Shown: positions 1 through 64,000, counted from the first letter of the stretch. The stretch: DNA of 64,000 nucleotides from an uncultured Phycisphaerales bacterium (GCA_963755915.1 CAVWLP010000002.1:800001-864000); one strand, 5' to 3'. A program made the numbers and translations. The notes: generated from the sequence alone by a model not told the origin.

Positions 1-536
1 TCGAGCACGATGAAATGCCAGCCGGCGGCATCGAAACTAAAGTAGGTTCGGGGATAGCCGAATTCATCGAGGAACCATTTTTTGCCGAAAAACGATTCAT
101 TTCCGGTGGCCTGGCAAGCCTGCTTGTCGCGGCCGAAGATGTCGTGGTTGCCGATGGTGTGGTGGATGGGAAGAGAGGAGGGGACATTGTCGGCGAGGAT
201 TTTGCCGTAGAGGGACCAGAGCATGGAGGAGCGAGGCTGTGGGGTTGAGGCGGTGTCCATGGGCATGTCGCCGCCGACGATGAGCATCTGCGGTGGATCC
301 TTGAGGGACATCATGTGCTGAAAGGCAGAGGTCATACCCTTTCCGCCGCGGAGTTCGGGCTGGACGTGGATATCGGTGGGATGAGCGAAGCGGAGGACGC
401 GGGGAGAAGAGCCGTTTGGGACAGGAATTTCCTGGGCCGGGGCATCCAAATCGAAGAGCCAGCCGCCGGCGGTGGCGGCGGCCACTGTGACGGCACAGCG
501 TTTAATCATCGACCGGCGCGAGAGGAGGTGGAGCAT
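1..536 (-). CDS. Calcineurin-like metallophosphoesterase, probably Tat-exported; 3' end lies outside the window
   Basis: Manual translation from ATG 536: MLHLLSRRSMIKR (twin-Arg-like leader), then HPTDIH, VGGDM and TIGNHD motifs. Absent from the ORF track because it has no stop in the window. Confidence 0.85.
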   Translation of the reverse strand, partial: MLHLLSRRSMIKRCAVTVAAATAGGWLFDLDAPAQEIPVPNGSSPRVLRFAHPTDIHVQPELRGGKGMTSAFQHMMSLKDPPQMLIVGGDMPMDTASTPQPRSSMLWSLYGKILADNVPSSLPIHHTIGNHDIFGRDKQACQATGNESFFGKKWFLDEFGYPRTYFSFDAAGWHFIVL

Positions 537-699
537 AAGAAGCGGATTTGATGCAGGCGTGTTTGGGTCTCAGGAGCATTTGATAAAGAGCGGATTAATT
601 CCGATTTTGGACCGGCGCGGATAGCGATTGCGACAGAATGCGGGGGAAAACGAAGAATTCAGTTTCGTTAAGCGATTGAATCAATGGGGCTTACGCGCC

Positions 700-736
700 T
701 TAATGAACTATTCACAGTCCACTCTTGGTTCATTAA
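700..736. promoter_or_regulatory. Perfect 9-bp inverted repeat in a divergent intergenic region (candidate operator)
   Basis: TTAATGAAC (700-708), 19-nt spacer, GTTCATTAA (728-736), between the phosphoesterase and prepilin genes. Confidence 0.4.
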
Positions 737-790
737 ACAGCATTGAAAGCGCGCTTGCTATATAGCTTGACCAGAGAAACGGAAAGGTAA

Positions 791-1666
791 ATGGCGATTA
801 CATCAAAAGAACGCCGTGGGGGCGGGTTCACACTCGTGGAACTGTTGGTCGTTATTGGAATTATCGCAATATTGGTGGGTGTTCTCCTCCCGGCACTGAA
901 TAAGGCGAGAAAAGCGGCGAACGAAGTGAAGTGCATGAGCAATTTTCGCCAATTCGGCGTGGCGTACCAGAACTACGCCAACATTAACGATGGAGAAATG
1001 CCGGACGACGGGACTGGAGACGGCAACACGTCGGCCGCTCCGGTTGGTTCCTGGGATGATCCGCAATTCTGGTGGAACGCGCTTCCTCCGCTGATGTCAG
1101 CGAAGCCTTATTGGCAGCTTCAGCAATTGGGGACCCCGATCCTGCCGGGTTATGCGGACAACAGCATTTGGACCTGCCCCGAAGCCGGTCAGGCGGTGGG
1201 GGGAACCCAGGATTACCCGGTTACGCAGGATGGATTCTTCCAGATGTGGGGATATCCGAGCGGCAACACAATTCCCGCGCCGCTGGGGACGGCGGCGGTG
1301 GTGCAAAAAGTCTATTGGTGCTACGTGATCAACTCAAAATTGAATGACACGCACCCCGCGACGCGGATGTCGCAGCTTCGACCGGCGGCGTGCGTCGTAC
1401 TCATGGTGGAAAAAATGATGAACCCGGGGGACGTCGTGCAACCCGTGCCGCAGGGGATTTCCGTCACTTCACTGGGCCGTTGCAAAACAAGCTATACGCG
1501 CTTCACCGCCCGGCATCGCAAGGGCGGCTTTATTCTCTTCGCGGACGGTCATGTCGAATGGTTTACGCAAGCGCAGATCGCGACGCCTAATAATCCAAGT
1601 GCCGCGATCACGGACTACAACCATTATCCGAACATCATTTTCAATCCCTGGGGCCCTGCGAACTAG
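791..1666 (+). CDS. Prepilin-type N-terminal cleavage/methylation protein with H-X9-DG motif (DUF1559-like)
   Basis: [29 protein letters not shown] at the N-terminus; [13 protein letters not shown] near the C-terminus. Confidence 0.93.
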
Positions 1667-1687
1667 TTGTATGTTTTGGAGCGGAGA

Positions 1688-4111
1688 ATGAGAAAAGGCA
1701 AAAATATTTCGAAACTGGCTGTCGCGACCGCGGCAATCGCTTGCGCAAATCGGGCGATGGCACAGTTCACGGGGTTTCAATCCCCCAATGATCTGGTGGT
1801 TGTCGAAGTCACCGACAACGGAATCGCGGGGAACGAAGATGCGGTTTCGCTTCAGGAGTTCACGACCTCGGGGACGGCGGTGGGAAATCCACTGAACTTG
1901 CCGACCGCAAACGGTTCGGCATTAACGCTGCCCGATATTTCAGACCATGACGGGCAGCTTGAACTTTCGGCGAACAAGAAATTTCTCGAGTTGGGCGCCT
2001 ACCTGGCGAATGTTGGTTCGCCCGCGGCAAACGGGGAAACACCGGAAGAGGCGCCGAGGGTGATTTCCGACATTTCCGCCAGCGGCGCGATCAATTCCAC
2101 AACGCAGTTGTCAGGCCAGGACGATTACAACAGTGTTTCGCTTCGCTCGGTGGCATCTGTGGACGGCCTTGAATTCTGGACGACCGGGAACGATGACAAG
2201 CCGTACACTGATCCGGTCAACGGCGACGTCGGCGGACTTCGATATTCAACGCTGGGCGCGACGACTTCGACCGGAATGAACGACGGGAACGGGTTCGATA
2301 ATCGAACCGCGACGATCTACGACGACACGCTTTATGTGGATACGGGTTCGGACAACAGCCCGGGAGGCGCGCATACGCTGTATCAGGTGGGCTCGGGCGG
2401 ATATCCGCTGCCGACGAACGGGCCGAGTTTCTCCGCCCTGCCGCTGTCCGGAGGGGGCGATATTCCCGGCAACCAGAGCCAGCAGTTCGTAACGCTGGCC
2501 AACGGAACGGAAGTTCTGTACGAGACGAACAGCACCCAGGGGGCGGTTGATAAGCTGGTCTATACCACCTCCGGATGGGTGTACGAAGGGGACGCCCTGA
2601 TAAGCGGCGTTGAAGATCTCGCGGTCTCAGTCAGCGGTAATACGGTCAACCTTTACTCGAGCACCGATGGTGGCGTCTATGATTTAACGGATTCGGGCGG
2701 GAACGGGCCATTTAGCTCAACCGCGTTCAATTCCCTGATCACTCCGGGGGCAAATGCGCAATTCCGGGGAATTTCGTTTGCGCCGCTTAGCACGATCGAC
2801 AGCGATTGGGGACTTGCCACCGGCGGAACGTGGAGCACCTATGTCGATTGGGACAACGGCGTTCCCTGGAGCCCCGGAGACACGGCGACCTTTGGCGGCG
2901 CGCTGAGCTCCTCCGGATCAGTTACCCTAGACGGCAACTGGACCATCGGACATGTCATCTTTAACAATTCCTCTGCAAGCTACACCATCGCGACAGGAAG
3001 CCCGACGGGAACGCTCACACTCAACGACGCGGGCGGAACCGGAGCGGCGGACATTACCGTCGACGCGGGCTCGCACACGATTTCGGCGCCGGTGTCGCTG
3101 ACCAACGGCGGAACGCTGAACACCGCCACCAATACGAGCCTGACTATCAGCGGGGCGATTTCAGGATCGGGCGGATTGATCGCCGCGGGCAGCGGGACCG
3201 CGTTCCTGTCGGGAGGCAACTCCTATTCCGGCGGGACGACGGTCAACGCGGGGGCGACGCTTGTGGCCAGCGTCACGGGCGCACTGCCGGGCGATTCGGC
3301 GCTGACGAACAACGGGGCGGCACACATCAACGGCAATCAGGTGCTCAGCTCATTGAGCGGCAGCGGGACGATTTATGTCGGCAGCGGGGTCGCCAACACG
3401 GTTCAACTCGCGACCGGAAGCGGCAAGGCCACGCAGGGGGGAGTCGTTCTATCCGGAAATTCCACTCTCGACATCACCAATAACCACCTGATCATTTCCT
3501 ATTCGGGCAGCGACCCGATGGGGACGATTTATGGTTACCTCAAGAGCGGGTTCAACAACGGAAGCTGGACGGGCCTGGGAATCGTTTCGTCAACCGCGGC
3601 GACGCAAGACGCAACAACGGGGGCGTTGAAATATGGGGTGGGGTTCGCGGACGGAAACGATGGCACGCATAACGTCGCCGGTCTTTCCAGCGGGCAGATC
3701 GAATTGAAATATACGTTGCTGGGGGATGCGAATCTGGACGGCTCGGTAAACGGGAGCGATTTCAGCATCCTGGCGGCGAACTTTGGGCTCGGGGCGACCA
3801 ACTGGGATCAGGGAAATTTCCTGTTCAGCTCCTCGGTTAATGGAAGCGATTTCAGCGCGCTGGCTGCCAACTTTGGTCAGGGGGACAACGGAGCGGACGC
3901 GGTTTTGCCGGCGGATCTGGCGGCGTTGGACGCCTTTGCTGCCGCCAACGGGTTACCGCAGCCGGTGATCGCGGCGGTGCCGGAACCCGCGTCGGTCGGG
4001 GTATTGTCGCTGGCCTGCGGGGGATTGCTTCTTCGAAGAAAACGAAATCCTCGAATTTCACACGTTAGAGGCCCTGCAATTCAAGATTTTTCTGAAGGGC
4101 CGTTCATGTAA
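1688..4111 (+). CDS. Secreted PEP-CTERM protein with an autotransporter-type beta-strand repeat and a dockerin-like C-terminal module
   Basis: Signal peptide; GSGTAFLSGGNSYSGGTTVNAG repeat; LLGDANLDGSVNGSDFSILAANFG; VPEP, hydrophobic stretch, RRKR. Confidence 0.9.
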   Translation: MRKGKNISKLAVATAAIACANRAMAQFTGFQSPNDLVVVEVTDNGIAGNEDAVSLQEFTTSGTAVGNPLNLPTANGSALTLPDISDHDGQLELSANKKFLELGAYLANVGSPAANGETPEEAPRVISDISASGAINSTTQLSGQDDYNSVSLRSVASVDGLEFWTTGNDDKPYTDPVNGDVGGLRYSTLGATTSTGMNDGNGFDNRTATIYDDTLYVDTGSDNSPGGAHTLYQVGSGGYPLPTNGPSFSALPLSGGGDIPGNQSQQFVTLANGTEVLYETNSTQGAVDKLVYTTSGWVYEGDALISGVEDLAVSVSGNTVNLYSSTDGGVYDLTDSGGNGPFSSTAFNSLITPGANAQFRGISFAPLSTIDSDWGLATGGTWSTYVDWDNGVPWSPGDTATFGGALSSSGSVTLDGNWTIGHVIFNNSSASYTIATGSPTGTLTLNDAGGTGAADITVDAGSHTISAPVSLTNGGTLNTATNTSLTISGAISGSGGLIAAGSGTAFLSGGNSYSGGTTVNAGATLVASVTGALPGDSALTNNGAAHINGNQVLSSLSGSGTIYVGSGVANTVQLATGSGKATQGGVVLSGNSTLDITNNHLIISYSGSDPMGTIYGYLKSGFNNGSWTGLGIVSSTAATQDATTGALKYGVGFADGNDGTHNVAGLSSGQIELKYTLLGDANLDGSVNGSDFSILAANFGLGATNWDQGNFLFSSSVNGSDFSALAANFGQGDNGADAVLPADLAALDAFAAANGLPQPVIAAVPEPASVGVLSLACGGLLLRRKRNPRISHVRGPAIQDFSEGPFM

Positions 4112-4171
4112 CAGGTCCGCCGATGTTCGGCCGGACGAAGCGTTTATTTCTTCCATTTAAGGAGGTTGATC

Positions 4172-5401
4172 ATGCGACCAAAGGTTTCTAAACAACTGGT
4201 GTTCCTGGCAGCGGCGGTTGCCGCGGCGGGAATGGGATCGGTGGTTCGAGCGGATTTGACGACGTTCACTCCGGGCGACCTGGTGGTGCTGGATGGCACT
4301 TCGCAGGCGGAAGACACGGGAACTGTCCCCGCCGTCCTGCTGGAATATACGCCCACCGGCACCCTGGTGGGGCAGTTGACGGTTCCGTCGTCAGCATCGG
4401 GATCAAACAATCCCTTGACGTTGAACAACGCATCGGCCGTGAGCCTCAGCCATGAAGGCGTATTAACGCTTTCGGAAAACGGGCAATGGCTGGCCTTCGC
4501 AGGATACGACGCGACCCCTGGCGCCACGACGGCGCCGAATGATACCACCGGCACGGTTGCGGAAGTGAACCTATTCGCCCCGACTCTTTCGGTTAACACT
4601 TCGACGACGATCGCAGACGGTGGGACCAACGTGCGAGCGGCGACGACGATCGACGGCAACGAGTTCTGGGTTGCCGAGGCTCACGGCACATCCTCATCCG
4701 GTCCGGGTGGGCTGAGCTATATCAGCGGGACAGGCGCCGGCGCGACGGTGACGAACCTGGGCGGCACGCTGGATCCGCGCGCCGTCACCGTCCTTGGCGG
4801 AGCCAATCCGAGCACGGGTGTTCTTGTCGCGGGCTCGGGATCGAGCAGCTTCGCCGGCTTCGGCGGGACGGGCCATGGCGTCTACGGCTTGACCGCCAGC
4901 GGCGGTGGGCTACCGACGGCTACGCCGATCGCCGGTTCTCAAATCAATGGCGACGCCAGCGATGGGAACGACGAGATTTTCACCAACGAGCCGGGGGATA
5001 CGAACAGCTACAACGGCTACAACACGCTGTTCATCGCGGCCAATACCAGTGGCGTCGCGGGATTCATCGAGAAATATGAGTACAACGGATCGCTATTTGA
5101 GCCGGTCGGATCGATCGTCGATACAGCCGGCACTGTGCTTCCGATTGGACTCACGACACAGTTGGACGCCACAACCGGCAACGTGGATGTGTTCTACACC
5201 GAACCAACGGGCATCTACGAGCTGAACACCGCGGACAACGCGACGAGTGGTTTCATTTCCAGCACCTCATCGCTGGTGGCCAGCGCTCCGAGCGACACGG
5301 CCTTTTATGGGATTTCCAATGTTCCCGAGCCGGCATCGGCAGGACTGGCTGCGCTGAGCGCTTTTGGGCTGCTTGCCCGGCGGCGCAGCCGCAAGGCGTG
5401 A
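4172..5401 (+). CDS. Secreted PEP-CTERM protein whose domain is paralogous to the N-terminal half of the upstream gene
   Basis: AGGAGG RBS near 4160; signal peptide; shared DLVV..L.E(F/Y)T..GT and H(D/E)G.L.LS.N motifs; ends VPEPASAGLAALSAFGLLARRRSRKA. Confidence 0.9.
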   Translation: MRPKVSKQLVFLAAAVAAAGMGSVVRADLTTFTPGDLVVLDGTSQAEDTGTVPAVLLEYTPTGTLVGQLTVPSSASGSNNPLTLNNASAVSLSHEGVLTLSENGQWLAFAGYDATPGATTAPNDTTGTVAEVNLFAPTLSVNTSTTIADGGTNVRAATTIDGNEFWVAEAHGTSSSGPGGLSYISGTGAGATVTNLGGTLDPRAVTVLGGANPSTGVLVAGSGSSSFAGFGGTGHGVYGLTASGGGLPTATPIAGSQINGDASDGNDEIFTNEPGDTNSYNGYNTLFIAANTSGVAGFIEKYEYNGSLFEPVGSIVDTAGTVLPIGLTTQLDATTGNVDVFYTEPTGIYELNTADNATSGFISSTSSLVASAPSDTAFYGISNVPEPASAGLAALSAFGLLARRRSRKA

Positions 5402-5435
5402 TCGCCGGAAAATCGTTCCTGTGTATTGCCCACCG

Positions 5436-5470
5436 GGAGCGGAGTGGCTCATCCACTCCGCTCCTTTTTT
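5436..5470 (+). terminator. Rho-independent terminator
   Basis: 12-bp perfect stem GGAGCGGAGTGG/CCACTCCGCTCC followed by T6. Confidence 0.85.
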
Positions 5471-6245
5471 ATTGGTGATCTGAAGCGGCCTGGGTTTCGA
5501 GCGTTTTGGCGATGGCGCGGAGATGGTCTTCCTCCCATGAGGAGACGCCGCCGTTGTTGGAGAATCTGACCCAGTTGTGGCCAAAGCGGCGCATTTCGTC
5601 GATGGCCTGGGAGACGGGCCAGTGCTCGTACTTGATGCGGATGTAGGCGGCGACGATGCCGGTGCGGTCGTGACCGGCGGAGCAGTGGAAGACGACGCCG
5701 CCGGTCTGGGCGCGGCGGAGGATGTCGGCGCTCACCAGGTCGAGCCAGGTTTGGACCTGGGCGTCGGTCATATATTCAAGCGAATTGGGCCCGGCGTTGT
5801 TCATAGGGTGGTCGATGAAATTGATGCCGTTTGATTCGGCGGTGGATTTTTCCAGGGCGATGCGGGTTTTGAGCTGAAGGGATTTTTGCACGTCGGCGGC
5901 GTCGGAGCCGTCGGCGTGGTCGGGGTCTTCAAGGCAAATGATGGTGCGGATGCCAAGGTCATAGAGATGATGGATGCGCACCTGGGCGATGGCGGCCTGG
6001 CGATCGGCATCGCTGGGCATGGTGGTGGGCGTGCCAAGATCGCGCACGGGGGAGGCGCAGCGGAAGATGTCGACGCGGCCGTCGATCAGGCCGAGGGAGT
6101 GGAAGTCTCTGAGGATGGGGTCCTCGGAGGGAACGCGCTCGCCGACTTTTTGGGGGGAGGGCTGGGTGGTTGGATCGGCCTGGGCGGAGATGGCAGTAAA
6201 GAGAGCGACGAAGGCGGCGATGGTGAGAATTGGCGATTTATTCAT
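5469..6245 (-). CDS. Secreted protein-tyrosine/dual-specificity phosphatase family protein
   Basis: Signal peptide ending AQA-D; C(X)5R loop HCSAGHDRTG. Confidence 0.88.
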   Translation of the reverse strand: MNKSPILTIAAFVALFTAISAQADPTTQPSPQKVGERVPSEDPILRDFHSLGLIDGRVDIFRCASPVRDLGTPTTMPSDADRQAAIAQVRIHHLYDLGIRTIICLEDPDHADGSDAADVQKSLQLKTRIALEKSTAESNGINFIDHPMNNAGPNSLEYMTDAQVQTWLDLVSADILRRAQTGGVVFHCSAGHDRTGIVAAYIRIKYEHWPVSQAIDEMRRFGHNWVRFSNNGGVSSWEEDHLRAIAKTLETQAASDHQ

Positions 6246-6357
6246 AAGGGTTTTCCCGGGCGGGATTTTCTTATGGTTTTGTTAGGAATGGTTTAAGATC
6301 GGGAAAGTTCAACGGCCGGGTTTTCATTGCGGCTTTGGCCGGCCGCGCGTTGAACGC

Positions 6358-7782
6358 TCAACCATAAAAGCGGCGCCAGACCAGGTAAAGCAGAACTGCC
6401 GACATCGTCAGGCAGGCGGCGACGGCGGCGAGGTTCAGCGCGGTGTCACGCCGGCGCGATGGTGCGAGGCGCGGAAGCTTTCGCAGGATCGCGATGGCGA
6501 TCAGAAAAAGCGGGGGCGTCAACGGAAAGAGATAGCGGCCCTGCAAGCCTTCGATTTCGGAGAGGCCCACGGGCGTCCAATAGAGGTAGTTGAGCAGCAG
6601 GATCAGAAATGTTGAAGCGAGTATCAGCGGCACGATTAGAAAGATCGCTCTCCCCGCGTACGGAATGGATGGGCTACTGGGTGCGGTCCAGCAGGCCAAA
6701 AGCAGCAGGAGCAGCCAGGCGATTACCAGGGGCGCGGGAAAAAACCCGTCGATCCAGCCGATGACGGCGACATACGTCTGGCAGACGAACCAGGGGAAAT
6801 CCCTCGCCGTGTTCCGGAGGAGACCGGGGATTCGGCCCGGATTCTGGCGGAGATAGTCGAGCTGCCGCTGCGGGGAGACGCTGGGGTCATCGGTAATCCT
6901 GGTGTTGAGGCTGGAAGTGGCGGAGGTCCAGAGAGACAGGACAAAGAGATTGACGACGATGAGCAGGGCGATCTGAGCGAATTTCCTGGGGCCGCCGCCA
7001 AAGTTTCGCGCCGGGATGAGAAACACCATCAGCAGCAGAGGCGCGTAGACGATTTTTGCCACTGAGAGCGGGAGAGAAACAAGGTGGAAAGACAGAAGCG
7101 AGCGGCGATTGACGGAATTGGCGCCGGCGACGAAATAACGGCAGACGAGGGACGTGAACAACGCAGCCAGGGCGTTGGTCAGCGTGTCGGCGGAAACGCT
7201 GGCCGCCAGCGACAGCATCGTCGGCGTGAGCAGAAGCAGAAACATCGGCCGGGCCATGACCGGGGCGGCGCAGCGAGAGGTATCCAAGCAATGCGAAGAC
7301 AACAAGATTGGATTCGCGGCTGAGATAAAAGATGATCGCGACGCGATCGAAAAACAGACGGCCTAATGCGATTCCCAGGCATTGCGGCAAATACGCCAGC
7401 GGGAAATAGTGCGCGGTGTTGCCAAACGCGAGAAAACTTTGGTGGTCGGGGTCGAGCGGAATCTTCAGCGAATCGAGGATATAGCGCGCGGAAGTTTTAA
7501 TGGCGGGCCGGTTGATCATGGGCGCGAATTGCGTGGAAAAGAGCGTCAGTCCTTCGGGGAGATATGCCCCCTGCTCCCCCTGGACGGTAGCCTGGCGTGA
7601 AATGAACTCTCCCTGGGTGATCTGCCAGGGCGCCAGAAATGTTCCGGTTCGTCGGCGGATTGAAATGGAGGATTGATGACAACCAGCGCACTGCCGACGA
7701 GCAGGGCGATGACAACAAACATCCCGGGAAGCTGAATCAGCAGCGAGCGCGAAAGAGGGCGCCCATCCGGGGGCGTGGTCAT
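6358..7782 (-). CDS. DUF2142-like polytopic membrane protein (GT-C-like), split by about 3 indels
   Basis: PPFQSADEPEHFWR at the N-terminus, YFPLAYLPQ and GLQGRY motifs, spread over ORFs 7546-7782, 6887-7519 and 6358-7305. Confidence 0.7.
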
Positions 7783-7794
7783 GCGGCTATCTTC

Positions 7795-8768
7795 TCAGCG
7801 GATGTTTTTTTCCGCCAGCCAGCGCTCGGCGTCGAGGGCGGCTTTGCAGCCCATGGCGGCGGCAGTGATGGCTTGCTTATAGGTGGGGTCGGCAACGTCG
7901 CCGGCGGCGAAAACGCCCTCGACGCTGGTCGTGGTGCGAAAGGGGTCGGCGAGGAAGATGAAGCCCTTGGAGTCGAGCTGCAGTTGGCCGCCGAGAAACG
8001 TGGTGTTGGGCGTGTGGCCGATGGCGACGAACATGCCATGGGCCTCGATGGTGCTGGTGTCGTTGCTGATAAGATTTTTCACGCGGATTCCCTTCACACC
8101 GCCGGCGGGGTCGCCGAGGACTTCCTCGACGACGGAGTTCCAGACCGGCTTGACGTTGGGGATGGCGAGCAAACGCGCAGCCATGATTTTGAGGCGCGCA
8201 ATTCCGCCCGGCGGTGGACGAGGTAAACGGTGCTGGCGAACTTGGTGAGATGGATGGCCTCTTCGGCGGCGGAATCCCCCCCACCGACGACCACGACGGG
8301 CTGCTTGCGAAAGCGCGGCAGCGCGCCGTCGCAGACAGCGCAGGCGGAAACGCCGTGGTTTTTAAATATCTCTTCCGAGGGCAGGCCGAGGTAATTCGCG
8401 CTGGCGCCGGTGGCAATGACCAGAGCCTCCGCGGAAGCGGAATTGCCGGCGGAGTCGGTCATGGTGAAGGGGCGGCGGGAAAGATCGACTTTAACGATGT
8501 CCTGGGTAATGACGCTCGTTCCAAAGCGAACGGCCTGCTGCTGCATGGCGTCCATGAGCTCGGGGCCGAGGATGCCCTTGGGGAAGCCGGGATAATTTTC
8601 GACATCAGTGGTGGCGTTGAGCTGGCCGAGGGGTAGCGTTCCTTTCAGGCGGTTTTCCTCGCTGATGGCGCCTTCGTACAGAACGGGATTTAAATTGGCC
8701 CGGGCGGCGTAAATGGCGCACGTCCAGGCGGCGGGACCGGAACCGATGATGATGATCTTTTCGGGCAT
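7795..8768 (-). CDS. trxB: Thioredoxin reductase (one frameshift near 8190)
   Basis: [41 protein letters not shown] across two frames. Confidence 0.93.
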
Positions 8769-8825
8769 ATCTGAATTCTAGGCGAGCCGAACGGTTTGGG
8801 AAACGGCGCGTGAACGGGGAACGCT

Positions 8826-9203
8826 TTAGAAGTGATAACCCTTCTTTTCGGAGTCCGTGGGGCCGGCGAAGAGGAAAAACGCGAAACCGATGCCGATGAT
8901 GCCGAAGCCGATGCCCATCGAAATGAGGGTAAGGTTGTCGAAGTGGTGCATGAGGACGAGCCAGCCGGCGCCGGTCAAAATAATGAAGAGGCAGCCGAAC
9001 ATGCGAAGCCAGTAGAAGAGCCTTTCGGAAAATGTGAGCTTGCGCGGCGGCTCTTGCTTCCTTTGCGGCGCAATTTGCGGCGCAACAGGCTGGGCGGGAA
9101 CAACCCGGCGATATTCAATGACCTGCGGCGGTGGCTGGACCGGAAGGTTTTGGCTCGGCGGGATGACCAGATCGTATGTGGAATCGGAAGGGTCGGTGGA
9201 CAT
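8826..9203 (-). CDS. Small two-TM membrane protein
   Basis: Pro-rich N-terminus, two hydrophobic segments, same strand as neighbours. Confidence 0.65.
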   Translation of the reverse strand: MSTDPSDSTYDLVIPPSQNLPVQPPPQVIEYRRVVPAQPVAPQIAPQRKQEPPRKLTFSERLFYWLRMFGCLFIILTGAGWLVLMHHFDNLTLISMGIGFGIIGIGFAFFLFAGPTDSEKKGYHF

Positions 9204-9324
9204 GGTAAACGCTCCGAATTCGACGTGACGGAGTCGCGGCTATTATATTGTTGACACCATCGCGCCGCAAAAGATTTCGTCGCGTAGAGGAATGAGTGTG
9301 TGCCCAATTTGCGAAAAGGGTCTA

Positions 9325-9353
9325 CCCCCTCTCTCTGAGTACAGGGCGAGGGG
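9325..9353. repeat. Degenerate intergenic copy of the AGTA-loop palindrome
   Basis: CCCCTCTCTCTG-AGTA-CAGGGCGAGGGG, resembling the copies at 30755 and 35720. Confidence 0.5.
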
Positions 9354-9409
9354 AGAAGACGCGAATGCGTCGAAGGTTAAAGGGGTGGCGATAAGAAGAT
9401 TTGATGCGA

Positions 9410-9889
9410 TCACGCCGTTGGCGGAGCAAAGAATGCCTCCGCCCGATCGGCCAGGGCATGCTTCAAGCGCATCTGGTGATCCTCGCGCAGTGGCGGTAAC
9501 GCGTCGAGGGGAAAATAGGCGACGTCGAGGGATTCATCGTCGTTGACGTGCGGCTCACCGCTGAGGGGTTTGCAGAGAAAAGAAATCGTGAAGTAGATGC
9601 ACTGGTCGCCGTTGGGGTAGGTGATTTCCGGGCCGGCGTAGACGCCGGTGACGCGTACGGGTTCCACGCGAACGGCGGTCTCCTCGAAGACTTCGCGGAC
9701 GACGGCGTCGGCGGGCTCTTCGAGGGGGTCGACGAACCCGCCGATCGTCAGCCAGGTGCCGGTGTCGCAGCTCTTGTGAAGAAGTTGCTCGCGGCGGTCG
9801 TTGATGACGATGGCGTTAATCGCGGGAAGGTAAAGCTTGCCGTGGCCGATCTGGCGGCGGATTTCGCGGATGTACGGCGGAATGGGCAT
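9410..9889 (-). CDS. NUDIX hydrolase
   Basis: GGFVDPLEEPADAVVREVFEET Nudix box. Confidence 0.9.
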   Translation of the reverse strand: MPIPPYIREIRRQIGHGKLYLPAINAIVINDRREQLLHKSCDTGTWLTIGGFVDPLEEPADAVVREVFEETAVRVEPVRVTGVYAGPEITYPNGDQCIYFTISFLCKPLSGEPHVNDDESLDVAYFPLDALPPLREDHQMRLKHALADRAEAFFAPPTA

Positions 9890-9897
9890 TAGCGCCG

Positions 9898-10963
9898 TTA
9901 TCCGAGTTTGGCGAGCATCGCCTCAGTTACCTGCGATGTCGTCGCGGTTCCGCCGAGATCGCGGGTGTGATTTTTGGGATCGGCGACGACGGCGCGGCAG
10001 GCGTCGTTCACAGCGACCGCGGCCTGCAGCTGATTCAGAAATTCGAGCATCATCGCGATCGAAAGAAACGTGGCGATAGGATTGGCGAAATTCTTGCCGG
10101 CAATATCTGGAGCGCTGCCATGCACCGGCTCAAACATGCTGGCGGCCTGGCGCGTGGGGTTGAGGTTGGCGCTGCCGGCCATCCCCATGCCGCCCTGAAT
10201 CGCGGCGCCAAGGTCGGTGATGATGTCGCCGAACATGTTGGTGGTTACGATCACGTCATAAATTTTCGGCTTGGTCACCATATACATCGTGCAGGCGTCG
10301 ACGTGGTGATAATCGGTCTGGATCGCCGGATATTCCGCTTTCACCTGCTCGAAAGCGCGGAGCCAGAGGTTGTGGGCGAAGCGCAGGACGTTGGTCTTGG
10401 CGACGAGGGTGACTTTCTTGCGGTTAAACTTTTTCGCGTATTCGAATGCATAGCGGATGCAGCGCTCGACGCCGTGCCGGGTGGTGACTTCGATCTGGTT
10501 GGCGACTTCGTGGGGGGTGTCTTTGTAGAGGAACCCGCCATTGCCGGCGTAAAGCCCCTCGGTGTTTTCGCGGACGATGACCATGTTGATGTCATCGGGG
10601 CCGGCAGCGGATCGGTGTCGGAACGCCGGGCAAAAGGCGAGTGGGGCGGAGGTTGATAAACTGATCCAGCTCAAAGCGCATTTTGAGGAGGATTTCGGTT
10701 TCGAGGATTCCCTGGGGGATTTGGGCGGAGCCGCGCGGATCGACGCCAACGGCACCGAAAAGGATGGCATCGTGGGCGGCCAGCTCCTTAAGCGCCGTGT
10801 CGGGAAGGGTTTGGCCGGTTTTGAGGTAATGTTCACCGCCGAAGGGGTAGTCGGTGGTGGAATACTTGAAATTGAACTTGCGGGCGACGTGCTGAAGGAT
10901 GGAAAGACCAGCGGGGACGACTTCTTTTCCGACTCCATCGCCGGGCATGACAGCAATTTTCAT
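9898..10963 (-). CDS. leuB: 3-isopropylmalate dehydrogenase / isocitrate-isopropylmalate dehydrogenase family (frameshift near 10605)
   Basis: MPGDGVGKEV, RENTEG, TNMFGDIITD, FEPVHGSAPDIAG. Confidence 0.82.
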
Positions 10964-11316
10964 GAATGATTCTCCTCGAGCTTCAATCGACGGAGGGTAA
11001 CGATAGCGGGGCCGGCGGGGAAATAAAGCTACGGATTTTTCTGTGGTGCTCCATTGTTGTCTCGCTGGTAAACTGTTCTTAAATTCCACCTGGGTCGATA
11101 AAATGGCTGGGCGTGGGCTTATCCGGGACGAGCCGGCAATACACGTCCGATAAATTCGTTAAGCATGATGCAGATGAGTCAATCGGCAAATACTGCGCTC
11201 TTGGCCTAAAGGTTGTAGACGGCAAGTCGATAATGAACGTGACGGCAGTGCGAAGTTCGCCCGCCGTCAACAACCCAAACACCGGCAAAAGGGGCCGGAG
11301 TTTCGGCCAGGGAGAA

Positions 11317-11910
11317 ATGCCAATGAACGCCACGACCAAAGTCAAAGATGTTCTGACCACGGGCGAGGTCGCCAAGATCTGCAATGTTGCCCCGCGCACG
11401 GTCAGCAAATGGTTCGACAGCGGAGCCCTCCACGGGTATCGCATTCCGGGCAGCAAGGACCGGCGCATTCCGCTCAACCAGCTTATCCGGTTCATGAAGA
11501 TGCACGGGATGCCGCTCAACGGCCTGATGACCGGCTGCACCCGCGTCCTCATCGTCGATGAGGAGCAGGACATCGTTGAAGTCCTGGAAAAGATCCTCGA
11601 AGACGAAGCGAAATACGAAGTGGAAGTCGCCAAGGGCGGCTTCGCCGCGGGGATCACCGCGGAAAAATTCCGTCCGCACGTGATCCTGCTGGACATGAAC
11701 CTGCGCGACATCGATGGCCGCGAGGTTTGCAAGCACGTGAAATCGAATTCCGATTTGCAGCTTACGAAAGTGATCGCGATGAGCGGCAAGATGACCCCCG
11801 AAGACGCCAAGGGCCTGCTTGGAAGCGGATTCGACGGGTTCCTCCGCAAGCCGTTCCACGTTCGGCAGGTGATCGAGGCGATCGAAGACGTGATGGCCGT
11901 GGTTTACTAA
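11317..11910 (+). CDS. Response regulator with N-terminal excisionase-like HTH and C-terminal receiver domain
   Basis: LTTGEVAKICNVAPRTVSKWFDSG; VLIVDE, ILLDM and LRKPF receiver motifs. Confidence 0.9.
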   Translation: MPMNATTKVKDVLTTGEVAKICNVAPRTVSKWFDSGALHGYRIPGSKDRRIPLNQLIRFMKMHGMPLNGLMTGCTRVLIVDEEQDIVEVLEKILEDEAKYEVEVAKGGFAAGITAEKFRPHVILLDMNLRDIDGREVCKHVKSNSDLQLTKVIAMSGKMTPEDAKGLLGSGFDGFLRKPFHVRQVIEAIEDVMAVVY

Positions 11911-11941
11911 CCGAAGAGCTGAATTTTTATCCTGATGAAGA

Positions 11942-11982
11942 GACGAGGGCCGGACCCGGAGGGACTGGCCCTTGTCGTTTTT
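11942..11982 (+). terminator. Probable intrinsic terminator
   Basis: GACGAGGGCCGG/CTGGCCCTTGTC stem with GU pairs, followed by a T run. Confidence 0.6.
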
Positions 11983-12101
11983 AGACACGCTCGGACGCCG
12001 TTAGCACATCTGCCAAAGTAGCCGCCGCAACTCAATTCCATTCGCACACCCTTGCTCCCCCGGTTATGATTCGCGCCCGATCGACCAACAACAGGGCGCT
12101 C

Positions 12102-12909
12102 ATGGAACCTCTTCAGCGAATCGTCTGCGACTGGTGCAAGGCTCAGAATCCGCCGGGGGCAACCTCGTGCGAGAAATGCGGGGCTCCGCTGAATGTAAAG
12201 AATCTCGTCAGCGATTCCGGCTGGCGCGAAGCGCCGCGGCTGCGGGATATGTCGGAATTGAAATTCGGCTCCAGCGTTTGCCAGGTGGAGGGGGAAATCG
12301 TTCCCGTCGCGGAGATCACGCTGGGCGGACGCGACGCGATTTTTTTCGAGCATCACGTGCTGCTCTGGAAAGACGACGCGGTGCGGATGGACGTGATGCC
12401 GCTGACCGGCGGGATCAAGCGGGCGCTGGCGGGGATGCCGTTTGTGGTGTCGATCGCCTCGGGGCAGGGGCGGGTGGCCTTTTCGCGATGCGGCCGGGGA
12501 GCTGGTCGTCCTGCCGCTTGAGCCGGGCACGGAAATGGACGTGCGCGAGCACGCGTTTCTGCTCTGCTCGCATTCGATCGATTATTCCTACACGCGCATC
12601 AAGGGGCTGCGGAATATTCTCTTCGGGGGGCAAGGGATGTTCATGGACCGCTTCGTCGCCAAGAGCGAGCCGGGGCTGCTGATATTGCATGGGTATGGGA
12701 ATGTGTTCGAGCGGCGGCTGGGGGCGGGGGAGACGGTGATCCTGGAGCCGGGGGCTTATTTGTATAAAGACGCCAGCGTGACGATGGAGATCGAGACGCA
12801 GAAATTGACGACCGGATTTTTCGGGGGAGTGGGGATGAACCTGGCGAAGATGACGGGGCCTGGAAGAGTCGGGATTCAATCGATGTATCACCATCATCAT
12901 ACGGATTGA
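12102..12909 (+). CDS. Zinc-ribbon plus AIM24 family protein (frameshift near 12488)
   Basis: CDWC..CEKC; GQGRVAFS, GLLILHGYG, GPGRVGIQS. Confidence 0.8.
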
Positions 12910-13010
12910 GATGTTAAACGTTGTTGGAAATTTCGGGATCTCTGCGGTCCTGACTATTCGAGATCGCCGCGTGACGACTTACAGCTCTCTTTTTTCGATG
13001 GCTGATTCGG

Positions 13011-13334
13011 CGTTCGTTTTAAATGCAAATGCAGGGGAGGCGGGAGACAACCCATCAGGCCCCACCCTCGACAAGCTCAGGGCCGGCAAGGTTTTTCTCC
13101 CGCCTCCCCCGCACCCCCTCCACCCTCTTTCCACTTCCCCTAACCGTCCAGCCCCGAAGACATAAAACTGATGCCGATGGGCGGGTCTTTGCATTTTCTT
13201 CCCGCGGACGGTTGAGGGGAAAAGGAGAGGGAGTGGGGAGGGTGCGGGAGGGGCGACGGGGAAACTCTTGGGGCCCTATGTGGTTCCCCCTCGCCCCTCC
13301 TGCATTGCATTTGAATTTGCATTTAAAACGAGCG
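13011..13334. repeat. Long imperfect inverted repeat formed by two copies of a ~130-bp dispersed repeat (MITE-like)
   Basis: Left arm 13011-13149 pairs with right arm 13206-13334; a third copy lies at about 29029-29150. Confidence 0.8.
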
Positions 13335-13405
13335 ACAAGGAATCGTGGCACGATAAATCCGTCGCGTCGCCAAGCGTGCCCTGCGAACACCAGGCCAAAG
13401 ACGTC

Positions 13406-14337
13406 ATGACTACACCAACACCGCCGAATACTTCTCGTACCGTCAAGTGTACCTGGTGCGGACACACTGGCGATGCCTCGGCAAGCACAAGCTGCCCGCG
13501 GTGCGGCGCCCGATTGATGTGCGGATGGCTGTGGATGATGCGGGGTGGACGGAGCTGCCGGCGATTCGGGATATGGCGCGGATTCAGCTTGGGCAGTCGT
13601 CTTGCCAGATCGAGGGGAAGTATGTGCCGGTGGCGGATTTCAAGTTGGCGGGCGGGGACAGCGTTTATTTCACGCATCATCTTTTGCTGTGGAAGGATGA
13701 GCAGGTGCAGATTGGGACGATGCCGCTGGCGAAGGGATGGAAGCGGCTGTTCGCGGGGCTGCCGCTGATCATGACTCAGGCGTCCGGGCCGGGACGGGTG
13801 GCGTTTTCGAAGGATGCGCCCGGGGAGATGATCGCCCTGCCGCTGGATGCGGGGCAGTCGATCGACGTGCGCGAGCATGTCTTCATGGTGGCCAGCGGGT
13901 CGGTGGCTTATGACTGGTTTCAGACCGGGATCTGGTTTACGACGCACGCGGGGAAGGATTCGGAAACGCATTATCCGATCGGGATGTTCATGGACCGATT
14001 CACGGCCGGTTCGGGAGATCGGAAGGAGCCGGGCTTGGTTTTGCTGCATGGGCATGGGAATGTGTTTGTGCGGAATCTGGGGCCGGCGCAGACGATCACG
14101 ATCAAGCCGACGGCGCTGCTGTTCAAGGATCCGACGGTTTTCATGAACCTGCACATCGAGACGCCGGGGGCGAGGTATGGGTCGTTCAGCTCCTGGCGGA
14201 TGTGGGCGAACCGGTATGTGTGGCTGCACCTTCGCGGGCCGGGACGGGTGGCGATTCAGTCGCACTTTGAGCAGATGGAGGATGGGGGGAATCAGATCAC
14301 GAGCAGTTCGCCGATGACGACGGGGTGGAGGTGGTGA
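13406..14337 (+). CDS. Second zinc-ribbon plus AIM24 family protein (frameshift near 13510)
   Basis: CTWC..CPRC; GPGRVAFS, GLVLLHGHG, GPGRVAIQS; clear paralog of 12102-12909. Confidence 0.8.
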
Positions 14338-14567
14338 CTGAACAGAACTGAACACTTCTGAACACTTTTTGGATTTCGATTAGTTAGTGCTAGCTTATCG
14401 CGATCTTGTATCGTTTGGTGTTTCCTGGGGTTGGGCGGGGGTGACGCGAAATGGGAAGGGGCGTGACGGAGAAAGTGTTCAGTTTTGTTGGGGTTTAACA
14501 AATGTGAGTGGGTGAGGTGCATTTAAAGGCGAATGGGGATTTTTCCGGTCGCCGCGGCGACCGCCTC

Positions 14568-14683
14568 CCTTCGGTCTGACTTCGATGAGCTCCCTTCGGT
14601 CTGAGCTCAGGGTCGAAGACAGTCGAATCGAGCTCAGGGTCGAAGACAACCGTCCTTCACGACTCCCTGAGCTCGTCGAAGTC
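14568..14683. repeat. Nested cluster of 23-28 nt hairpin mini-elements
   Basis: A (14568-14577 plus 14630-14647) contains B (14578-14592 plus 14621-14629), which contains an identical A (14593-14620). A further B-like copy lies at 14661-14683. Confidence 0.85.
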
Positions 14684-16203
14684 AGCCCCGCTTGTCCGAC
14701 CTGGGCTGGATTCAAAAGTTTCGCGTTCGCGAAATCGGTGACGTCCCTCGAAGGCCCGGGCTTCATCTGCCGTCCCGATTCTATCTCAATGATTAATCGT
14801 CAAGCCTGGGCGTGATCCGGCTAATGCACATCGCCTTTGGTTGCGAGGCTGATATAATCGACAACGCAGCGTTGCGAAAGACGGGCCTCCCGGCGTGACT
14901 GTTGGCGGGATCAATGTTTTCGCCGTTGTTGTGGACGCGGTCGAGGGTCGGGAATCAGCGTCAAAGGAGAAGGCGGCAGAAACCAGGATCGTTAAAACGC
15001 CTGCAGCTTACGCGCGACACTCTAATGAGGCTATTTCGGCCGAAAATATATGCCATTCGGCAATTCGCCAACTACCGACGAGCGCCTGCGATCCGGTCTC
15101 GATGCGAATCAAGCTGTCCGTGAGCAGATGTGCATTGCGTTGCTACCATTGTTGGGAAAATACACATTTGCTAGACCGCGGCGACCGCGCGGCGGTCCAG
15201 ACGGTGGTCGCGACATTGAGGCGCTTTTTGACGACCGTCTAACCGTTTGGGGCGCCGTAGGATTCCAAAACGGTGCCAATGATTCTGCGGAACAAAAGAA
15301 ATGGGTCCATAAGAAATTCGGGAACGATCTTTCCGCTGCGATTAAAAATAGTTCTGCGCTAAGGGGTTTTGTGTTCTTCACGAATGTGGATCTTACGCCT
15401 GGTGAGCAAAGTAAGCTGCGAAAATTAGCGACTACCCGAAAATTGACACACGTAGAAATTTTTGGCGCGAGCAATTGAGGCATGTATTGGATAGCACTGA
15501 GGGATTGGGCTATCGGTTGCGGTACCTTGGCCTATCGATGTCGCCTGAAGAACAGCTTCAGTTCGTTAGCCGATTTGAGCAAACGATCGGTCTGGCTCTT
15601 GATAAACATCGGGAGTTTTTCGAAGAGCGGATGAGGCGGCTTGAGTTTTTGCAGATGGCTTCGGAACCCATCCACAGTGTCTCTGCGCTATGCATTCTTA
15701 AGGATATAGTACCGGCCATTTCGTTGGGTCATTTTCGCGTATTCCTGCAGTTAAGCGCGATTCGTGATGGATATATAAGCTCGTTAAGTCTTATCGCACG
15801 CGACAGGAAGAATTTTGGACAATTGCCTAGTGAAATTAGAGCAAGGTTCAATAACCGGCTCGGAATTGAATCGTGTATTTGGTCGGAGAATGAGAAAAAC
15901 AGAATAGCTCCCGCACACGACTTCAATCTCATTCGTGGACCGACAGTTACCGATATCGATTTCGGCGTGGATGAGATTGACCAGCCGCACAGTTTTTCGT
16001 TGCGACAGCTTAATCGTCGCGCGTTCTCGCTTTATATGACGGAGCCGCTGGCCGAAAGGATCCGAGCCGTAAATATTATCGTCAACTGTCATGGGGCGCG
16101 CAAAACCGGCCAATTGAGGGCGCGCCAAAACCGGCCATTTTGAGGCACAGGAGATTGGGTTATCGACCTTGGCTTTCGGCGGTTGCCGCAAGCCAATGGT
16201 GGG

Positions 16204-17933
16204 ATGGCCAATCAACTCAAGATGGCGGAAGTACAAGCAATTTTGGCACTTGCGCAGCGGCTGGTCCAATCGGAACATCGCCCGCCAACTCGGCGTTCAC
16301 CGGGAGACCGTTGGACGCCACATCCGGTTGTCGGGCGGCGATCCTGCGGCGCCCGGATCGGATTCAAAACCGGCCAGCGCGCCCCTCGGCTCGACGGTGC
16401 TCGCCGCAGGCGGCTCGACGGTGCTCGCCGCAGGCGGCTCGACGGTGCTCGCCGCAGGCGGCTCGACGGTGCTCGCCGCAGGCGGCTCGACGGTGCTCGC
16501 CGCAGGCGGCTCGGAGAGCGCGCCCACCGGGTTATCCGGCGCGCCCATCGGGTCGGTCAGTACGGCATCGCCCTGGCGTGAGGTCATTGTTCAGAAGTTG
16601 GAAGCCGGGCTGACGGCCCAGCGGATTTATCAAGACATCTCCAGCGATCACGGCTATGCCGGCAGCTATTACAGCGTGCGCCGGTTCATCAAGAAGCTCT
16701 CGGCTGCCGCGCCGGCGCCCTTTCGCCGGATGGAATGCGAGCCGGGAGCCGAGGTGCAGGTGGACTTCGGCCGGGGTGCGCCCTGGTCGGTCCTGACGGC
16801 AAACGCAAAGCAACCTGGGTCTTCCGCATTGTGCTGAGCCACAGCCGCAAGGGGTACGCCGAGGCGGTGGAGCGGCAGACGACCGATGATTTTCTGCGTT
16901 GTCTGGAAAATGCCTTTACGCACTTCGGCGGGATGCCGTCAGCGCTGGTGATCGACAATCTTCGCGCGGCGGTGACGCGGGCGGACTGGTTCGAGGCGGA
17001 GTTGTGTCCCAAGGTCCGGTCGTTCGCCGAACATTATGGAATCGCCATTCTGCCCACCAAGCCGTACACGCCGCGGCACAAGGGGAAGATCGAGCGGGGC
17101 ATCGGCTATGTGAAGAGCAATGCTCTCAAAGGCCGGCAATTCGCCTCGCTCTCGGATCAGAACGCGCATCTGCTGACGTGGGAGAAGAGCGTGGCCGACA
17201 CGCGCATCCACGGCACGACGCGGCGGCAGGTGAAGGAAGTCTTCGAGCAGGTAGAGAAGCCGGCACTGTTGGCTCTGCCGCCGGTGCGATTCGATCTTTT
17301 CACCGAGGCGTTGCGCAGTGTTCACCGCGACGGGCACGTGGAGATCAAGGGGGCGTACTATTCGGTCCCGCCGGAGTTTTTGGGCCAGCGGGTCTGGGCG
17401 CGGTGGGACGGCGCACGGTCCGGCTGTTCGATCAGAAGATGCGTGCGATCGCTCTGCACGCGCAGCGTCCGCCGGGCAGGTTCTCGACGCAAGACGCCCA
17501 TATCCTGCCGGAGAAGATCAGCGGCATCGAGCGTGGAACGACCTGGCTTCTCCAGCGGATCGAATGCATCGGGCCGCACGCCACGCAGTGGGCGCAGTCA
17601 ATGCTTCAGCATCGCGGCATCGAAGGCGTGCGCGTGTTGATGGGGCTGCTGTCGCTGGCCAATCAGCAGCCGCGACCGGCCGTGGAACGAGCCTGCGAGA
17701 TTGCTCTGGGGCATGGCGCGTATCACCTGCGCTCCCTGCGGCAGCTCATCGAACACCAAAACGGTGCGCCGGTTCAACAACACTTCGAGTTTGTTCAGGA
17801 ACATCCAATCATCCGCGGACTGGCCGATTACGGACAGTTCGTACGCGACGCAATCACCCAAGCGGAGGCTTTGCCTGCCGCACAACCTTTACAGGCCTGC
17901 CCTGAGCAGAGCCGAAGGGAGTCCACCCCATGA
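16204..17933 (+). CDS. istA: IS21 transposase IstA (about 3 frameshifts, near 16256, 16780 and 17410)
   Basis: HTH (WSNRNIARQLGVHRETV), PGAEVQVDFG, FGGMP..LVIDN, KGKIER, YSVP. Confidence 0.9.
16387..16513 (+). repeat. Perfect 24-bp tandem repeat (5.3 copies) inside istA, encoding (GSTVLAAG)5
   Basis: CGGCTCGACGGTGCTCGCCGCAGG five times plus CGGCTCG. Confidence 0.97.
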
Positions 17934-18820
17934 GACCTTCGTTGATGCAGACGCTCAAGCAACTTCGGCTTTCAGGTCTGGCGAGCAGCCTTGAAGTTCG
18001 CCTGAGCGAGGCGGCCGGCAATCGGCTCGACCACAGTGAGTTTTTGGAACTGATCCTTCAGGATGAACTGAACGTCCGATCCAGCCGGCAGATCGGCCGG
18101 CGCGTCAAGGCGGCGATGTTCCGCGACACCAAAAACCTCGACGAGTTCGACTTCTCCTTCAACACCTCCATCAAACGCAAACAGATTCACGATCTGGCCG
18201 CCGGCCAGTTCATTCGTGACAAACGTGACGTGCTCTTGCTGGGTCCGCCCGGCGTGGGCAAATCGTTTTTGGCCCAGGCCATCGGACACCAGGCGATCAA
18301 GAGCGGCTTGGTGGTCCTGTACCGATCCATCTTCGACCTGGCCCGCGACTTTTTAGGCGACGAGGATCTGGGAGCCCAGGACAAGACGCTGGCCCGGTAT
18401 CTCAAGCCTGATCTGCTTATCATCGACGACATGGGAATGAAGCAGCTTCCGCGGCGCAGCGGCGAATGCCTGCTGGAGATCGTCATGCGCCGGCACGAGA
18501 ACCGCTCGACGATGATGACCAGCAACCGTCCACTGGAGGACTGGGCCAAGCTGATCGGCGACGTGCCGGCGGCCACGGCCATTCTGGATCGGTTCCTGCA
18601 GCACGCCACGATCATCAACATCACCGGCAAGAGCTACCGCCTTCGGCATGGGGGCCATTCGACTTCGCTCACGGCAGGCCAATCCGGGACACCGGAAAAG
18701 ACAAATCCAAAAGGACGGCGGAGTACCGCCGGCGATGAAGGGTGCTCCCCCCCGGAAGACACCGTGACAGAGCCGCCGTTGTCTTCTGATGTGGGGGTAT
18801 CCGCCGGCCAGACGGCGTGA
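17930..18820 (+). CDS. istB: IS21 helper ATPase IstB
   Basis: GPPGVGKS Walker A, LLIIDDMG, TSN, AILDR; ATGA overlap with istA. Confidence 0.95.
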   Translation: MRPSLMQTLKQLRLSGLASSLEVRLSEAAGNRLDHSEFLELILQDELNVRSSRQIGRRVKAAMFRDTKNLDEFDFSFNTSIKRKQIHDLAAGQFIRDKRDVLLLGPPGVGKSFLAQAIGHQAIKSGLVVLYRSIFDLARDFLGDEDLGAQDKTLARYLKPDLLIIDDMGMKQLPRRSGECLLEIVMRRHENRSTMMTSNRPLEDWAKLIGDVPAATAILDRFLQHATIINITGKSYRLRHGGHSTSLTAGQSGTPEKTNPKGRRSTAGDEGCSPPEDTVTEPPLSSDVGVSAGQTA

Positions 18821-19390
18821 ACGGGGACCAATAACTCAAGGAACAGTTGCGTCGGATAGAACGGATGCGGTATAGAATACGTCAGCACATTGGCCGGTTT
18901 TGAAGCGCCCCGCCCTGGCTGGTTTTGGCGCGCCCCGTGACAGTCAACAGCTACTTGATATTTAGGGCAAGCTCAGAGGAGTTTGTTTTGAACAAGAATA
19001 TCCTGTCGTTCGAGGAGCCGCCGTGGAAAGGTAAGCTAACAAAAGTCGAGAGAGCAGTTCGTTGGGTTGAATTTCAGTTTCCGCAGTCGGATTCGTTTAT
19101 TGATTTCGCTTTTCACACACCTCAGCTAATGATTTGAGATGCGGCAACGGCTTGGCTATTCGTCGAGGTAGTGGCGACATGCCGCGTTGCAATGTGGCCA
19201 TTCGTCTTTTTCGTAGTAGCGATGGCGTTGTCTCTAAGCGCCGTACGGGCGAACCCTTAAATATTACATCCCCGCTCTGTTTACCATCAATCAAACCCAG
19301 CGCAACCGCCTCCCTCACATTGACTTAAACAGAAATAAGTTATCATACACTAACCAATCGCCGAAAACGTAACATTTCGTAACATTTTGT

Positions 19391-20879
19391 CATTGTCGTT
19401 CGGTACTTTGTTTGCGGCTAGGGGAAAATCGGCAACCATTCGGCTGGGGGAGCGATGCGGCAGATCATTCTGCTTGAGAACCGATGCGGGGGCGAATGGG
19501 GGGTTGAGTAGCGCGAGCATCAACCGCCGGCCAGCGAACTCGAGAACGCAGCCGGAATTAATGGCCTCGTTTTTTGGCGCGGGCCTCCTGCTCCCGCCGC
19601 GTTCTTTCAATCTGCCGCTGGACGTCCTGAACATCGGCAAAGCCCAGCAGATACCACATGATCCGTTCCATGACGGCCCTGGCCGGCTTCAACCCGGTGG
19701 TCAGATTCAGCAGCATGCACACGATCACCGCGCAGTAGATCTGGATCTCCACGCCGGTCTTGCGCTGGCTCAGTAAATGGCGGCACCCCAGCAGTTGTTT
19801 CATGAATTTGAAAAAGGTCTCGATGGTCCAGCGGTAGCGATACAAGATCGAGATCAGCTCCGGCGCCAGTACCAGGTCCGGACACAGGAACCTCATCTGT
19901 CCGCTGCTGGGGACGTAACCTTTGCGGGTGCGTTTGGCATGAACCTCGGCCTTCACGACCACCAGCCGCGTCGGGTGATCCAGGCCTTCCAACCGCACCA
20001 CCGCGTCGCGGATCACGCCCTCCTCAATCGCCTGGGCACTGAGCTTGCGTTCCTCGACCACTTGGTACTTCAGGTCGTCGATGGCGCGAAAGACATAAAG
20101 GCTGTGGGCCTGGACGATGCGGTTTATCAGCGGCTTGTCGAAGTAGCCACGGTCGGCGACGTAGAGCCGGCCCGGCTCCAGCATCGCCTCCAGCACGCGT
20201 CGTTCGTTGTTCGAGCCGCGCGGGCTTCCACCGGTCAGACGCACCCGTTGCGGAACCATCGTGTCCAGGTCCAGCAGGGTGTGAATGCGCCAGGCGTGAT
20301 AAGCCCCGGCGTCGGGCGCTTCTTGCCCGGTACAGCGGGCTGGGGTGAGACAACGCCGTTTGGCGTTGTAGAGCGTCTCGATGAGCCTGGGCAATGCCTT
20401 GATCAGCGTCCCGTCCACGAGCGTGATGGCGTGGTGGATATCGGCCAGTCGCGGATCGCGAGGCAACCGGTGTAAATCGCCGGTCAGCTCTTCAATCACC
20501 CGGATCAACTCCCGCGGCTGGAAGACCACGGGCGCCTTGAGAAACTGGCTTTGGAAAAATCCTTGATGCCCAGTTGTTTGGCCAGTCGCGGCAGTTCCAT
20601 GGCGCGCTGCAGGCCGCTGATCGATTCGATCATCGGCGTGATGAGGTAGACTAGAACGAGCTTGACGTAGTCGTCGAAGAAGAGTTGTCGATTGCCGGCC
20701 GTGTCGCGCTCGGTTCCAACCTCATGGAGCCGATCCAGCAGCGGCAACACGCGAGTGAGCAGCCCAAACGGAACATCCTTGATCTGAAGTTCCAGCACCA
20801 ACCCCTATGCTGACATACCATAGCGCGTCGCGCAAGCGCAAGAATCGGCAACAAGCGAATCGTGTACCGAACGGCAATG
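19391..20879 (-). mobile_element. IS4-family insertion sequence (about 1.49 kb)
   Basis: Terminal IR CATTGTCGTTCGGTAC / GTACCGAACGGCAATG (15 of 16 match); flanks ACATTTTGT and ACATTATGT (9 bp, 1 mismatch). Confidence 0.85.
19558..20801 (-). CDS. IS4-family DDE transposase (frameshift near 20535)
   Basis: LVDGT, VADRGY, YRYRWTIETFFKFMK (Y-2-R-3-E-6-K motif). Confidence 0.9.
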
Positions 20880-20903
20880 ACATTATGTAACATTCCCGCT
20901 TTT

Positions 20904-21641
20904 CTAGCTGATATTTGGGGTTTCGTTTGGGCGTTTGGAGAGAGCGGTCAGGGCGGTTGTGAGCTGATTCGCGTATTCGCGGGCGTCTTCGGAATTCTCC
21001 TCTCGCAGGGTTGTGATGGCCGAGTCAAAATCGCGGCGGGCTTGTGGATTCTCTGGGTCGGTGAGGAGATGGGTCAGGAGTAAATATCCGTCGAGCATTT
21101 GGGCGAGGAGGGGGTCATCCGTTTTAGCGGCGTGGGATTTGCCGGTGCGGAAGGAATTGGAGGCGGGGACAAACTCGGCGGCGGATAATTGGTGGGCGCC
21201 GAGGAGCCAGTGGGCTTTGGCCTTGGCTTTTTCGGGGCGGTTGAGCTCTTCGGCAAGGCGGAGGCTGAGCCGGGCGGCTTCGAGGCCGGCGGCGATAGCG
21301 GCGGGGGTGAGGGTGATGCCGGGCTCGGCCCAGCCGGGCCAGGTGAAGGAGCCGAGGTTGAAGGCGAGGGCCTTGGCGTGATTGCCGAAATGGTGGTCGC
21401 CGGACGATTGCTGATCGAGTTTCAGGAGGTGGGCGATGCCGGCGCCCGAGAGGGTGACGACGGCGGGGATGTCTTTGTGGGTCCAGTAGAGGTCAAGCTG
21501 GACGGTGGAGAGGGCCTCAGCGGCGCGCTGCGGATCGGAGGCGGCGAGGGAGGATTCGATCGCACGCGAATCTGCCTGGCGGGCGAGGGATTTCAGGGTT
21601 TCGATGAGTGGGTCGGGAGTTGGATCGGGGGGTGGGTGCAT
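20904..21641 (-). CDS. Hypothetical helical (TPR-like) protein
   Basis: 245-aa Ala/Leu-rich ORF with host-like codon use. Confidence 0.6.
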   Translation of the reverse strand: MHPPPDPTPDPLIETLKSLARQADSRAIESSLAASDPQRAAEALSTVQLDLYWTHKDIPAVVTLSGAGIAHLLKLDQQSSGDHHFGNHAKALAFNLGSFTWPGWAEPGITLTPAAIAAGLEAARLSLRLAEELNRPEKAKAKAHWLLGAHQLSAAEFVPASNSFRTGKSHAAKTDDPLLAQMLDGYLLLTHLLTDPENPQARRDFDSAITTLREENSEDAREYANQLTTALTALSKRPNETPNIS

Positions 21642-21712
21642 GGTTGATGCGGTGAGTGGATGATATCAAAAGGCGGTTTCGTGTTGCGACCTTTCTCCGT
21701 TGCGGCGAGGCG

Positions 21713-22234
21713 CTAGGTTTGTGCTTCGGCGGACCTGGCTCGCAGCGTGGATTGAAGCAGTTTGGCGCGCTCGACGTCGACGTTGGTTTTCAGGACGGTG
21801 CCCCCTTTGCCCTTCAGGCCGGCGAGGGTGGCGTCGAGGTTGCCGACGAGGTCGAGCATGAGGAGGGCGGAAGTGCCGGGTTTCAACATGGACTGGATTT
21901 CGTGGATGAATTTGTCGTCGATACCGACGGCCTGCGAGATGGGCGCTCCGGCGAGGCCGAGGATGTCGCCGACGGCGGTGCTGGTGAGCAAGGGGGCGGC
22001 GAGGGCGATGCCGACGAGGAAATCGAGGGGGGTGCCGGTGAGGAGGTTGCCGGCGGCGGGGAAGGGCTTGCGATCGAGGGCGCAGGATCCATCGGGGCTT
22101 CGGGTGAGAACGGCGAGGTCGAGAAGAAGAATATTCTGCACCGGGGCGGCGAGGGAAGTGATCTCGTTGCGGAGGCGCTCGGCGCCGGCAAGATCGTCGA
22201 ATCCGATGGCCCAGAGATGTGCGGACGTGGGCAT
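21713..22234 (-). CDS. DUF1269-like membrane protein
   Basis: GIDDKFIHEIQSMLKPGTSALL...GGTVLKTN C-terminal pattern. Confidence 0.75.
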   Translation of the reverse strand: MPTSAHLWAIGFDDLAGAERLRNEITSLAAPVQNILLLDLAVLTRSPDGSCALDRKPFPAAGNLLTGTPLDFLVGIALAAPLLTSTAVGDILGLAGAPISQAVGIDDKFIHEIQSMLKPGTSALLMLDLVGNLDATLAGLKGKGGTVLKTNVDVERAKLLQSTLRARSAEAQT

Positions 22235-22333
22235 TGGCTTACCTTCAGTGCATTGTAAGGCGCGTCGCGGCGCGTGCGAAGGAAAATCATGGAACCTTGC
22301 CGGACTGCGGCGACGCGAGTAGGTAGGGGTTTC

Positions 22334-23910
22334 ATGGAGCGATGTGCTGCGGTGATTCGTTTTGTGCTTGCCGCGATTGGATTGTGGGTGGGGAGCTCGC
22401 GGGCGTTGGGGACGATGCCTTACTTTGGGATTCGGGTGGTGGATGATCAGACGGGGCGCGGGGTGCCGCTGGTTTATTTGCGGACGACCTTTAAGGCGGA
22501 GTATGTGACGGATAGCGCGGGGTATGTGGCGTTTCTCGAGCCGGGATTGATGGATGGGGGGCAGGTCTGGTTTGAGGTGAGGAGCTGCGGGTATGAATCG
22601 CCGAAGGGGCTCTATGGGGTGGAGGGGGTGGGGCTGAAGCCGGAGGCGGGGAAGATGGCGGTGATCCGGATTAAGAGGACGGAGATTGCCCAGCGGCTAT
22701 ATCGGGTGACGGGGTATGGGATTTATCGGGACAGTGTTCTGCTGGGGATTGGGACGCCGATGGAGGAGCCGCTGCTGAATGCGCGGGTGACGGGGCAGGA
22801 TACGGTGCAGACGGCGGTTTATCGTGGGAAGTATTACTGGATGTGGCAGGATACGAGCCGGGTGGATTTTGGGCTGGGGGGATATTCGATGACGGGGGCG
22901 ATTGCTTCTGGCCTGCCGGGCCGGATCGATCCGGATCGGGGGATTGGGTTTGGCTACTTCGTCGATAAGGCCGGCGAGTTTGCCCGGCCGATGGCGGAGG
23001 TGGACCGGTCGGGGAAGAACCCGATCTGAGTGGATGGATTGATCGTGACGCGGGATGCCCAGGGGCGCGAGCGCTTGCTGGCGCGGTACGTGGCCGTCGA
23101 TTCGAAGATGAATCCCGTGGAAAGCGGGTTGGTGCTCTTCAATGACGAGAAGCAGGTGTTCCAACAGTTTTTGAAGTTTGAAGGAACCGGCAAAGGCACG
23201 CTTGCGCCAGCGGGCATCCGTTTCGGGTGATGGATGGGGGCAAACCCTATGTTTATTTCAATGAGCGGGTAAGAGTGGAAGACAGCTTTGAGGCGGTGAG
23301 CGATCCGAGGGCGTATGAGACGTTTACTTGTTTGACGAGCGATGACGGCGAGGAAGTTGATCGGGATTCGTCCGGGAAGGTGAGGTGGGCGTGGAGGAAG
23401 GATTGCAAGGAGCTGAATGAGAAGCGGCAGGAGGAGCTCGTGAAAGCGGGGAAGCTGGGGCGGGAGGAGCTGCCGGTGGATTTTGTGAATGTGGAGAATG
23501 GGAAGGGGATAAAAAAGGGGCCGGGGTCGATCGCGTGGAATCCGTATCTGGGGAAGTGGACAGAGATTTTTCAGGAATTGGACGGGGCGACCGCGGCGGG
23601 GGAGATCTGGTTTGCGACGGCCAATGCGCCGGAGGGGCCGTGGCGGTTTGCGCGGAAAGTGGCGACGCATTTTATGGCGGGGAATTCGAACGATTTTTAC
23701 AATCCGGTTCAGCATCCGGAGCTGGCGCGGGAGGGGGGAAGGGTGATTTATTTTGAGGGGACGTTTGTGAATACGTTTTCGGGAAATCCGCATCCGACGG
23801 GGTATTATGATTACAATAATTTGATGTATCGGGTGGATCTGGGGGATGAGAGGATGAAGCTGCCGGAGCCGGGGGTGGGGTTGACGGGGGTGAAACCGCT
23901 GGGTCCTTAA
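22334..23910 (+). CDS. Secreted hypothetical protein with an in-frame TGA at 23027 and a frameshift near 23213
   Basis: Signal peptide, VVDDQTGRGVPLV, YRVTGYGIYRD; three ORF-track pieces join into one protein. Confidence 0.7.
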
Positions 23911-24120
23911 ATGGCATGATGATGGGGGACAATAGAAGAAGATTTTTTTCGGTTGCGGTTTGTGTGACGAGGGGAAGGCGGTGTCTCGAATATGCGAACG
24001 CGGTTCCGCTGCGAGAGCACGGGGCTGCCCCGGCGACGTTCGGTGCGGCCTTTAGGGGTTGGACGTGATGGCGTGAAGTAACCGGGGCCAGTTGATATCA
24101 GCAGCAATGGAGACGAAATC

Positions 24121-24914
24121 ATGAGCGACAAAACGAAAATAGAGGAAGAATTTACGGGGCAGGTGATTGACGAAAGCGCGGCGGCGCCGGCGGTGGTGGA
24201 TCGGGCGGCGTTTGAGGCCCAACTGGCCCTGCTGCGGGAGCGCGAGAAGGCGCATTCGCGGGCGGGGGATGCGATCGCGGCGGCGCGGCGGCTGCTGCCG
24301 ATGGTGGAAGTGGATGGCGGCATTACCGTAACCGGGCCGAAGGGGGAAGTGACGCTGATGGATGTGTTTGAGGGGCGGCGGCAGCTCATCGTTTATTACT
24401 ACATGTGGTTTGAGGGGCGGCCGGCGCGGCAGCAGTGCGAGGGGTGTTCGTTTTATACGTCGCAGGTGAGGGAGTTGTCGTTCATTCATTCGCGGGATGT
24501 GACGTATGCGACGTTTTGCCAGGGGCCGTATGAGCAGAGCGAGCGATATCGGAAGTTCATGGGGTTTGAGATGCCGTGGTATTCGGCACAGGGGGATTCG
24601 CTGAATAAGCTGCTGATCGGGAGGAAGGTGGGGATGATGCATCTGGTTTGTTATCTGCGAAGGGGATCGAAAGTTTTTGAGACGTATTGGACGACGCGGC
24701 GCGGGTGGAGGCGATGGATAACAGTTACCGGCTGCTGGACCTGACGGTGTATGGGAGACAGGAGAAGTGGGAGGATTCACCGGAGGGGTGGCCGAAGTTG
24801 CCGAAGGGGGTGCATCCGTATCGAACGGGCGGGCGGCCAATCGTGCAGTGGGCGCGGGTGAGGGCGGGGCACAATGAGGATTTAGGCGCGGGCGCGGCGG
24901 GGAGCAGGGTGTAA
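24121..24914 (+). CDS. DUF899 (thioredoxin-like) protein (frameshift near 24700)
   Basis: RRLLPMVEV, DVFEGRRQLIVY, CEGCS, LDLTVYGRQE. Confidence 0.85.
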
Positions 24915-25076
24915 GGTGATGTCATGGGGAGGTAGAAAATTATTGAGAGGAAAGTAGGAAACGCCCCCCACTCTAACCCTCCCCGCGTGCGCGAGAGAGT
25001 AGAACAGTAGAGAGTGGAAAATAGAAAAACAAAATTCCCAAGCCTGTGGGCGGGGGAATGAAGAAGGAGACAGGTT

Positions 25077-25841
25077 ATGCAGCACAAAACAGCCAGTCGA
25101 GAGCAGTGGCTTGCCGAGCGGGTCCAATTGCTGAAGGAAGAGAAAGAGCTGACGCGGCGGAGCGACGAAGTGGCGCGCAAACGGCAGGAGTTGCCGTGGG
25201 TGCGAGTGGAAAAGCAGTACAGCTTCGAAACGGACAAGGGGAAGGCTTCACTGGCAGATCTTTTTCGCGGGCGCTCGCAGCTGATGGTTTATCATTTCAT
25301 GTTTGGGCCGGATTATGAGGCGGGGTGCCCGCACTGCACGGCGATTGCGGACTGCTTCAATGGGTTTTGGGTTCACCTGGCGAACCATGACGTGATGCTG
25401 TGGGCGGTATCGCGGGCGCCGCTGGAGAAGCTTGCGGGGTACAAAAAGCGGATGGGATGGACGTTTCCGTGGGCATCATCGGCGAGCGGCGACTTCAACT
25501 ACGACTTCAACGTTTCGTTTACTGAGGAGCAGCAGCGGAAGGGGACCGGCCAGTATAATTATGTGAAAAGTGCGGAGAGCTTTGCGGACTTGAAAAAGCC
25601 GCCGTCGGAATTCGCAAAGGAGATCGCGGCCAGCGCGGGAACGGATTGGGGGACGTTTACGCGGGAGGCGCCGGGGATGAGCGCCTTTGCGATGGAAGAT
25701 GGGGGTGTCTATCACACGTATTCAACTTACGCGCGGGGATTGGACGGGCTTTGGGGGATTTATCAGTGGCTGGACCGCGCTCCGAAGGGGCGCAATGAGA
25801 AAGGTTTCTGGATGCGGCGGCATGATGAGTATGGAAGTTGA
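25077..25841 (+). CDS. DUF899 (thioredoxin-like) protein
   Basis: RQELPWV, DLFRGRSQLMVYHFMFGP, CPHC, YHTYSTYARG, LDRAPKGR. Confidence 0.9.
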   Translation: MQHKTASREQWLAERVQLLKEEKELTRRSDEVARKRQELPWVRVEKQYSFETDKGKASLADLFRGRSQLMVYHFMFGPDYEAGCPHCTAIADCFNGFWVHLANHDVMLWAVSRAPLEKLAGYKKRMGWTFPWASSASGDFNYDFNVSFTEEQQRKGTGQYNYVKSAESFADLKKPPSEFAKEIAASAGTDWGTFTREAPGMSAFAMEDGGVYHTYSTYARGLDGLWGIYQWLDRAPKGRNEKGFWMRRHDEYGS

Positions 25842-26124
25842 TGGGGGGACTTTTTTAGTTTGGTTAAGAGAAATTAGTTTGTGTTAAGGATGGGCGCGGC
25901 AAGGGGCTTGCCGCGGGGGACGATATTTGAAGGCGCGGGCTTTGGTCGGGTTAGGTTTTGGGGTCCGTAATAGGTGATTTCTCCTACGGGCAAATAGTGT
26001 CTAAAGATCATGGCGGGCGAGCTTGGCCGGCGGTCCACTGTGGGGGATTTTCGCGAGGCGCGGGATTATCTGCGTCGTGAGTGAGACTTTTGGAGATAAA
26101 TTTATGAGTCGTTCGACGTCGAAA

Positions 26125-26153
26125 TTGACACCCATTTCGGTCGTTTCTATACT
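26125..26153 (+). promoter_or_regulatory. Sigma70-type promoter of ppdK
   Basis: TTGACA, 17 nt, TATACT, about 70 nt upstream of the ATG. Confidence 0.75.
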
Positions 26154-26220
26154 GCCCGGCTCGACTAATGGAAACAAGTTTTCGCCCGGAAAAACCGGGA
26201 TATTTTGCGGAGATAGTATC

Positions 26221-28936
26221 ATGCCGAAAGTTATGTCTAAACCGTCTAAGAAATCGAAGAGCGCCAAGTCTGTTAAGGCAGTGAAGCGGGTTTATTTTTT
26301 TGGGAATGGGAAGGCTGAGGGCGGGGCGCATTTTAAGGATTTGCTGGGGGGCAAAGGGGCGAACCTTGCGGATATGACGCTGGTTCCGCTGCCGGTGCCG
26401 GCGGGGTTTACGATTACGACGGAAACTTGCGGGGAGTACAACGATCTGGGGCAGAAGCTGCCGAAGGGGACGATGCAGGAAGTTGAAAGCAACCTGGCGC
26501 GGCTGGAGAAGGCGACGGGGAAGAGCTTTGGCGATCCGGAAAATCCGCTGCTGGTGTCGGTGAGGTCGGGGGCGAAGGTTTCGATGCCGGGGATGATGGA
26601 TACGGTGCTGAACATTGGGCTTAACGACGAAGTCGTCGAGGGGTTGGCGCGTCTCACCGGCAACGAGCGGTTTGCGTATGACAGCTATCGGCGGCTGATC
26701 AATATGTTTGGGGATACGGTGATGGGGGTGGACCATCATCATTTCGAGACGGAGCTTTCGGCCGTCAAGAACGCGCGCGGGGCGAAGCTGGATACCGATC
26801 TGGACACCGGCGGTCTGAAGGAAGTGGTGGAGAGGTATAAGAGGATTTATGCGCAGATCGTGGGGGATGAGTTTCCGCAGGACCCGCTGGTGCAGCTCGA
26901 GCATGCCATCGAAGCGGTGTTCAAGAGTTGGATGGGAGACCGGGCGATCAAGTATCGCGAGCTGAACGACATTCACGGGTTGCGCGGGACGGCGGTGAAC
27001 GTGCAGTCGATGGTGTATGGGAATATGGGGGATGACTCGGCGACGGGCGTGGCGTTTACGCGGAATCCATCGACCGGGGAGAACCGGTTTTATGGGGAGT
27101 TCCTGGTGAATGCGCAGGGGGAGGACGTGGTGGCGGGGATTCGTACGCCGCTGGATTGCCAGACGGAGATGGGGAAGTGGTCGACCAAGAGCTGGAAGGA
27201 ATTGCTGAAGGTAAAAGAGACGCTGGAGAAGCGATATAAAGACGTGCAGGATTTCGAGTTCACGATTGAGAAGGGGAAGCTGTACATGCTGCAGACGCGC
27301 AACGGGAAGCGCACGGCAGCGGCGGCGGTGCAGATCGCCGTGGACATGGTGAAGGAGCGGCTGATCGACGAGAAGACGGGGGTGCTGCGGGTGGATCCGG
27401 CGAGTCTGGATCAGCTTCTGCACCCGACGTTTGATCCGAAGGCGGATAAGAAGGTTTTGACGAGGGGTCTGCCGGCGTCGCCGGGGGCGGCGACGGGGAA
27501 GATCGCGTTTAGCGCGGAAGAGGCGGAGAATCGGGTGGCGAATGGGGAGAAGATTATTCTGGTTCGGCGCGAGACGGAGCCGGCGGATATCGGGGGGATG
27601 CACGTTTCGGAAGGGATTTTGACGAGCACGGGGGGGATGACGTCGCACGCGGCGGTGGTGGCGCGGGGGATGGGAACGCCGTGCGTGGCGGGAGCGGGAG
27701 CGGTGGTGATCGACCAGGCGACCCGGCAGGTGAAGATCGGCGACGTGACGCTGGGGCCGGAATAGTTTCATCAGCATCGACGGGGGAACGGGCGAGGTGA
27801 TGGAAGGCTCGGTGCCGACGGTGGACGCGACGTTGTCGGGGCCGTTTGGGACGATCATGAAATGGGCGGACAAGTATCGGACGCTGAAGATTCGGACCAA
27901 CGGCGACACACCGACGGATGCGAAGGTGGCGCGCGGGTTTGGTGCACAGGGGATCGGGCTTTGCCGGACGGAGCATATGTTTTTCGATCCGGAGCGGATT
28001 CATCACATGCGGGAGATGATCCTGGCGACAAATACGGAAACGCGCAAGCTTGCGCTGGCGAAGCTGCTGCCGTATCAGCGGGATGATTTCGTTCAGATTT
28101 ATCGGGAGATGGATGGGTTGCCGGTGACAATTCGGCTGCTTGACCCGCCGCTGCATGAATTTTTGCCGCACAGCGAGAAGGACCAGCAGGAGCTGGCGAA
28201 GAGTTTGGGGCTTAGCCTGGAGCAGGTGAAGGCCCGGGTGACGCAGCTTCACGAGTCGAACCCGATGCTGGGGCATCGCGGGGATCGGCTGGCGGTCACG
28301 TATCCGGAAATTCTGGAGATGCAGGTGCGGGCGATCATCGAGGCGGCGTGCCTGGTGAAGAAGGAAGGGGTGAAGGTTTTGCCGGAGATCATGATCCCGC
28401 TGGCGGGAACGAAGAAGGAACTGGATTATCTGAAGAAGTACACGGTCGAGACGGCGCAGAGCGTGATCAAGGAGCAGGGCGTGAAGCTGGACTGGCTGTA
28501 TGGAACGATGATCGAAGTTCCGCGAGCGGCAGTCACGGCCGATGAGATTGCGCAGACGGCGGAATTTTTCAGCTTTGGGACCAATGACCTGACGCAGATG
28601 ACGTTTGGGTATAGCCGGGATGATGTGAACAGCTTTTTGCCGGATTATCTGAAGAAGGAAATCCTGGAGCGCGATCCGTTCCAGACGCTGGATGTGGGAG
28701 GCGTTGGGCAGCTCATCGAGATGGCGGTTCGGAAGGGGCGGAGCGTGCGGCCGGATTTGAAGTGCGGGATTTGCGGGGAGCATGGCGGGGATCCGAAGAG
28801 CGTGCATTTCTGCCATAAGGTGGGACTGGATTATGTGAGCTGCTCGCCGTATCGGGTGCCGATTGCGCGGTTGGCGGCGGCGCATGCGGCGATATTGGGG
28901 GAGGGGAAGCCGGGGGCGAGGAATGGGAGGAAGTGA
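26221..28936 (+). CDS. ppdK: Pyruvate, phosphate dikinase (one +1 indel near 27760)
   Basis: LLGGKGANLA, SMPGMMDT, GGMTSHAAVVARG, GLCRTEHMF, FSFGTNDLTQ, GICGEHGG. Confidence 0.96.
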
Positions 28937-29028
28937 TTGCTGGGTGAAGTCGTCTCCAATGGAGAACTCTGTTCCAGGCACATGAGGGCCGGACACTTTT
29001 TTTGAGTTCGGAGGCGAAGCGCCTAGCT

Positions 29029-29150
29029 TTTTTTAAACGCAAATTCAAATGCAATGCAGGAGGGGCGGGAAGAACCATATAGGGCCCCAAAAGTTTCTTC
29101 CCGCCCCTCCCGCACCCTCCCCACCCATCTCCTTTTCCCCTCAACCGCCC
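29029..29150 (+). repeat. Third copy of the ~130-bp dispersed repeat
   Basis: TTTTAAACGCAAATTCAAATGCAATGCAGGAGGGGCG...CCTTTTCCCCTCAACCG closely matches the reverse complement of 13206-13328. Confidence 0.85.
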
Positions 29151-29243
29151 CTCGAAAATGCGTCTGGAAAATTCGCCTCGCGATCGCTTGCTGCCCGTGC
29201 GCAAACGCGCGGGTCGGCCATCTGATGTATTTCGGGGGCGTCT

Positions 29244-30056
29244 TCAGGTTTTCAAATGCATTGCGAAATCTGATTTGAAGCCGAGGGTTTCGTAGAAGCC
29301 AGGCTTGTAGGTGAAGAGTCCGACGAAGGCGCCGGGCGGGGCGGTGGCGCGGATCCAGGTGAGTGCGGTTTCGAGCATTGAGGCGCCGATGTGCTGGTTC
29401 TGGTGGGAGGGGTTTACAACGACATCCCAGAGGGTGAAGGCCTGCACGCCGTCGCCCACGATGCGGAGCATGCCGACGGTTTGGGGGTTCTCTGGGTCGG
29501 AGATGTCGATGGCGACGATACCGTGGAGGGAGCCTTTCAGGGCGGTGGGGATGGTTGCGGGGTTTCGAGTCCAGTTGACGGAGCGGGTAAGGGCGAGGTG
29601 CTCGTCGGGGGTGGGGAGGCGCTGTTGGATCAGGATGTGGGGCGGGAGGGAATCCAGGGCGTTTGGGGGTCGCTCGAATTTTACCGGGCCGGCGAAACGG
29701 AGGTGATATCCGTTGAGGTCGCGGATTGTGTATTCGCAGAGGCCCCAGGGTTTGTTTTCGAGGGGGGAAATGATTTCAGCGCCATTGCCTGCGTGCGATT
29801 TGTGGAATTCATCGACGGCGGTTACGAAGAAGAAATATTGCGTTCCGGCGGCGCGGCGGGCGAGGTCGGGGTTGAGACCAAACTGGATTTGAGTTTTATC
29901 GCGTCGGACGGCGCCGTGGGTGGGCGGGTTCTGCCAGAGAAAGTCGCGCTCGAAACCAAGGACACGGGTGTAATATTGGACCGCGGCCAGGACATCGGGG
30001 ACGGCGAGGATGGGGGAGAGGGCGTCAATTCTGGGAGGGTTTTTCGGATCGGGCAT
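29244..30056 (-). CDS. VOC/glyoxalase plus GNAT acetyltransferase fusion
   Basis: YYTRVLGF, PWGLCEYTIRDLNG; then DVVVNPSHQNQHIG and FYETLGF. Confidence 0.85.
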   Translation of the reverse strand: MPDPKNPPRIDALSPILAVPDVLAAVQYYTRVLGFERDFLWQNPPTHGAVRRDKTQIQFGLNPDLARRAAGTQYFFFVTAVDEFHKSHAGNGAEIISPLENKPWGLCEYTIRDLNGYHLRFAGPVKFERPPNALDSLPPHILIQQRLPTPDEHLALTRSVNWTRNPATIPTALKGSLHGIVAIDISDPENPQTVGMLRIVGDGVQAFTLWDVVVNPSHQNQHIGASMLETALTWIRATAPPGAFVGLFTYKPGFYETLGFKSDFAMHLKT

Positions 30057-31110
30057 GGGGGGTTCCGAGATGACGGGTGAAGAAGCGGGTCCAGTTTTCG
30101 CTCATGATGTCGATGATGTCTTCGTCAACGAAGCCGGCAGTTGAGAGGGCGTCGCCGACGCGATGGAGGTCGGCACTGGTTTGGATTTCTGTGGGGATTT
30201 CGTTTCGGCCGAGGCCGCCGTCCATGTCGGTGCCGAGGCCGACGAAGGCGGCGCTGCCGGTGAGGTCGCAGATGTGTTTGATGTGATTGGTCACGTCTCT
30301 GAGATTGGCGGGGCGATTTTTCAGCTCGTCGGGCGGGACGAGAAATTGGTTGAAGAAGTTGATGCCGATCATTCCGCTGCGCTCGGCGATGGCGCGGATC
30401 ATGTCATCGGAGAGTTGGCGGATTCCGGGGACGATCGCGCGGCAGTTGGAGTGGGAGGCGATGATGGGGGCGTCGCCGGTGATTTCCAGCAGACGCCAGA
30501 AGGATTCATCCGCGAGGTGGGAGGCGTCGTGGATGATGCCCAGGGAGTCGAGGGTTTTGACGATTTGCTCGCCGGCGGGAGTAAGGGGACCGGGTTTTGA
30601 GTTTCCGCCGGCGTAGCCGGTGCCTTCTTTCCAGGTGAGGCCGACGATGCGGACGCCCTTGTCATAAAACCATTGCGCAGTCTTGGGAATTTCGAATCGG
30701 GTCCGCGCCTTCCATGAGGATGATGGCTTGCGTTGCGGGCGGGCCCCCACCCCTACCCTCCCCCGGAGTACCAGGGGAGGGGGAAACGCGCGGATCTCGT
30801 CTGGTTGGTGAATGAGATGAATTCTGGCCTCGGCTTGCTGGGATTCGTACCACTGGAGCTGTGCGATGGCGGCGGCGTGGGCTTCGTCCGGGGTTGTGTA
30901 GCCGGATTTGTCGTCGTATTTGGGGAGGCAAAAGATCGTTGCGCAGATGAGGTCGACGTGGCCTTCGCGGAGGTCGGGGAGGCCGACGGTTGGGATGCCG
31001 CCTTCGTCGGGCTTTTGGTCGCGGGCGGGGAGATGGACTGGTCGGCCGAGGATGGCGTTGTCGGCGAGGTCGAGATGGGCGTCTACGATGGTGAGTTTTT
31101 TGTCTGTCAT
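30025..31110 (-). CDS. Membrane dipeptidase (M19) family; two compensating indels near 30680 and 30740
   Basis: IVDAHLD, ILMEGAD (alternative frame), DASH, ASHSN, GLGTDMDG. Confidence 0.88.
   Translation of the reverse strand: MTDKKLTIVDAHLDLADNAILGRPVHLPARDQKPDEGGIPTVGLPDLREGHVDLICATIFCLPKYDDKSGYTTPDEAHAAAIAQLQWYESQQAEARIHLIHQPDEIRAFPPPLVLRGRVGVGARPQRKPSSSWKARTRFEIPKTAQWFYDKGVRIVGLTWKEGTGYAGGNSKPGPLTPAGEQIVKTLDSLGIIHDASHLADESFWRLLEITGDAPIIASHSNCRAIVPGIRQLSDDMIRAIAERSGMIGINFFNQFLVPPDELKNRPANLRDVTNHIKHICDLTGSAAFVGLGTDMDGGLGRNEIPTEIQTSADLHRVGDALSTAGFVDEDIIDIMSENWTRFFTRHLGTPHARSEKPSQN
30743..30785. repeat. REP-like palindrome inside the dipeptidase CDS
   Basis: CCCCCACCCCTACCCTCCCCCGG-AGTA-CCAGGGGAGGGGG; 28 nt identical to 35720-35747. 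Confidence 0.85.
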
Positions 31111-32111
31111 GAGTCACGCAGGGCTTTAAGGTGCCGGACGAGGCTTCGGGAGAGGGCGCCGAGATGGTAGCCCCCTTCCAGGGTGCTGACGATCTGGCCG
31201 TGGCAGTGGACGGAGGCGACGTCGCTTAGCATTTTGGTGATGGTTTCGAAGCCGTCGTCGGTGAGGTCGACTTTGGCGAGGGGGTCATCCGTGTGGGCGT
31301 CGAAGCCGGCGGAGATGAGGAGGATTTCGGGGCGGAAGGCGTCGAGGGTGGGGACGATTTTGGATTCGAATTCGACGTGGTAGTCGGCGTCGGTGGCGCC
31401 GGGGTTCATCGGGATGTTGAGGGTTGATCCGACAGCGCGGCCTTCGCCGGTCTCCCAGGCGAAGCCGGTGCCGGGGTAGCAGGTTTCGGGGTGCTGGTGG
31501 ATGCTGATGAAGAGGACGGAGGGGTCTTCGAGGAAGGCGGCCTGGGTGCCGTTGCCGTGATGGACGTCGAAATCGACGATGGCGACGCGACCGACGCCGT
31601 GGCGTTTCTGGAGATATCGGGCAGCGATGGCGATGTTGGAGAAGAGGCAGAAGCCCATGGGGTTGGTGGGCTCGGCGTGGTGGCCCGGGGGTCGGACGGC
31701 GGCGAAGGCGCGGGTGGCGCGGCCGGTGACGACGGCGTCGCAGCAAGTGAGGACGGCGCCGCAGGAGAGGAGGGCTACATCATAGCTGCGCGGGCAGACA
31801 GGGGTGTCGCCGAGATCGAGAACCCCCCCACCGCTGTGGCAGAGGTGGCGGATTTTTTCGATGTGGGCGTGATCGTGGACGAGGAGGATGGCTTCGAGGT
31901 CGGCGCGGGTGGGGGTGAGCTCGAGGAGTTTGGGGCCGCCGATGGGTTGGATGTTAAAGCTGGGGGAGAAATCGGGGAAGGGGTTGGGGGAATCGATGAG
32001 GCCGGCCTGGCGAACGGCGTGGGCGATGGCGCGGATTCGGTCGGGGCGCTCGGGATGGTATTCGCCGGTGATGTGCTGGACGAACGTGGGGCTGGAGCAG
32101 AAGGCGAGCAT
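31107..32111 (-). CDS. Histone deacetylase family protein
   Basis: HPERPDR, RPPGHHA, GFCLF, DFDVHHGNGT, SAGFDAH, LEGGY. Confidence 0.95.
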   Translation of the reverse strand: MLAFCSSPTFVQHITGEYHPERPDRIRAIAHAVRQAGLIDSPNPFPDFSPSFNIQPIGGPKLLELTPTRADLEAILLVHDHAHIEKIRHLCHSGGGVLDLGDTPVCPRSYDVALLSCGAVLTCCDAVVTGRATRAFAAVRPPGHHAEPTNPMGFCLFSNIAIAARYLQKRHGVGRVAIVDFDVHHGNGTQAAFLEDPSVLFISIHQHPETCYPGTGFAWETGEGRAVGSTLNIPMNPGATDADYHVEFESKIVPTLDAFRPEILLISAGFDAHTDDPLAKVDLTDDGFETITKMLSDVASVHCHGQIVSTLEGGYHLGALSRSLVRHLKALRDS

Positions 32112-32168
32112 TGTTGGGGTTTTGAAATTCCCCACGGCAGCGCCGTGGGCGTTCCGGGAATATGCGGT

Positions 32169-32895
32169 TTAGCGGTTAGCGTACATCAAATTACGCATTC
32201 CGATCCAGTTATGTGTTGAACAAGTAACCGGCGCTGAGGATGACTTCGCCGCAGAGGATGTAGAGGTAGGTGACGCCGGTGGTGGTTTGGAGGGGGTGGT
32301 AGAGCAAGTAGGCGTAAGTGGTGCAGGTGCAGAAGCCGAGGAGGGCGACGGGAAGGAGGTGGGCGGAGTGGTAATAGAGGGCGCGGGAGACGACGGGGAG
32401 GGGGAGGCGATAGCCGCGATAGGCGGCTTCCCAGGCGGTGAGGCGGGCGGCGATGCGGATGGTGAGGGATATCGAGACAAATACCAAGATGGGGAGGCCG
32501 ATGAGGAGCACCGGGCTTAGCCAGACGGGGTGGAGGACGGAATAGTCGAAGGCATGCCAATGGGCAAAAGCAGCGAAGCCGAGGAGCAATGCTGCGATGG
32601 CCCAGTGGATTTGTGCAAATCTATGTGCTGAAACGACTTGCCCACGGGAGGTTGTCCCTCGGAAGAAGCGGGTGGGGGTAAAGATGATTTGGGCGGTGGT
32701 GAGCAAAAAACGATGCCAAGCGGGGCGGGGATCGCCGATAACTTCCCATAGCGGTGGTCGGCGGATGAGATCTGAAACGCTTAGGTCGATTGCGCTGCCG
32801 CATTCCGGGCAATTTCCGGATGGGGGCAGGCCGTTGAGCATGTATCCGCAATTTTCGCAGAGGATGTCAGTTTCTTCTGGAGCGCGGGTGGCCAT
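32169..32895 (-). CDS. Membrane protein with N-terminal CxxC-CxxC zinc finger (indel near 32210)
   Basis: CENCGY..GL....CPECG then TM helices; removing one A gives the ending FNTYWIGMRNLMYANR*. Confidence 0.7.
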
Positions 32896-32933
32896 CTTAT
32901 ATGTGGTATAATAGGCGGGCGGAGAATCAGGCG

Positions 32934-33530
32934 ATGCATTTTTTGCGATTGAGGGCCATCTTTGTATTGAGCATGGCGGGGTTGCTGGGGTGCGCGAAGG
33001 CCCAGAGCGATTCGGGGCAGGCGCAAAATGTGCCGACGACCCAGCCGGCGGCGGTGGCGACGGCGGCAACGCCCCAGGCGCCGACGGGTTCGATGCTGAA
33101 GATCGGGGAGACGCAGCAGTGGTTTCCGCCGGCGCGGCTGCATCTGGAAACTTCCAAAGGCATCGTGGTCGCACGGCTTTATAGCGACGATCCGAAGGAC
33201 ACGCTTACGGGGAAAGAAGTCGTCAACTCCTACGATATGCGGATGGAGCTGCCGAGCATTTCGGATCCGTCGCAAATCACGCAGACGGTTTGGATCAATC
33301 ATTCGGATAGCATGGATCGGCAGGATAGTCCGTATGGGATTTTTCTGAACACGCAGGGGGAAGTGCTTCAGCCGATGGATGTGACGGCTTATTTCCAGCA
33401 GGTGGATGGGACGACAATTCGAGTGACGTTGAAGGGGACGTTTGCTGAGTTCAAGGCTGGGGACCAGATGCCGCACCCGGTGGCGCCGACGGTGATCGTG
33501 GCGGGGTTTTTGGATGCGACGGTGAATTGA
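32934..33530 (+). CDS. Putative lipoprotein
   Basis: MHFLRLRAIFVLSMAGLLG-C lipobox-like signal. Confidence 0.65.
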   Translation: MHFLRLRAIFVLSMAGLLGCAKAQSDSGQAQNVPTTQPAAVATAATPQAPTGSMLKIGETQQWFPPARLHLETSKGIVVARLYSDDPKDTLTGKEVVNSYDMRMELPSISDPSQITQTVWINHSDSMDRQDSPYGIFLNTQGEVLQPMDVTAYFQQVDGTTIRVTLKGTFAEFKAGDQMPHPVAPTVIVAGFLDATVN

Positions 33531-33590
33531 GGGGGAAGAACGGCCCGGGGACGGGCCGGCTCATTTTCGGGGCGAGCGTCTGTGGTGGGG

Positions 33591-35097
33591 TTAGGGGTTT
33601 TTAATTCTGCGATTGAACCGGCGTTGATGAAACCGCGGCTGAAGGTGGATCTCCAGCCGGGGAGATATTTTGTGGTGTCTTCCTGGACGCTGGGGCCTAT
33701 CAACCAAATCGTGTGGAATTTTTCGAGCTGGCGCTGGGCGGATTCGTCGGCGGGATTCTCCAGGAACATCACGGGTCGCTGCGAGCTCGGCGCGTAGTGG
33801 GCGATGTCGAGGTAGTAGATGGCGGCGGGACCCCAGAAGGAGCTGGGGTAGAAGACGAGGGGGTCGTGGGGGCCGGCCATGTGGTCGAGGGTTTGGGCCA
33901 TGCCGCGCCAGTCGCCGTTGTCTTCGGGGGGGCTGGCCTCGAGGCGCTCGATGCCGGCGACGGCGACGCTGATGAGAATCATGCAGGGGAGGGTCCATCG
34001 CCACCACTTGGCTGTTGGCAAGGGCGTGGCGCAGAGGGCAAAGACGCCGACGGAGGCGAGGGAGGTGTATTTGTCGAAGGCGAGGAGGCGGGCGTGATTG
34101 AATAAATCGTAGATGGCGAGCTGGCCGATCAGGGCGACGACCCAGAGCCACCAAAAGAGGAGGGTTTTTGAGCGGCGGATGAGCAGGAGAGGGAGAAGGT
34201 AGACGATGACGCAGGGGGCGAGCCATTCCAATTGGTTGGTCGTGGGGCCGAAGAGATCATCTGCCGGACGGGCGGCGGCGCGAATGAAGGGCGTGAGTGG
34301 AGAGCCGGCGGGTTCGAGAGACCAGTCCTGCTGGCGGAAGAATTCGCGGTGCTGCTGCCAGAGGAAGGGGGTCCAGCAAATTAGAAAGAGGGCGGTGCAG
34401 ATTGCGAAAACGGCGATGACGCGGTTGCGGACATCTGCGCCAGGCGGATCATCGCGTAAGCGAAGATGGCGACCAGGGCGCCGAGGGAGAAATAGTGGGT
34501 GAGGGCGGTGGCGAGGACGCCGACGCCGAGGGCGGTTAATCGGGCGGGGGATGTGCCGCGGCGCTCGATGCGGAGGAGCGCATCGGCGGCGAGCAGGGCG
34601 ACGAGGGACAGGAATGTGTAGGGGCGGGATTGCTGGGCCAGGTCGATCTGCATGGGGGAGAGGGCCATTATCGCCGCGGCGATGAACGCCGTGGAGAAGC
34701 CGGCGGTGAAGCGGAGGATGTCGAAGAGGACGAGGATGGCGGCGAGGGAGGCGAAGACGGAAAACGATCGCGTGGAGAAATCAGCCGGGCCGAAGAAGTC
34801 CATCCACCAGCGGAGGAAGATGAGGTAGAGAGGCGGGTGGACGATACTGCGGAGGCCGGTCCAGATGTGGGGCCAGGAGGGTGCGCCTTCGAGGAGGGTT
34901 TGGGGCGGGGGATCAAATAACACGCCGTGGGGGAGATCGAAAATCGCGGTGCCGCGGCCGGTGGCGAGATGGACCGAGGACCAGTATTCGTCCGGCCAGA
35001 GGCCGACTTTTGTCAGATCGTAAAAGCGCACGGCGCCGGCCACGGCGAGGAGGATCAGCAGCAGGAGTAGCTGGAGAATGTTTTTGCGGGAGATCAC
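33591..35097 (-). CDS. GT-C (PMT/GT39-like) glycosyltransferase; frameshift near 34440, 3' end uncertain
   Basis: LWPDEYWS, HPPLY, RSFSV, SRPY, LTHYF; GTG start overlaps the stop of the upstream paralog. Confidence 0.8.
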
Positions 35098-36695
35098 TTT
35101 GTTTGCGTGGAGGATGGGGGTTTGACGAGCCAGATGAAGTTTCTTTCGCCCACGCCGCGCACGACAGCGATGTGCCAGCCGGGGAGGAGGCGATGGGTTT
35201 CGAACGTGGCGGAGTGGCCGATCATCCAGACATTGGGAACGGCGGCGAGTTGGGATTTGATTTGATTGCCGGGCGGTCCGATGAGAAAAATCACCGGGCG
35301 TTTCCACGGGCCGATGTAGTGGGAGATGACAAAATAATCGAAGGCGGGCTCGTTGGGGTAGTAGCCGATGATGGCGACGAGGTCGCGGGGGCCGGCCATC
35401 TGGTCGAGATCCTGGGCGACAGTTTTCCAGGGCTCGGCGGGGTCGGGTCCGGATTGCATTCGCGAGAAGCCATAGACGGCGGAGCAGAGGAGGAGCACGG
35501 CGGCGGTGATGACGCCTAGGCGCGAGGGGAGGGCGGTGGCGAGGATCGCGTAGACGGCTGGTGAGGCGAGGTAAACATAGCGGAGGACGCCGACCATCGT
35601 TGTGCGATGGATGAGATCGACGGCGACGACGACGCCGATGGTGCAGATGGTCCAGAGCCACCAGAGGAGGAGCTGGGGAAGGCGATCGCCTGGTTTGGGG
35701 TCGGGCAGAGAAGACCCCCACCCTCCCCCGGAGTACCAGGGGAGGGGAATTAGCGGAAAGAAATAAACCAGCAGCGCGAGGGGAGCGGCGGTGAACCAGG
35801 GCCAGGGGGTGGACGGGTCGAGAAGGAAGCGGATGGGGATGCGGATGAGGGCGCGGAGGGTAAGGGTGAAGCCGGCACCGGTTTCGCGCCAGAAGTTTTC
35901 GTAGGCGCCGTAGAGATGGCGGGTGGACCAGAAGACGGGACCCCAGGTGATAGCGACGAAAAGGATGGCGCCGAGCATTGCGGCAAGGGTGCGGCGGCGC
36001 GCTCGGCCGCGCGTGCGAATAGCGATGTAGATGCCGGCAGAGACGATCGCGCCGGCAGTGTAGTAGTGCGTGAGGGCCAGCGCGGCGGTTGAGAGGGCAA
36101 GCAGCGTCAATCGTGGGATCGTTACGCCGGTGAGGTCGATCGCGATGACGCAATCGAGCAGCACGCAGCCAAGGAAGACCAGCATCGTGTAGGGGCGGGT
36201 GGATTGGGAGAATTCGATTCCGGCAGGAGCGAGGGCCGAGATGGCGGCGGCGATGAGGGCGCGCCACGGACCGGCACAGCGGCGGACGGCGTCGAAGAGG
36301 ATGGGGACGGCCGCGAGGCCGAAGCACCAGGAGAGGCAGCGCGTGGAGAAATCTGATTCGCCGAAGAGATCGACCCAGGCGCGAAGGACGAGGTGATAGA
36401 GAGGCGGATGGGTGGTGCTGTCGAGGCCCGTCCAGATGTGCCACCAGGGGGGTGCGTTTTCGTAACCGACATTTGGGGGCGAGAAGATGATCTGCCCGTA
36501 GGGAAGGTCGAAGGCCAGGTCGCCGCGGCCGGTGGCGAGGTAGAGGGCCCAGTATTCGTCGAGGGTGAGGCTTTCGCGGTCGATGCGGTCGAGGCGGAAC
36601 CAGCCGCTGAGGGCCAGAAGAGCGCCGAGGAGTGCAATATGAAACCGGCGCAACCGTGGTACACCCGCGTGATTTGCGGGGAGCGAAGTCATCAT
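35094..36695 (-). CDS. GT-C (PMT/GT39-like) glycosyltransferase
   Basis: LTLDEYWA, HPPLY, TRPY, LTHYY; ATGA overlap with the sdhA stop. Confidence 0.85.
   Translation of the reverse strand: MMTSLPANHAGVPRLRRFHIALLGALLALSGWFRLDRIDRESLTLDEYWALYLATGRGDLAFDLPYGQIIFSPPNVGYENAPPWWHIWTGLDSTTHPPLYHLVLRAWVDLFGESDFSTRCLSWCFGLAAVPILFDAVRRCAGPWRALIAAAISALAPAGIEFSQSTRPYTMLVFLGCVLLDCVIAIDLTGVTIPRLTLLALSTAALALTHYYTAGAIVSAGIYIAIRTRGRARRRTLAAMLGAILFVAITWGPVFWSTRHLYGAYENFWRETGAGFTLTLRALIRIPIRFLLDPSTPWPWFTAAPLALLVYFFPLIPLPWYSGGGWGSSLPDPKPGDRLPQLLLWWLWTICTIGVVVAVDLIHRTTMVGVLRYVYLASPAVYAILATALPSRLGVITAAVLLLCSAVYGFSRMQSGPDPAEPWKTVAQDLDQMAGPRDLVAIIGYYPNEPAFDYFVISHYIGPWKRPVIFLIGPPGNQIKSQLAAVPNVWMIGHSATFETHRLLPGWHIAVVRGVGERNFIWLVKPPSSTQTK
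35714..35749. repeat. REP-like palindrome inside the glycosyltransferase CDS
   Basis: ACCCTCCCCCGGAGTACCAGGGGAGGGG, translated as IPLPWYSGGGWG. Confidence 0.85.
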
Positions 36696-38591
36696 GCCAT
36701 GGCTTTTTCGGTCCGCACGGCGGCCGGTGGCGGGGGATCGGATTTTTTGCCGTATTCGCGGGCGCGCGGGGGGATGAGGCTGATGTCGATCGGGGCGTAG
36801 CTGATGCACGGCGTGCCCGTGGTGGGGTCGAAGCGGGCGATCGTCGCCTTGAGGAAATCCTCGTCGTTGCGGTGGGGATAGGCGGGCTTAAAGTGGGCGC
36901 CGCGCGATTCGTTGCGCTGGAGGGCGCCCTGGAGGATGGCCTCGGCGAGGATGATCATGTCGCCGGTGGCGCGGGCGAAGCTGAGATTCTGGTTGGTCCA
37001 CATGCCGGTGTCGGAGAGCTTGACTTTCCTGATAGCGGTCTTTCCACTCGCTGGCATTGTTCCAGGGTCTGCTGGAGGCGTTCGTTGTGGCGGATGACGG
37101 TGCAGTTGTCGGTCATCCAGCGGCCCATTTCCTGCCAGAGGAGATAGGGATTCTCGTCGCCGCGGTTGTTCACGAGCCAGTTTTGGCGGTCGGTTTCCTG
37201 TTTGACGGCGGCGTTGAAGACGGATTGCGGCAGCGTCGCCGCGGCGGGCGATGTCGCGTGCAATAGTTTTTGACGCATGCGCCCGCCGAAGAGGCCGTCG
37301 AAGATGCAGCTTAGAAGCGAATTGGCGCCGAGGCGATTGGCGCCGTGATAGGCGAAGTTGACTTCGCCCATGGCGTAGAGGCCGGGGAGGTTGGTCATCA
37401 TGTTGGCGGGGTCGCCGAACTTGAGGCCGCCGGTTTTTTCGTCTTTCTTGAAGCCGGTCCAGAGTCCGCCCATGGAATAGTGGACGGCGGGGAAGATTTT
37501 CATCGGCTCATCGAGGGGATCGGTGCCGACGAATTTTTCGTAGATTTCGAGAATGCCTTCGAGTTTTTCGAGGACGCGCCTGGCGGCCGATTTTTTTGAC
37601 GGTGTCGGCCAAATCCAGATAGACCATGTTTTCGCCACCGATGCCGAGCTTCAATTCGGTGCAGACCTGGAAGATTTCGCGGGTGGCGATGTCGCGGGGG
37701 ACGAGGTTGCCGTATTTGGGGTAGCGTTCTTCGAGGAAATAGAACCGTTCTGATTCGGGGATGGAATTGGGCGGGCGGGTGTCGCCGGGGCGTTTGGGGA
37801 CCCAGACGCGGCCACCTTCGCCGCGGGCGGATTCGCTGATGAGGCGGCACTTGTCTTCGCCGGGGATGGCGGTGGGATGGACCTGGATGAACTCGGGGTT
37901 GCCGTAGTTCGCGCCGGCCTGGTAGCAGCGTGAAGCGGCGCCGCCGGTGCAGATGACGGACATGGTCGATCTTGCCGAAGATCAGCCCGCAGCCGCCGGT
38001 GGCCATGACGACGGCATCGGCGCGGAAGGCGTGGATCTGCATCGTGCGCATGTCCTGGGCGACGATGCCGACGCATTGCCCGTCGTGGACGATGGGCGAC
38101 AGGAACTCCCAGAACTCAAATTTATGTACCAGCCCGTCGGCTTCGTATCGGCGGGTTTGTTCGTCGAGGGCGTAGAGCAACTGCTGGCCGGTGGTGGCGC
38201 CGGCGAAGAAGGTTCGCTTGATGAGCGAGCCGCCGAAGAGGCGGAGCTCGCGCTGGCCTTCGGGGGTGCGGTTGAAGGGGACGCCCATGCGGTCGAGCAG
38301 GTCGATGATGCGCGGGGCCCAGTTGCACATTTCCAGGACGGGCGGCTGATCGGCGAGGAAATCGCCGCCCAGAACGGTTTCATCGAAGTGAATCCACTCG
38401 CTGTAGCCCTGCTGGCGGGCGATGTCGTTGCAGGCGTTGATTCCGCCCTGGGCGCAGACGCTGTGGCTGCGCTTGACGGGAACCATGGAGAAGAGATCGA
38501 CGTTGAACCCGTCCTCGGCGAGCTTGACGGTGCACGCGAGGCACGCGAGGCCGCCGCCGATCACGATCACTCTTTTCGCCGCCGCGGGCAT
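36692..38591 (-). CDS. sdhA: Succinate dehydrogenase flavoprotein subunit (about 4 frameshifts)
   Basis: IGGGLA, RSHSVCAQGGIN, FIQVHPT, SESARGEGG, VHYSMGG, HGANRLGANSL, RNESRGAH. Confidence 0.93.
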
Positions 38592-38595
38592 GTGA

Positions 38596-39081
38596 TCATT
38601 CCTTCCAGAGTTTACCGAGCTTGTCGCGTTTTCTGCGGATAAAGCCGACGTGATGGTCGACGTGCTCGACCATCCATTGAAGGCTCTGGCCGAGCGTGAT
38701 GGGTCCGCGCTCGCTGTGCTGGCCAGTTCGCGAGAAGGCTGACTCCGGCAGCTTTCGCAGGGCGCGGGTGAACTGGCGGCGGTTGAGATCGAAAAGCTGG
38801 AGAGCGCTTTGGGCATCGCGCTCGTCGTTGAGCAATCGCTGGGCAAACTTGCCTTCGTCGTAGCCGAGGATTCTGGGATTTTCCTCGGCGATGATCGATT
38901 TCATGCGGGCGCACCAGATGAGATCGGAATCGAGCATGTGCATGACGATCTGCTGGATCGACCAGAGGCCGAGGGTGGGGTCCGTCGGTTTCCAGATCAT
39001 ATCCTCGCGCGAAAGGCCGGAGACGGCTCCCTTGAGCTTCTCGCCACCGGCTTCGTAATGGTCGATTACCGCGGAAAACAT
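38596..39081 (-). CDS. DinB/YfiT-family protein
   Basis: WSIQQIVMH..DSD, GQHSERG, HVDHH. Confidence 0.88.
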   Translation of the reverse strand: MFSAVIDHYEAGGEKLKGAVSGLSREDMIWKPTDPTLGLWSIQQIVMHMLDSDLIWCARMKSIIAEENPRILGYDEGKFAQRLLNDERDAQSALQLFDLNRRQFTRALRKLPESAFSRTGQHSERGPITLGQSLQWMVEHVDHHVGFIRRKRDKLGKLWKE

Positions 39082-39088
39082 TGGCTCC

Positions 39089-39604
39089 TCAACTGGCAGA
39101 TTTCTCCCCAGATTTCTCCATTGCCATCGGCATGCCGAGCCGGTCGCGCTTCATGGAGATGTAGAGAATATGGTGGTCCAGGTGCTCGTTGGTCCAGACG
39201 ATGCTTTGGCCGAGGTTGATCAGGCCCAGGTCGTTGTGGCGGCCGGTCCGGGCGAAGGCTTCCTCCGGAAGCTTGCGAAACAACGGGGCGAGGTGCCGAC
39301 GATTCAGATCCAGAATCTGGGCGGCGAGCTGCGGGTCCTGCTGATCGTAAAAGAGTTTGGTGGCGAATTTGCTTTCGTCGAAGCCGACGATTTCGGGATT
39401 ATCCTCAGCCAGCATCAGCTTCATGCGCGAGGACCAGATCAGCTCGTCATCCATCAGATGCAGGACGACCTGCTGGATCGACCATCGCCCGATGCCCGCA
39501 CCCGGGGCGGGAACCCAGAGGAATTCCTTGGGGGTAAGGCTGCGAATAGCCGCCTTGAGCTTTTCGCCACCGGTTTCGAAATCGTCGATGACCTTGCGAT
39601 CCAT
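39089..39604 (-). CDS. DinB/YfiT-family protein (tandem paralog)
   Basis: WSIQQVVLH..DDE, GRHNDLG, HLDHH. Confidence 0.88.
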   Translation of the reverse strand: MDRKVIDDFETGGEKLKAAIRSLTPKEFLWVPAPGAGIGRWSIQQVVLHLMDDELIWSSRMKLMLAEDNPEIVGFDESKFATKLFYDQQDPQLAAQILDLNRRHLAPLFRKLPEEAFARTGRHNDLGLINLGQSIVWTNEHLDHHILYISMKRDRLGMPMAMEKSGEKSAS

Positions 39605-39616
39605 ACTTCTAATATA

Positions 39617-40010
39617 TTAGTGAATCAGGATGGCCTTGTCGTGAATCGCCGCCCCCAGGGCCAGAAAACCGCACAAAAGCGTGAAAAAAAACAGGCCCGT
39701 GCAGACATATCCCCAGCGGCGCTGGGAGCCGGAGCTGATGGTCAGGCCCCAGGTGATGGCGGCGGTGAAGAATCCGTTGGCCAGGTGAAAGCAGGAGGCG
39801 AGGATGCCGATCGGATAGACCAAGTAGGCGACCCAGACGCTGGAATTGATGTGGCGGACGGTGCTTCGGGTGGCATCCGCCGGGACGAATTCCAGGTTGC
39901 CGCCCCAAAGGCCTTTCATGCCCAGCACGTGAAAGGCGAGGAAGAGGACGATGATGACGGCGCTGATCCGCTGGATGAGATAGAGATAATTCTTGGCGTA
40001 GGGATAGGCA
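39617..40010 (-). pseudogene. sdhC: C-terminal half of succinate dehydrogenase cytochrome b558; 5' half missing
   Basis: YPYAKNYLYLIQRISA..FLAFHV, CFHLANG..TWG; the sequence upstream of about 40010 is unrelated. Confidence 0.85.
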
Positions 40011-41815
40011 ACAATTCCATCATGCAAGTTGCCGCGACGGATTTGCGTGATCATCGCGCCCGCTGCGCGAGCGACCCTGAAGGTTTCCAACTGCTGATCG
40101 ACGACACACGTGCGAAAGACGAGATTGTCGCACTGGGACTTGGACCGCTTATCGACCTGCTCGAATCTCGCCACGCGGCCCTGAAGGGCCTTGATAATGC
40201 GGCCAAGCGAATCGTTTTCCAGTCAATGGCACGTGAGGCAATCTCTAAAAGCCCAGCCCTGGCGAATTTCTCCGGCGACCGTCACGAGTCTTCGCGCAAA
40301 GAATTTCGCGAACTTGATCACAAACTCAAGCGATTGCGACAGAGCGCGATCGCGGCAACTCTAGCCAAGCGAGGTGTTGATTCTGGCTCCAACGTAGGTT
40401 CCCGTCGCCAGTGGACGGGTCTATCGCTGATCCAGAACGAGGCAATTAAGCAGAAAGGACACGTTTCCGTCCGCGACCTGATGGACCGTGCTGGTAAAGC
40501 CATTCAGCAACTGATGCCGTGTTATATGATGAGTCCACTTTCCGTTGCCCAATTTCTCAAGCCGGGAAAGCTTCAGTTTGACCTATTAGTCATTGACGAA
40601 GCATCACAGGTTCGACCAGAGGATGCCGTCGGTGCAATAGCGCGATGCAAGCAAATTGTAGTGGTTGGTGACCCGAAGCAATTACCGCCAACTAACTTCT
40701 TTAGAGAATCGAACTCGGTCACTGATGATGAAGAGACGGAATCCGCAGCAGACGAGCAGTCAATTCTGGACCAAGCGTTGGCGATCATGCGACCGGCGAG
40801 ACGACTAAAATGGCACTACCGCTCGCGACATTCATCACTCATCGCATTCTCGAACAAGGAGTTCTACGACAGCCAGCTAATTGTGTTTCCGTCACCTTAC
40901 GATGAGCACAACGATTTTGGAGTAAGTTACGAATATGTTCCTAAGGGCGTCTTACAAAACAGAATAAACGTGCCGGAAGCACAAGCCGTTGCCAGAGCGG
41001 CGATCGAATATGTCGCGCGCCACCCCGAACGAAGTCTTGGAATCGTGACGCTAAATCAGCCACAGGCGGAGTTACTCGCCCTGGAGATTGACCAACTTGC
41101 GACCGAGCACGAAGAGTTCGAGGTGTGGCGTCAAAGGCAGGAACAGACGCTCGAACGATTTTTCGTGAAGAATCTAGAAAACGTGCAAGGAGATGAGCGA
41201 GACGCGATCTTTATTTCCACCGTCTATGGACCGCACGAGGTTGGGAAACGAGAATTTCCTCAGCACTTCGGGCCGATCAACAATCCGGGGGGACACCGAA
41301 GGCTCAATGTTCTTTTCACTCGAGCCAAATACCAAACCGTAGTGTTTTCCAGCATGAATCCCGCTGATATGCGGACCGACGAGACCTCGCCTTGGGGTGT
41401 TCGCGCGTTAAAGGGCTATTTGAAATTTGCCAAGGACGGCGTTCTCGATTTGCCGTCAGAGACGGGTCGCGAACCTGACAGTGATTTCGAAGTTTCCGTG
41501 ATTAACACGCTTAAAAACGCCGGATATGAGGTTGTCCCACAAGTCGGTGTAGTGGGATATTTCATCGACTTGGCCGTGCGCCACCCGCAAAGGCGAGGCG
41601 AATTCGCACTGGGGATTGAATGCGATGGAGCGAGTTATCATTCAAGTAAGAGCGCTCGTGATCGAGACCGATTGCGTCAAGAGATTTTGGAGCGATTGAA
41701 ATGGCGGATACACCGTATCTGGTCGCTTGACTGGTATCGCAACTCAAAACGTGAGACCGAGCGCCTCATGACCGCCGTCGCCACTGCGATCGCGTCAACG
41801 GCGGAAAGAGCCTAG
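40011..41815 (+). pseudogene. C-terminal part of an SF1 (UPF1/DNA2-like) helicase with C-terminal restriction-like nuclease domain (DUF4011/DUF3320-type); 5' part missing
   Basis: MMSPLSVAQFL, VIDEASQ, VGDPKQLPPT, WHYRS, ENVQGDERD, RRLNVLFTRA, GIECDGASYH..ARDRD; no Walker A; lower GC. Confidence 0.85.
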
Positions 41816-41904
41816 ACCGCTCAAAGGGCACGGCCTAAGACGCCTCGCAATTAGTCTTACGCCAAGCCGAACTCCTCTTCACCGAAAACCAGTCCGAGCA
41901 GTTT

Positions 41905-42110
41905 TGATATCATTGATATCATTGATATTACAAAAAACCGTACCCCATCCCACCCAAACCACCCAAACCACCCAAACCACCCAGTTTATTGCGGACTGTA
42001 ACATTTTGTACTGATACTCCCCGGGGCGCAGTTCGCTTTCACCTTCACACATTCAAACCTTCACACCCCCACTCTTGCACACCTTCGCACTTTCACACTT
42101 TTCACACCTC
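41905..42110. repeat. Patch of short tandem repeats
   Basis: TGATATCAT about x3, ACCCAAACC x3.5, and degenerate TTCACAC runs. Confidence 0.7.
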
Positions 42111-42138
42111 CGCGTTTCCGCTACAAAGCCCCCCTCTC

Positions 42139-43437
42139 ATGAATCCGCTCCAGCGCTCGATGACAGAGCGGGTGATCCTCATCGCGGCGGCTATCTACCT
42201 TCTGATCAATGGAATCCTGATGGTGCGGGAGAAATCGTTCCGGTCGGAGTGGGACCAGGTTTTTGTGCGGGCATCGCGGCAGTTGGTGAATGGGGAAGAT
42301 ATCTATGTCTCGCCGCCGTTTGATGCCAACTCTTCGCAGACGATTATTTTTCAGGTGACCCATCCATTTACGTATCCGCCGTTTCAGGCGCTGATTGCGC
42401 TGCCGATGGCCTGGCTGCCGCATTTCTTGAGCCGGCTGGCTTGGTTTGGCGTGCAGGTGGTGGCGCTGGTGGTGCTTTGGAAGTTGAGCTGGAGGGTCGC
42501 GGGAGGGAAAGAGATTGTTTCGGGGACGGAGATTGCGGTTCTGATCCTGGGGCTGCTGGTGGGGATGCGGTATGTGCAGGGGACGTTTGGGCATGAGCAA
42601 TCGGATATTGTCATCGATGCGCTGCTTGTTGCGGGCTGCTTCGCGTGGCAGAACGCGCGGGATTTTGCGGCGGCAACGGCGTGGGGCATCGCGGCGGCGT
42701 TTAAGGGACCGCCGCTGATTATGGCGGGGTATCTCGCCTGGCGGGGAAGATGGTTAGCCGCGGGGTGGATGGTGGTGCTGGCGGTGGCGCTGAACCTGGC
42801 GCCGGATGCGGTTCATCGTGCGCCGCAGGGACTGTGGCTGCAGGAGTGGTACACGCGGATCGTGAAGCCGACCAGCGGGAATATCGGGCAGTGGTATGTG
42901 GATGTGACGATCAACCAGTCGATCGCCGGGGCGGCGCACCGGTTTTTCACGACGCACTGGAACATCGCGGATGGAAAATTGAATACGACGTTTGATAAGA
43001 ACGTGGTGTCGGCAAAGACGCTGAAGCGAATGGTTTATTCGCTGGATCTTGCGCTGCTGGTGGGCGTGGCATGGACGATTGGGCGGCCGCTGCGAAGGCC
43101 GAACGATCAGCGAAGGCTGGGAGTGGAATGTGCGCTGATGTTCGTGCTGATGCTGCTGCTTTCGCCGATGTCGCATAAGACGCATTTTGGGATTTTGATG
43201 CTGCCGGGGTTTTTCGTGGCGCGAATGTGGATTCAGCAGCGCGACCGATTGGCAGCGGCGATGATGATCGTTTGCGTGATTTCAATCGGGCTGCTCGACC
43301 GGGATTTTTTTGGGGCGGCGCTGGGGGATTTGTTTTCGTGGTATGGGAACGTGATGTGGGGGGCGGTGGCGCTGGGGGTGGGGTGTTTTTGTGGGTTGGC
43401 GAGTGGCGGCGATTCAATTTCCGCGGCGCTGGACTGA
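42139..43437 (+). CDS. GT87/DUF2029-like membrane glycosyltransferase
   Basis: FTYPPF, AAFK.PP, NQSI, LLSPMSHKTH; many TM segments. Confidence 0.82.
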   Translation: MNPLQRSMTERVILIAAAIYLLINGILMVREKSFRSEWDQVFVRASRQLVNGEDIYVSPPFDANSSQTIIFQVTHPFTYPPFQALIALPMAWLPHFLSRLAWFGVQVVALVVLWKLSWRVAGGKEIVSGTEIAVLILGLLVGMRYVQGTFGHEQSDIVIDALLVAGCFAWQNARDFAAATAWGIAAAFKGPPLIMAGYLAWRGRWLAAGWMVVLAVALNLAPDAVHRAPQGLWLQEWYTRIVKPTSGNIGQWYVDVTINQSIAGAAHRFFTTHWNIADGKLNTTFDKNVVSAKTLKRMVYSLDLALLVGVAWTIGRPLRRPNDQRRLGVECALMFVLMLLLSPMSHKTHFGILMLPGFFVARMWIQQRDRLAAAMMIVCVISIGLLDRDFFGAALGDLFSWYGNVMWGAVALGVGCFCGLASGGDSISAALD

Positions 43438-43513
43438 AAGCGCTCCCCTTCGGGTCGCGGCTAAACGGGCGTGCTTTGGTTGTTGAATCGTAGTCCTTTT
43501 TATCGAGCATGCG

Positions 43514-43655
43514 TTAGCTTGGAATTTGCTTCCGCGACGAGGGGCGTTTGAGGGTGAGGCCTAGTGCGCCGAGGAACAGGAGCGGCGTTGTGGGTTCGGG
43601 GACAAAGGCGATTCCGAAGTAGTCGGTGTCGTTGCCGGTGTAAGTAGAAGGCATT
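43514..43655 (-). pseudogene. Orphan C-terminal fragment of a PEP-CTERM gene
   Basis: YTGNDTDYFGIAFVPEPTTPLLFLGALGLTLKR, with no signal peptide or upstream body. Confidence 0.65.
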
Positions 43656-44231
43656 GCGGAGGGGCATGTCCGAAAATGTCCGGAAGTGCCCGGGATTTGA
43701 CGATGGATTTTTCTTTCCCCGGGCTGAGTTTGATCTGTGTCGCAAAGAAAGGGAGAGAATATGGATCGATGATATGGTGCATTGGACGATTCCCCAATTT
43801 TCCCCAAAATTCCCCACTTTTCTGGGGGGTACCTATTTATACAGCGTGAGACTTTCGGGCTTCGAATTCCGCCGGTGAGGAGACTGTAAGGACGCCGGCG
43901 GCACGGTCATGTCCCGGAATGTCTCCTTTTGCTCCGTTTTGACGGAATTTTTCCTGCGGTGATGCGAGGAGCGAAAGCGCGGGGCGGCGAGGCCAAGTTG
44001 TGAAGGGTCTGAATCATGGCATTTTCGATTGGGAAACATCACGCCTCTATATACAGGTCCAAAAGGTGTACGTTTTGTACCTATTTTTGGGAAATCGGCG
44101 GATTTTTCTGAAAATAAATTTTTAGGGATGGAGCGGCGAAGGGGAGGGTCCTGACTCGCGCCCGGGGGGCGGGTAACAGACTTAGGATATGCGGGGGGCA
44201 GGAGATTGCGGTATGATTTGTATGCCGGTTC

Positions 44232-44304
44232 GGGCGATTAACTCAGCGGCTAGAGTGCCACCCTTACAAGGTGGAAGTCAGGGGTTCGAATCCCTTATCG
44301 CCCA
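44232..44304 (+). tRNA. tRNA-Val (TAC); CCA not encoded
   Basis: Acceptor GGGCGAT/ATCGCCC plus A; anticodon arm CCACC-CTTACAA-GGTGG; T loop GGTTCGAATCC. Confidence 0.96.
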
Positions 44305-44795
44305 CTTAACGATTTGTATTTGCGATGGAGGGCGGAGCGATAGCTTTTGAGATCGCGGTCTTTGGCGTCATCCAGGTATGCCATCGCCAATAGCTTCAGG
44401 GCCTTGGTTTTTTGGCCCAGGTCGTGGTACGCCAGGGCGAGAAACAGACGTACCACTTTGTCGTTGGGGAATCGGCTCTGGGCGCGGAGAAGTTGGGCGA
44501 GGGCCGCACGTGATTTTCCCACGTCGCGAAGGGATGAGGCCAGACAAACGAATGCGTCCCGCAGGGCCAAGCCCTTCAGGCCAAGTCGAAGAGCGCGCTG
44601 ATAGAGGGGAATCGCCTGGGCTTCGCGGCCGCGACGGTCCAGGGCCAGGGCGGAGTGAAGGCAGACCATGGCATTTTCGGGGTGCAGACGACACAACTGG
44701 ACCGGTTGGTCTAGACTGGCTTGGCGGGGAATCCGCACGCGCCGGGAAGGCTGTGGTCGGCTTCTTCTGTTGATTTGCGCTAATTTTCGTGGCAT
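44295..44795 (-). CDS. Tetratricopeptide-repeat protein (start uncertain)
   Basis: ALDRRGREAQAIPLYQRAL..GL, LASSLRDVG, FLALAYHDLG. Confidence 0.8.
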   Translation of the reverse strand: MPRKLAQINRRSRPQPSRRVRIPRQASLDQPVQLCRLHPENAMVCLHSALALDRRGREAQAIPLYQRALRLGLKGLALRDAFVCLASSLRDVGKSRAALAQLLRAQSRFPNDKVVRLFLALAYHDLGQKTKALKLLAMAYLDDAKDRDLKSYRSALHRKYKSLSGR

Positions 44796-45039
44796 GGGCG
44801 CGGTGTATCCCTCATAGCATCAAGGTTGCATCGATACAATCACTGGCAAAACCGCGGTATATCTCAATTTTTGAGCCAAATCATCGGGTTCGAGCGGCAA
44901 AATTAGCTAGGCCCGCGATGCCAGGGATGATATAGTTTCGCACTTGCAAATCTAACATAAGGGAGCAGATGCGGGTCATAATCACAAGCAGCTCTTCCGG
45001 CTGCGAATAGATCGCATCGGATCCTAAAAGGAGGCGAAA

Positions 45040-48000
45040 ATGGTCCGGCAAGAATCGCGTTCTCGTTCCAAACGAAAAGCCACCGCGCGTCTGTCGATGG
45101 CGTTGTCGGCAGCGCTAGCGATGTATGCGGTTTCCGCCCAGGGCCAGGCCGTTGGCACTGCAGGCACAAACGGGAGCAATGGCACGAGCCCCGGCGGCAA
45201 CGGGACCTCCGGCGGACCGGCCACGGAAAACAACAGTTCCTCCTCGACGAGCATCAGCGCCAGCGCCGTCGGCGGCGCGGGGGGCTCCGGCGGCAACGGA
45301 GCGAGCGGCACCGCCGGAGGCTCTGGAGGTCAGGGCGGGACCGCGTCCACCGTCGTCGCTACAACCCCGGCGGCAACTTCTTCGATCTCCGATCAAGCCA
45401 GCGCCACCGGCGGCGCCGGCGGCACTGGGGGCAACAGCGGCGGCGGAAGCGCCAACGGCGGCAGCGGCGGGGCGGGAAACACCGCCACCGCCGCGATCTC
45501 CGGCACCACCTCCAACAGCTCCGACGTTCAGCTTACCGCAATCGCCGGCGGCGGCGCGGGAGGGTCTGGCGGCACCAATGGCGGTGGAACCGGCAGCGGC
45601 GGCGCCGGCGGCAACGGGGCAGGAGCGAGCCTGGGAATAGTGACGGGTTCATCAACCGGCGGCGGCTCGGTCTCAGTCCGCGGGGAAGTATTCGGCGGCA
45701 ACGGCGGCGCTGGAATCAACGGAAGCATGGGCGGCAACGGCGCGAATGTCACCCTCTCCAGTATTCAAATCAGCGGCACCACCAGTGGAAGCTTGACGCT
45801 GGAGCAGGATGCCTATGCCGGCGACGCCGGCGGAAGCAACGGCGCACCGGGCGGCACCGCGGGCAATGCAACCTCCGATTTCTCGCTCACTCAAAACAGC
45901 GTGGGGACGATGACGGGATTCAGCATCGCCACGGGCGGCTCCGGCGGCGACAGCCAAAACGCGGTTGCCAGCAATGGTGGCACGGCCGCCGCGATAATCA
46001 CCTTGATGAACAATACCACCAGCGATCTTGCCGGGACCGCGGCGAGCAATTACTTCGGCCAGGGCAGCGGCTACAGCGACGGTGGAGATATCGCCGGGGG
46101 AACCTCGGGAACCGGAGGAACGGGCGGAAACGCGACCGCAACCGCGACCGTTTCCGGTTCAGTCGCCTCATCGGTGACGGCAACCGCCTATAGCATTGGC
46201 GGAGCGGGGGGATCCCTCGCCGGCGTAACTACCGGCAACGGCGGCGCCGGTGGAACCAGCAGCGCCGGCGCCACCGGCGAAAATGGCGGCGCCAACGGAA
46301 TAACGGTGCTCGTCCTCGCCCAAGGCGGCGGCGGCGGAGCCGGGCAGGGAAGCAGTTTCAAGGGGGGCGCCGGCGGGTCAGCGAGTTTGGGAACCGTGCT
46401 CGGTGTCTCATCCGCAAGCGGCTCGGTCTCCGTTCGCGGCGAAGTTTACGGGGGCAGCGGCGGCGCCGGCCAGGACGGAGCAACGGGAGGGAACGGAGCT
46501 GATGTTACTTTGTCCGGCGTTGAGGTGGCCGCCACCACCAGCGGAAGCGTGACCCTGGAGCAGGATGCCTACGCCGGCAACGCCGGGGGATCCAACGGCG
46601 CTAACGGTGGCTCGGCCGGCAACGCGACCTCCGACTTCAACCTGACGCAAAACGGCGTGTCCTCGCTGACCGGACTAAGCGTCGCCACCGGTGGATCGGG
46701 CGGAGCCAGCGAGAACTTCACTGCCAGCGGAGGCGGCAATGCCAGTACCATGATCAGCCTTACGAGCAACACCACCGGCGACATTACCGCCACCGCGGCG
46801 AGCAATTATTTCGGCAACGGCAGCGGCTACGGCGACGGTGGATACATCACCGGCGGAACCGGGGACAACGCCGGCGCTGGTGGCATGGGCACCGCGACCG
46901 CATCGGTAACGGGCACCCTGGCCTCCTCAGTCACGGCAACCGCCTATGGCATTAGCGGAATTGGAGGAAACATAATCAACTCCGCCACCGGCAGCGGCGG
47001 AGAGGGCGAAGTTGGAATCGCGGGCGCCACCGCCACCGACGGCGGAACCGGCACCGTGACGGTTTTGGCCGAGGCCGTCGGCGGCTCCGGTGGAGGCGGG
47101 CAGGGAAGCGGATTCTTCGGCGGCGCCGGCGCGAACGCGAGCCTGGGCACGGTGATGGGTTCTTCCAGCGGCGGTGGCGCGGTCACCGTCCGCGGGGAGG
47201 TCTTTGGCGGCAACGGCGGCTTTGGCGGAAACAGCGCCACCGGCGGCAACGGAGCGAATATCACGCTTTCCAGCGTCCAGGTCAGCGGCACCACAAGCGG
47301 CAGCCTCTCCCTCGAGCAGGATGCCTACGCCGGCGATGCCGGCGGCGCTAACGGCGCTAGTGGGGGCGTCGCGGGCAACGCAACCTCAGATTTTGTTCTC
47401 AGCGAGAATGGAATGTCTTCGCTCACTGGGTTCAGTGTGGCGACGGGTGGATCGGGCGCAAGCAGCGTCAACGCCAACGCCGTGGCCGGCGGCACGGCAA
47501 CGGCGATGATCAATCTGACCAGCACCCTCAGTACCGGAAGCATCACCGCCAACGCTGGCGCGAACTACTACGGCAACGGCAGCGGTTACAGCGACGGTGG
47601 ATACATCACGGGGGGAACGGCGGACAACGGCGCCTCTGGAGGAACCGGCTCGGCGACGGCCTCGGCGACCGGAACCGTTGCCTCATCGGTAACGGCCAAC
47701 GCCTATGGTTATGGCGGAAGCGGCGGCGACGTAATCAATACTGCCACGGGCAATGGCGGAGGGGGCACAGTGGGGACCGCGAGCTCGACGGCCATCAACG
47801 GCGGCGCCGGCAGCGTCACGGTGCTCGCCGATGCGGTCGGAGGCAGCGGCGCGGGCGGACAAGGATCAACCTTCACCGGCGGCAGCGGCGCGTCGGGAAG
47901 CCTCGGCACGGTCACAGGTTCGTCCAGCGGCAGCGGCTCGGTAACCGTCCGCGGGGAAGTATTCGGCGGCAACGGCGGCGCGGGTGGAGCTGGAGCAACC

Positions 48001-49533
48001 GGCGGCAGCGGGGGAAATGTCATTCTGACCAGTCTCGAGGTTGGCGGAACCACCACCGGAAGTCTCACGCTCGAGCAGGATGCCTACGCCGGCAACGCCG
48101 GCGGCGCCAACGGCGAGGTCGGTGGCGCGGCCGGAAACGCGATTTCCGATTTTGTTCTCAGCCAAAACGGAATGTCGTCGTTCACCGGGATTAGCGCGGC
48201 CACCGGCGGCTCCGGCGGCTACAGCCAAAACGCCACCGCGGCCGCAGGCGGTTCGGCAACCGCCATGATCGATCTCACCAGCACCACCTCGGGAACGGTC
48301 ACGGCTTCCGCTGGAGCGAACTACTTCGGCGGAGGCAGCGGCTACAGCGAGGGCGGCATCGTGGACGGTGGCACCGGCAATGGCGGACCGGGATTTCTGG
48401 GCTCCGCCACTTCCACCGCCGATGACACCGGAACCGGACAGGCGACGGCCCAGGCTTACAGCAGCGGCGGCGTCGGTGGAACCGGAGATGGCGGCGGATT
48501 TTCCGGCGGCAACGGCGGAAACGCCACCTCAAGCGCAACTGCGATCACCGTTTCGGGAGAGGCGCAGGCGGTCGCGCTGGCAACTGGCGGCAGCGCCGGC
48601 ACCGCAAATAACGGGGCCAACGCCGGCACCCTGGCTGGCACCGCGACGGCGACGGCCGTCAGCCACGGCATCACTGTCACGGATATCGTTCAACACGGCG
48701 CCAATGCCCAGACCGGCGGCGAAGCCGGGGCGTACGTCACCTGGGTCTCCGGCTCCCCTGCCACTGTCGAATTTGGTCCGGCCGGAAACAACATCGGCCA
48801 GGGAACCGTCACGGGAACGCTGGCGCTGATGGGCGTCGCCCAAGGCAGTGGGTCAATCACCGTTGGAAACGGAACCAACCCGACGACGCTCAAGCTGACG
48901 GCCACGGGCCTGTCGCAAGGCAACATTATCGTGGCGACGAACTCGACATTTGATATCGCCAACAACCATTTTTACATCGACTACGGCAGCAACAGCGATC
49001 CAATTTCGACGATCTACGGGTTTTTGAAATCGGGGTTCAATAATGGAGGCTGGAACGGCACGGGAATTATCTCGTCCAATGCACAAACCAAAACCAATGG
49101 CTTGTTCTACGGCGTGGGATGGGCCGATGGAAATGATGGCACGCATAATGTGGCTAATCTTTCCAGCGGATCAATTGAATTGAAATACACGCTGCTCGGC
49201 GACGCCAACCTGGACGGGTCGGTGAACGGCAGCGACTTCAGCATCCTGGCGGCCAACTTCGGGCTGGGCGTCACCAACTGGGACCAGGGGAATTTCCTCT
49301 TCTCCTCATCCGTGAATGGCTCCGATTTCTCGGCGCTGGCGACGAATTTCGGGCAGGGGGACAGCGGCGCGGATGTGAGCGTCTCGCCGGCGGATATTGC
49401 GGCGCTGGACGCGTTCGCGGCGGCGAATGGTTTGGCGGCACCGACGATTAGCGCGGTGCCGGAACCGGCGTGCGGGGCGATTGTGATCGTCGCGGCGGGC
49501 GGGGCGCTGGCAAGGCGGCGGCGGCGAACTTGA
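45040..49533 (+). CDS. Large Gly-rich PEP-CTERM protein with four ~252-aa repeats and a dockerin-like module
   Basis: AGGAGG RBS, signal peptide; VRGEV(F/Y)GG at 45676, 46432, 47188 and 47947; GDANLDG module; VPEP..RRRRT. Confidence 0.92.
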   Translation: MVRQESRSRSKRKATARLSMALSAALAMYAVSAQGQAVGTAGTNGSNGTSPGGNGTSGGPATENNSSSSTSISASAVGGAGGSGGNGASGTAGGSGGQGGTASTVVATTPAATSSISDQASATGGAGGTGGNSGGGSANGGSGGAGNTATAAISGTTSNSSDVQLTAIAGGGAGGSGGTNGGGTGSGGAGGNGAGASLGIVTGSSTGGGSVSVRGEVFGGNGGAGINGSMGGNGANVTLSSIQISGTTSGSLTLEQDAYAGDAGGSNGAPGGTAGNATSDFSLTQNSVGTMTGFSIATGGSGGDSQNAVASNGGTAAAIITLMNNTTSDLAGTAASNYFGQGSGYSDGGDIAGGTSGTGGTGGNATATATVSGSVASSVTATAYSIGGAGGSLAGVTTGNGGAGGTSSAGATGENGGANGITVLVLAQGGGGGAGQGSSFKGGAGGSASLGTVLGVSSASGSVSVRGEVYGGSGGAGQDGATGGNGADVTLSGVEVAATTSGSVTLEQDAYAGNAGGSNGANGGSAGNATSDFNLTQNGVSSLTGLSVATGGSGGASENFTASGGGNASTMISLTSNTTGDITATAASNYFGNGSGYGDGGYITGGTGDNAGAGGMGTATASVTGTLASSVTATAYGISGIGGNIINSATGSGGEGEVGIAGATATDGGTGTVTVLAEAVGGSGGGGQGSGFFGGAGANASLGTVMGSSSGGGAVTVRGEVFGGNGGFGGNSATGGNGANITLSSVQVSGTTSGSLSLEQDAYAGDAGGANGASGGVAGNATSDFVLSENGMSSLTGFSVATGGSGASSVNANAVAGGTATAMINLTSTLSTGSITANAGANYYGNGSGYSDGGYITGGTADNGASGGTGSATASATGTVASSVTANAYGYGGSGGDVINTATGNGGGGTVGTASSTAINGGAGSVTVLADAVGGSGAGGQGSTFTGGSGASGSLGTVTGSSSGSGSVTVRGEVFGGNGGAGGAGATGGSGGNVILTSLEVGGTTTGSLTLEQDAYAGNAGGANGEVGGAAGNAISDFVLSQNGMSSFTGISAATGGSGGYSQNATAAAGGSATAMIDLTSTTSGTVTASAGANYFGGGSGYSEGGIVDGGTGNGGPGFLGSATSTADDTGTGQATAQAYSSGGVGGTGDGGGFSGGNGGNATSSATAITVSGEAQAVALATGGSAGTANNGANAGTLAGTATATAVSHGITVTDIVQHGANAQTGGEAGAYVTWVSGSPATVEFGPAGNNIGQGTVTGTLALMGVAQGSGSITVGNGTNPTTLKLTATGLSQGNIIVATNSTFDIANNHFYIDYGSNSDPISTIYGFLKSGFNNGGWNGTGIISSNAQTKTNGLFYGVGWADGNDGTHNVANLSSGSIELKYTLLGDANLDGSVNGSDFSILAANFGLGVTNWDQGNFLFSSSVNGSDFSALATNFGQGDSGADVSVSPADIAALDAFAAANGLAAPTISAVPEPACGAIVIVAAGGALARRRRRT

Positions 49534-49685
49534 GATGGCCACGGAGTTTCAAGATTTTGTTGCCATTTAGGCCGCCTCAACTTATGTTTCATCCCTCGGT
49601 TTGAACGCGTGGGTGTGGTTAGTTCGCTTCCAAGCCGAATCAATTTTTTGGGTCGAGGGGATCGGCGTTCTATGGAGAGGGAGTT

Positions 49686-52302
49686 ATGTCGAAAAATAAT
49701 GCGAAGCGACGTGCGATTGCGCGGGCGTGCGTGGTGCAATCGGCGGTGGTCGGAGCTGTGGCGCTGCGAACAAATGCTCAGGCATATTATTACCAGCAAG
49801 CCGGGGGAGGAGACTGGAACAGCACGGCCGATTCCTATTCCGCATGGTTCGACGAGAGCGATGATACCAGCGTGAAGGTCCCGCCGGATGGGACGAGCAC
49901 GAGTGCGTATATCGAATCCACTTACATTGGCGTAAGCAATGTGACCGTCACATTCAATCAGACGTATTCCACGGGGCTGGAGTATTTCGAGATCGCTTCG
50001 GGGAACACGCTGACACAATCGGGGTCCGGGACGGCGATGGTGGCCCAAAGCGAATCGCTAGGTGGTGAAGAGGCGGATGGCAACGGCACCTACATTCAAT
50101 CTGCCGGATCGAACAAGATCTCGGGTGCGTTGTATATCGGCAGTGAAGATGGGCCGGGGAATTATGTTTTGAGCGGGACCGGATCGGTTACCACCGGCAC
50201 GCTGAACATAAATGGATCTTTCAACGGTGAGTGTGAGTTCAGTCAGTCAGGCGGGTCTGTACAGGTGAACAACAGCCTTGGGGTCGGTGAATCGGAAGAG
50301 GAAAGCGATGCAGCCTTAAGCCTGTACAACCAGACGGGCGGGACGGATGCGATCACGGGTAGTCTCACGATCGGCGGGGGGAGCACCGGCCTCTACATTC
50401 TTGGCGCGACGGCAAGCCTGGGCGTCACCGGCAACGAAACCGTGGGCCAATACTCGTCGGGGGTTTTCTCGCAGACGGGCGGGACGCACACCATCAGCGG
50501 CACGCTCACCATCGGGAATGAAGAGGGGTCCGGCACGTATAACCTCAACGGCGGCACGCTCACGACGGGGTATGAGCAGATCGGCGCCGGCGGAGTCGCC
50601 CAATTCACCCAAAGCGGCGGGGCGCAAACGATCTCAAACAACCTGCTGATCAGCGGTGGGGATCTGGAAGAATCGACCGTTCCGGCGATGCTGTCGATCG
50701 ACTCCGGCGCCACGCAGGTGAATGGAAGCGCCTATGTCGGCGGAAGCGCTTCGAGCTCCGGCAATGCCGGCTACGTTTTCATCGCCGGCGGATCGCTGAC
50801 GGTGAGCGGCACGCTGGACATTTATGCGAGCGAGAACAGCAACGTGGTCTCGCTGTCATCGGGAGCGCTGACTGCGGGGTTTATCAATGTGAATCAATCG
50901 CCTGGCGACTTGTCCTGGACCGGGGGGACGTTGACGCTGACCAATCAGCAGGTCGATCTCTCTAACGGCAGCGATCCGACTTTTAACTCTATTTTGTTCG
51001 GCAACACCCTGACGCTGAATTCCGGAATGACGCTGGTTGATACGAGCAATACGGCGACCGGCGCGGAATACCTTTACGGGAGTGCCAGCCAGATTACCCA
51101 GAACACGGGGAGCAGCAACAGTTCGGTGTATCTATTATTGGGCAACGTCAGCGGCAGCGGGGCCGCGGCTCAATACGCGCTTAACGGCGGCAATTTGGGC
51201 GTCGATGAGGCCCTGGTCGGAGATATCGGAACTTATACCGGCGGCAACGGGGCGGGCGTTATCAATCAATCGGGCGGCAACGCAGCCTACGGCTATATCG
51301 AGATCGGCTATAACTCGCCGGGATCATATAATCAGACGGGCGGCACGCTTGCAGCGATCTTTGACGAATACGTTGGAGCGTATCTTGGGACGGGAACTCT
51401 GACGATCGGCCAGGGCGCCACGAACGACACAAGCACTCTGGTGGTTGGCACCTCGGGTAGCGTCACGATGAACGGGGGTTCGCTGACAAGCAGCGTGACT
51501 ACCAACAACGGCCCATTCGTGGAAAACGGTGGAACATCGCAACTCGGGGCGCTGAGCGGGATCGGAACGATCACCGTGGGCGGCGCGGGCCAGTCGGCGT
51601 CGATGTCGGTGACGCAGTTTACGCAGCAGAAAATCGCCGTCGGCAGCCAGGGGCTTTTCAGCGTTGCGCCGAATTCCGGTTCCGATAATTCGGTGGTCGT
51701 TCTGAATGTTACGGGCACGGGGCAATTCGACCTGGCGAACAATCACATGTTCATCGACTACGGCACGGGCTCTGACCCGGCGGCCACGATCGCCGGCTAT
51801 TTAAAAAGCGGTTACAACGGCGGGCACTGGAACGGGCCGGGAATTATCTCGACAGTGGCGCAGACGGCGACCAACGGCCACCTCTATGGTCTGGGCTGGG
51901 CAGACGGCAAGGACGGAGTGGTGAAGAGCCTCTCGTCGGGGGAGCTTGAGATCAAGTACACGCTGCTGGGAGATGCCAATCTCGACGGCTCGGTGAACGG
52001 CTCGGACTTCAGCATCCTCGCCGCGAATTTCGGGCTGGGGGTCACCAACTGGGACCAGGGGAATTTCCTCTTCTCCTCATCCGTGAATGGCTCCGATTTC
52101 TCGGCGCTGGCGACGAATTTCGGGCAGGGGGACAGCGGCGCGGATGTGAGCGTCTCGCCGGCGGATATTGCGGCGCTGGATGCGTTCGCGGCGGCGAATG
52201 GATTGGCCGCGCCGGTGATCGGGGCGGTGCCGGAACCGGCGAGCGTTGGTTTGGCGCTGATGGCGGGTACAGGGTTGCTGGCGCAGGCGAAGACGCCGGT
52301 AA
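49686..52302 (+). CDS. PEP-CTERM protein with beta-helix-like (Q-S/T-GG) repeats and a dockerin-like module
   Basis: Signal peptide, repeated F/Y-xQ(S/T)GG motifs, VPEP. Removing one base near 52284 gives the expected RRRRR* end at 52302. Confidence 0.9.
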
Positions 52303-52407
52303 TTCGGCAATTTTAATTTTCGGTTTTTTGTGGCAAACCTCGGGGGTGAAAGATAGGTTGGCGGGTTGTTTCCAGCGGGGGGAGGCTGGAAAAAAGGGAG
52401 GCAGGTG

Positions 52408-55128
52408 ATGCGGATTCGGCCGGCGATGGTGGCTGCCTCGGCGATCGCGTTGCAGTTGGCGCAGTCGCTTTATGGCGCTACGGATTCGTGGACCGCCGAT
52501 AGCGGGGATTGGGCCACCGCTTCAAACTGGAATAGTGGTGCGGGGCCGGTGCCTGGGGCGGGCGACGCCGCCAAAATCGCCGACTCCGACGACACCGACC
52601 GCGTCATTAATTACGACTACACAGGAAGTGCAATCACGCTGGCTTCTGTGCGCGTCGACAACGACGGCGCCACGGGCATCGATACCCTTACCATGACGGG
52701 GGTCGGAACTCTGCTCCAGGTTTCCGGCAGCGAGTTCATCGGCGATTCCAACTCCACCACCAGTCTTGGGTACGGCGTCATGGTCCAGTCCGTCGGAACC
52801 AACTCGCTGACAACTTCCACCTCGGATCTTTATCTTGGAGATGACGCGGACGACCTTGGTCAGTACAGCCTCAGCGGCTCCGGCATTCTGACCTGCAAGG
52901 GGACGGAATTCATCGGCAACGCCGGCGCCGGTGAAGTCTACCAATCCGGCGGAACCAACAATGGCAATGTGATCTATCTGGGCAACGCCTCCGGCGCGAG
53001 CGGATATTATTCTCTCGGTGGAAGCGGCATGCTCTCCGCCGGCCTCGAATCGGTCGGGACCAACGACGGCGACGGAACATTCTTCCAATCGGGTGGGACC
53101 AACACCCTTAACGACGGCACGTTGTACATCGGAGCCAGCGGCGGAAGCGGCTACTATTCGCTTTCTGCCGGCACGCTGGACTGCACCGGCACATCGGGGA
53201 CCGAATATATCGGAGATGGCGGCCCGGCGACGTTCGTTCAATCGGGCGGCCTGAGCAGTTGTGCCGTCATGACCCTCATCGGCTACTACTCCCTGTCGGC
53301 GGGTACGTTGACGACAACCAATTTTGGAGAAGAAATCGGTTTCAGCGGCGACGGCACATTCGTCCAAGACGGCGGAACCAACAGTTTCACCGGAACCTAC
53401 GGGCTGCAAATGGGGTATTACTCCGACGGTAACGGCACGTACTCGCTTAGCGCCGGCACGATCACCAGCAGCGTGGAGGAAGACATCGGCTACAACGGCA
53501 CCGGTACGTTCCTTCAAACCGGGGGAACCAATACCATCGTCAGCGGAAATCTGGTCCTCGGCTACACTGCCGGGGCCACCGGAATATATTCTCTGGGCGG
53601 AGCTGACAGCACGCTCTCGGTAGCGGGCAGCGCGTATGTCGGCGGTACCTCCAGCGGCGCGGCCGGCGCCGGAACCTATACCCAATCCAACGGCTCAGCC
53701 ACCGTCGGCCAGACGTTTGAGATCTACAGCGCCTCCGCCGACAGCGCAACGCTCTCCGGCGGGTCGCTCACCGTCGGATCGCTGGACGTATACGGTAATC
53801 CCTCCAAGTTCGACTGGACCGGCGGAACGCTTACCCTCACCAACCAGATCCTGGACATCAACAGCCCCACGGATTCCAACGCCTGCTTCGGCAATTCCCT
53901 GACGCTGAATTCCGGCATGACGCTGATGGTGGACGGCACGGAATCGATGGTCGGCGCTACCGCGCTGATCTCTCAAGTCGGCGGCAACAACCAATGCGGA
54001 GCGCTGGAACTGGGCAATACCAGCGATTTCGAGGATTGGCCGATCTACTCTCTGACCAGCGGCACCCTGACCGCCGGGCAGGAGTTGATCGGCTACAACG
54101 CCACCACCAGCGGTGGTGGGTCGTTCAGCCAATCGGGCGGGGCGAATAACCCCACCGCCATCATCATCGATTACAACTCAAACGGGGCGTACAGCCTTAT
54201 CAACGGGAGCGTCAGCGCCGATCAGATTTACATCGGCTTCTTCGGCTCCGGCGGCGTGCTGTTTATGAGCGGTGGATCGCTCACCACGTCCGAAACGGTC
54301 GACAACGGCTCGATCAATCAGACCGGCGGCACCGCCGCTTACGGCGCGGTTTCGGGAACCGGCTCTCTTTCGGTCGGCACGGCGGGATCGTCCAACCCGA
54401 TTGCCTATGCCACCGTGACGTCGATTTCTCAAGGCAGCGTGACCGTCGATAACCGCGGCGATCTGACGGTCCTTCATGACACGGCCAAGACCAACAACGT
54501 CATTGACTCCCTGACCATCAGCGGCAACGGGGTGATGGACATCACCAACAACCACTTCTTCATCGACTACGGTTCCGGTTCCGATCCCGACAGCACGATC
54601 GCCGGCTACATCAAGTCCGGCTACAACGGCGGCAACTGGAACGGGCCGGGAATCATTTCCTCAACCGCGCAGACGCCCACGAACGGTTTCAAATACGGCG
54701 TCGGATGGGCGGACGGCGCGGATGGGATTGTTTCGGGAATTACGTCGGGGGAGATCGAAGTCAAATATACACTGTTGGGGGATGCGAATCTCGACGGCAG
54801 CGTCAACGGAAGTGACTTCAGCATCCTGGCCGCCAATTTTGGCCTTGGGCATACCAACTGGGACCAGGGGGATTTTCTCTTCACCTCCGCCGTCAACGGC
54901 TCCGATTTCTCCGCACTCGCGGCCAACTTCGGCCAGGGAGATTCGGGACCGGGTGTGAGCGTTACGCCTGCGGATATTGCCGCGTTGGACTCTTTCGCTA
55001 TTGCAAACGGATTACCGCTGCCCATGATTGGAGTTGTGCCGGAGCCGGCATCTTTTGGAACGGGTATTGGCCTTCTCATCGGCCTGGCCGCCCGCCGAAA
55101 GCGACGAGCCGAGTGTAGCCGTTTCTGA
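52408..55128 (+). CDS. PEP-CTERM protein with YSLSAG/QSGGTN repeats and a dockerin-like module
   Basis: Signal peptide, repeats, GDANLDG, VPEP..RRKRR. Confidence 0.92.
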   Translation: MRIRPAMVAASAIALQLAQSLYGATDSWTADSGDWATASNWNSGAGPVPGAGDAAKIADSDDTDRVINYDYTGSAITLASVRVDNDGATGIDTLTMTGVGTLLQVSGSEFIGDSNSTTSLGYGVMVQSVGTNSLTTSTSDLYLGDDADDLGQYSLSGSGILTCKGTEFIGNAGAGEVYQSGGTNNGNVIYLGNASGASGYYSLGGSGMLSAGLESVGTNDGDGTFFQSGGTNTLNDGTLYIGASGGSGYYSLSAGTLDCTGTSGTEYIGDGGPATFVQSGGLSSCAVMTLIGYYSLSAGTLTTTNFGEEIGFSGDGTFVQDGGTNSFTGTYGLQMGYYSDGNGTYSLSAGTITSSVEEDIGYNGTGTFLQTGGTNTIVSGNLVLGYTAGATGIYSLGGADSTLSVAGSAYVGGTSSGAAGAGTYTQSNGSATVGQTFEIYSASADSATLSGGSLTVGSLDVYGNPSKFDWTGGTLTLTNQILDINSPTDSNACFGNSLTLNSGMTLMVDGTESMVGATALISQVGGNNQCGALELGNTSDFEDWPIYSLTSGTLTAGQELIGYNATTSGGGSFSQSGGANNPTAIIIDYNSNGAYSLINGSVSADQIYIGFFGSGGVLFMSGGSLTTSETVDNGSINQTGGTAAYGAVSGTGSLSVGTAGSSNPIAYATVTSISQGSVTVDNRGDLTVLHDTAKTNNVIDSLTISGNGVMDITNNHFFIDYGSGSDPDSTIAGYIKSGYNGGNWNGPGIISSTAQTPTNGFKYGVGWADGADGIVSGITSGEIEVKYTLLGDANLDGSVNGSDFSILAANFGLGHTNWDQGDFLFTSAVNGSDFSALAANFGQGDSGPGVSVTPADIAALDSFAIANGLPLPMIGVVPEPASFGTGIGLLIGLAARRKRRAECSRF

Positions 55129-55367
55129 CATTTCTGTTGTATTTGCCGGCATAGGGTACTACCGTACCGAACGTCCATCCTTTCTTGAGGGCTGGGTTTC
55201 GGCATTCCTTTTCTGGCCGAAATATTTGCAAAATGTTAGCGGATAAAAGCGTGCCCACTGTTGGGACGTAGAGGGAGAGGGCATCAGCGTTGTGAATTTT
55301 ATTCAATTGGGTACGCACGGATTTGCTCGGCTGGCAAGCAGACAGCGTCGCAAGCAAAGAGGCCAAC

Positions 55368-58076
55368 ATGACGTCGAAAAAACGAAAATTTCGAGACAGA
55401 ACAATTACGCGGCGAATAGCCTTTCTGTGGTCGGCATCAACATTCGGAATCGCCCAAGTGGCATGGGGCGCTAACACCACCTACGTCGGGCCGAACAACG
55501 GCGATTTTCTCACGCGCGGCTATTGGAGCACGGGAAATGCACCCGCCTCCGGTGATGACGTTTATGTCGGGCCGGACGAGGGCTCCGCTACTTCCATGAA
55601 CGTCAACTTCGATTACACGCCGGCGGATTACAGCAGCGGCGGGTTCAATGATCTGTTTGTTGATTCTCCATCGACCAGCCAGAACATGACCGTCACCGAA
55701 AGTCCTAGTACGGAAGCTGGTGTTGCGCTTGAGACGGCTGAACTGAATCTCGGAGTAAACTCCAACAGCACGGGCACATTCATCCAGGGCGGCACAAACA
55801 TCACTGCGAACACTATTTCCCAGGGCATTAATGTCGGAAGCACCCTGCAATACGCGGACGGACCCACTTTCACGAATTGCTCGGGCGCTTATGAGTTGAT
55901 GGACCCCTCGGGCTCCATTAACGCCGGATATATCGCCATCGGCGCACAAAGCTCCGAGTTCACACAAACCGCCGGTTCGGTCACCGCCGGCTCTCTTCAG
56001 CTCGTCGACACCGATGGTTCCGGGTCTGACGAATACAACATGTCCGGCGGTACCCTGACAACAACTGGCTATATCTCGACTGCTCTGTATTCGCTCATTC
56101 CGGGTCAACAGGGAACTTTTTCCCAAACCGGGGGAAACGTCACCATCGCCTCGCCCTCGAGCCCCAGCTCTTTGGCCATTAACACAAATAGCCAATACAG
56201 CCTTTCAACGACCAGCGGCCCGGCCAGCCTTCAGGTCTATGGAAATCTCATCTGTCAGAGCACTTCCGGCAGCGATGGATTCACCCAGACCGGCGGAAGC
56301 GCCAATATTACCGGCAACGTCGAGCTGCAAAGCGACGGAACGGCGATCAACAACAGTACTTACGCTTACTTTCCAGCTTACCTGTCGTTCGGCGGCACCG
56401 CCGATTTCTCCGTCGGCGGCACACTCTCCCTCGGCACGTACTGCACGTATACTCAAAGCGGTGGCTCGGTCACGGTCGCCGGTACATTCTCAATCAGCGC
56501 TGCCAACTTGATACAAGGCGCCGCCAGCGCGAGCCTGTCGTCCGGATCCCTCAGCGTCGGAATGCTGGACACAAATGGCGCACCATCGAACTTTACCTGG
56601 ACCGGCGGCACGCTGACTCTCACGGGCCAGCCTCTCGACTTCGACTCCCCCGCCAGCGACAGCGATGCAAGCCTCGGTAATTCCCTGACGCTCGGTTCGA
56701 GCCAAGCTCTCACCGTGGAGGCCTACGAATGGCTCAACGGCAGCGGCGCCTCGGTCTCCCAAGCCAGCGGCAGCACGAACATCTGCACGGACCTCTATCT
56801 GGGAAACAGCGATGTCAGCACCTCTTACCAGCTCAATACCGGCGCCACGCTGACCACCACCTACGCCCCCTCCGGTTATCAATACATCGGCTACGAAGGC
56901 GGCGACGGCTCGACAGATACATTCCAGCAGTTCGGCGGCTCTAACAATTCCAACGACCTGTACATCGGATATAGCGACAACGCCATCGGCACATACACCC
57001 AGACCGGAGGAACCAACGGCGTCACGGGAAACCTTTACCTGGGCTATTCCGGCGGGACGCAGGGGACGTATACGCTTAACGGCGGGAACCTCACCGCTGA
57101 GAATGCCTATGTCGGCGGCACCAACGGCAACGAAGCCGGTGGAAAGGGAACGCTAAACATTTCGGGCAGCGGACAAATGACGGTTGACAACACGCTCCTG
57201 GTCTACGGCAACGGCAACGGAAACACGGTCAACATCTCAGGCGGCACACTCGATGTGCTGGGCAGCACGATCAATGAAGCGAGCATTACGCAAACCGCCG
57301 GCGGCAGCCAACTCGGTCCGGTCAGCGGTATTACGGGCACCATCGTCCTGGGCCAATCCTCAGGCAAACCCACGGGCATGTCGGTGCAGTCCATCGTTCA
57401 ATCGAGCGTGACCATCAGCAGCACTGGAACCCTGACGATTCTGACTAACGCGGTATCCACCACCAATACCCTCAACTCCCTGAGCGTCACCGGAAACGGG
57501 ACGCTGAACATTACGAACAATCATCTGTTCATTGATTACGGAAGCGGCTCCGACCCTGTCGCCTCCATCGCCGCCTATATCAAAAGCGGCTACAACGGCG
57601 GAAACTGGAACGGTCCGGGCATTAACTCTTCCGCCGCCGCATCCAACCACGCCTATGGCGTCGGCTGGGCCGACGGAAAAGACGGTGTCGTCTCCGGGCT
57701 CTCCTCCGGCGAGATTGAAATCAAATACACCCTTCTCGGCGACGCCAACCTCGACGGCACCGTCAATGGAAGTGATTTCAGCATCCTCGCGGCCAACTTC
57801 GGCACCGGCCACACCAACTGGGACCAGGGGAATTTCCTTTACGGCAGCTCCGTGAACGGATCCGATTTCTCCGCCCTCGCCGCGAATTTCGGCCAGGGCG
57901 ACAGCGGCGCGGCTGTCGCCGTATCACAATCCGACATGGCCGCGCTGGATGCGTTCGCGGAGGCGAATGGGTTGCCGATGCCGGCGATTGGGGCCGTGCC
58001 GGAGCCGGCGAGCGCCGGGATGGTCATCCTGTCCGGACTTGGCACGCTGGCTCTGCGGCGGCGAAGGCGCGGCTGA
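55368..58076 (+). CDS. PEP-CTERM protein with beta-helix-like repeats and a dockerin-like module
   Basis: Basic signal peptide, QTGG repeats, GDANLDG, VPEP..RRRRRG. Confidence 0.92.
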   Translation: MTSKKRKFRDRTITRRIAFLWSASTFGIAQVAWGANTTYVGPNNGDFLTRGYWSTGNAPASGDDVYVGPDEGSATSMNVNFDYTPADYSSGGFNDLFVDSPSTSQNMTVTESPSTEAGVALETAELNLGVNSNSTGTFIQGGTNITANTISQGINVGSTLQYADGPTFTNCSGAYELMDPSGSINAGYIAIGAQSSEFTQTAGSVTAGSLQLVDTDGSGSDEYNMSGGTLTTTGYISTALYSLIPGQQGTFSQTGGNVTIASPSSPSSLAINTNSQYSLSTTSGPASLQVYGNLICQSTSGSDGFTQTGGSANITGNVELQSDGTAINNSTYAYFPAYLSFGGTADFSVGGTLSLGTYCTYTQSGGSVTVAGTFSISAANLIQGAASASLSSGSLSVGMLDTNGAPSNFTWTGGTLTLTGQPLDFDSPASDSDASLGNSLTLGSSQALTVEAYEWLNGSGASVSQASGSTNICTDLYLGNSDVSTSYQLNTGATLTTTYAPSGYQYIGYEGGDGSTDTFQQFGGSNNSNDLYIGYSDNAIGTYTQTGGTNGVTGNLYLGYSGGTQGTYTLNGGNLTAENAYVGGTNGNEAGGKGTLNISGSGQMTVDNTLLVYGNGNGNTVNISGGTLDVLGSTINEASITQTAGGSQLGPVSGITGTIVLGQSSGKPTGMSVQSIVQSSVTISSTGTLTILTNAVSTTNTLNSLSVTGNGTLNITNNHLFIDYGSGSDPVASIAAYIKSGYNGGNWNGPGINSSAAASNHAYGVGWADGKDGVVSGLSSGEIEIKYTLLGDANLDGTVNGSDFSILAANFGTGHTNWDQGNFLYGSSVNGSDFSALAANFGQGDSGAAVAVSQSDMAALDAFAEANGLPMPAIGAVPEPASAGMVILSGLGTLALRRRRRG

Positions 58077-58086
58077 GCGCAAAGTG

Positions 58087-58203
58087 CCGCCGGACTTCGG
58101 CGAGCTCAGTCGAGCCGTGTCTTCACCGGCGGGGATTTATGGTTCCCATCCAATCTTGCGCAGGTGAGGAGACGGCTCGACTGAGCTCGCCGAAGTCCGG
58201 CGG
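58087..58203. repeat. Inverted repeat with a 24-nt mini-element in each arm
   Basis: GACTTCGGCGAGCTCAGTCGAGCC at 58093-58116 and its exact reverse complement at 58174-58197. Confidence 0.9.
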
Positions 58204-58245
58204 GACTTGACCGGGATTCATGGCATTTGTGAAGCCGGGGATATT

Positions 58246-58557
58246 TCAAATCCCCAGCCCATCGATGAATTGCGAATGATTTGCGCCGCGCGCCTTCTCG
58301 CGCAGGCGCTTTTCAAGGAATTCGCCGCAGGCGTAGAGAAGCCCGCGGATTTGCGGATCGGCCTGAGGCTGGGAGCGCAGGAAATCTTCGGTGGATTCGA
58401 GCACGGCGGCGAGGGCATCGCTGGTGGCGCGGCAGTAGCCCTCATCGTAACCCTGTTCGTGGTAGATATTGACCAGGGTGGGCCAGAGGCCGTCCCCCTC
58501 GATCGACTCGGCCGGCGCGGTGGCGAAATCATGAGGATGTAGATCAATCTGTGACAT
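58246..58557 (-). CDS. Small hypothetical protein
   Basis: MSQIDLHP...YHEQGYDEGYCRA...DGLGI; directly downstream of the XRE gene. Confidence 0.55.
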   Translation of the reverse strand: MSQIDLHPHDFATAPAESIEGDGLWPTLVNIYHEQGYDEGYCRATSDALAAVLESTEDFLRSQPQADPQIRGLLYACGEFLEKRLREKARGANHSQFIDGLGI

Positions 58558-58594
58558 CGTTTTGGTTTTCCCCAGGGGCGAAAAAATTAAAGCT

Positions 58595-59173
58595 CTATCG
58601 CTGGGCGATTTTTTTTGCCTTTGCGGCCTCGGCGGGCGTGGGCTCTCCGGCATCGTCAGGCACGGGGGCCAGCAGATCTCCGAGGATGGCGCCGATTTCG
58701 GTTCCGGTTCCCGGCAGGATGGCGGAGAAAATCGCGGCGGCGATGGGGCTCAGCGCCGTCGCGGCGGATTCCTTGACGGCTTTGGCGCCGATGCGGGCGG
58801 CGCGAACGCGGTCCTTGAGCATTCCCGTCGAGATATATTGCCGCATGGCGGCGACGTCCCGGGGATCGACCGCGCCGCGTTTGGTTTCAGCGTGGCCGGG
58901 CAGGGCCGTCAGGGCGTGGACCTCGGCGACGCCGCACAGGAGCAGAATCGGAGGCAGCCCCAGCGCGGATCCGAGTTCGACGATGGTCGAGAGCCGCGGA
59001 TCGCTGTAGCCGGTTTCGATCTGGGCAATCGTGGCGCGGGAGATTCCCGAGGCCTCGGCGAGTTCCTGCTGGGTGACTCCCGCGGCGACGCGGGCGACGA
59101 CGAGGTTCTTGGCAAGAACCGTTTCGGCCGCCTCGCGGATCGGAGAACTGATTGTTTTATGCACCGGAACCAT
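58595..59173 (-). CDS. XRE-family HTH transcriptional regulator
   Basis: [38 protein letters not shown]. Confidence 0.9.
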
Positions 59174-59326
59174 ACAGACCGCGTTTTTCGAAGGATGCTT
59201 TCATCACCATTCTGCAACGATCAGAGTGGACGCGGCGTACAGCGCGATCGGGCGGCGATCTCACCTGGACGCTTCATCCGTGAAGCACGGGAACGAGGAT
59301 TCTTCAGGGGGTTACGCATGATCGCA

Positions 59327-59551
59327 TCAGTTCCAATTGGGATCGAAATGCGCCGGCGACGGTACAGACGCCTCTGCAACCAGCACGGCATTGGTGTACG
59401 CCCACTGATAGATCGCTTGCGCGAACGGGAATGAGTTGGGGAGCACCAGGCAAGCGGGGCAGGAAACGAACGCGGGTTGAGGCGGCGGCAGAGGACGGTT
59501 CTTCGGCGAGCGTCCCAAGAGCAAGTTCCGCATTTGCTGTTTCGTTGTCAT
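59327..59551 (-). CDS. Small hypothetical protein
   Basis: MTTKQQMR...IYQWAY...DPNWN, with a GAGG RBS upstream. Confidence 0.5.
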   Translation of the reverse strand: MTTKQQMRNLLLGRSPKNRPLPPPQPAFVSCPACLVLPNSFPFAQAIYQWAYTNAVLVAEASVPSPAHFDPNWN

Positions 59552-59597
59552 CGAAGTTGCCTCGCTGTCTAATCCTACTAAATCGACCGGAGTTATA

Positions 59598-59629
59598 GAT
59601 ATCATGATAGGATATCGGTAAACAGTCAA
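59598..59629 (-). promoter_or_regulatory. Promoter with overlapping palindrome upstream of the XRE operon
   Basis: Minus strand TTGACT, 17 nt, CATGAT; overlapped by GATATC-N7-GATATC and TATCATGATA. Confidence 0.5.
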
Positions 59630-59725
59630 GTAAAAAGGCACGATTTTTGCAATTCGTCTAACAAACCGGACATTGACGAGCTAATTATACGAAGTCTAAT
59701 CGATTGTACATTAACGAATTATGGC

Positions 59726-59754
59726 TTGAACTTGATGGCTCCGGTGCGGATACT
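59726..59754 (+). promoter_or_regulatory. Candidate sigma70 promoter of the prepilin gene
   Basis: TTGAAC, 17 nt, GATACT. Confidence 0.4.
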
Positions 59755-59790
59755 CCCGCCAAGACATTATTCATATAGGATTAGTAGGCA

Positions 59791-60912
59791 ATGGAAAGAA
59801 ACCGCAAAGCGTTTACCCTCGTGGAACTCCTCGTCGTCATCGGAATCATCGCGGTTCTGGTTGGCATTCTGCTTCCGGCTTTGTCCAAAGCGCGCGAGCA
59901 GGCCAACACGGTCAAATGCGCTTTGAATCTGCGCGGCATCGGCCAGGCATTCCAGCAGTATCTGACGGAGAACCAGGACACGTTTCCGCCATCGAATTTT
60001 TACACAGCGCTACAGGTGAATATCGGGGCGGGGACGCAATCGCCTTTGACGCCTGGGGCCGGATACACACATTGGTCGGCGCTCATCAATGGATCGGCGA
60101 AGTGGGAACCGGCTGAGGATTACCTGACGAACTGCTACCAGACCGGCCAGACTCCGAGCCTCAGCGCTTGGCAACTTGCTCCGTTTCTCAACACGGCGGC
60201 GTGGGGTCAATACCAGTGCCCCAGCCTGGTGGATGGGGGTTTGCCACCCGCCAATACATACGCCGCCAATAACGAACTGGGAATCCAAAACGAGGCGGGT
60301 CCAACTTGGATCGACATTCAGGCGCCGCGATTGGCATACACTGCGAACGAAGCGCTTTGCCCGCGATCGTATTACATTCACGCTCCTTCGGGGTTTGCGC
60401 ATCCCGTTCTTCAACCGTACCATTTTGTGCGTTCGGGCAAGGTGGCGCACAGCGGAAGCACGATTCTGGCGGCGGAGCTTTGGGGATTTCAGTATGACGC
60501 GATCGCCAAATCGCAAATTGACGGCGCCTCGCAGGTGAGCAACACTCGCCGCCCGGTGTCGGGATTCATCGCGCCGGGCACGCTGGGTCCTGACTATCTG
60601 TATACGTCGCTGACGGGAATCTTCCAGCCTGTTTCCCCCACCGTGGACGACATGACGCCGGATCCTGAAACGTCGTTTCAGGCGACGGCGGCGGCTGGTG
60701 GTTTTCCGAACCCGACGACAACGCTGGATTTTATAGGCCGAAATCACGGGAGAAAGTCATACGGCCACGTTGCGGGGAGCATCCGCGGCGGATGGGACCT
60801 GCGAACCACGAATTTTCTCTATGTGGATGGGCATGTTGAAACCAAGCACGTAGCGGAAACGATCTATCCAAACAATCAGTGGGGCGACGAGATGTACTCG
60901 TTGCAGAATTAA
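59791..60912 (+). CDS. Prepilin-type N-terminal cleavage/methylation protein (H-X9-DG-like with an insertion)
   Basis: [33 protein letters not shown]...NFLYVDGHVE. Confidence 0.92.
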   Translation: MERNRKAFTLVELLVVIGIIAVLVGILLPALSKAREQANTVKCALNLRGIGQAFQQYLTENQDTFPPSNFYTALQVNIGAGTQSPLTPGAGYTHWSALINGSAKWEPAEDYLTNCYQTGQTPSLSAWQLAPFLNTAAWGQYQCPSLVDGGLPPANTYAANNELGIQNEAGPTWIDIQAPRLAYTANEALCPRSYYIHAPSGFAHPVLQPYHFVRSGKVAHSGSTILAAELWGFQYDAIAKSQIDGASQVSNTRRPVSGFIAPGTLGPDYLYTSLTGIFQPVSPTVDDMTPDPETSFQATAAAGGFPNPTTTLDFIGRNHGRKSYGHVAGSIRGGWDLRTTNFLYVDGHVETKHVAETIYPNNQWGDEMYSLQN

Positions 60913-61047
60913 CAGTCGCCTGTTCCGGAGGGAAAGAAAATGAGTCACGTCTTTCGCTGTTGCCGCAGGGGATAGCCGTTCTGCGCAGATTAGTTGTATC
61001 TTGAATAAACACAATAACTTGCATCCATATTTACTGGGAAAGAAACC

Positions 61048-64000
61048 ATGAAAATTTCACGCATTAACCGGGGACTTATTCTTGCGGGGGCCGTGGCCGC
61101 GGCCATGAACTCCATTCAGGCTTTTGCCGGAACCTCCACCAACACAAGCGGACCCGTTCAGCAGGGTCAATCGGATGGGGGGACGGGAAACCCGTCGCTG
61201 AATAACCCGGCCGTCACGATTTCATTTGCAGGCCAAACCGCCCTGCAGAATTTTGACGAATCGCCGGGCATCACCGAACTGGCGCCGGGCACGTCGATCG
61301 TGCTTCATGATGGAACCAACGGTGCGCCGGTAACGTACATCGCGCCCAACAACAACTCCGATTACGTGCAGCTGGCTAATCCGAATTTCGGCACGCCAGA
61401 TACAAGCCCTGGAACTCCAACCGATCCATCGACCTCGACGGAACAGATCGCCTCGGCCATTCGCCTGGAATGGCACTCGGAGGGTTCGATCGATGGCTTT
61501 TACGATCTGATCAATGACGAGATCGGATTCAACCAGACCTCCGGTCCCATCTCCAACGAAGCTTTGCGCACGCCGTCCAGTTCGAATCCGACGTGGATCA
61601 ACACCAACGAATTCACCGCCGGCGGGACGAGCAACGGATTTACGCTCGACAATTCCGCATCCGACGACCTGGCCAACACCTACAGCACGACCGTTTACAA
61701 CCAGGCGACGGGCGTGAATCTGCTCGGCGGTCAAAACCGCGTGCAGTTTTCGGTTGGGGAATATCCGACCGAGGCGTTTGCGGTATCCGGCACCCCCAGT
61801 CCAACCGCCACGCCAGGATCACCCGGTTACGGGCAGGGCAATCCCGCGCTGAAGACGGGGTCAGTGCTTACGAATCTAGGGACGGCCGGTGGACGGCAGC
61901 AGTTTCAATCGTCGTCGATCGCGAACGAATCGACGAGCATCGATGATCCCCAGACGGACGCCGCGTATGCGGCTGGCCCATGGAACACCGCGGGCGCAAA
62001 CAACATCACCAGCACGCCATTCGCCGTGACAGCGGTAACGTATTCCGCCAATCCCGGAACCGGCCTCGAGCGGCTCAATGAAACCGACGCGCAGTGGCTC
62101 CAGACCACCGGCCGCCTGCAAAACGGTGCCCTCTTCAACGTCGTCGCCCGCACCGTCGATACCGGGCAGCGCGTGGTTTTCGCCGCGAATACCGGCGTCG
62201 ATCCCTCATGGGCAGTGGGAAGCAACGACGACGGCAACACGACCAGTTCGGCCGCCGGAAAGGCCCAGGATTCGATCGGGGCGTCGTACCGGTACGACGG
62301 AAAGACCAGCGGTAGTCTTGCCCAGACGACTATCTCGAACGGCCGTATGGCCGTTGGCGCACTGTCCATCCCCGAGGCGCAGAAAGCGACCCAGACCACG
62401 CCGATTCGCGCCTTGGACATCGGCTTCAATTACACCAGCAGCAACGACCCGACTCTCTCCAGTTACGGCAGCGACAACAACGACAGCAACCCTGAATTCG
62501 TGCGGGCGGATTTCAACACGATCGTCAGCAGCAATTCCACCACGCGCTACCAGGCGGTGCTCATCTCGCACTACAACACGGTGAAAACGCCCAACCAAAC
62601 CGCACTCGACGCCGAGCTGACGGCAGAGGACATCGACCCCTCGAACGCGACGCCTGCCCAGCAGTCGGCTGCCTGGGCCGCGATCCCCAGCTTCGATCCC
62701 TCGACGGCGGAGACGGACGGCACACCGTCTTTCCCCGTCTCGGGGATCAAGGGGGACACCACCGGCGACGTCGCCGCCTTCCTCTCCAACATCGTCAACA
62801 GCGTCGGCACGGCCGCCGCGGGGCTCACCCCGACAACCGTCAACAATCCCGCGGACAATCTGTTCCTCAATGGCTATCTGATTCCCGGCTTGCTGGATTA
62901 CACGCGGCAGACCGATGGCGGTCCCATCACGCCGGTCACGCTGTCCCCTGCCTCCCAGACAGAACAAAACGAGGTGGAGGAAAACTATGGAAGCTTGTTC
63001 ACAACCGATGGAACCTACGCCTCCAACAATCAGACCATCGGATCGGCGCCTTACTATGGAGCGGGCAATTCGACCAACACCTTCAATGGCAACATCCCAA
63101 TTACCTCCAAGTCGGTAACCTTCACCGACGGGGTCATCACCTCGTATGCCAACGACACCACCGACGGCGACGTCACTGACGCCGGTGGCAACTATCTCTT
63201 CGGGAACTTCAACCAGAACGGCGTGCGCGATCTATCCGCCGTCGAGCAGGCCAACAACGCGGCTCTTTCGCTCACCCAGGTTGACGTCGTGGAGCATGGC
63301 GGCACCGACGGCGCCTTCACCACCAGCGGAGGCGTGTCCAACAGCACCGTCATCCCCTCCCTCGACAACACCAATGGAACGCCCGGCTGGGCCGCCACCA
63401 ATACGGATACCAAGGGCGACCTGATTGTCCTCGGCGATTACGCCGGCCAGGGGACCTTCAACGGCCAGGACCTCTACCTCCTGGACATCGGCGCATCCCT
63501 CACCAGCGCCGACAGCACCACAGGACTGAACGCGACGGCCGCCACATTCGCCGATGCCGTCCGAGACCCAACCGACATCCTGCGCAAGAATGCCGCCCTG
63601 AATTACACCGAAACCTATCTAACCACGGGTTTTGGCGGCACGAATTACCCAGCGGCTTCCGCCTATCTCCTCAAATCCGCCGCCGCCGTCCTTGAGGCAT
63701 CCAGCGTCCCATTCGGCGCTACCAGTCTCGGCACCGACCCGGTCAACGGGCTCGATGAATTCACGTATGATCCCAACGGCCAATACGCCTTCAATCCCGC
63801 CGACGTTCTCCGCGAAGGAGCCATCGACTTCAACGACGCCGTCGTTGTCGATGCAGACAACGGCGATAGCTACGAAAACCAGACCCAGTCCCTGGCTTCC
63901 ACGGCGCTAACCCCCGTTACCGGCGTGGTCGAACCCATCAATCTGGCCGTGGCTCAGCAGGTCGACGGCGAATCCGCCATCGGCTCCGCCGACGTCGCCG
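61048..64000 (+). CDS. Large secreted protein (over 980 aa), continuing beyond the window
   Basis: ATG 61048, MKISRINRGLILAGAVAAAMNSIQAFA signal peptide; frame appears open to the end and is absent from the ORF track; EF-hand/dockerin-like GNFNQNGVRD and GDYAGQGTFNGQD. Confidence 0.85.
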   Translation, partial: MKISRINRGLILAGAVAAAMNSIQAFAGTSTNTSGPVQQGQSDGGTGNPSLNNPAVTISFAGQTALQNFDESPGITELAPGTSIVLHDGTNGAPVTYIAPNNNSDYVQLANPNFGTPDTSPGTPTDPSTSTEQIASAIRLEWHSEGSIDGFYDLINDEIGFNQTSGPISNEALRTPSSSNPTWINTNEFTAGGTSNGFTLDNSASDDLANTYSTTVYNQATGVNLLGGQNRVQFSVGEYPTEAFAVSGTPSPTATPGSPGYGQGNPALKTGSVLTNLGTAGGRQQFQSSSIANESTSIDDPQTDAAYAAGPWNTAGANNITSTPFAVTAVTYSANPGTGLERLNETDAQWLQTTGRLQNGALFNVVARTVDTGQRVVFAANTGVDPSWAVGSNDDGNTTSSAAGKAQDSIGASYRYDGKTSGSLAQTTISNGRMAVGALSIPEAQKATQTTPIRALDIGFNYTSSNDPTLSSYGSDNNDSNPEFVRADFNTIVSSNSTTRYQAVLISHYNTVKTPNQTALDAELTAEDIDPSNATPAQQSAAWAAIPSFDPSTAETDGTPSFPVSGIKGDTTGDVAAFLSNIVNSVGTAAAGLTPTTVNNPADNLFLNGYLIPGLLDYTRQTDGGPITPVTLSPASQTEQNEVEENYGSLFTTDGTYASNNQTIGSAPYYGAGNSTNTFNGNIPITSKSVTFTDGVITSYANDTTDGDVTDAGGNYLFGNFNQNGVRDLSAVEQANNAALSLTQVDVVEHGGTDGAFTTSGGVSNSTVIPSLDNTNGTPGWAATNTDTKGDLIVLGDYAGQGTFNGQDLYLLDIGASLTSADSTTGLNATAATFADAVRDPTDILRKNAALNYTETYLTTGFGGTNYPAASAYLLKSAAAVLEASSVPFGATSLGTDPVNGLDEFTYDPNGQYAFNPADVLREGAIDFNDAVVVDADNGDSYENQTQSLASTALTPVTGVVEPINLAVAQQVDGESAIGSADVA

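Follow-up and report, generated by a model that had tools for sequence, protein, structure and literature searches.

A widespread 24-nt micro-repeat in the loop of a hairpin repeat from an uncultured Phycisphaerales bacterium

One copy of a hairpin repeat in the genome of an uncultured Phycisphaerales bacterium carries exactly 24 nt more than the two other copies in the 64,000-nt stretch of DNA analysed here (the window; GCA_963755915.1 CAVWLP010000002.1:800001-864000). We show that the extra sequence represents a single copy of a non-autonomous micro-repeat with a very wide distribution, and that the hairpin loop in which they lie is a recurrent target for short units. The near-identical filled and empty hairpin copies provide clean natural evidence that the 24 nt enter DNA as a unit, at a defined entry site, a C-run in the loop. 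A widespread micro-repeat residing in a hairpin loop, together with the route and timing that we propose for it, is the best overall explanation of the data, and one that we favour with moderate confidence; the specific nuclease/single-strand route is put forward tentatively, at somewhat below an even chance.

The insert and its hairpin host

The features of the host repeat and of the insert are as follows.

13018..13150, + strand: host-repeat copy A (A-type, filled), from nhmmer, alignment and the tree
13030..13053, + strand: left hairpin arm of copy A, from an inverted pair that is 88% complementary and the fold (-50.6 kcal/mol, stem intact with the insert)
13064..13087, + strand: inserted unit (delta unit), ACCC + TCGACAAGCTCAGGGCCGGC, or CCC...GGCA with the boundary slid by 1
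13090..13113, + strand: right hairpin arm of copy A, from the inverted pair and the fold
13205..13332, - strand: host-repeat copy B (B-type, empty loop), forming a convergent pair with copy A
29027..29149, + strand: host-repeat copy C (empty loop), from nhmmer and alignment

Comparison of copy A with copies B and C places the additional 24 nt at 13064-13087. Copy A reads ...CATCAGGCCCC/ACCCTCGACAAGCTCAGGGCCGGC/AAGGTTTTT, the middle segment being the insert, with junctions GGCCCC/ACCCTCGACAAGCTCAGGGCCGGC/AAGG; copy B (13332-13205, minus strand; ...CATAGGGCCCC/AAGAGTTT) and copy C (29027-29149; ...TATAGGGCCCC/AAAAGTTT) both pass directly from GGCCCC to AA with no insert. The exact 24-nt insertion that the preliminary description had proposed from these two empty copies is therefore borne out, as is the lack of a target duplication, there being no direct repeat flanking the insert. 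The insert lies directly 3' of the loop C-run (GGCCCC^AA) in a fixed orientation, and the consensus of the unit is CCC-TTCGACARGCTCAGGGCAGGC(-T). Its boundary can slide by one base (A), giving CCCTCGACAAGCTCAGGGCCGGCA as an alternative reading; in the slid position there is again no flanking direct repeat, and the sole repetition is of a C-run beside a C-run (CCCC A CCC). The boundary uncertainty of about 1 nt suggested earlier holds for this slide, but it understates the position, as the edge is also blurred by a C-run overlap of 0 to 4 C.

With up to 3 mismatches allowed, the 24-mer is found once in the window (100 shuffles give an expectation of 0), and no local donor was found in the window at that threshold. 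This bears on whether the insert is an assembly artefact or a product of local slippage, a reading we consider highly improbable. It is the case that copy A rests on one assembly, and that public contigs end at 13057/13064 and resume at 13087: four runs labelled as soil metagenomes contain parts of the stretch, and the contigs assembled from them are short and of low depth, with none bridging 13064-13087 and no joint across it; neither reads nor contigs gave evidence that the site is polymorphic. However, contig breaks at the edges of an insert are expected of a repeat branch point, the unit is present in many independent assemblies (both short-read and long-read in style, as judged by contig names), and in one genome it lies in frame within a gene, as described below.

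The host repeat is genus-specific and about 125 nt long. A head rich in A/T is followed by a long hairpin (TGCRGG... / ...CCYGCA) and then by a tail rich in C. Iterated nhmmer searches recovered 44 non-overlapping copies in the 6.6-Mb genome, and a hairpin is predicted in all 36 of those that could be cut out (-31 to -53 kcal/mol). There are several stem subfamilies, in which complementarity is kept through changes on both arms, and in copy A the insert is within the predicted loop and leaves the host stem undisturbed. Host copies often occur in convergent pairs with 100-250 nt between them. MITEs have terminal inverted repeats and a target-site duplication at clean empty sites; copies A and B form an inverted-repeat pair that is absent from orthologous sites, and the single filled/empty alignment of the host pair gave no clean edges. 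Outside the genus, a 1.5-kb query returned just two weak matches among 18 other genomes (G018 and G026), and the one in G018 corresponds to a flanking gene. No Pfam match was found for open reading frames overlapping the host repeat, and an Rfam search of window positions 12000-19000 gave only sub-threshold matches to microRNA hairpins.

The copy A/B pair is located between two tandem AIM24-family genes, such that the copy A insert is intergenic. The upstream AIM24 gene (window 12066-12909) may be split: the 12442-12909 open reading frame matches only profile positions 78-205, and it is overlapped in another frame by an open reading frame at 12066-12521, a possible frameshift or assembly indel.

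What the loops of the 44 host copies contain is listed here.

Basal loop: 24/44
This 24-nt unit: 2/44, once in copy A and twice in tandem at C2:4769610
27-29-nt type-1 unit, C(0-2)CTTCGGTCTGAGCTCAGGGTCGAAGAC: 6/44; present outside a host loop at 14.6 kb in the window
CGAGATGAGTTGC...-type insert of about 19 nt: 9/44
Local 15-nt duplication: 1/44
Too truncated for judgement: 2/44, leaving 42 assessable copies

The loop is thus a hot spot: 16 further copies have other short inserts there, units with the 5' module CTTCG..GCTCAG among them, and tandem 24-nt copies also arise at this position. We examined the direction of the change using a tree of 39 host copies, with the loop masked and five truncated rows dropped, the resolution of which is too poor for counting independent gains of the type-1 unit. 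Copy A clusters with 11 empty A-type copies in a starred clade, and the second filled copy, C2:4769610, with its two tandem units, belongs to a separate starred clade. Because 24 of the 42 assessable loops are basal and copy A lies among empty A-type copies, the 24 nt are an insertion and not a deletion from the other copies. The preliminary description had reasoned that the empty copies would be deletion products if most genomic copies were filled; with only two of 44 carrying the unit, the deletion reading fails.

The time and place of the insertion are less direct. At the orthologous locus in G001, the closest genome, there are two host copies, the left one belonging to another subfamily and being empty. 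The right copy at this locus (L002, G001:C1, the orthologue of window 12.9-13.4 kb) has a nested insert of about 63 nt with three small hairpins, which is placed in the 3' stem arm and not in the loop. In 8 of 12 other genus genomes the flanking genes are 45-90 nt apart with no host repeat between them. G001 does have filled A-type copies at other, non-orthologous loci, and these are 92-93% identical to copy A including the insert. At one of them (L022) an A-type and a B-type copy are both filled at the identical loop position, and the source genome has no composite element at the counterpart, with about 135 nt of other sequence between the flanks.

These observations favour the possibility that no insertion occurred at this locus at all, and that copy A was laid down from a filled master with the 24-mer a passive passenger in a composite of about 330 nt between the AIM24 genes. 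We regard the chances of this as evenly balanced. It bears on when the insertion took place and not on whether it did, since the A-type is otherwise empty (11 of 12 in the tree) and an insertion is still needed. Moreover, three host subfamilies carry the unit at one and the same place in the loop, namely A and C in the source genome and A and B in G001. Given the filled copies at other loci in G001, copy A probably descends from an already filled master, and the event probably predates copy A. The presence of the unit at one loop site in three subfamilies points to repeated insertion there or to transfer between loops. The suggestion that the window itself holds the evidence is accordingly correct insofar as the insertion is real, but the window shows no event in copy A itself. 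Only three close copies of the 20-mer core were found in the source genome by BLAST and Hamming scans, all in host loops, and the activity of the unit there is therefore low or past.

Distribution and targets of the unit

Within the genus, a degenerate 20-mer matched with up to 2 mismatches 105 times in 13 genomes, compared with 4 for the reversed control, and unit pairs spaced 23-25 nt apart recur. An exact 21-mer, TTCGACRRGCTCAGGGCAGGC, is present in at least 122 stretches from more than 15 phyla (contigs representing one genome per species), where by our own arithmetic about one exact match would be expected under equal base frequencies. Record titles among the matches listed include Acidobacteriota, Chloroflexota, Planctomycetota, Verrucomicrobiota, Bacteroidota, Fibrobacter, Myxococcota, Nitrospirales, Gemmatimonadales, Pseudomonadota, Chlamydiota, Peribacteria, and others, and most or nearly all of the unit-bearing records are metagenome-assembled genomes. 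A 22-mer of the unit is present in 19 viral contigs. The flanks are unrelated from instance to instance. In 112 of 142 distinct instances the unit is preceded by CCC, and T (67%), C (46%), and T (49%) are the bases that come next. Several genomes contain tandem copies, with a period of 23-25 nt. The earlier proposal that the 24-mer inserts as a unit agrees well with these data, as it is a discrete unit in many unrelated contexts. A literature search recovered no paper containing the letters of the unit or relevant peptide strings from its frames; the one text match was to a primer-like string in an unrelated paper.

In G009 (L012) the unit lies in frame, adding seven residues to a SPY-like glycosyltransferase directly after a Pro-Pro encoded by a C-run; four paralogues in the source genome do not have the seven-residue insert. 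In a Chloroflexaceae metagenome-assembled contig (L043) the unit is surrounded by a 7-nt repeat (GTGACGA), runs of which extend to either side of it, and short-period repeat arrays therefore host the unit too. With crude gene calls, the unit shows no orientation bias relative to flanking genes (10 same, 11 opposite); its frequency exceeds background between convergent genes and falls below it between divergent ones. The GC skew of the genome, considered with a view to replication-strand bias, is erratic in 100-kb bins.

The unit has a preference for hairpin loops. Among the matches listed, 24 of 122 have a perfect stem of at least 6 bp closing within 8 nt of the unit. Such stems are found in 3.1% of the swapped-flank controls (n = 2417) and in 2.5% of the shifted ones (n = 244). 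When at least 8 bp are required, the corresponding values are 12 of 122, 0.3%, and 0.8%. Duplex energies of the 40-nt flanks (-23.2 vs -21.2 kcal/mol) are uninformative in GC-rich DNA. Hairpins that are unrelated to one another often have the unit in their loops, and an Rfam motif, Acido-Lenti-1, is among them (RF01687; Weinberg et al. 2010, PMC2864571). Nine Acidobacteriota loci contain seven matches to this motif, of which five span 69-70 nt rather than 46. In three alignments of filled copies, 27-28 nt replace the 3-nt loop of the second hairpin, and one of the same loci also has an empty copy with a 3-nt loop that scores 56.2 bits, giving a filled/empty comparison independent of the one in the window. 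Here the C-run (GUCCC^) comes from the Acido-Lenti-1 stem, with 24-25 nt of added sequence. Acido-Lenti-1 resembles the window's host in being a small hairpin repeat whose loop receives the unit at a C-run, here in Acidobacteriota, but the sequences of the two are unrelated. Because its loop takes the same unit, Acido-Lenti-1 constitutes a second kind of host. Across filled hosts, between 0 and 4 extra C are present at the left joint, which looks like overlap of the unit's C-run with that of the target.

The unit is nearly unchanged over much of the bacterial tree and in viral contigs, and it lands in frame in genes. Such units create spurious open reading frames, break assemblies, and alter both hairpin repeats and Rfam motifs.

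The variable number of C at the left joint could be accounted for without a dedicated enzyme, by templated repair in which a stalled polymerase switches through C-run microhomology to a unit-bearing loop, copies it, and returns. Full units with partial or stuttered ones next to them (L025 and L121), 24-nt-period arrays whose length differs among IS copies, and units bounded by stems are all in keeping with such a process. A passive process would not, however, keep a 21-24-mer identical over more than 15 phyla, and it leaves unaccounted for the position-specific link to GIY-YIG leaders described below; we therefore think templated repair an unlikely origin for the unit.

The unit shares a core with other elements in the window, as had been noted from the sites at 14.6, 17.9, and 58.1 kb. 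The relevant sites are as follows.

14603..14648, + strand: two type-1 unit cores (GAGCTCAGGGTCGAAGACA); the type-1 unit fills the host loop in 6 other genomic copies
14667..14681, - strand: module CTTCGACGAGCTCAG, on the right arm of the inverted pair 14573-14592 / 14669-14688
17895..17919, - strand: delta-like unit GCCTGCCCTGAGCAGAGCCGAAGGG (reverse complement CCCTTCGGCTCTGCTCAGGGCAGGC), from the sequence
58095..58109, + strand: gamma-family module (CTTCGGCGAGCTCAG + TCGAGCCG), left member of an inverted pair
58181..58195, - strand: gamma-family module, right member of the inverted pair

Across the genome, 48 sites match the module CTTCGRYRRGCTCAG exactly and none matches the reversed pattern; the window sites of the module are at 14667 (-), 58095 (+), and 58181 (-), with one more at 13066 that has a single mismatch. 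These counts and the window members at those sites confirm that the shared core is real, and the 17.9-kb element is itself a delta-like unit. Most module matches belong to a 23-nt family, GGA-CTTCGGYGAGCTCAGTCGARCCG, which is flanked by the arms of hairpins or repeat arrays in at least six different hosts and is represented in the window by the 58.1-kb and 14.67-kb sites.

The delta-like unit at 17895-17919 closes the first long open reading frame of an IS21-like element, and the start codon (ATG) of the following frame comes immediately after it. This element (16085-18944) has inverted repeats at 16085-16142 / 18886-18944 and about 30 near-identical copies in the genome, whose lengths differ by steps of about 24 nt (2787 to 2931). 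It contains a 24-nt tandem array at 16363-16537, with six copies of CGGCTCGACGGTGCTCGCCGCAGG, of which one frame is free of stops; the array unit is loosely like the delta unit (TCGAC...CTC...GCAGGC).

Known repeat systems and candidate movers

REPs are among the closest described repeats. In the account by Di Nocera et al. (2013, PMC3733652), some GTAG-/CGTC-tagged REPs are intragenic and some lie within larger palindromes, and for two of three cases (Anabaena variabilis and Halothiobacillus neapolitanus) no REP-free target palindromes were found. Like the REPs covered there, the unit is a tiny intergenic repeat that is enriched between convergent and depleted between divergent genes (by crude gene calls), with some instances intragenic; it differs from them in having many empty target palindromes. 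It also lacks the 6-9-bp stem within 20-40 bp that is characteristic of REPs: in the fold of copy A it forms only a 5-bp GGCCC/GGGCC pairing that makes use of the host loop, and alone it forms at most CCCT/AGGG. It has no terminal GTAG/CGTC tag, TGTC or CGTC being present only inside its reverse strand, it shows no association with RAYT (Y1) genes, and it is near-identical over more than 15 phyla.

Rickettsia palindromic elements belong to a single genus, are palindromic, and exceed the unit in length. As summarised in PMC3733652, they are selfish repeats that can sit in frame inside a gene, and the unit behaves similarly in being in frame in a gene without breaking it (L012, G009). It differs in that it is 24 nt long, is not palindromic, and is pan-bacterial, and in that the window copy is intergenic. 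Elements of the IS200/IS605 kind use a single-stranded, hairpin-forming substrate and insert 3' of a short fixed sequence with no duplication; transposition of this type is also described in PMC11893778. The unit is similar in its lack of target duplication, its fixed orientation, and its position 3' of a short conserved target (CCC in 112/142), but it has no subterminal hairpins and shows no co-occurrence with Y1 transposase genes.

These parallels raise the question of whether a Y1 (HUH) transposase, of the RAYT or IS200/IS605 kind, moves the unit as a REP-like element by single-strand excision and insertion 3' of a short target without duplication. The fixed orientation, absence of duplication, conserved 3-nt left context, and hairpin-loop preference would all suit such an enzyme, and there are two Y1_Tnp matches in the source genome. 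The distribution of genes among 31 relatives speaks against it, as G027, which is 92% complete, combines 84 modules with no match to Y1_Tnp, and G018 has 12 Y1_Tnp matches and no modules. Moreover, the hairpin upstream of the RAYT-like gene at C3:1125094-1125801 is a different one, GGGACGCAGCTAG, and the unit has neither the 6-9-bp stem nor the terminal GTAG or CGTC tag. We conclude that Y1-driven movement is quite unlikely, Y1/RAYT being an unlikely mover and a small GIY-YIG gene a better candidate. The RAYT-like Y1 gene of the source genome (G000, C3:1124950-1125801) has a REP-like hairpin of its own (GGGGACGCAGCTAG...CTAGCTGCGTCCCC) and represents a separate repeat system.

Genes of the 23S-IVS type, encoding four-helix bundles, were also considered as partners and rejected; there are two in the genome and neither touches a module. 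One of them, a 23S-rRNA-IVS-type gene in G000 (C2:2802500-2803350; PF05635, 46 bits), lies between inverted GAAACC/GAATC-type arms. Arms of this heptamer-built type also flank another unit family, TTCGACAAGCTCAGGCCCTGAGCGAGCGGAGCGAGTCGAAGGG, elsewhere in G000.

Small GIY-YIG nuclease genes

Several observations link the module to genes for small GIY-YIG proteins. A GIY-YIG gene of 104 residues in G027 is flanked on either side by hairpins built from module pairs. The source genome has a single leader-bearing small GIY-YIG gene (C1:84953-85255), located after tRNA-Ala, and between the two are the leader TTCGACTCGCTGCGCTCGCTCATGGCAGGCC and a CCCTGAG...CGAAGGG hairpin. A module-type motif is present at 6 of 20 small GIY-YIG loci fetched from relatives, as well as at L188 and at the source genome's gene. 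Using an alignment of five proteins, we found 80 metagenomic loci encoding small GIY-YIG relatives, and a module-type motif is within 700 nt of 21 of these genes (0/80 in the reversed control), usually just before the start or just after the stop. The leader CCA/TTCGAC..GCTCATGGCAGGC occurs at 16 of the 80 loci (0 in the control), 10 of which abut the 3' end of a tRNA-Ala, tRNA-SeC, or tmRNA called by ARAGORN. A 12-mer of the unit, CTCAGGGCAGGC, is found at 4 of the 80, in every case on the strand of the gene and no more than 65 nt upstream of it, and in two of the four there are delta-like units inside the CATGG^CAGGCC loop of the leader.

The unit and the leader agree at 8 of 9 positions in CC(C/A)TTCGAC and at 12 of 13 in GCTCA(G/T)GGCAGGC, with the order of the blocks conserved. 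For the 3' block alone, the score is reached by 21 of 20000 shuffles; the resemblance of the window's own diverged copy to the leader is weak, with its score reached by 580 of 20000. No nuclease gene was found near the window's copy, and the leader-bearing gene of the source genome is on another contig. Among relatives, G028 has 41 modules and no small GIY-YIG match, and G027, with 84 modules, has one small GIY-YIG gene; the unpublished G014 was included only in the tallies of modules, Y1_Tnp, and small GIY-YIG among relatives.

The linked small GIY-YIG proteins match the UPF0213 structures PDB 1zg2 and 1ywl, and no NCBIfam family was found for three of them. With a crude motif split, a module accompanies 12 of 39 UPF0213-like proteins and none of four Ssn-like ones, and 34 proteins are unclassified. 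A literature search for GIY-YIG genes with tmRNA or tRNA genes gave nothing on point. In Dunin-Horkawicz et al. (2006, PMC1564403), 1zg2 and 1ywl are assigned to the prokaryotic Slx1-like group.

A natural comparison is with the Ssn family (cd10448), which in Chenal et al. (2025, PMC11893778) comprises small GIY-YIG, site-specific single-strand DNA nucleases, relatives of which cut single-stranded DNA beside flanking repeats. The ssn genes are flanked by oriented hairpin repeats (SRM; NTS/dRS3-type) in an IS-like layout, which the authors suggest may explain SRM expansion. The two systems have in common short oriented repeats in many copies and, at some loci for the module family and the 12-mer of the unit, a motif placed beside small single-domain GIY-YIG genes in an IS-like layout; the single-strand DNA activity of Ssn would also fit a hairpin-loop target. 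There are also differences. None of 144 units fits the published SRM search sequence, which has no matches in window 13030-13120, and the source genome has no SRM excess (30 matches vs 50 for the reversed control). The unit has no strong hairpin of its own, the unit-linked proteins look UPF0213-like and not of the Ssn type, and the unit-linked cassettes are directly after tRNA/tmRNA genes. The sections of PMC11893778 consulted describe no insertion into loops or open reading frames.

We propose a route in which the unit would be copied into transiently single-stranded DNA, such as extruded hairpin loops, at a site nicked by a small trans-acting GIY-YIG nuclease of the UPF0213 type, a relative of the Ssn nucleases. 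The putative nuclease cassettes would be those whose leader, immediately 3' of a tRNA or tmRNA gene, contains the module together with the 3' block of the unit. C-run microhomology would set the left joint, slippage may then lengthen or shorten unit arrays, and insertion into the A-type repeat would probably have occurred in a master copy before copy A was laid down. GIY-YIG nucleases only cut, and copying or ligating a 24-mer needs more. If the UPF0213-type link holds, a large family of hypothetical nucleases would gain a substrate and a role, and the programmable single-strand DNA cutter family opened by Ssn would be extended.

A bolder reading, which we find rather doubtful but worth stating, is that the 24-mer is a miniature 'solo leader' of undescribed mobile cassettes, in which UPF0213-type GIY-YIG genes would home to the 3' CCA of tRNA/tmRNA genes, with the first ~24 bases pasted alone 3' of C-runs into single-stranded loops and open reading frames in more than 15 phyla. 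If true, this would represent nuclease-driven copy-and-paste of a 24-mer, distinct from both the transposase-based REPs and the described Ssn motifs. Descriptions of such mini-insertions, and of the small nuclease genes that seemingly travel with them, are only beginning.

A second kind of small GIY-YIG gene was also observed, which starts a few bases after a tRNA-like 3' end (...GGTTCGAGTCCTGCCTGCCGAG) at L196, L198, L203, L209, and L211 (genomes G006, G004, G008, and G011). The gene is followed by partial tRNA-like copies, sometimes in tandem, and it looks like a tRNA-targeting mini-cassette of its own.
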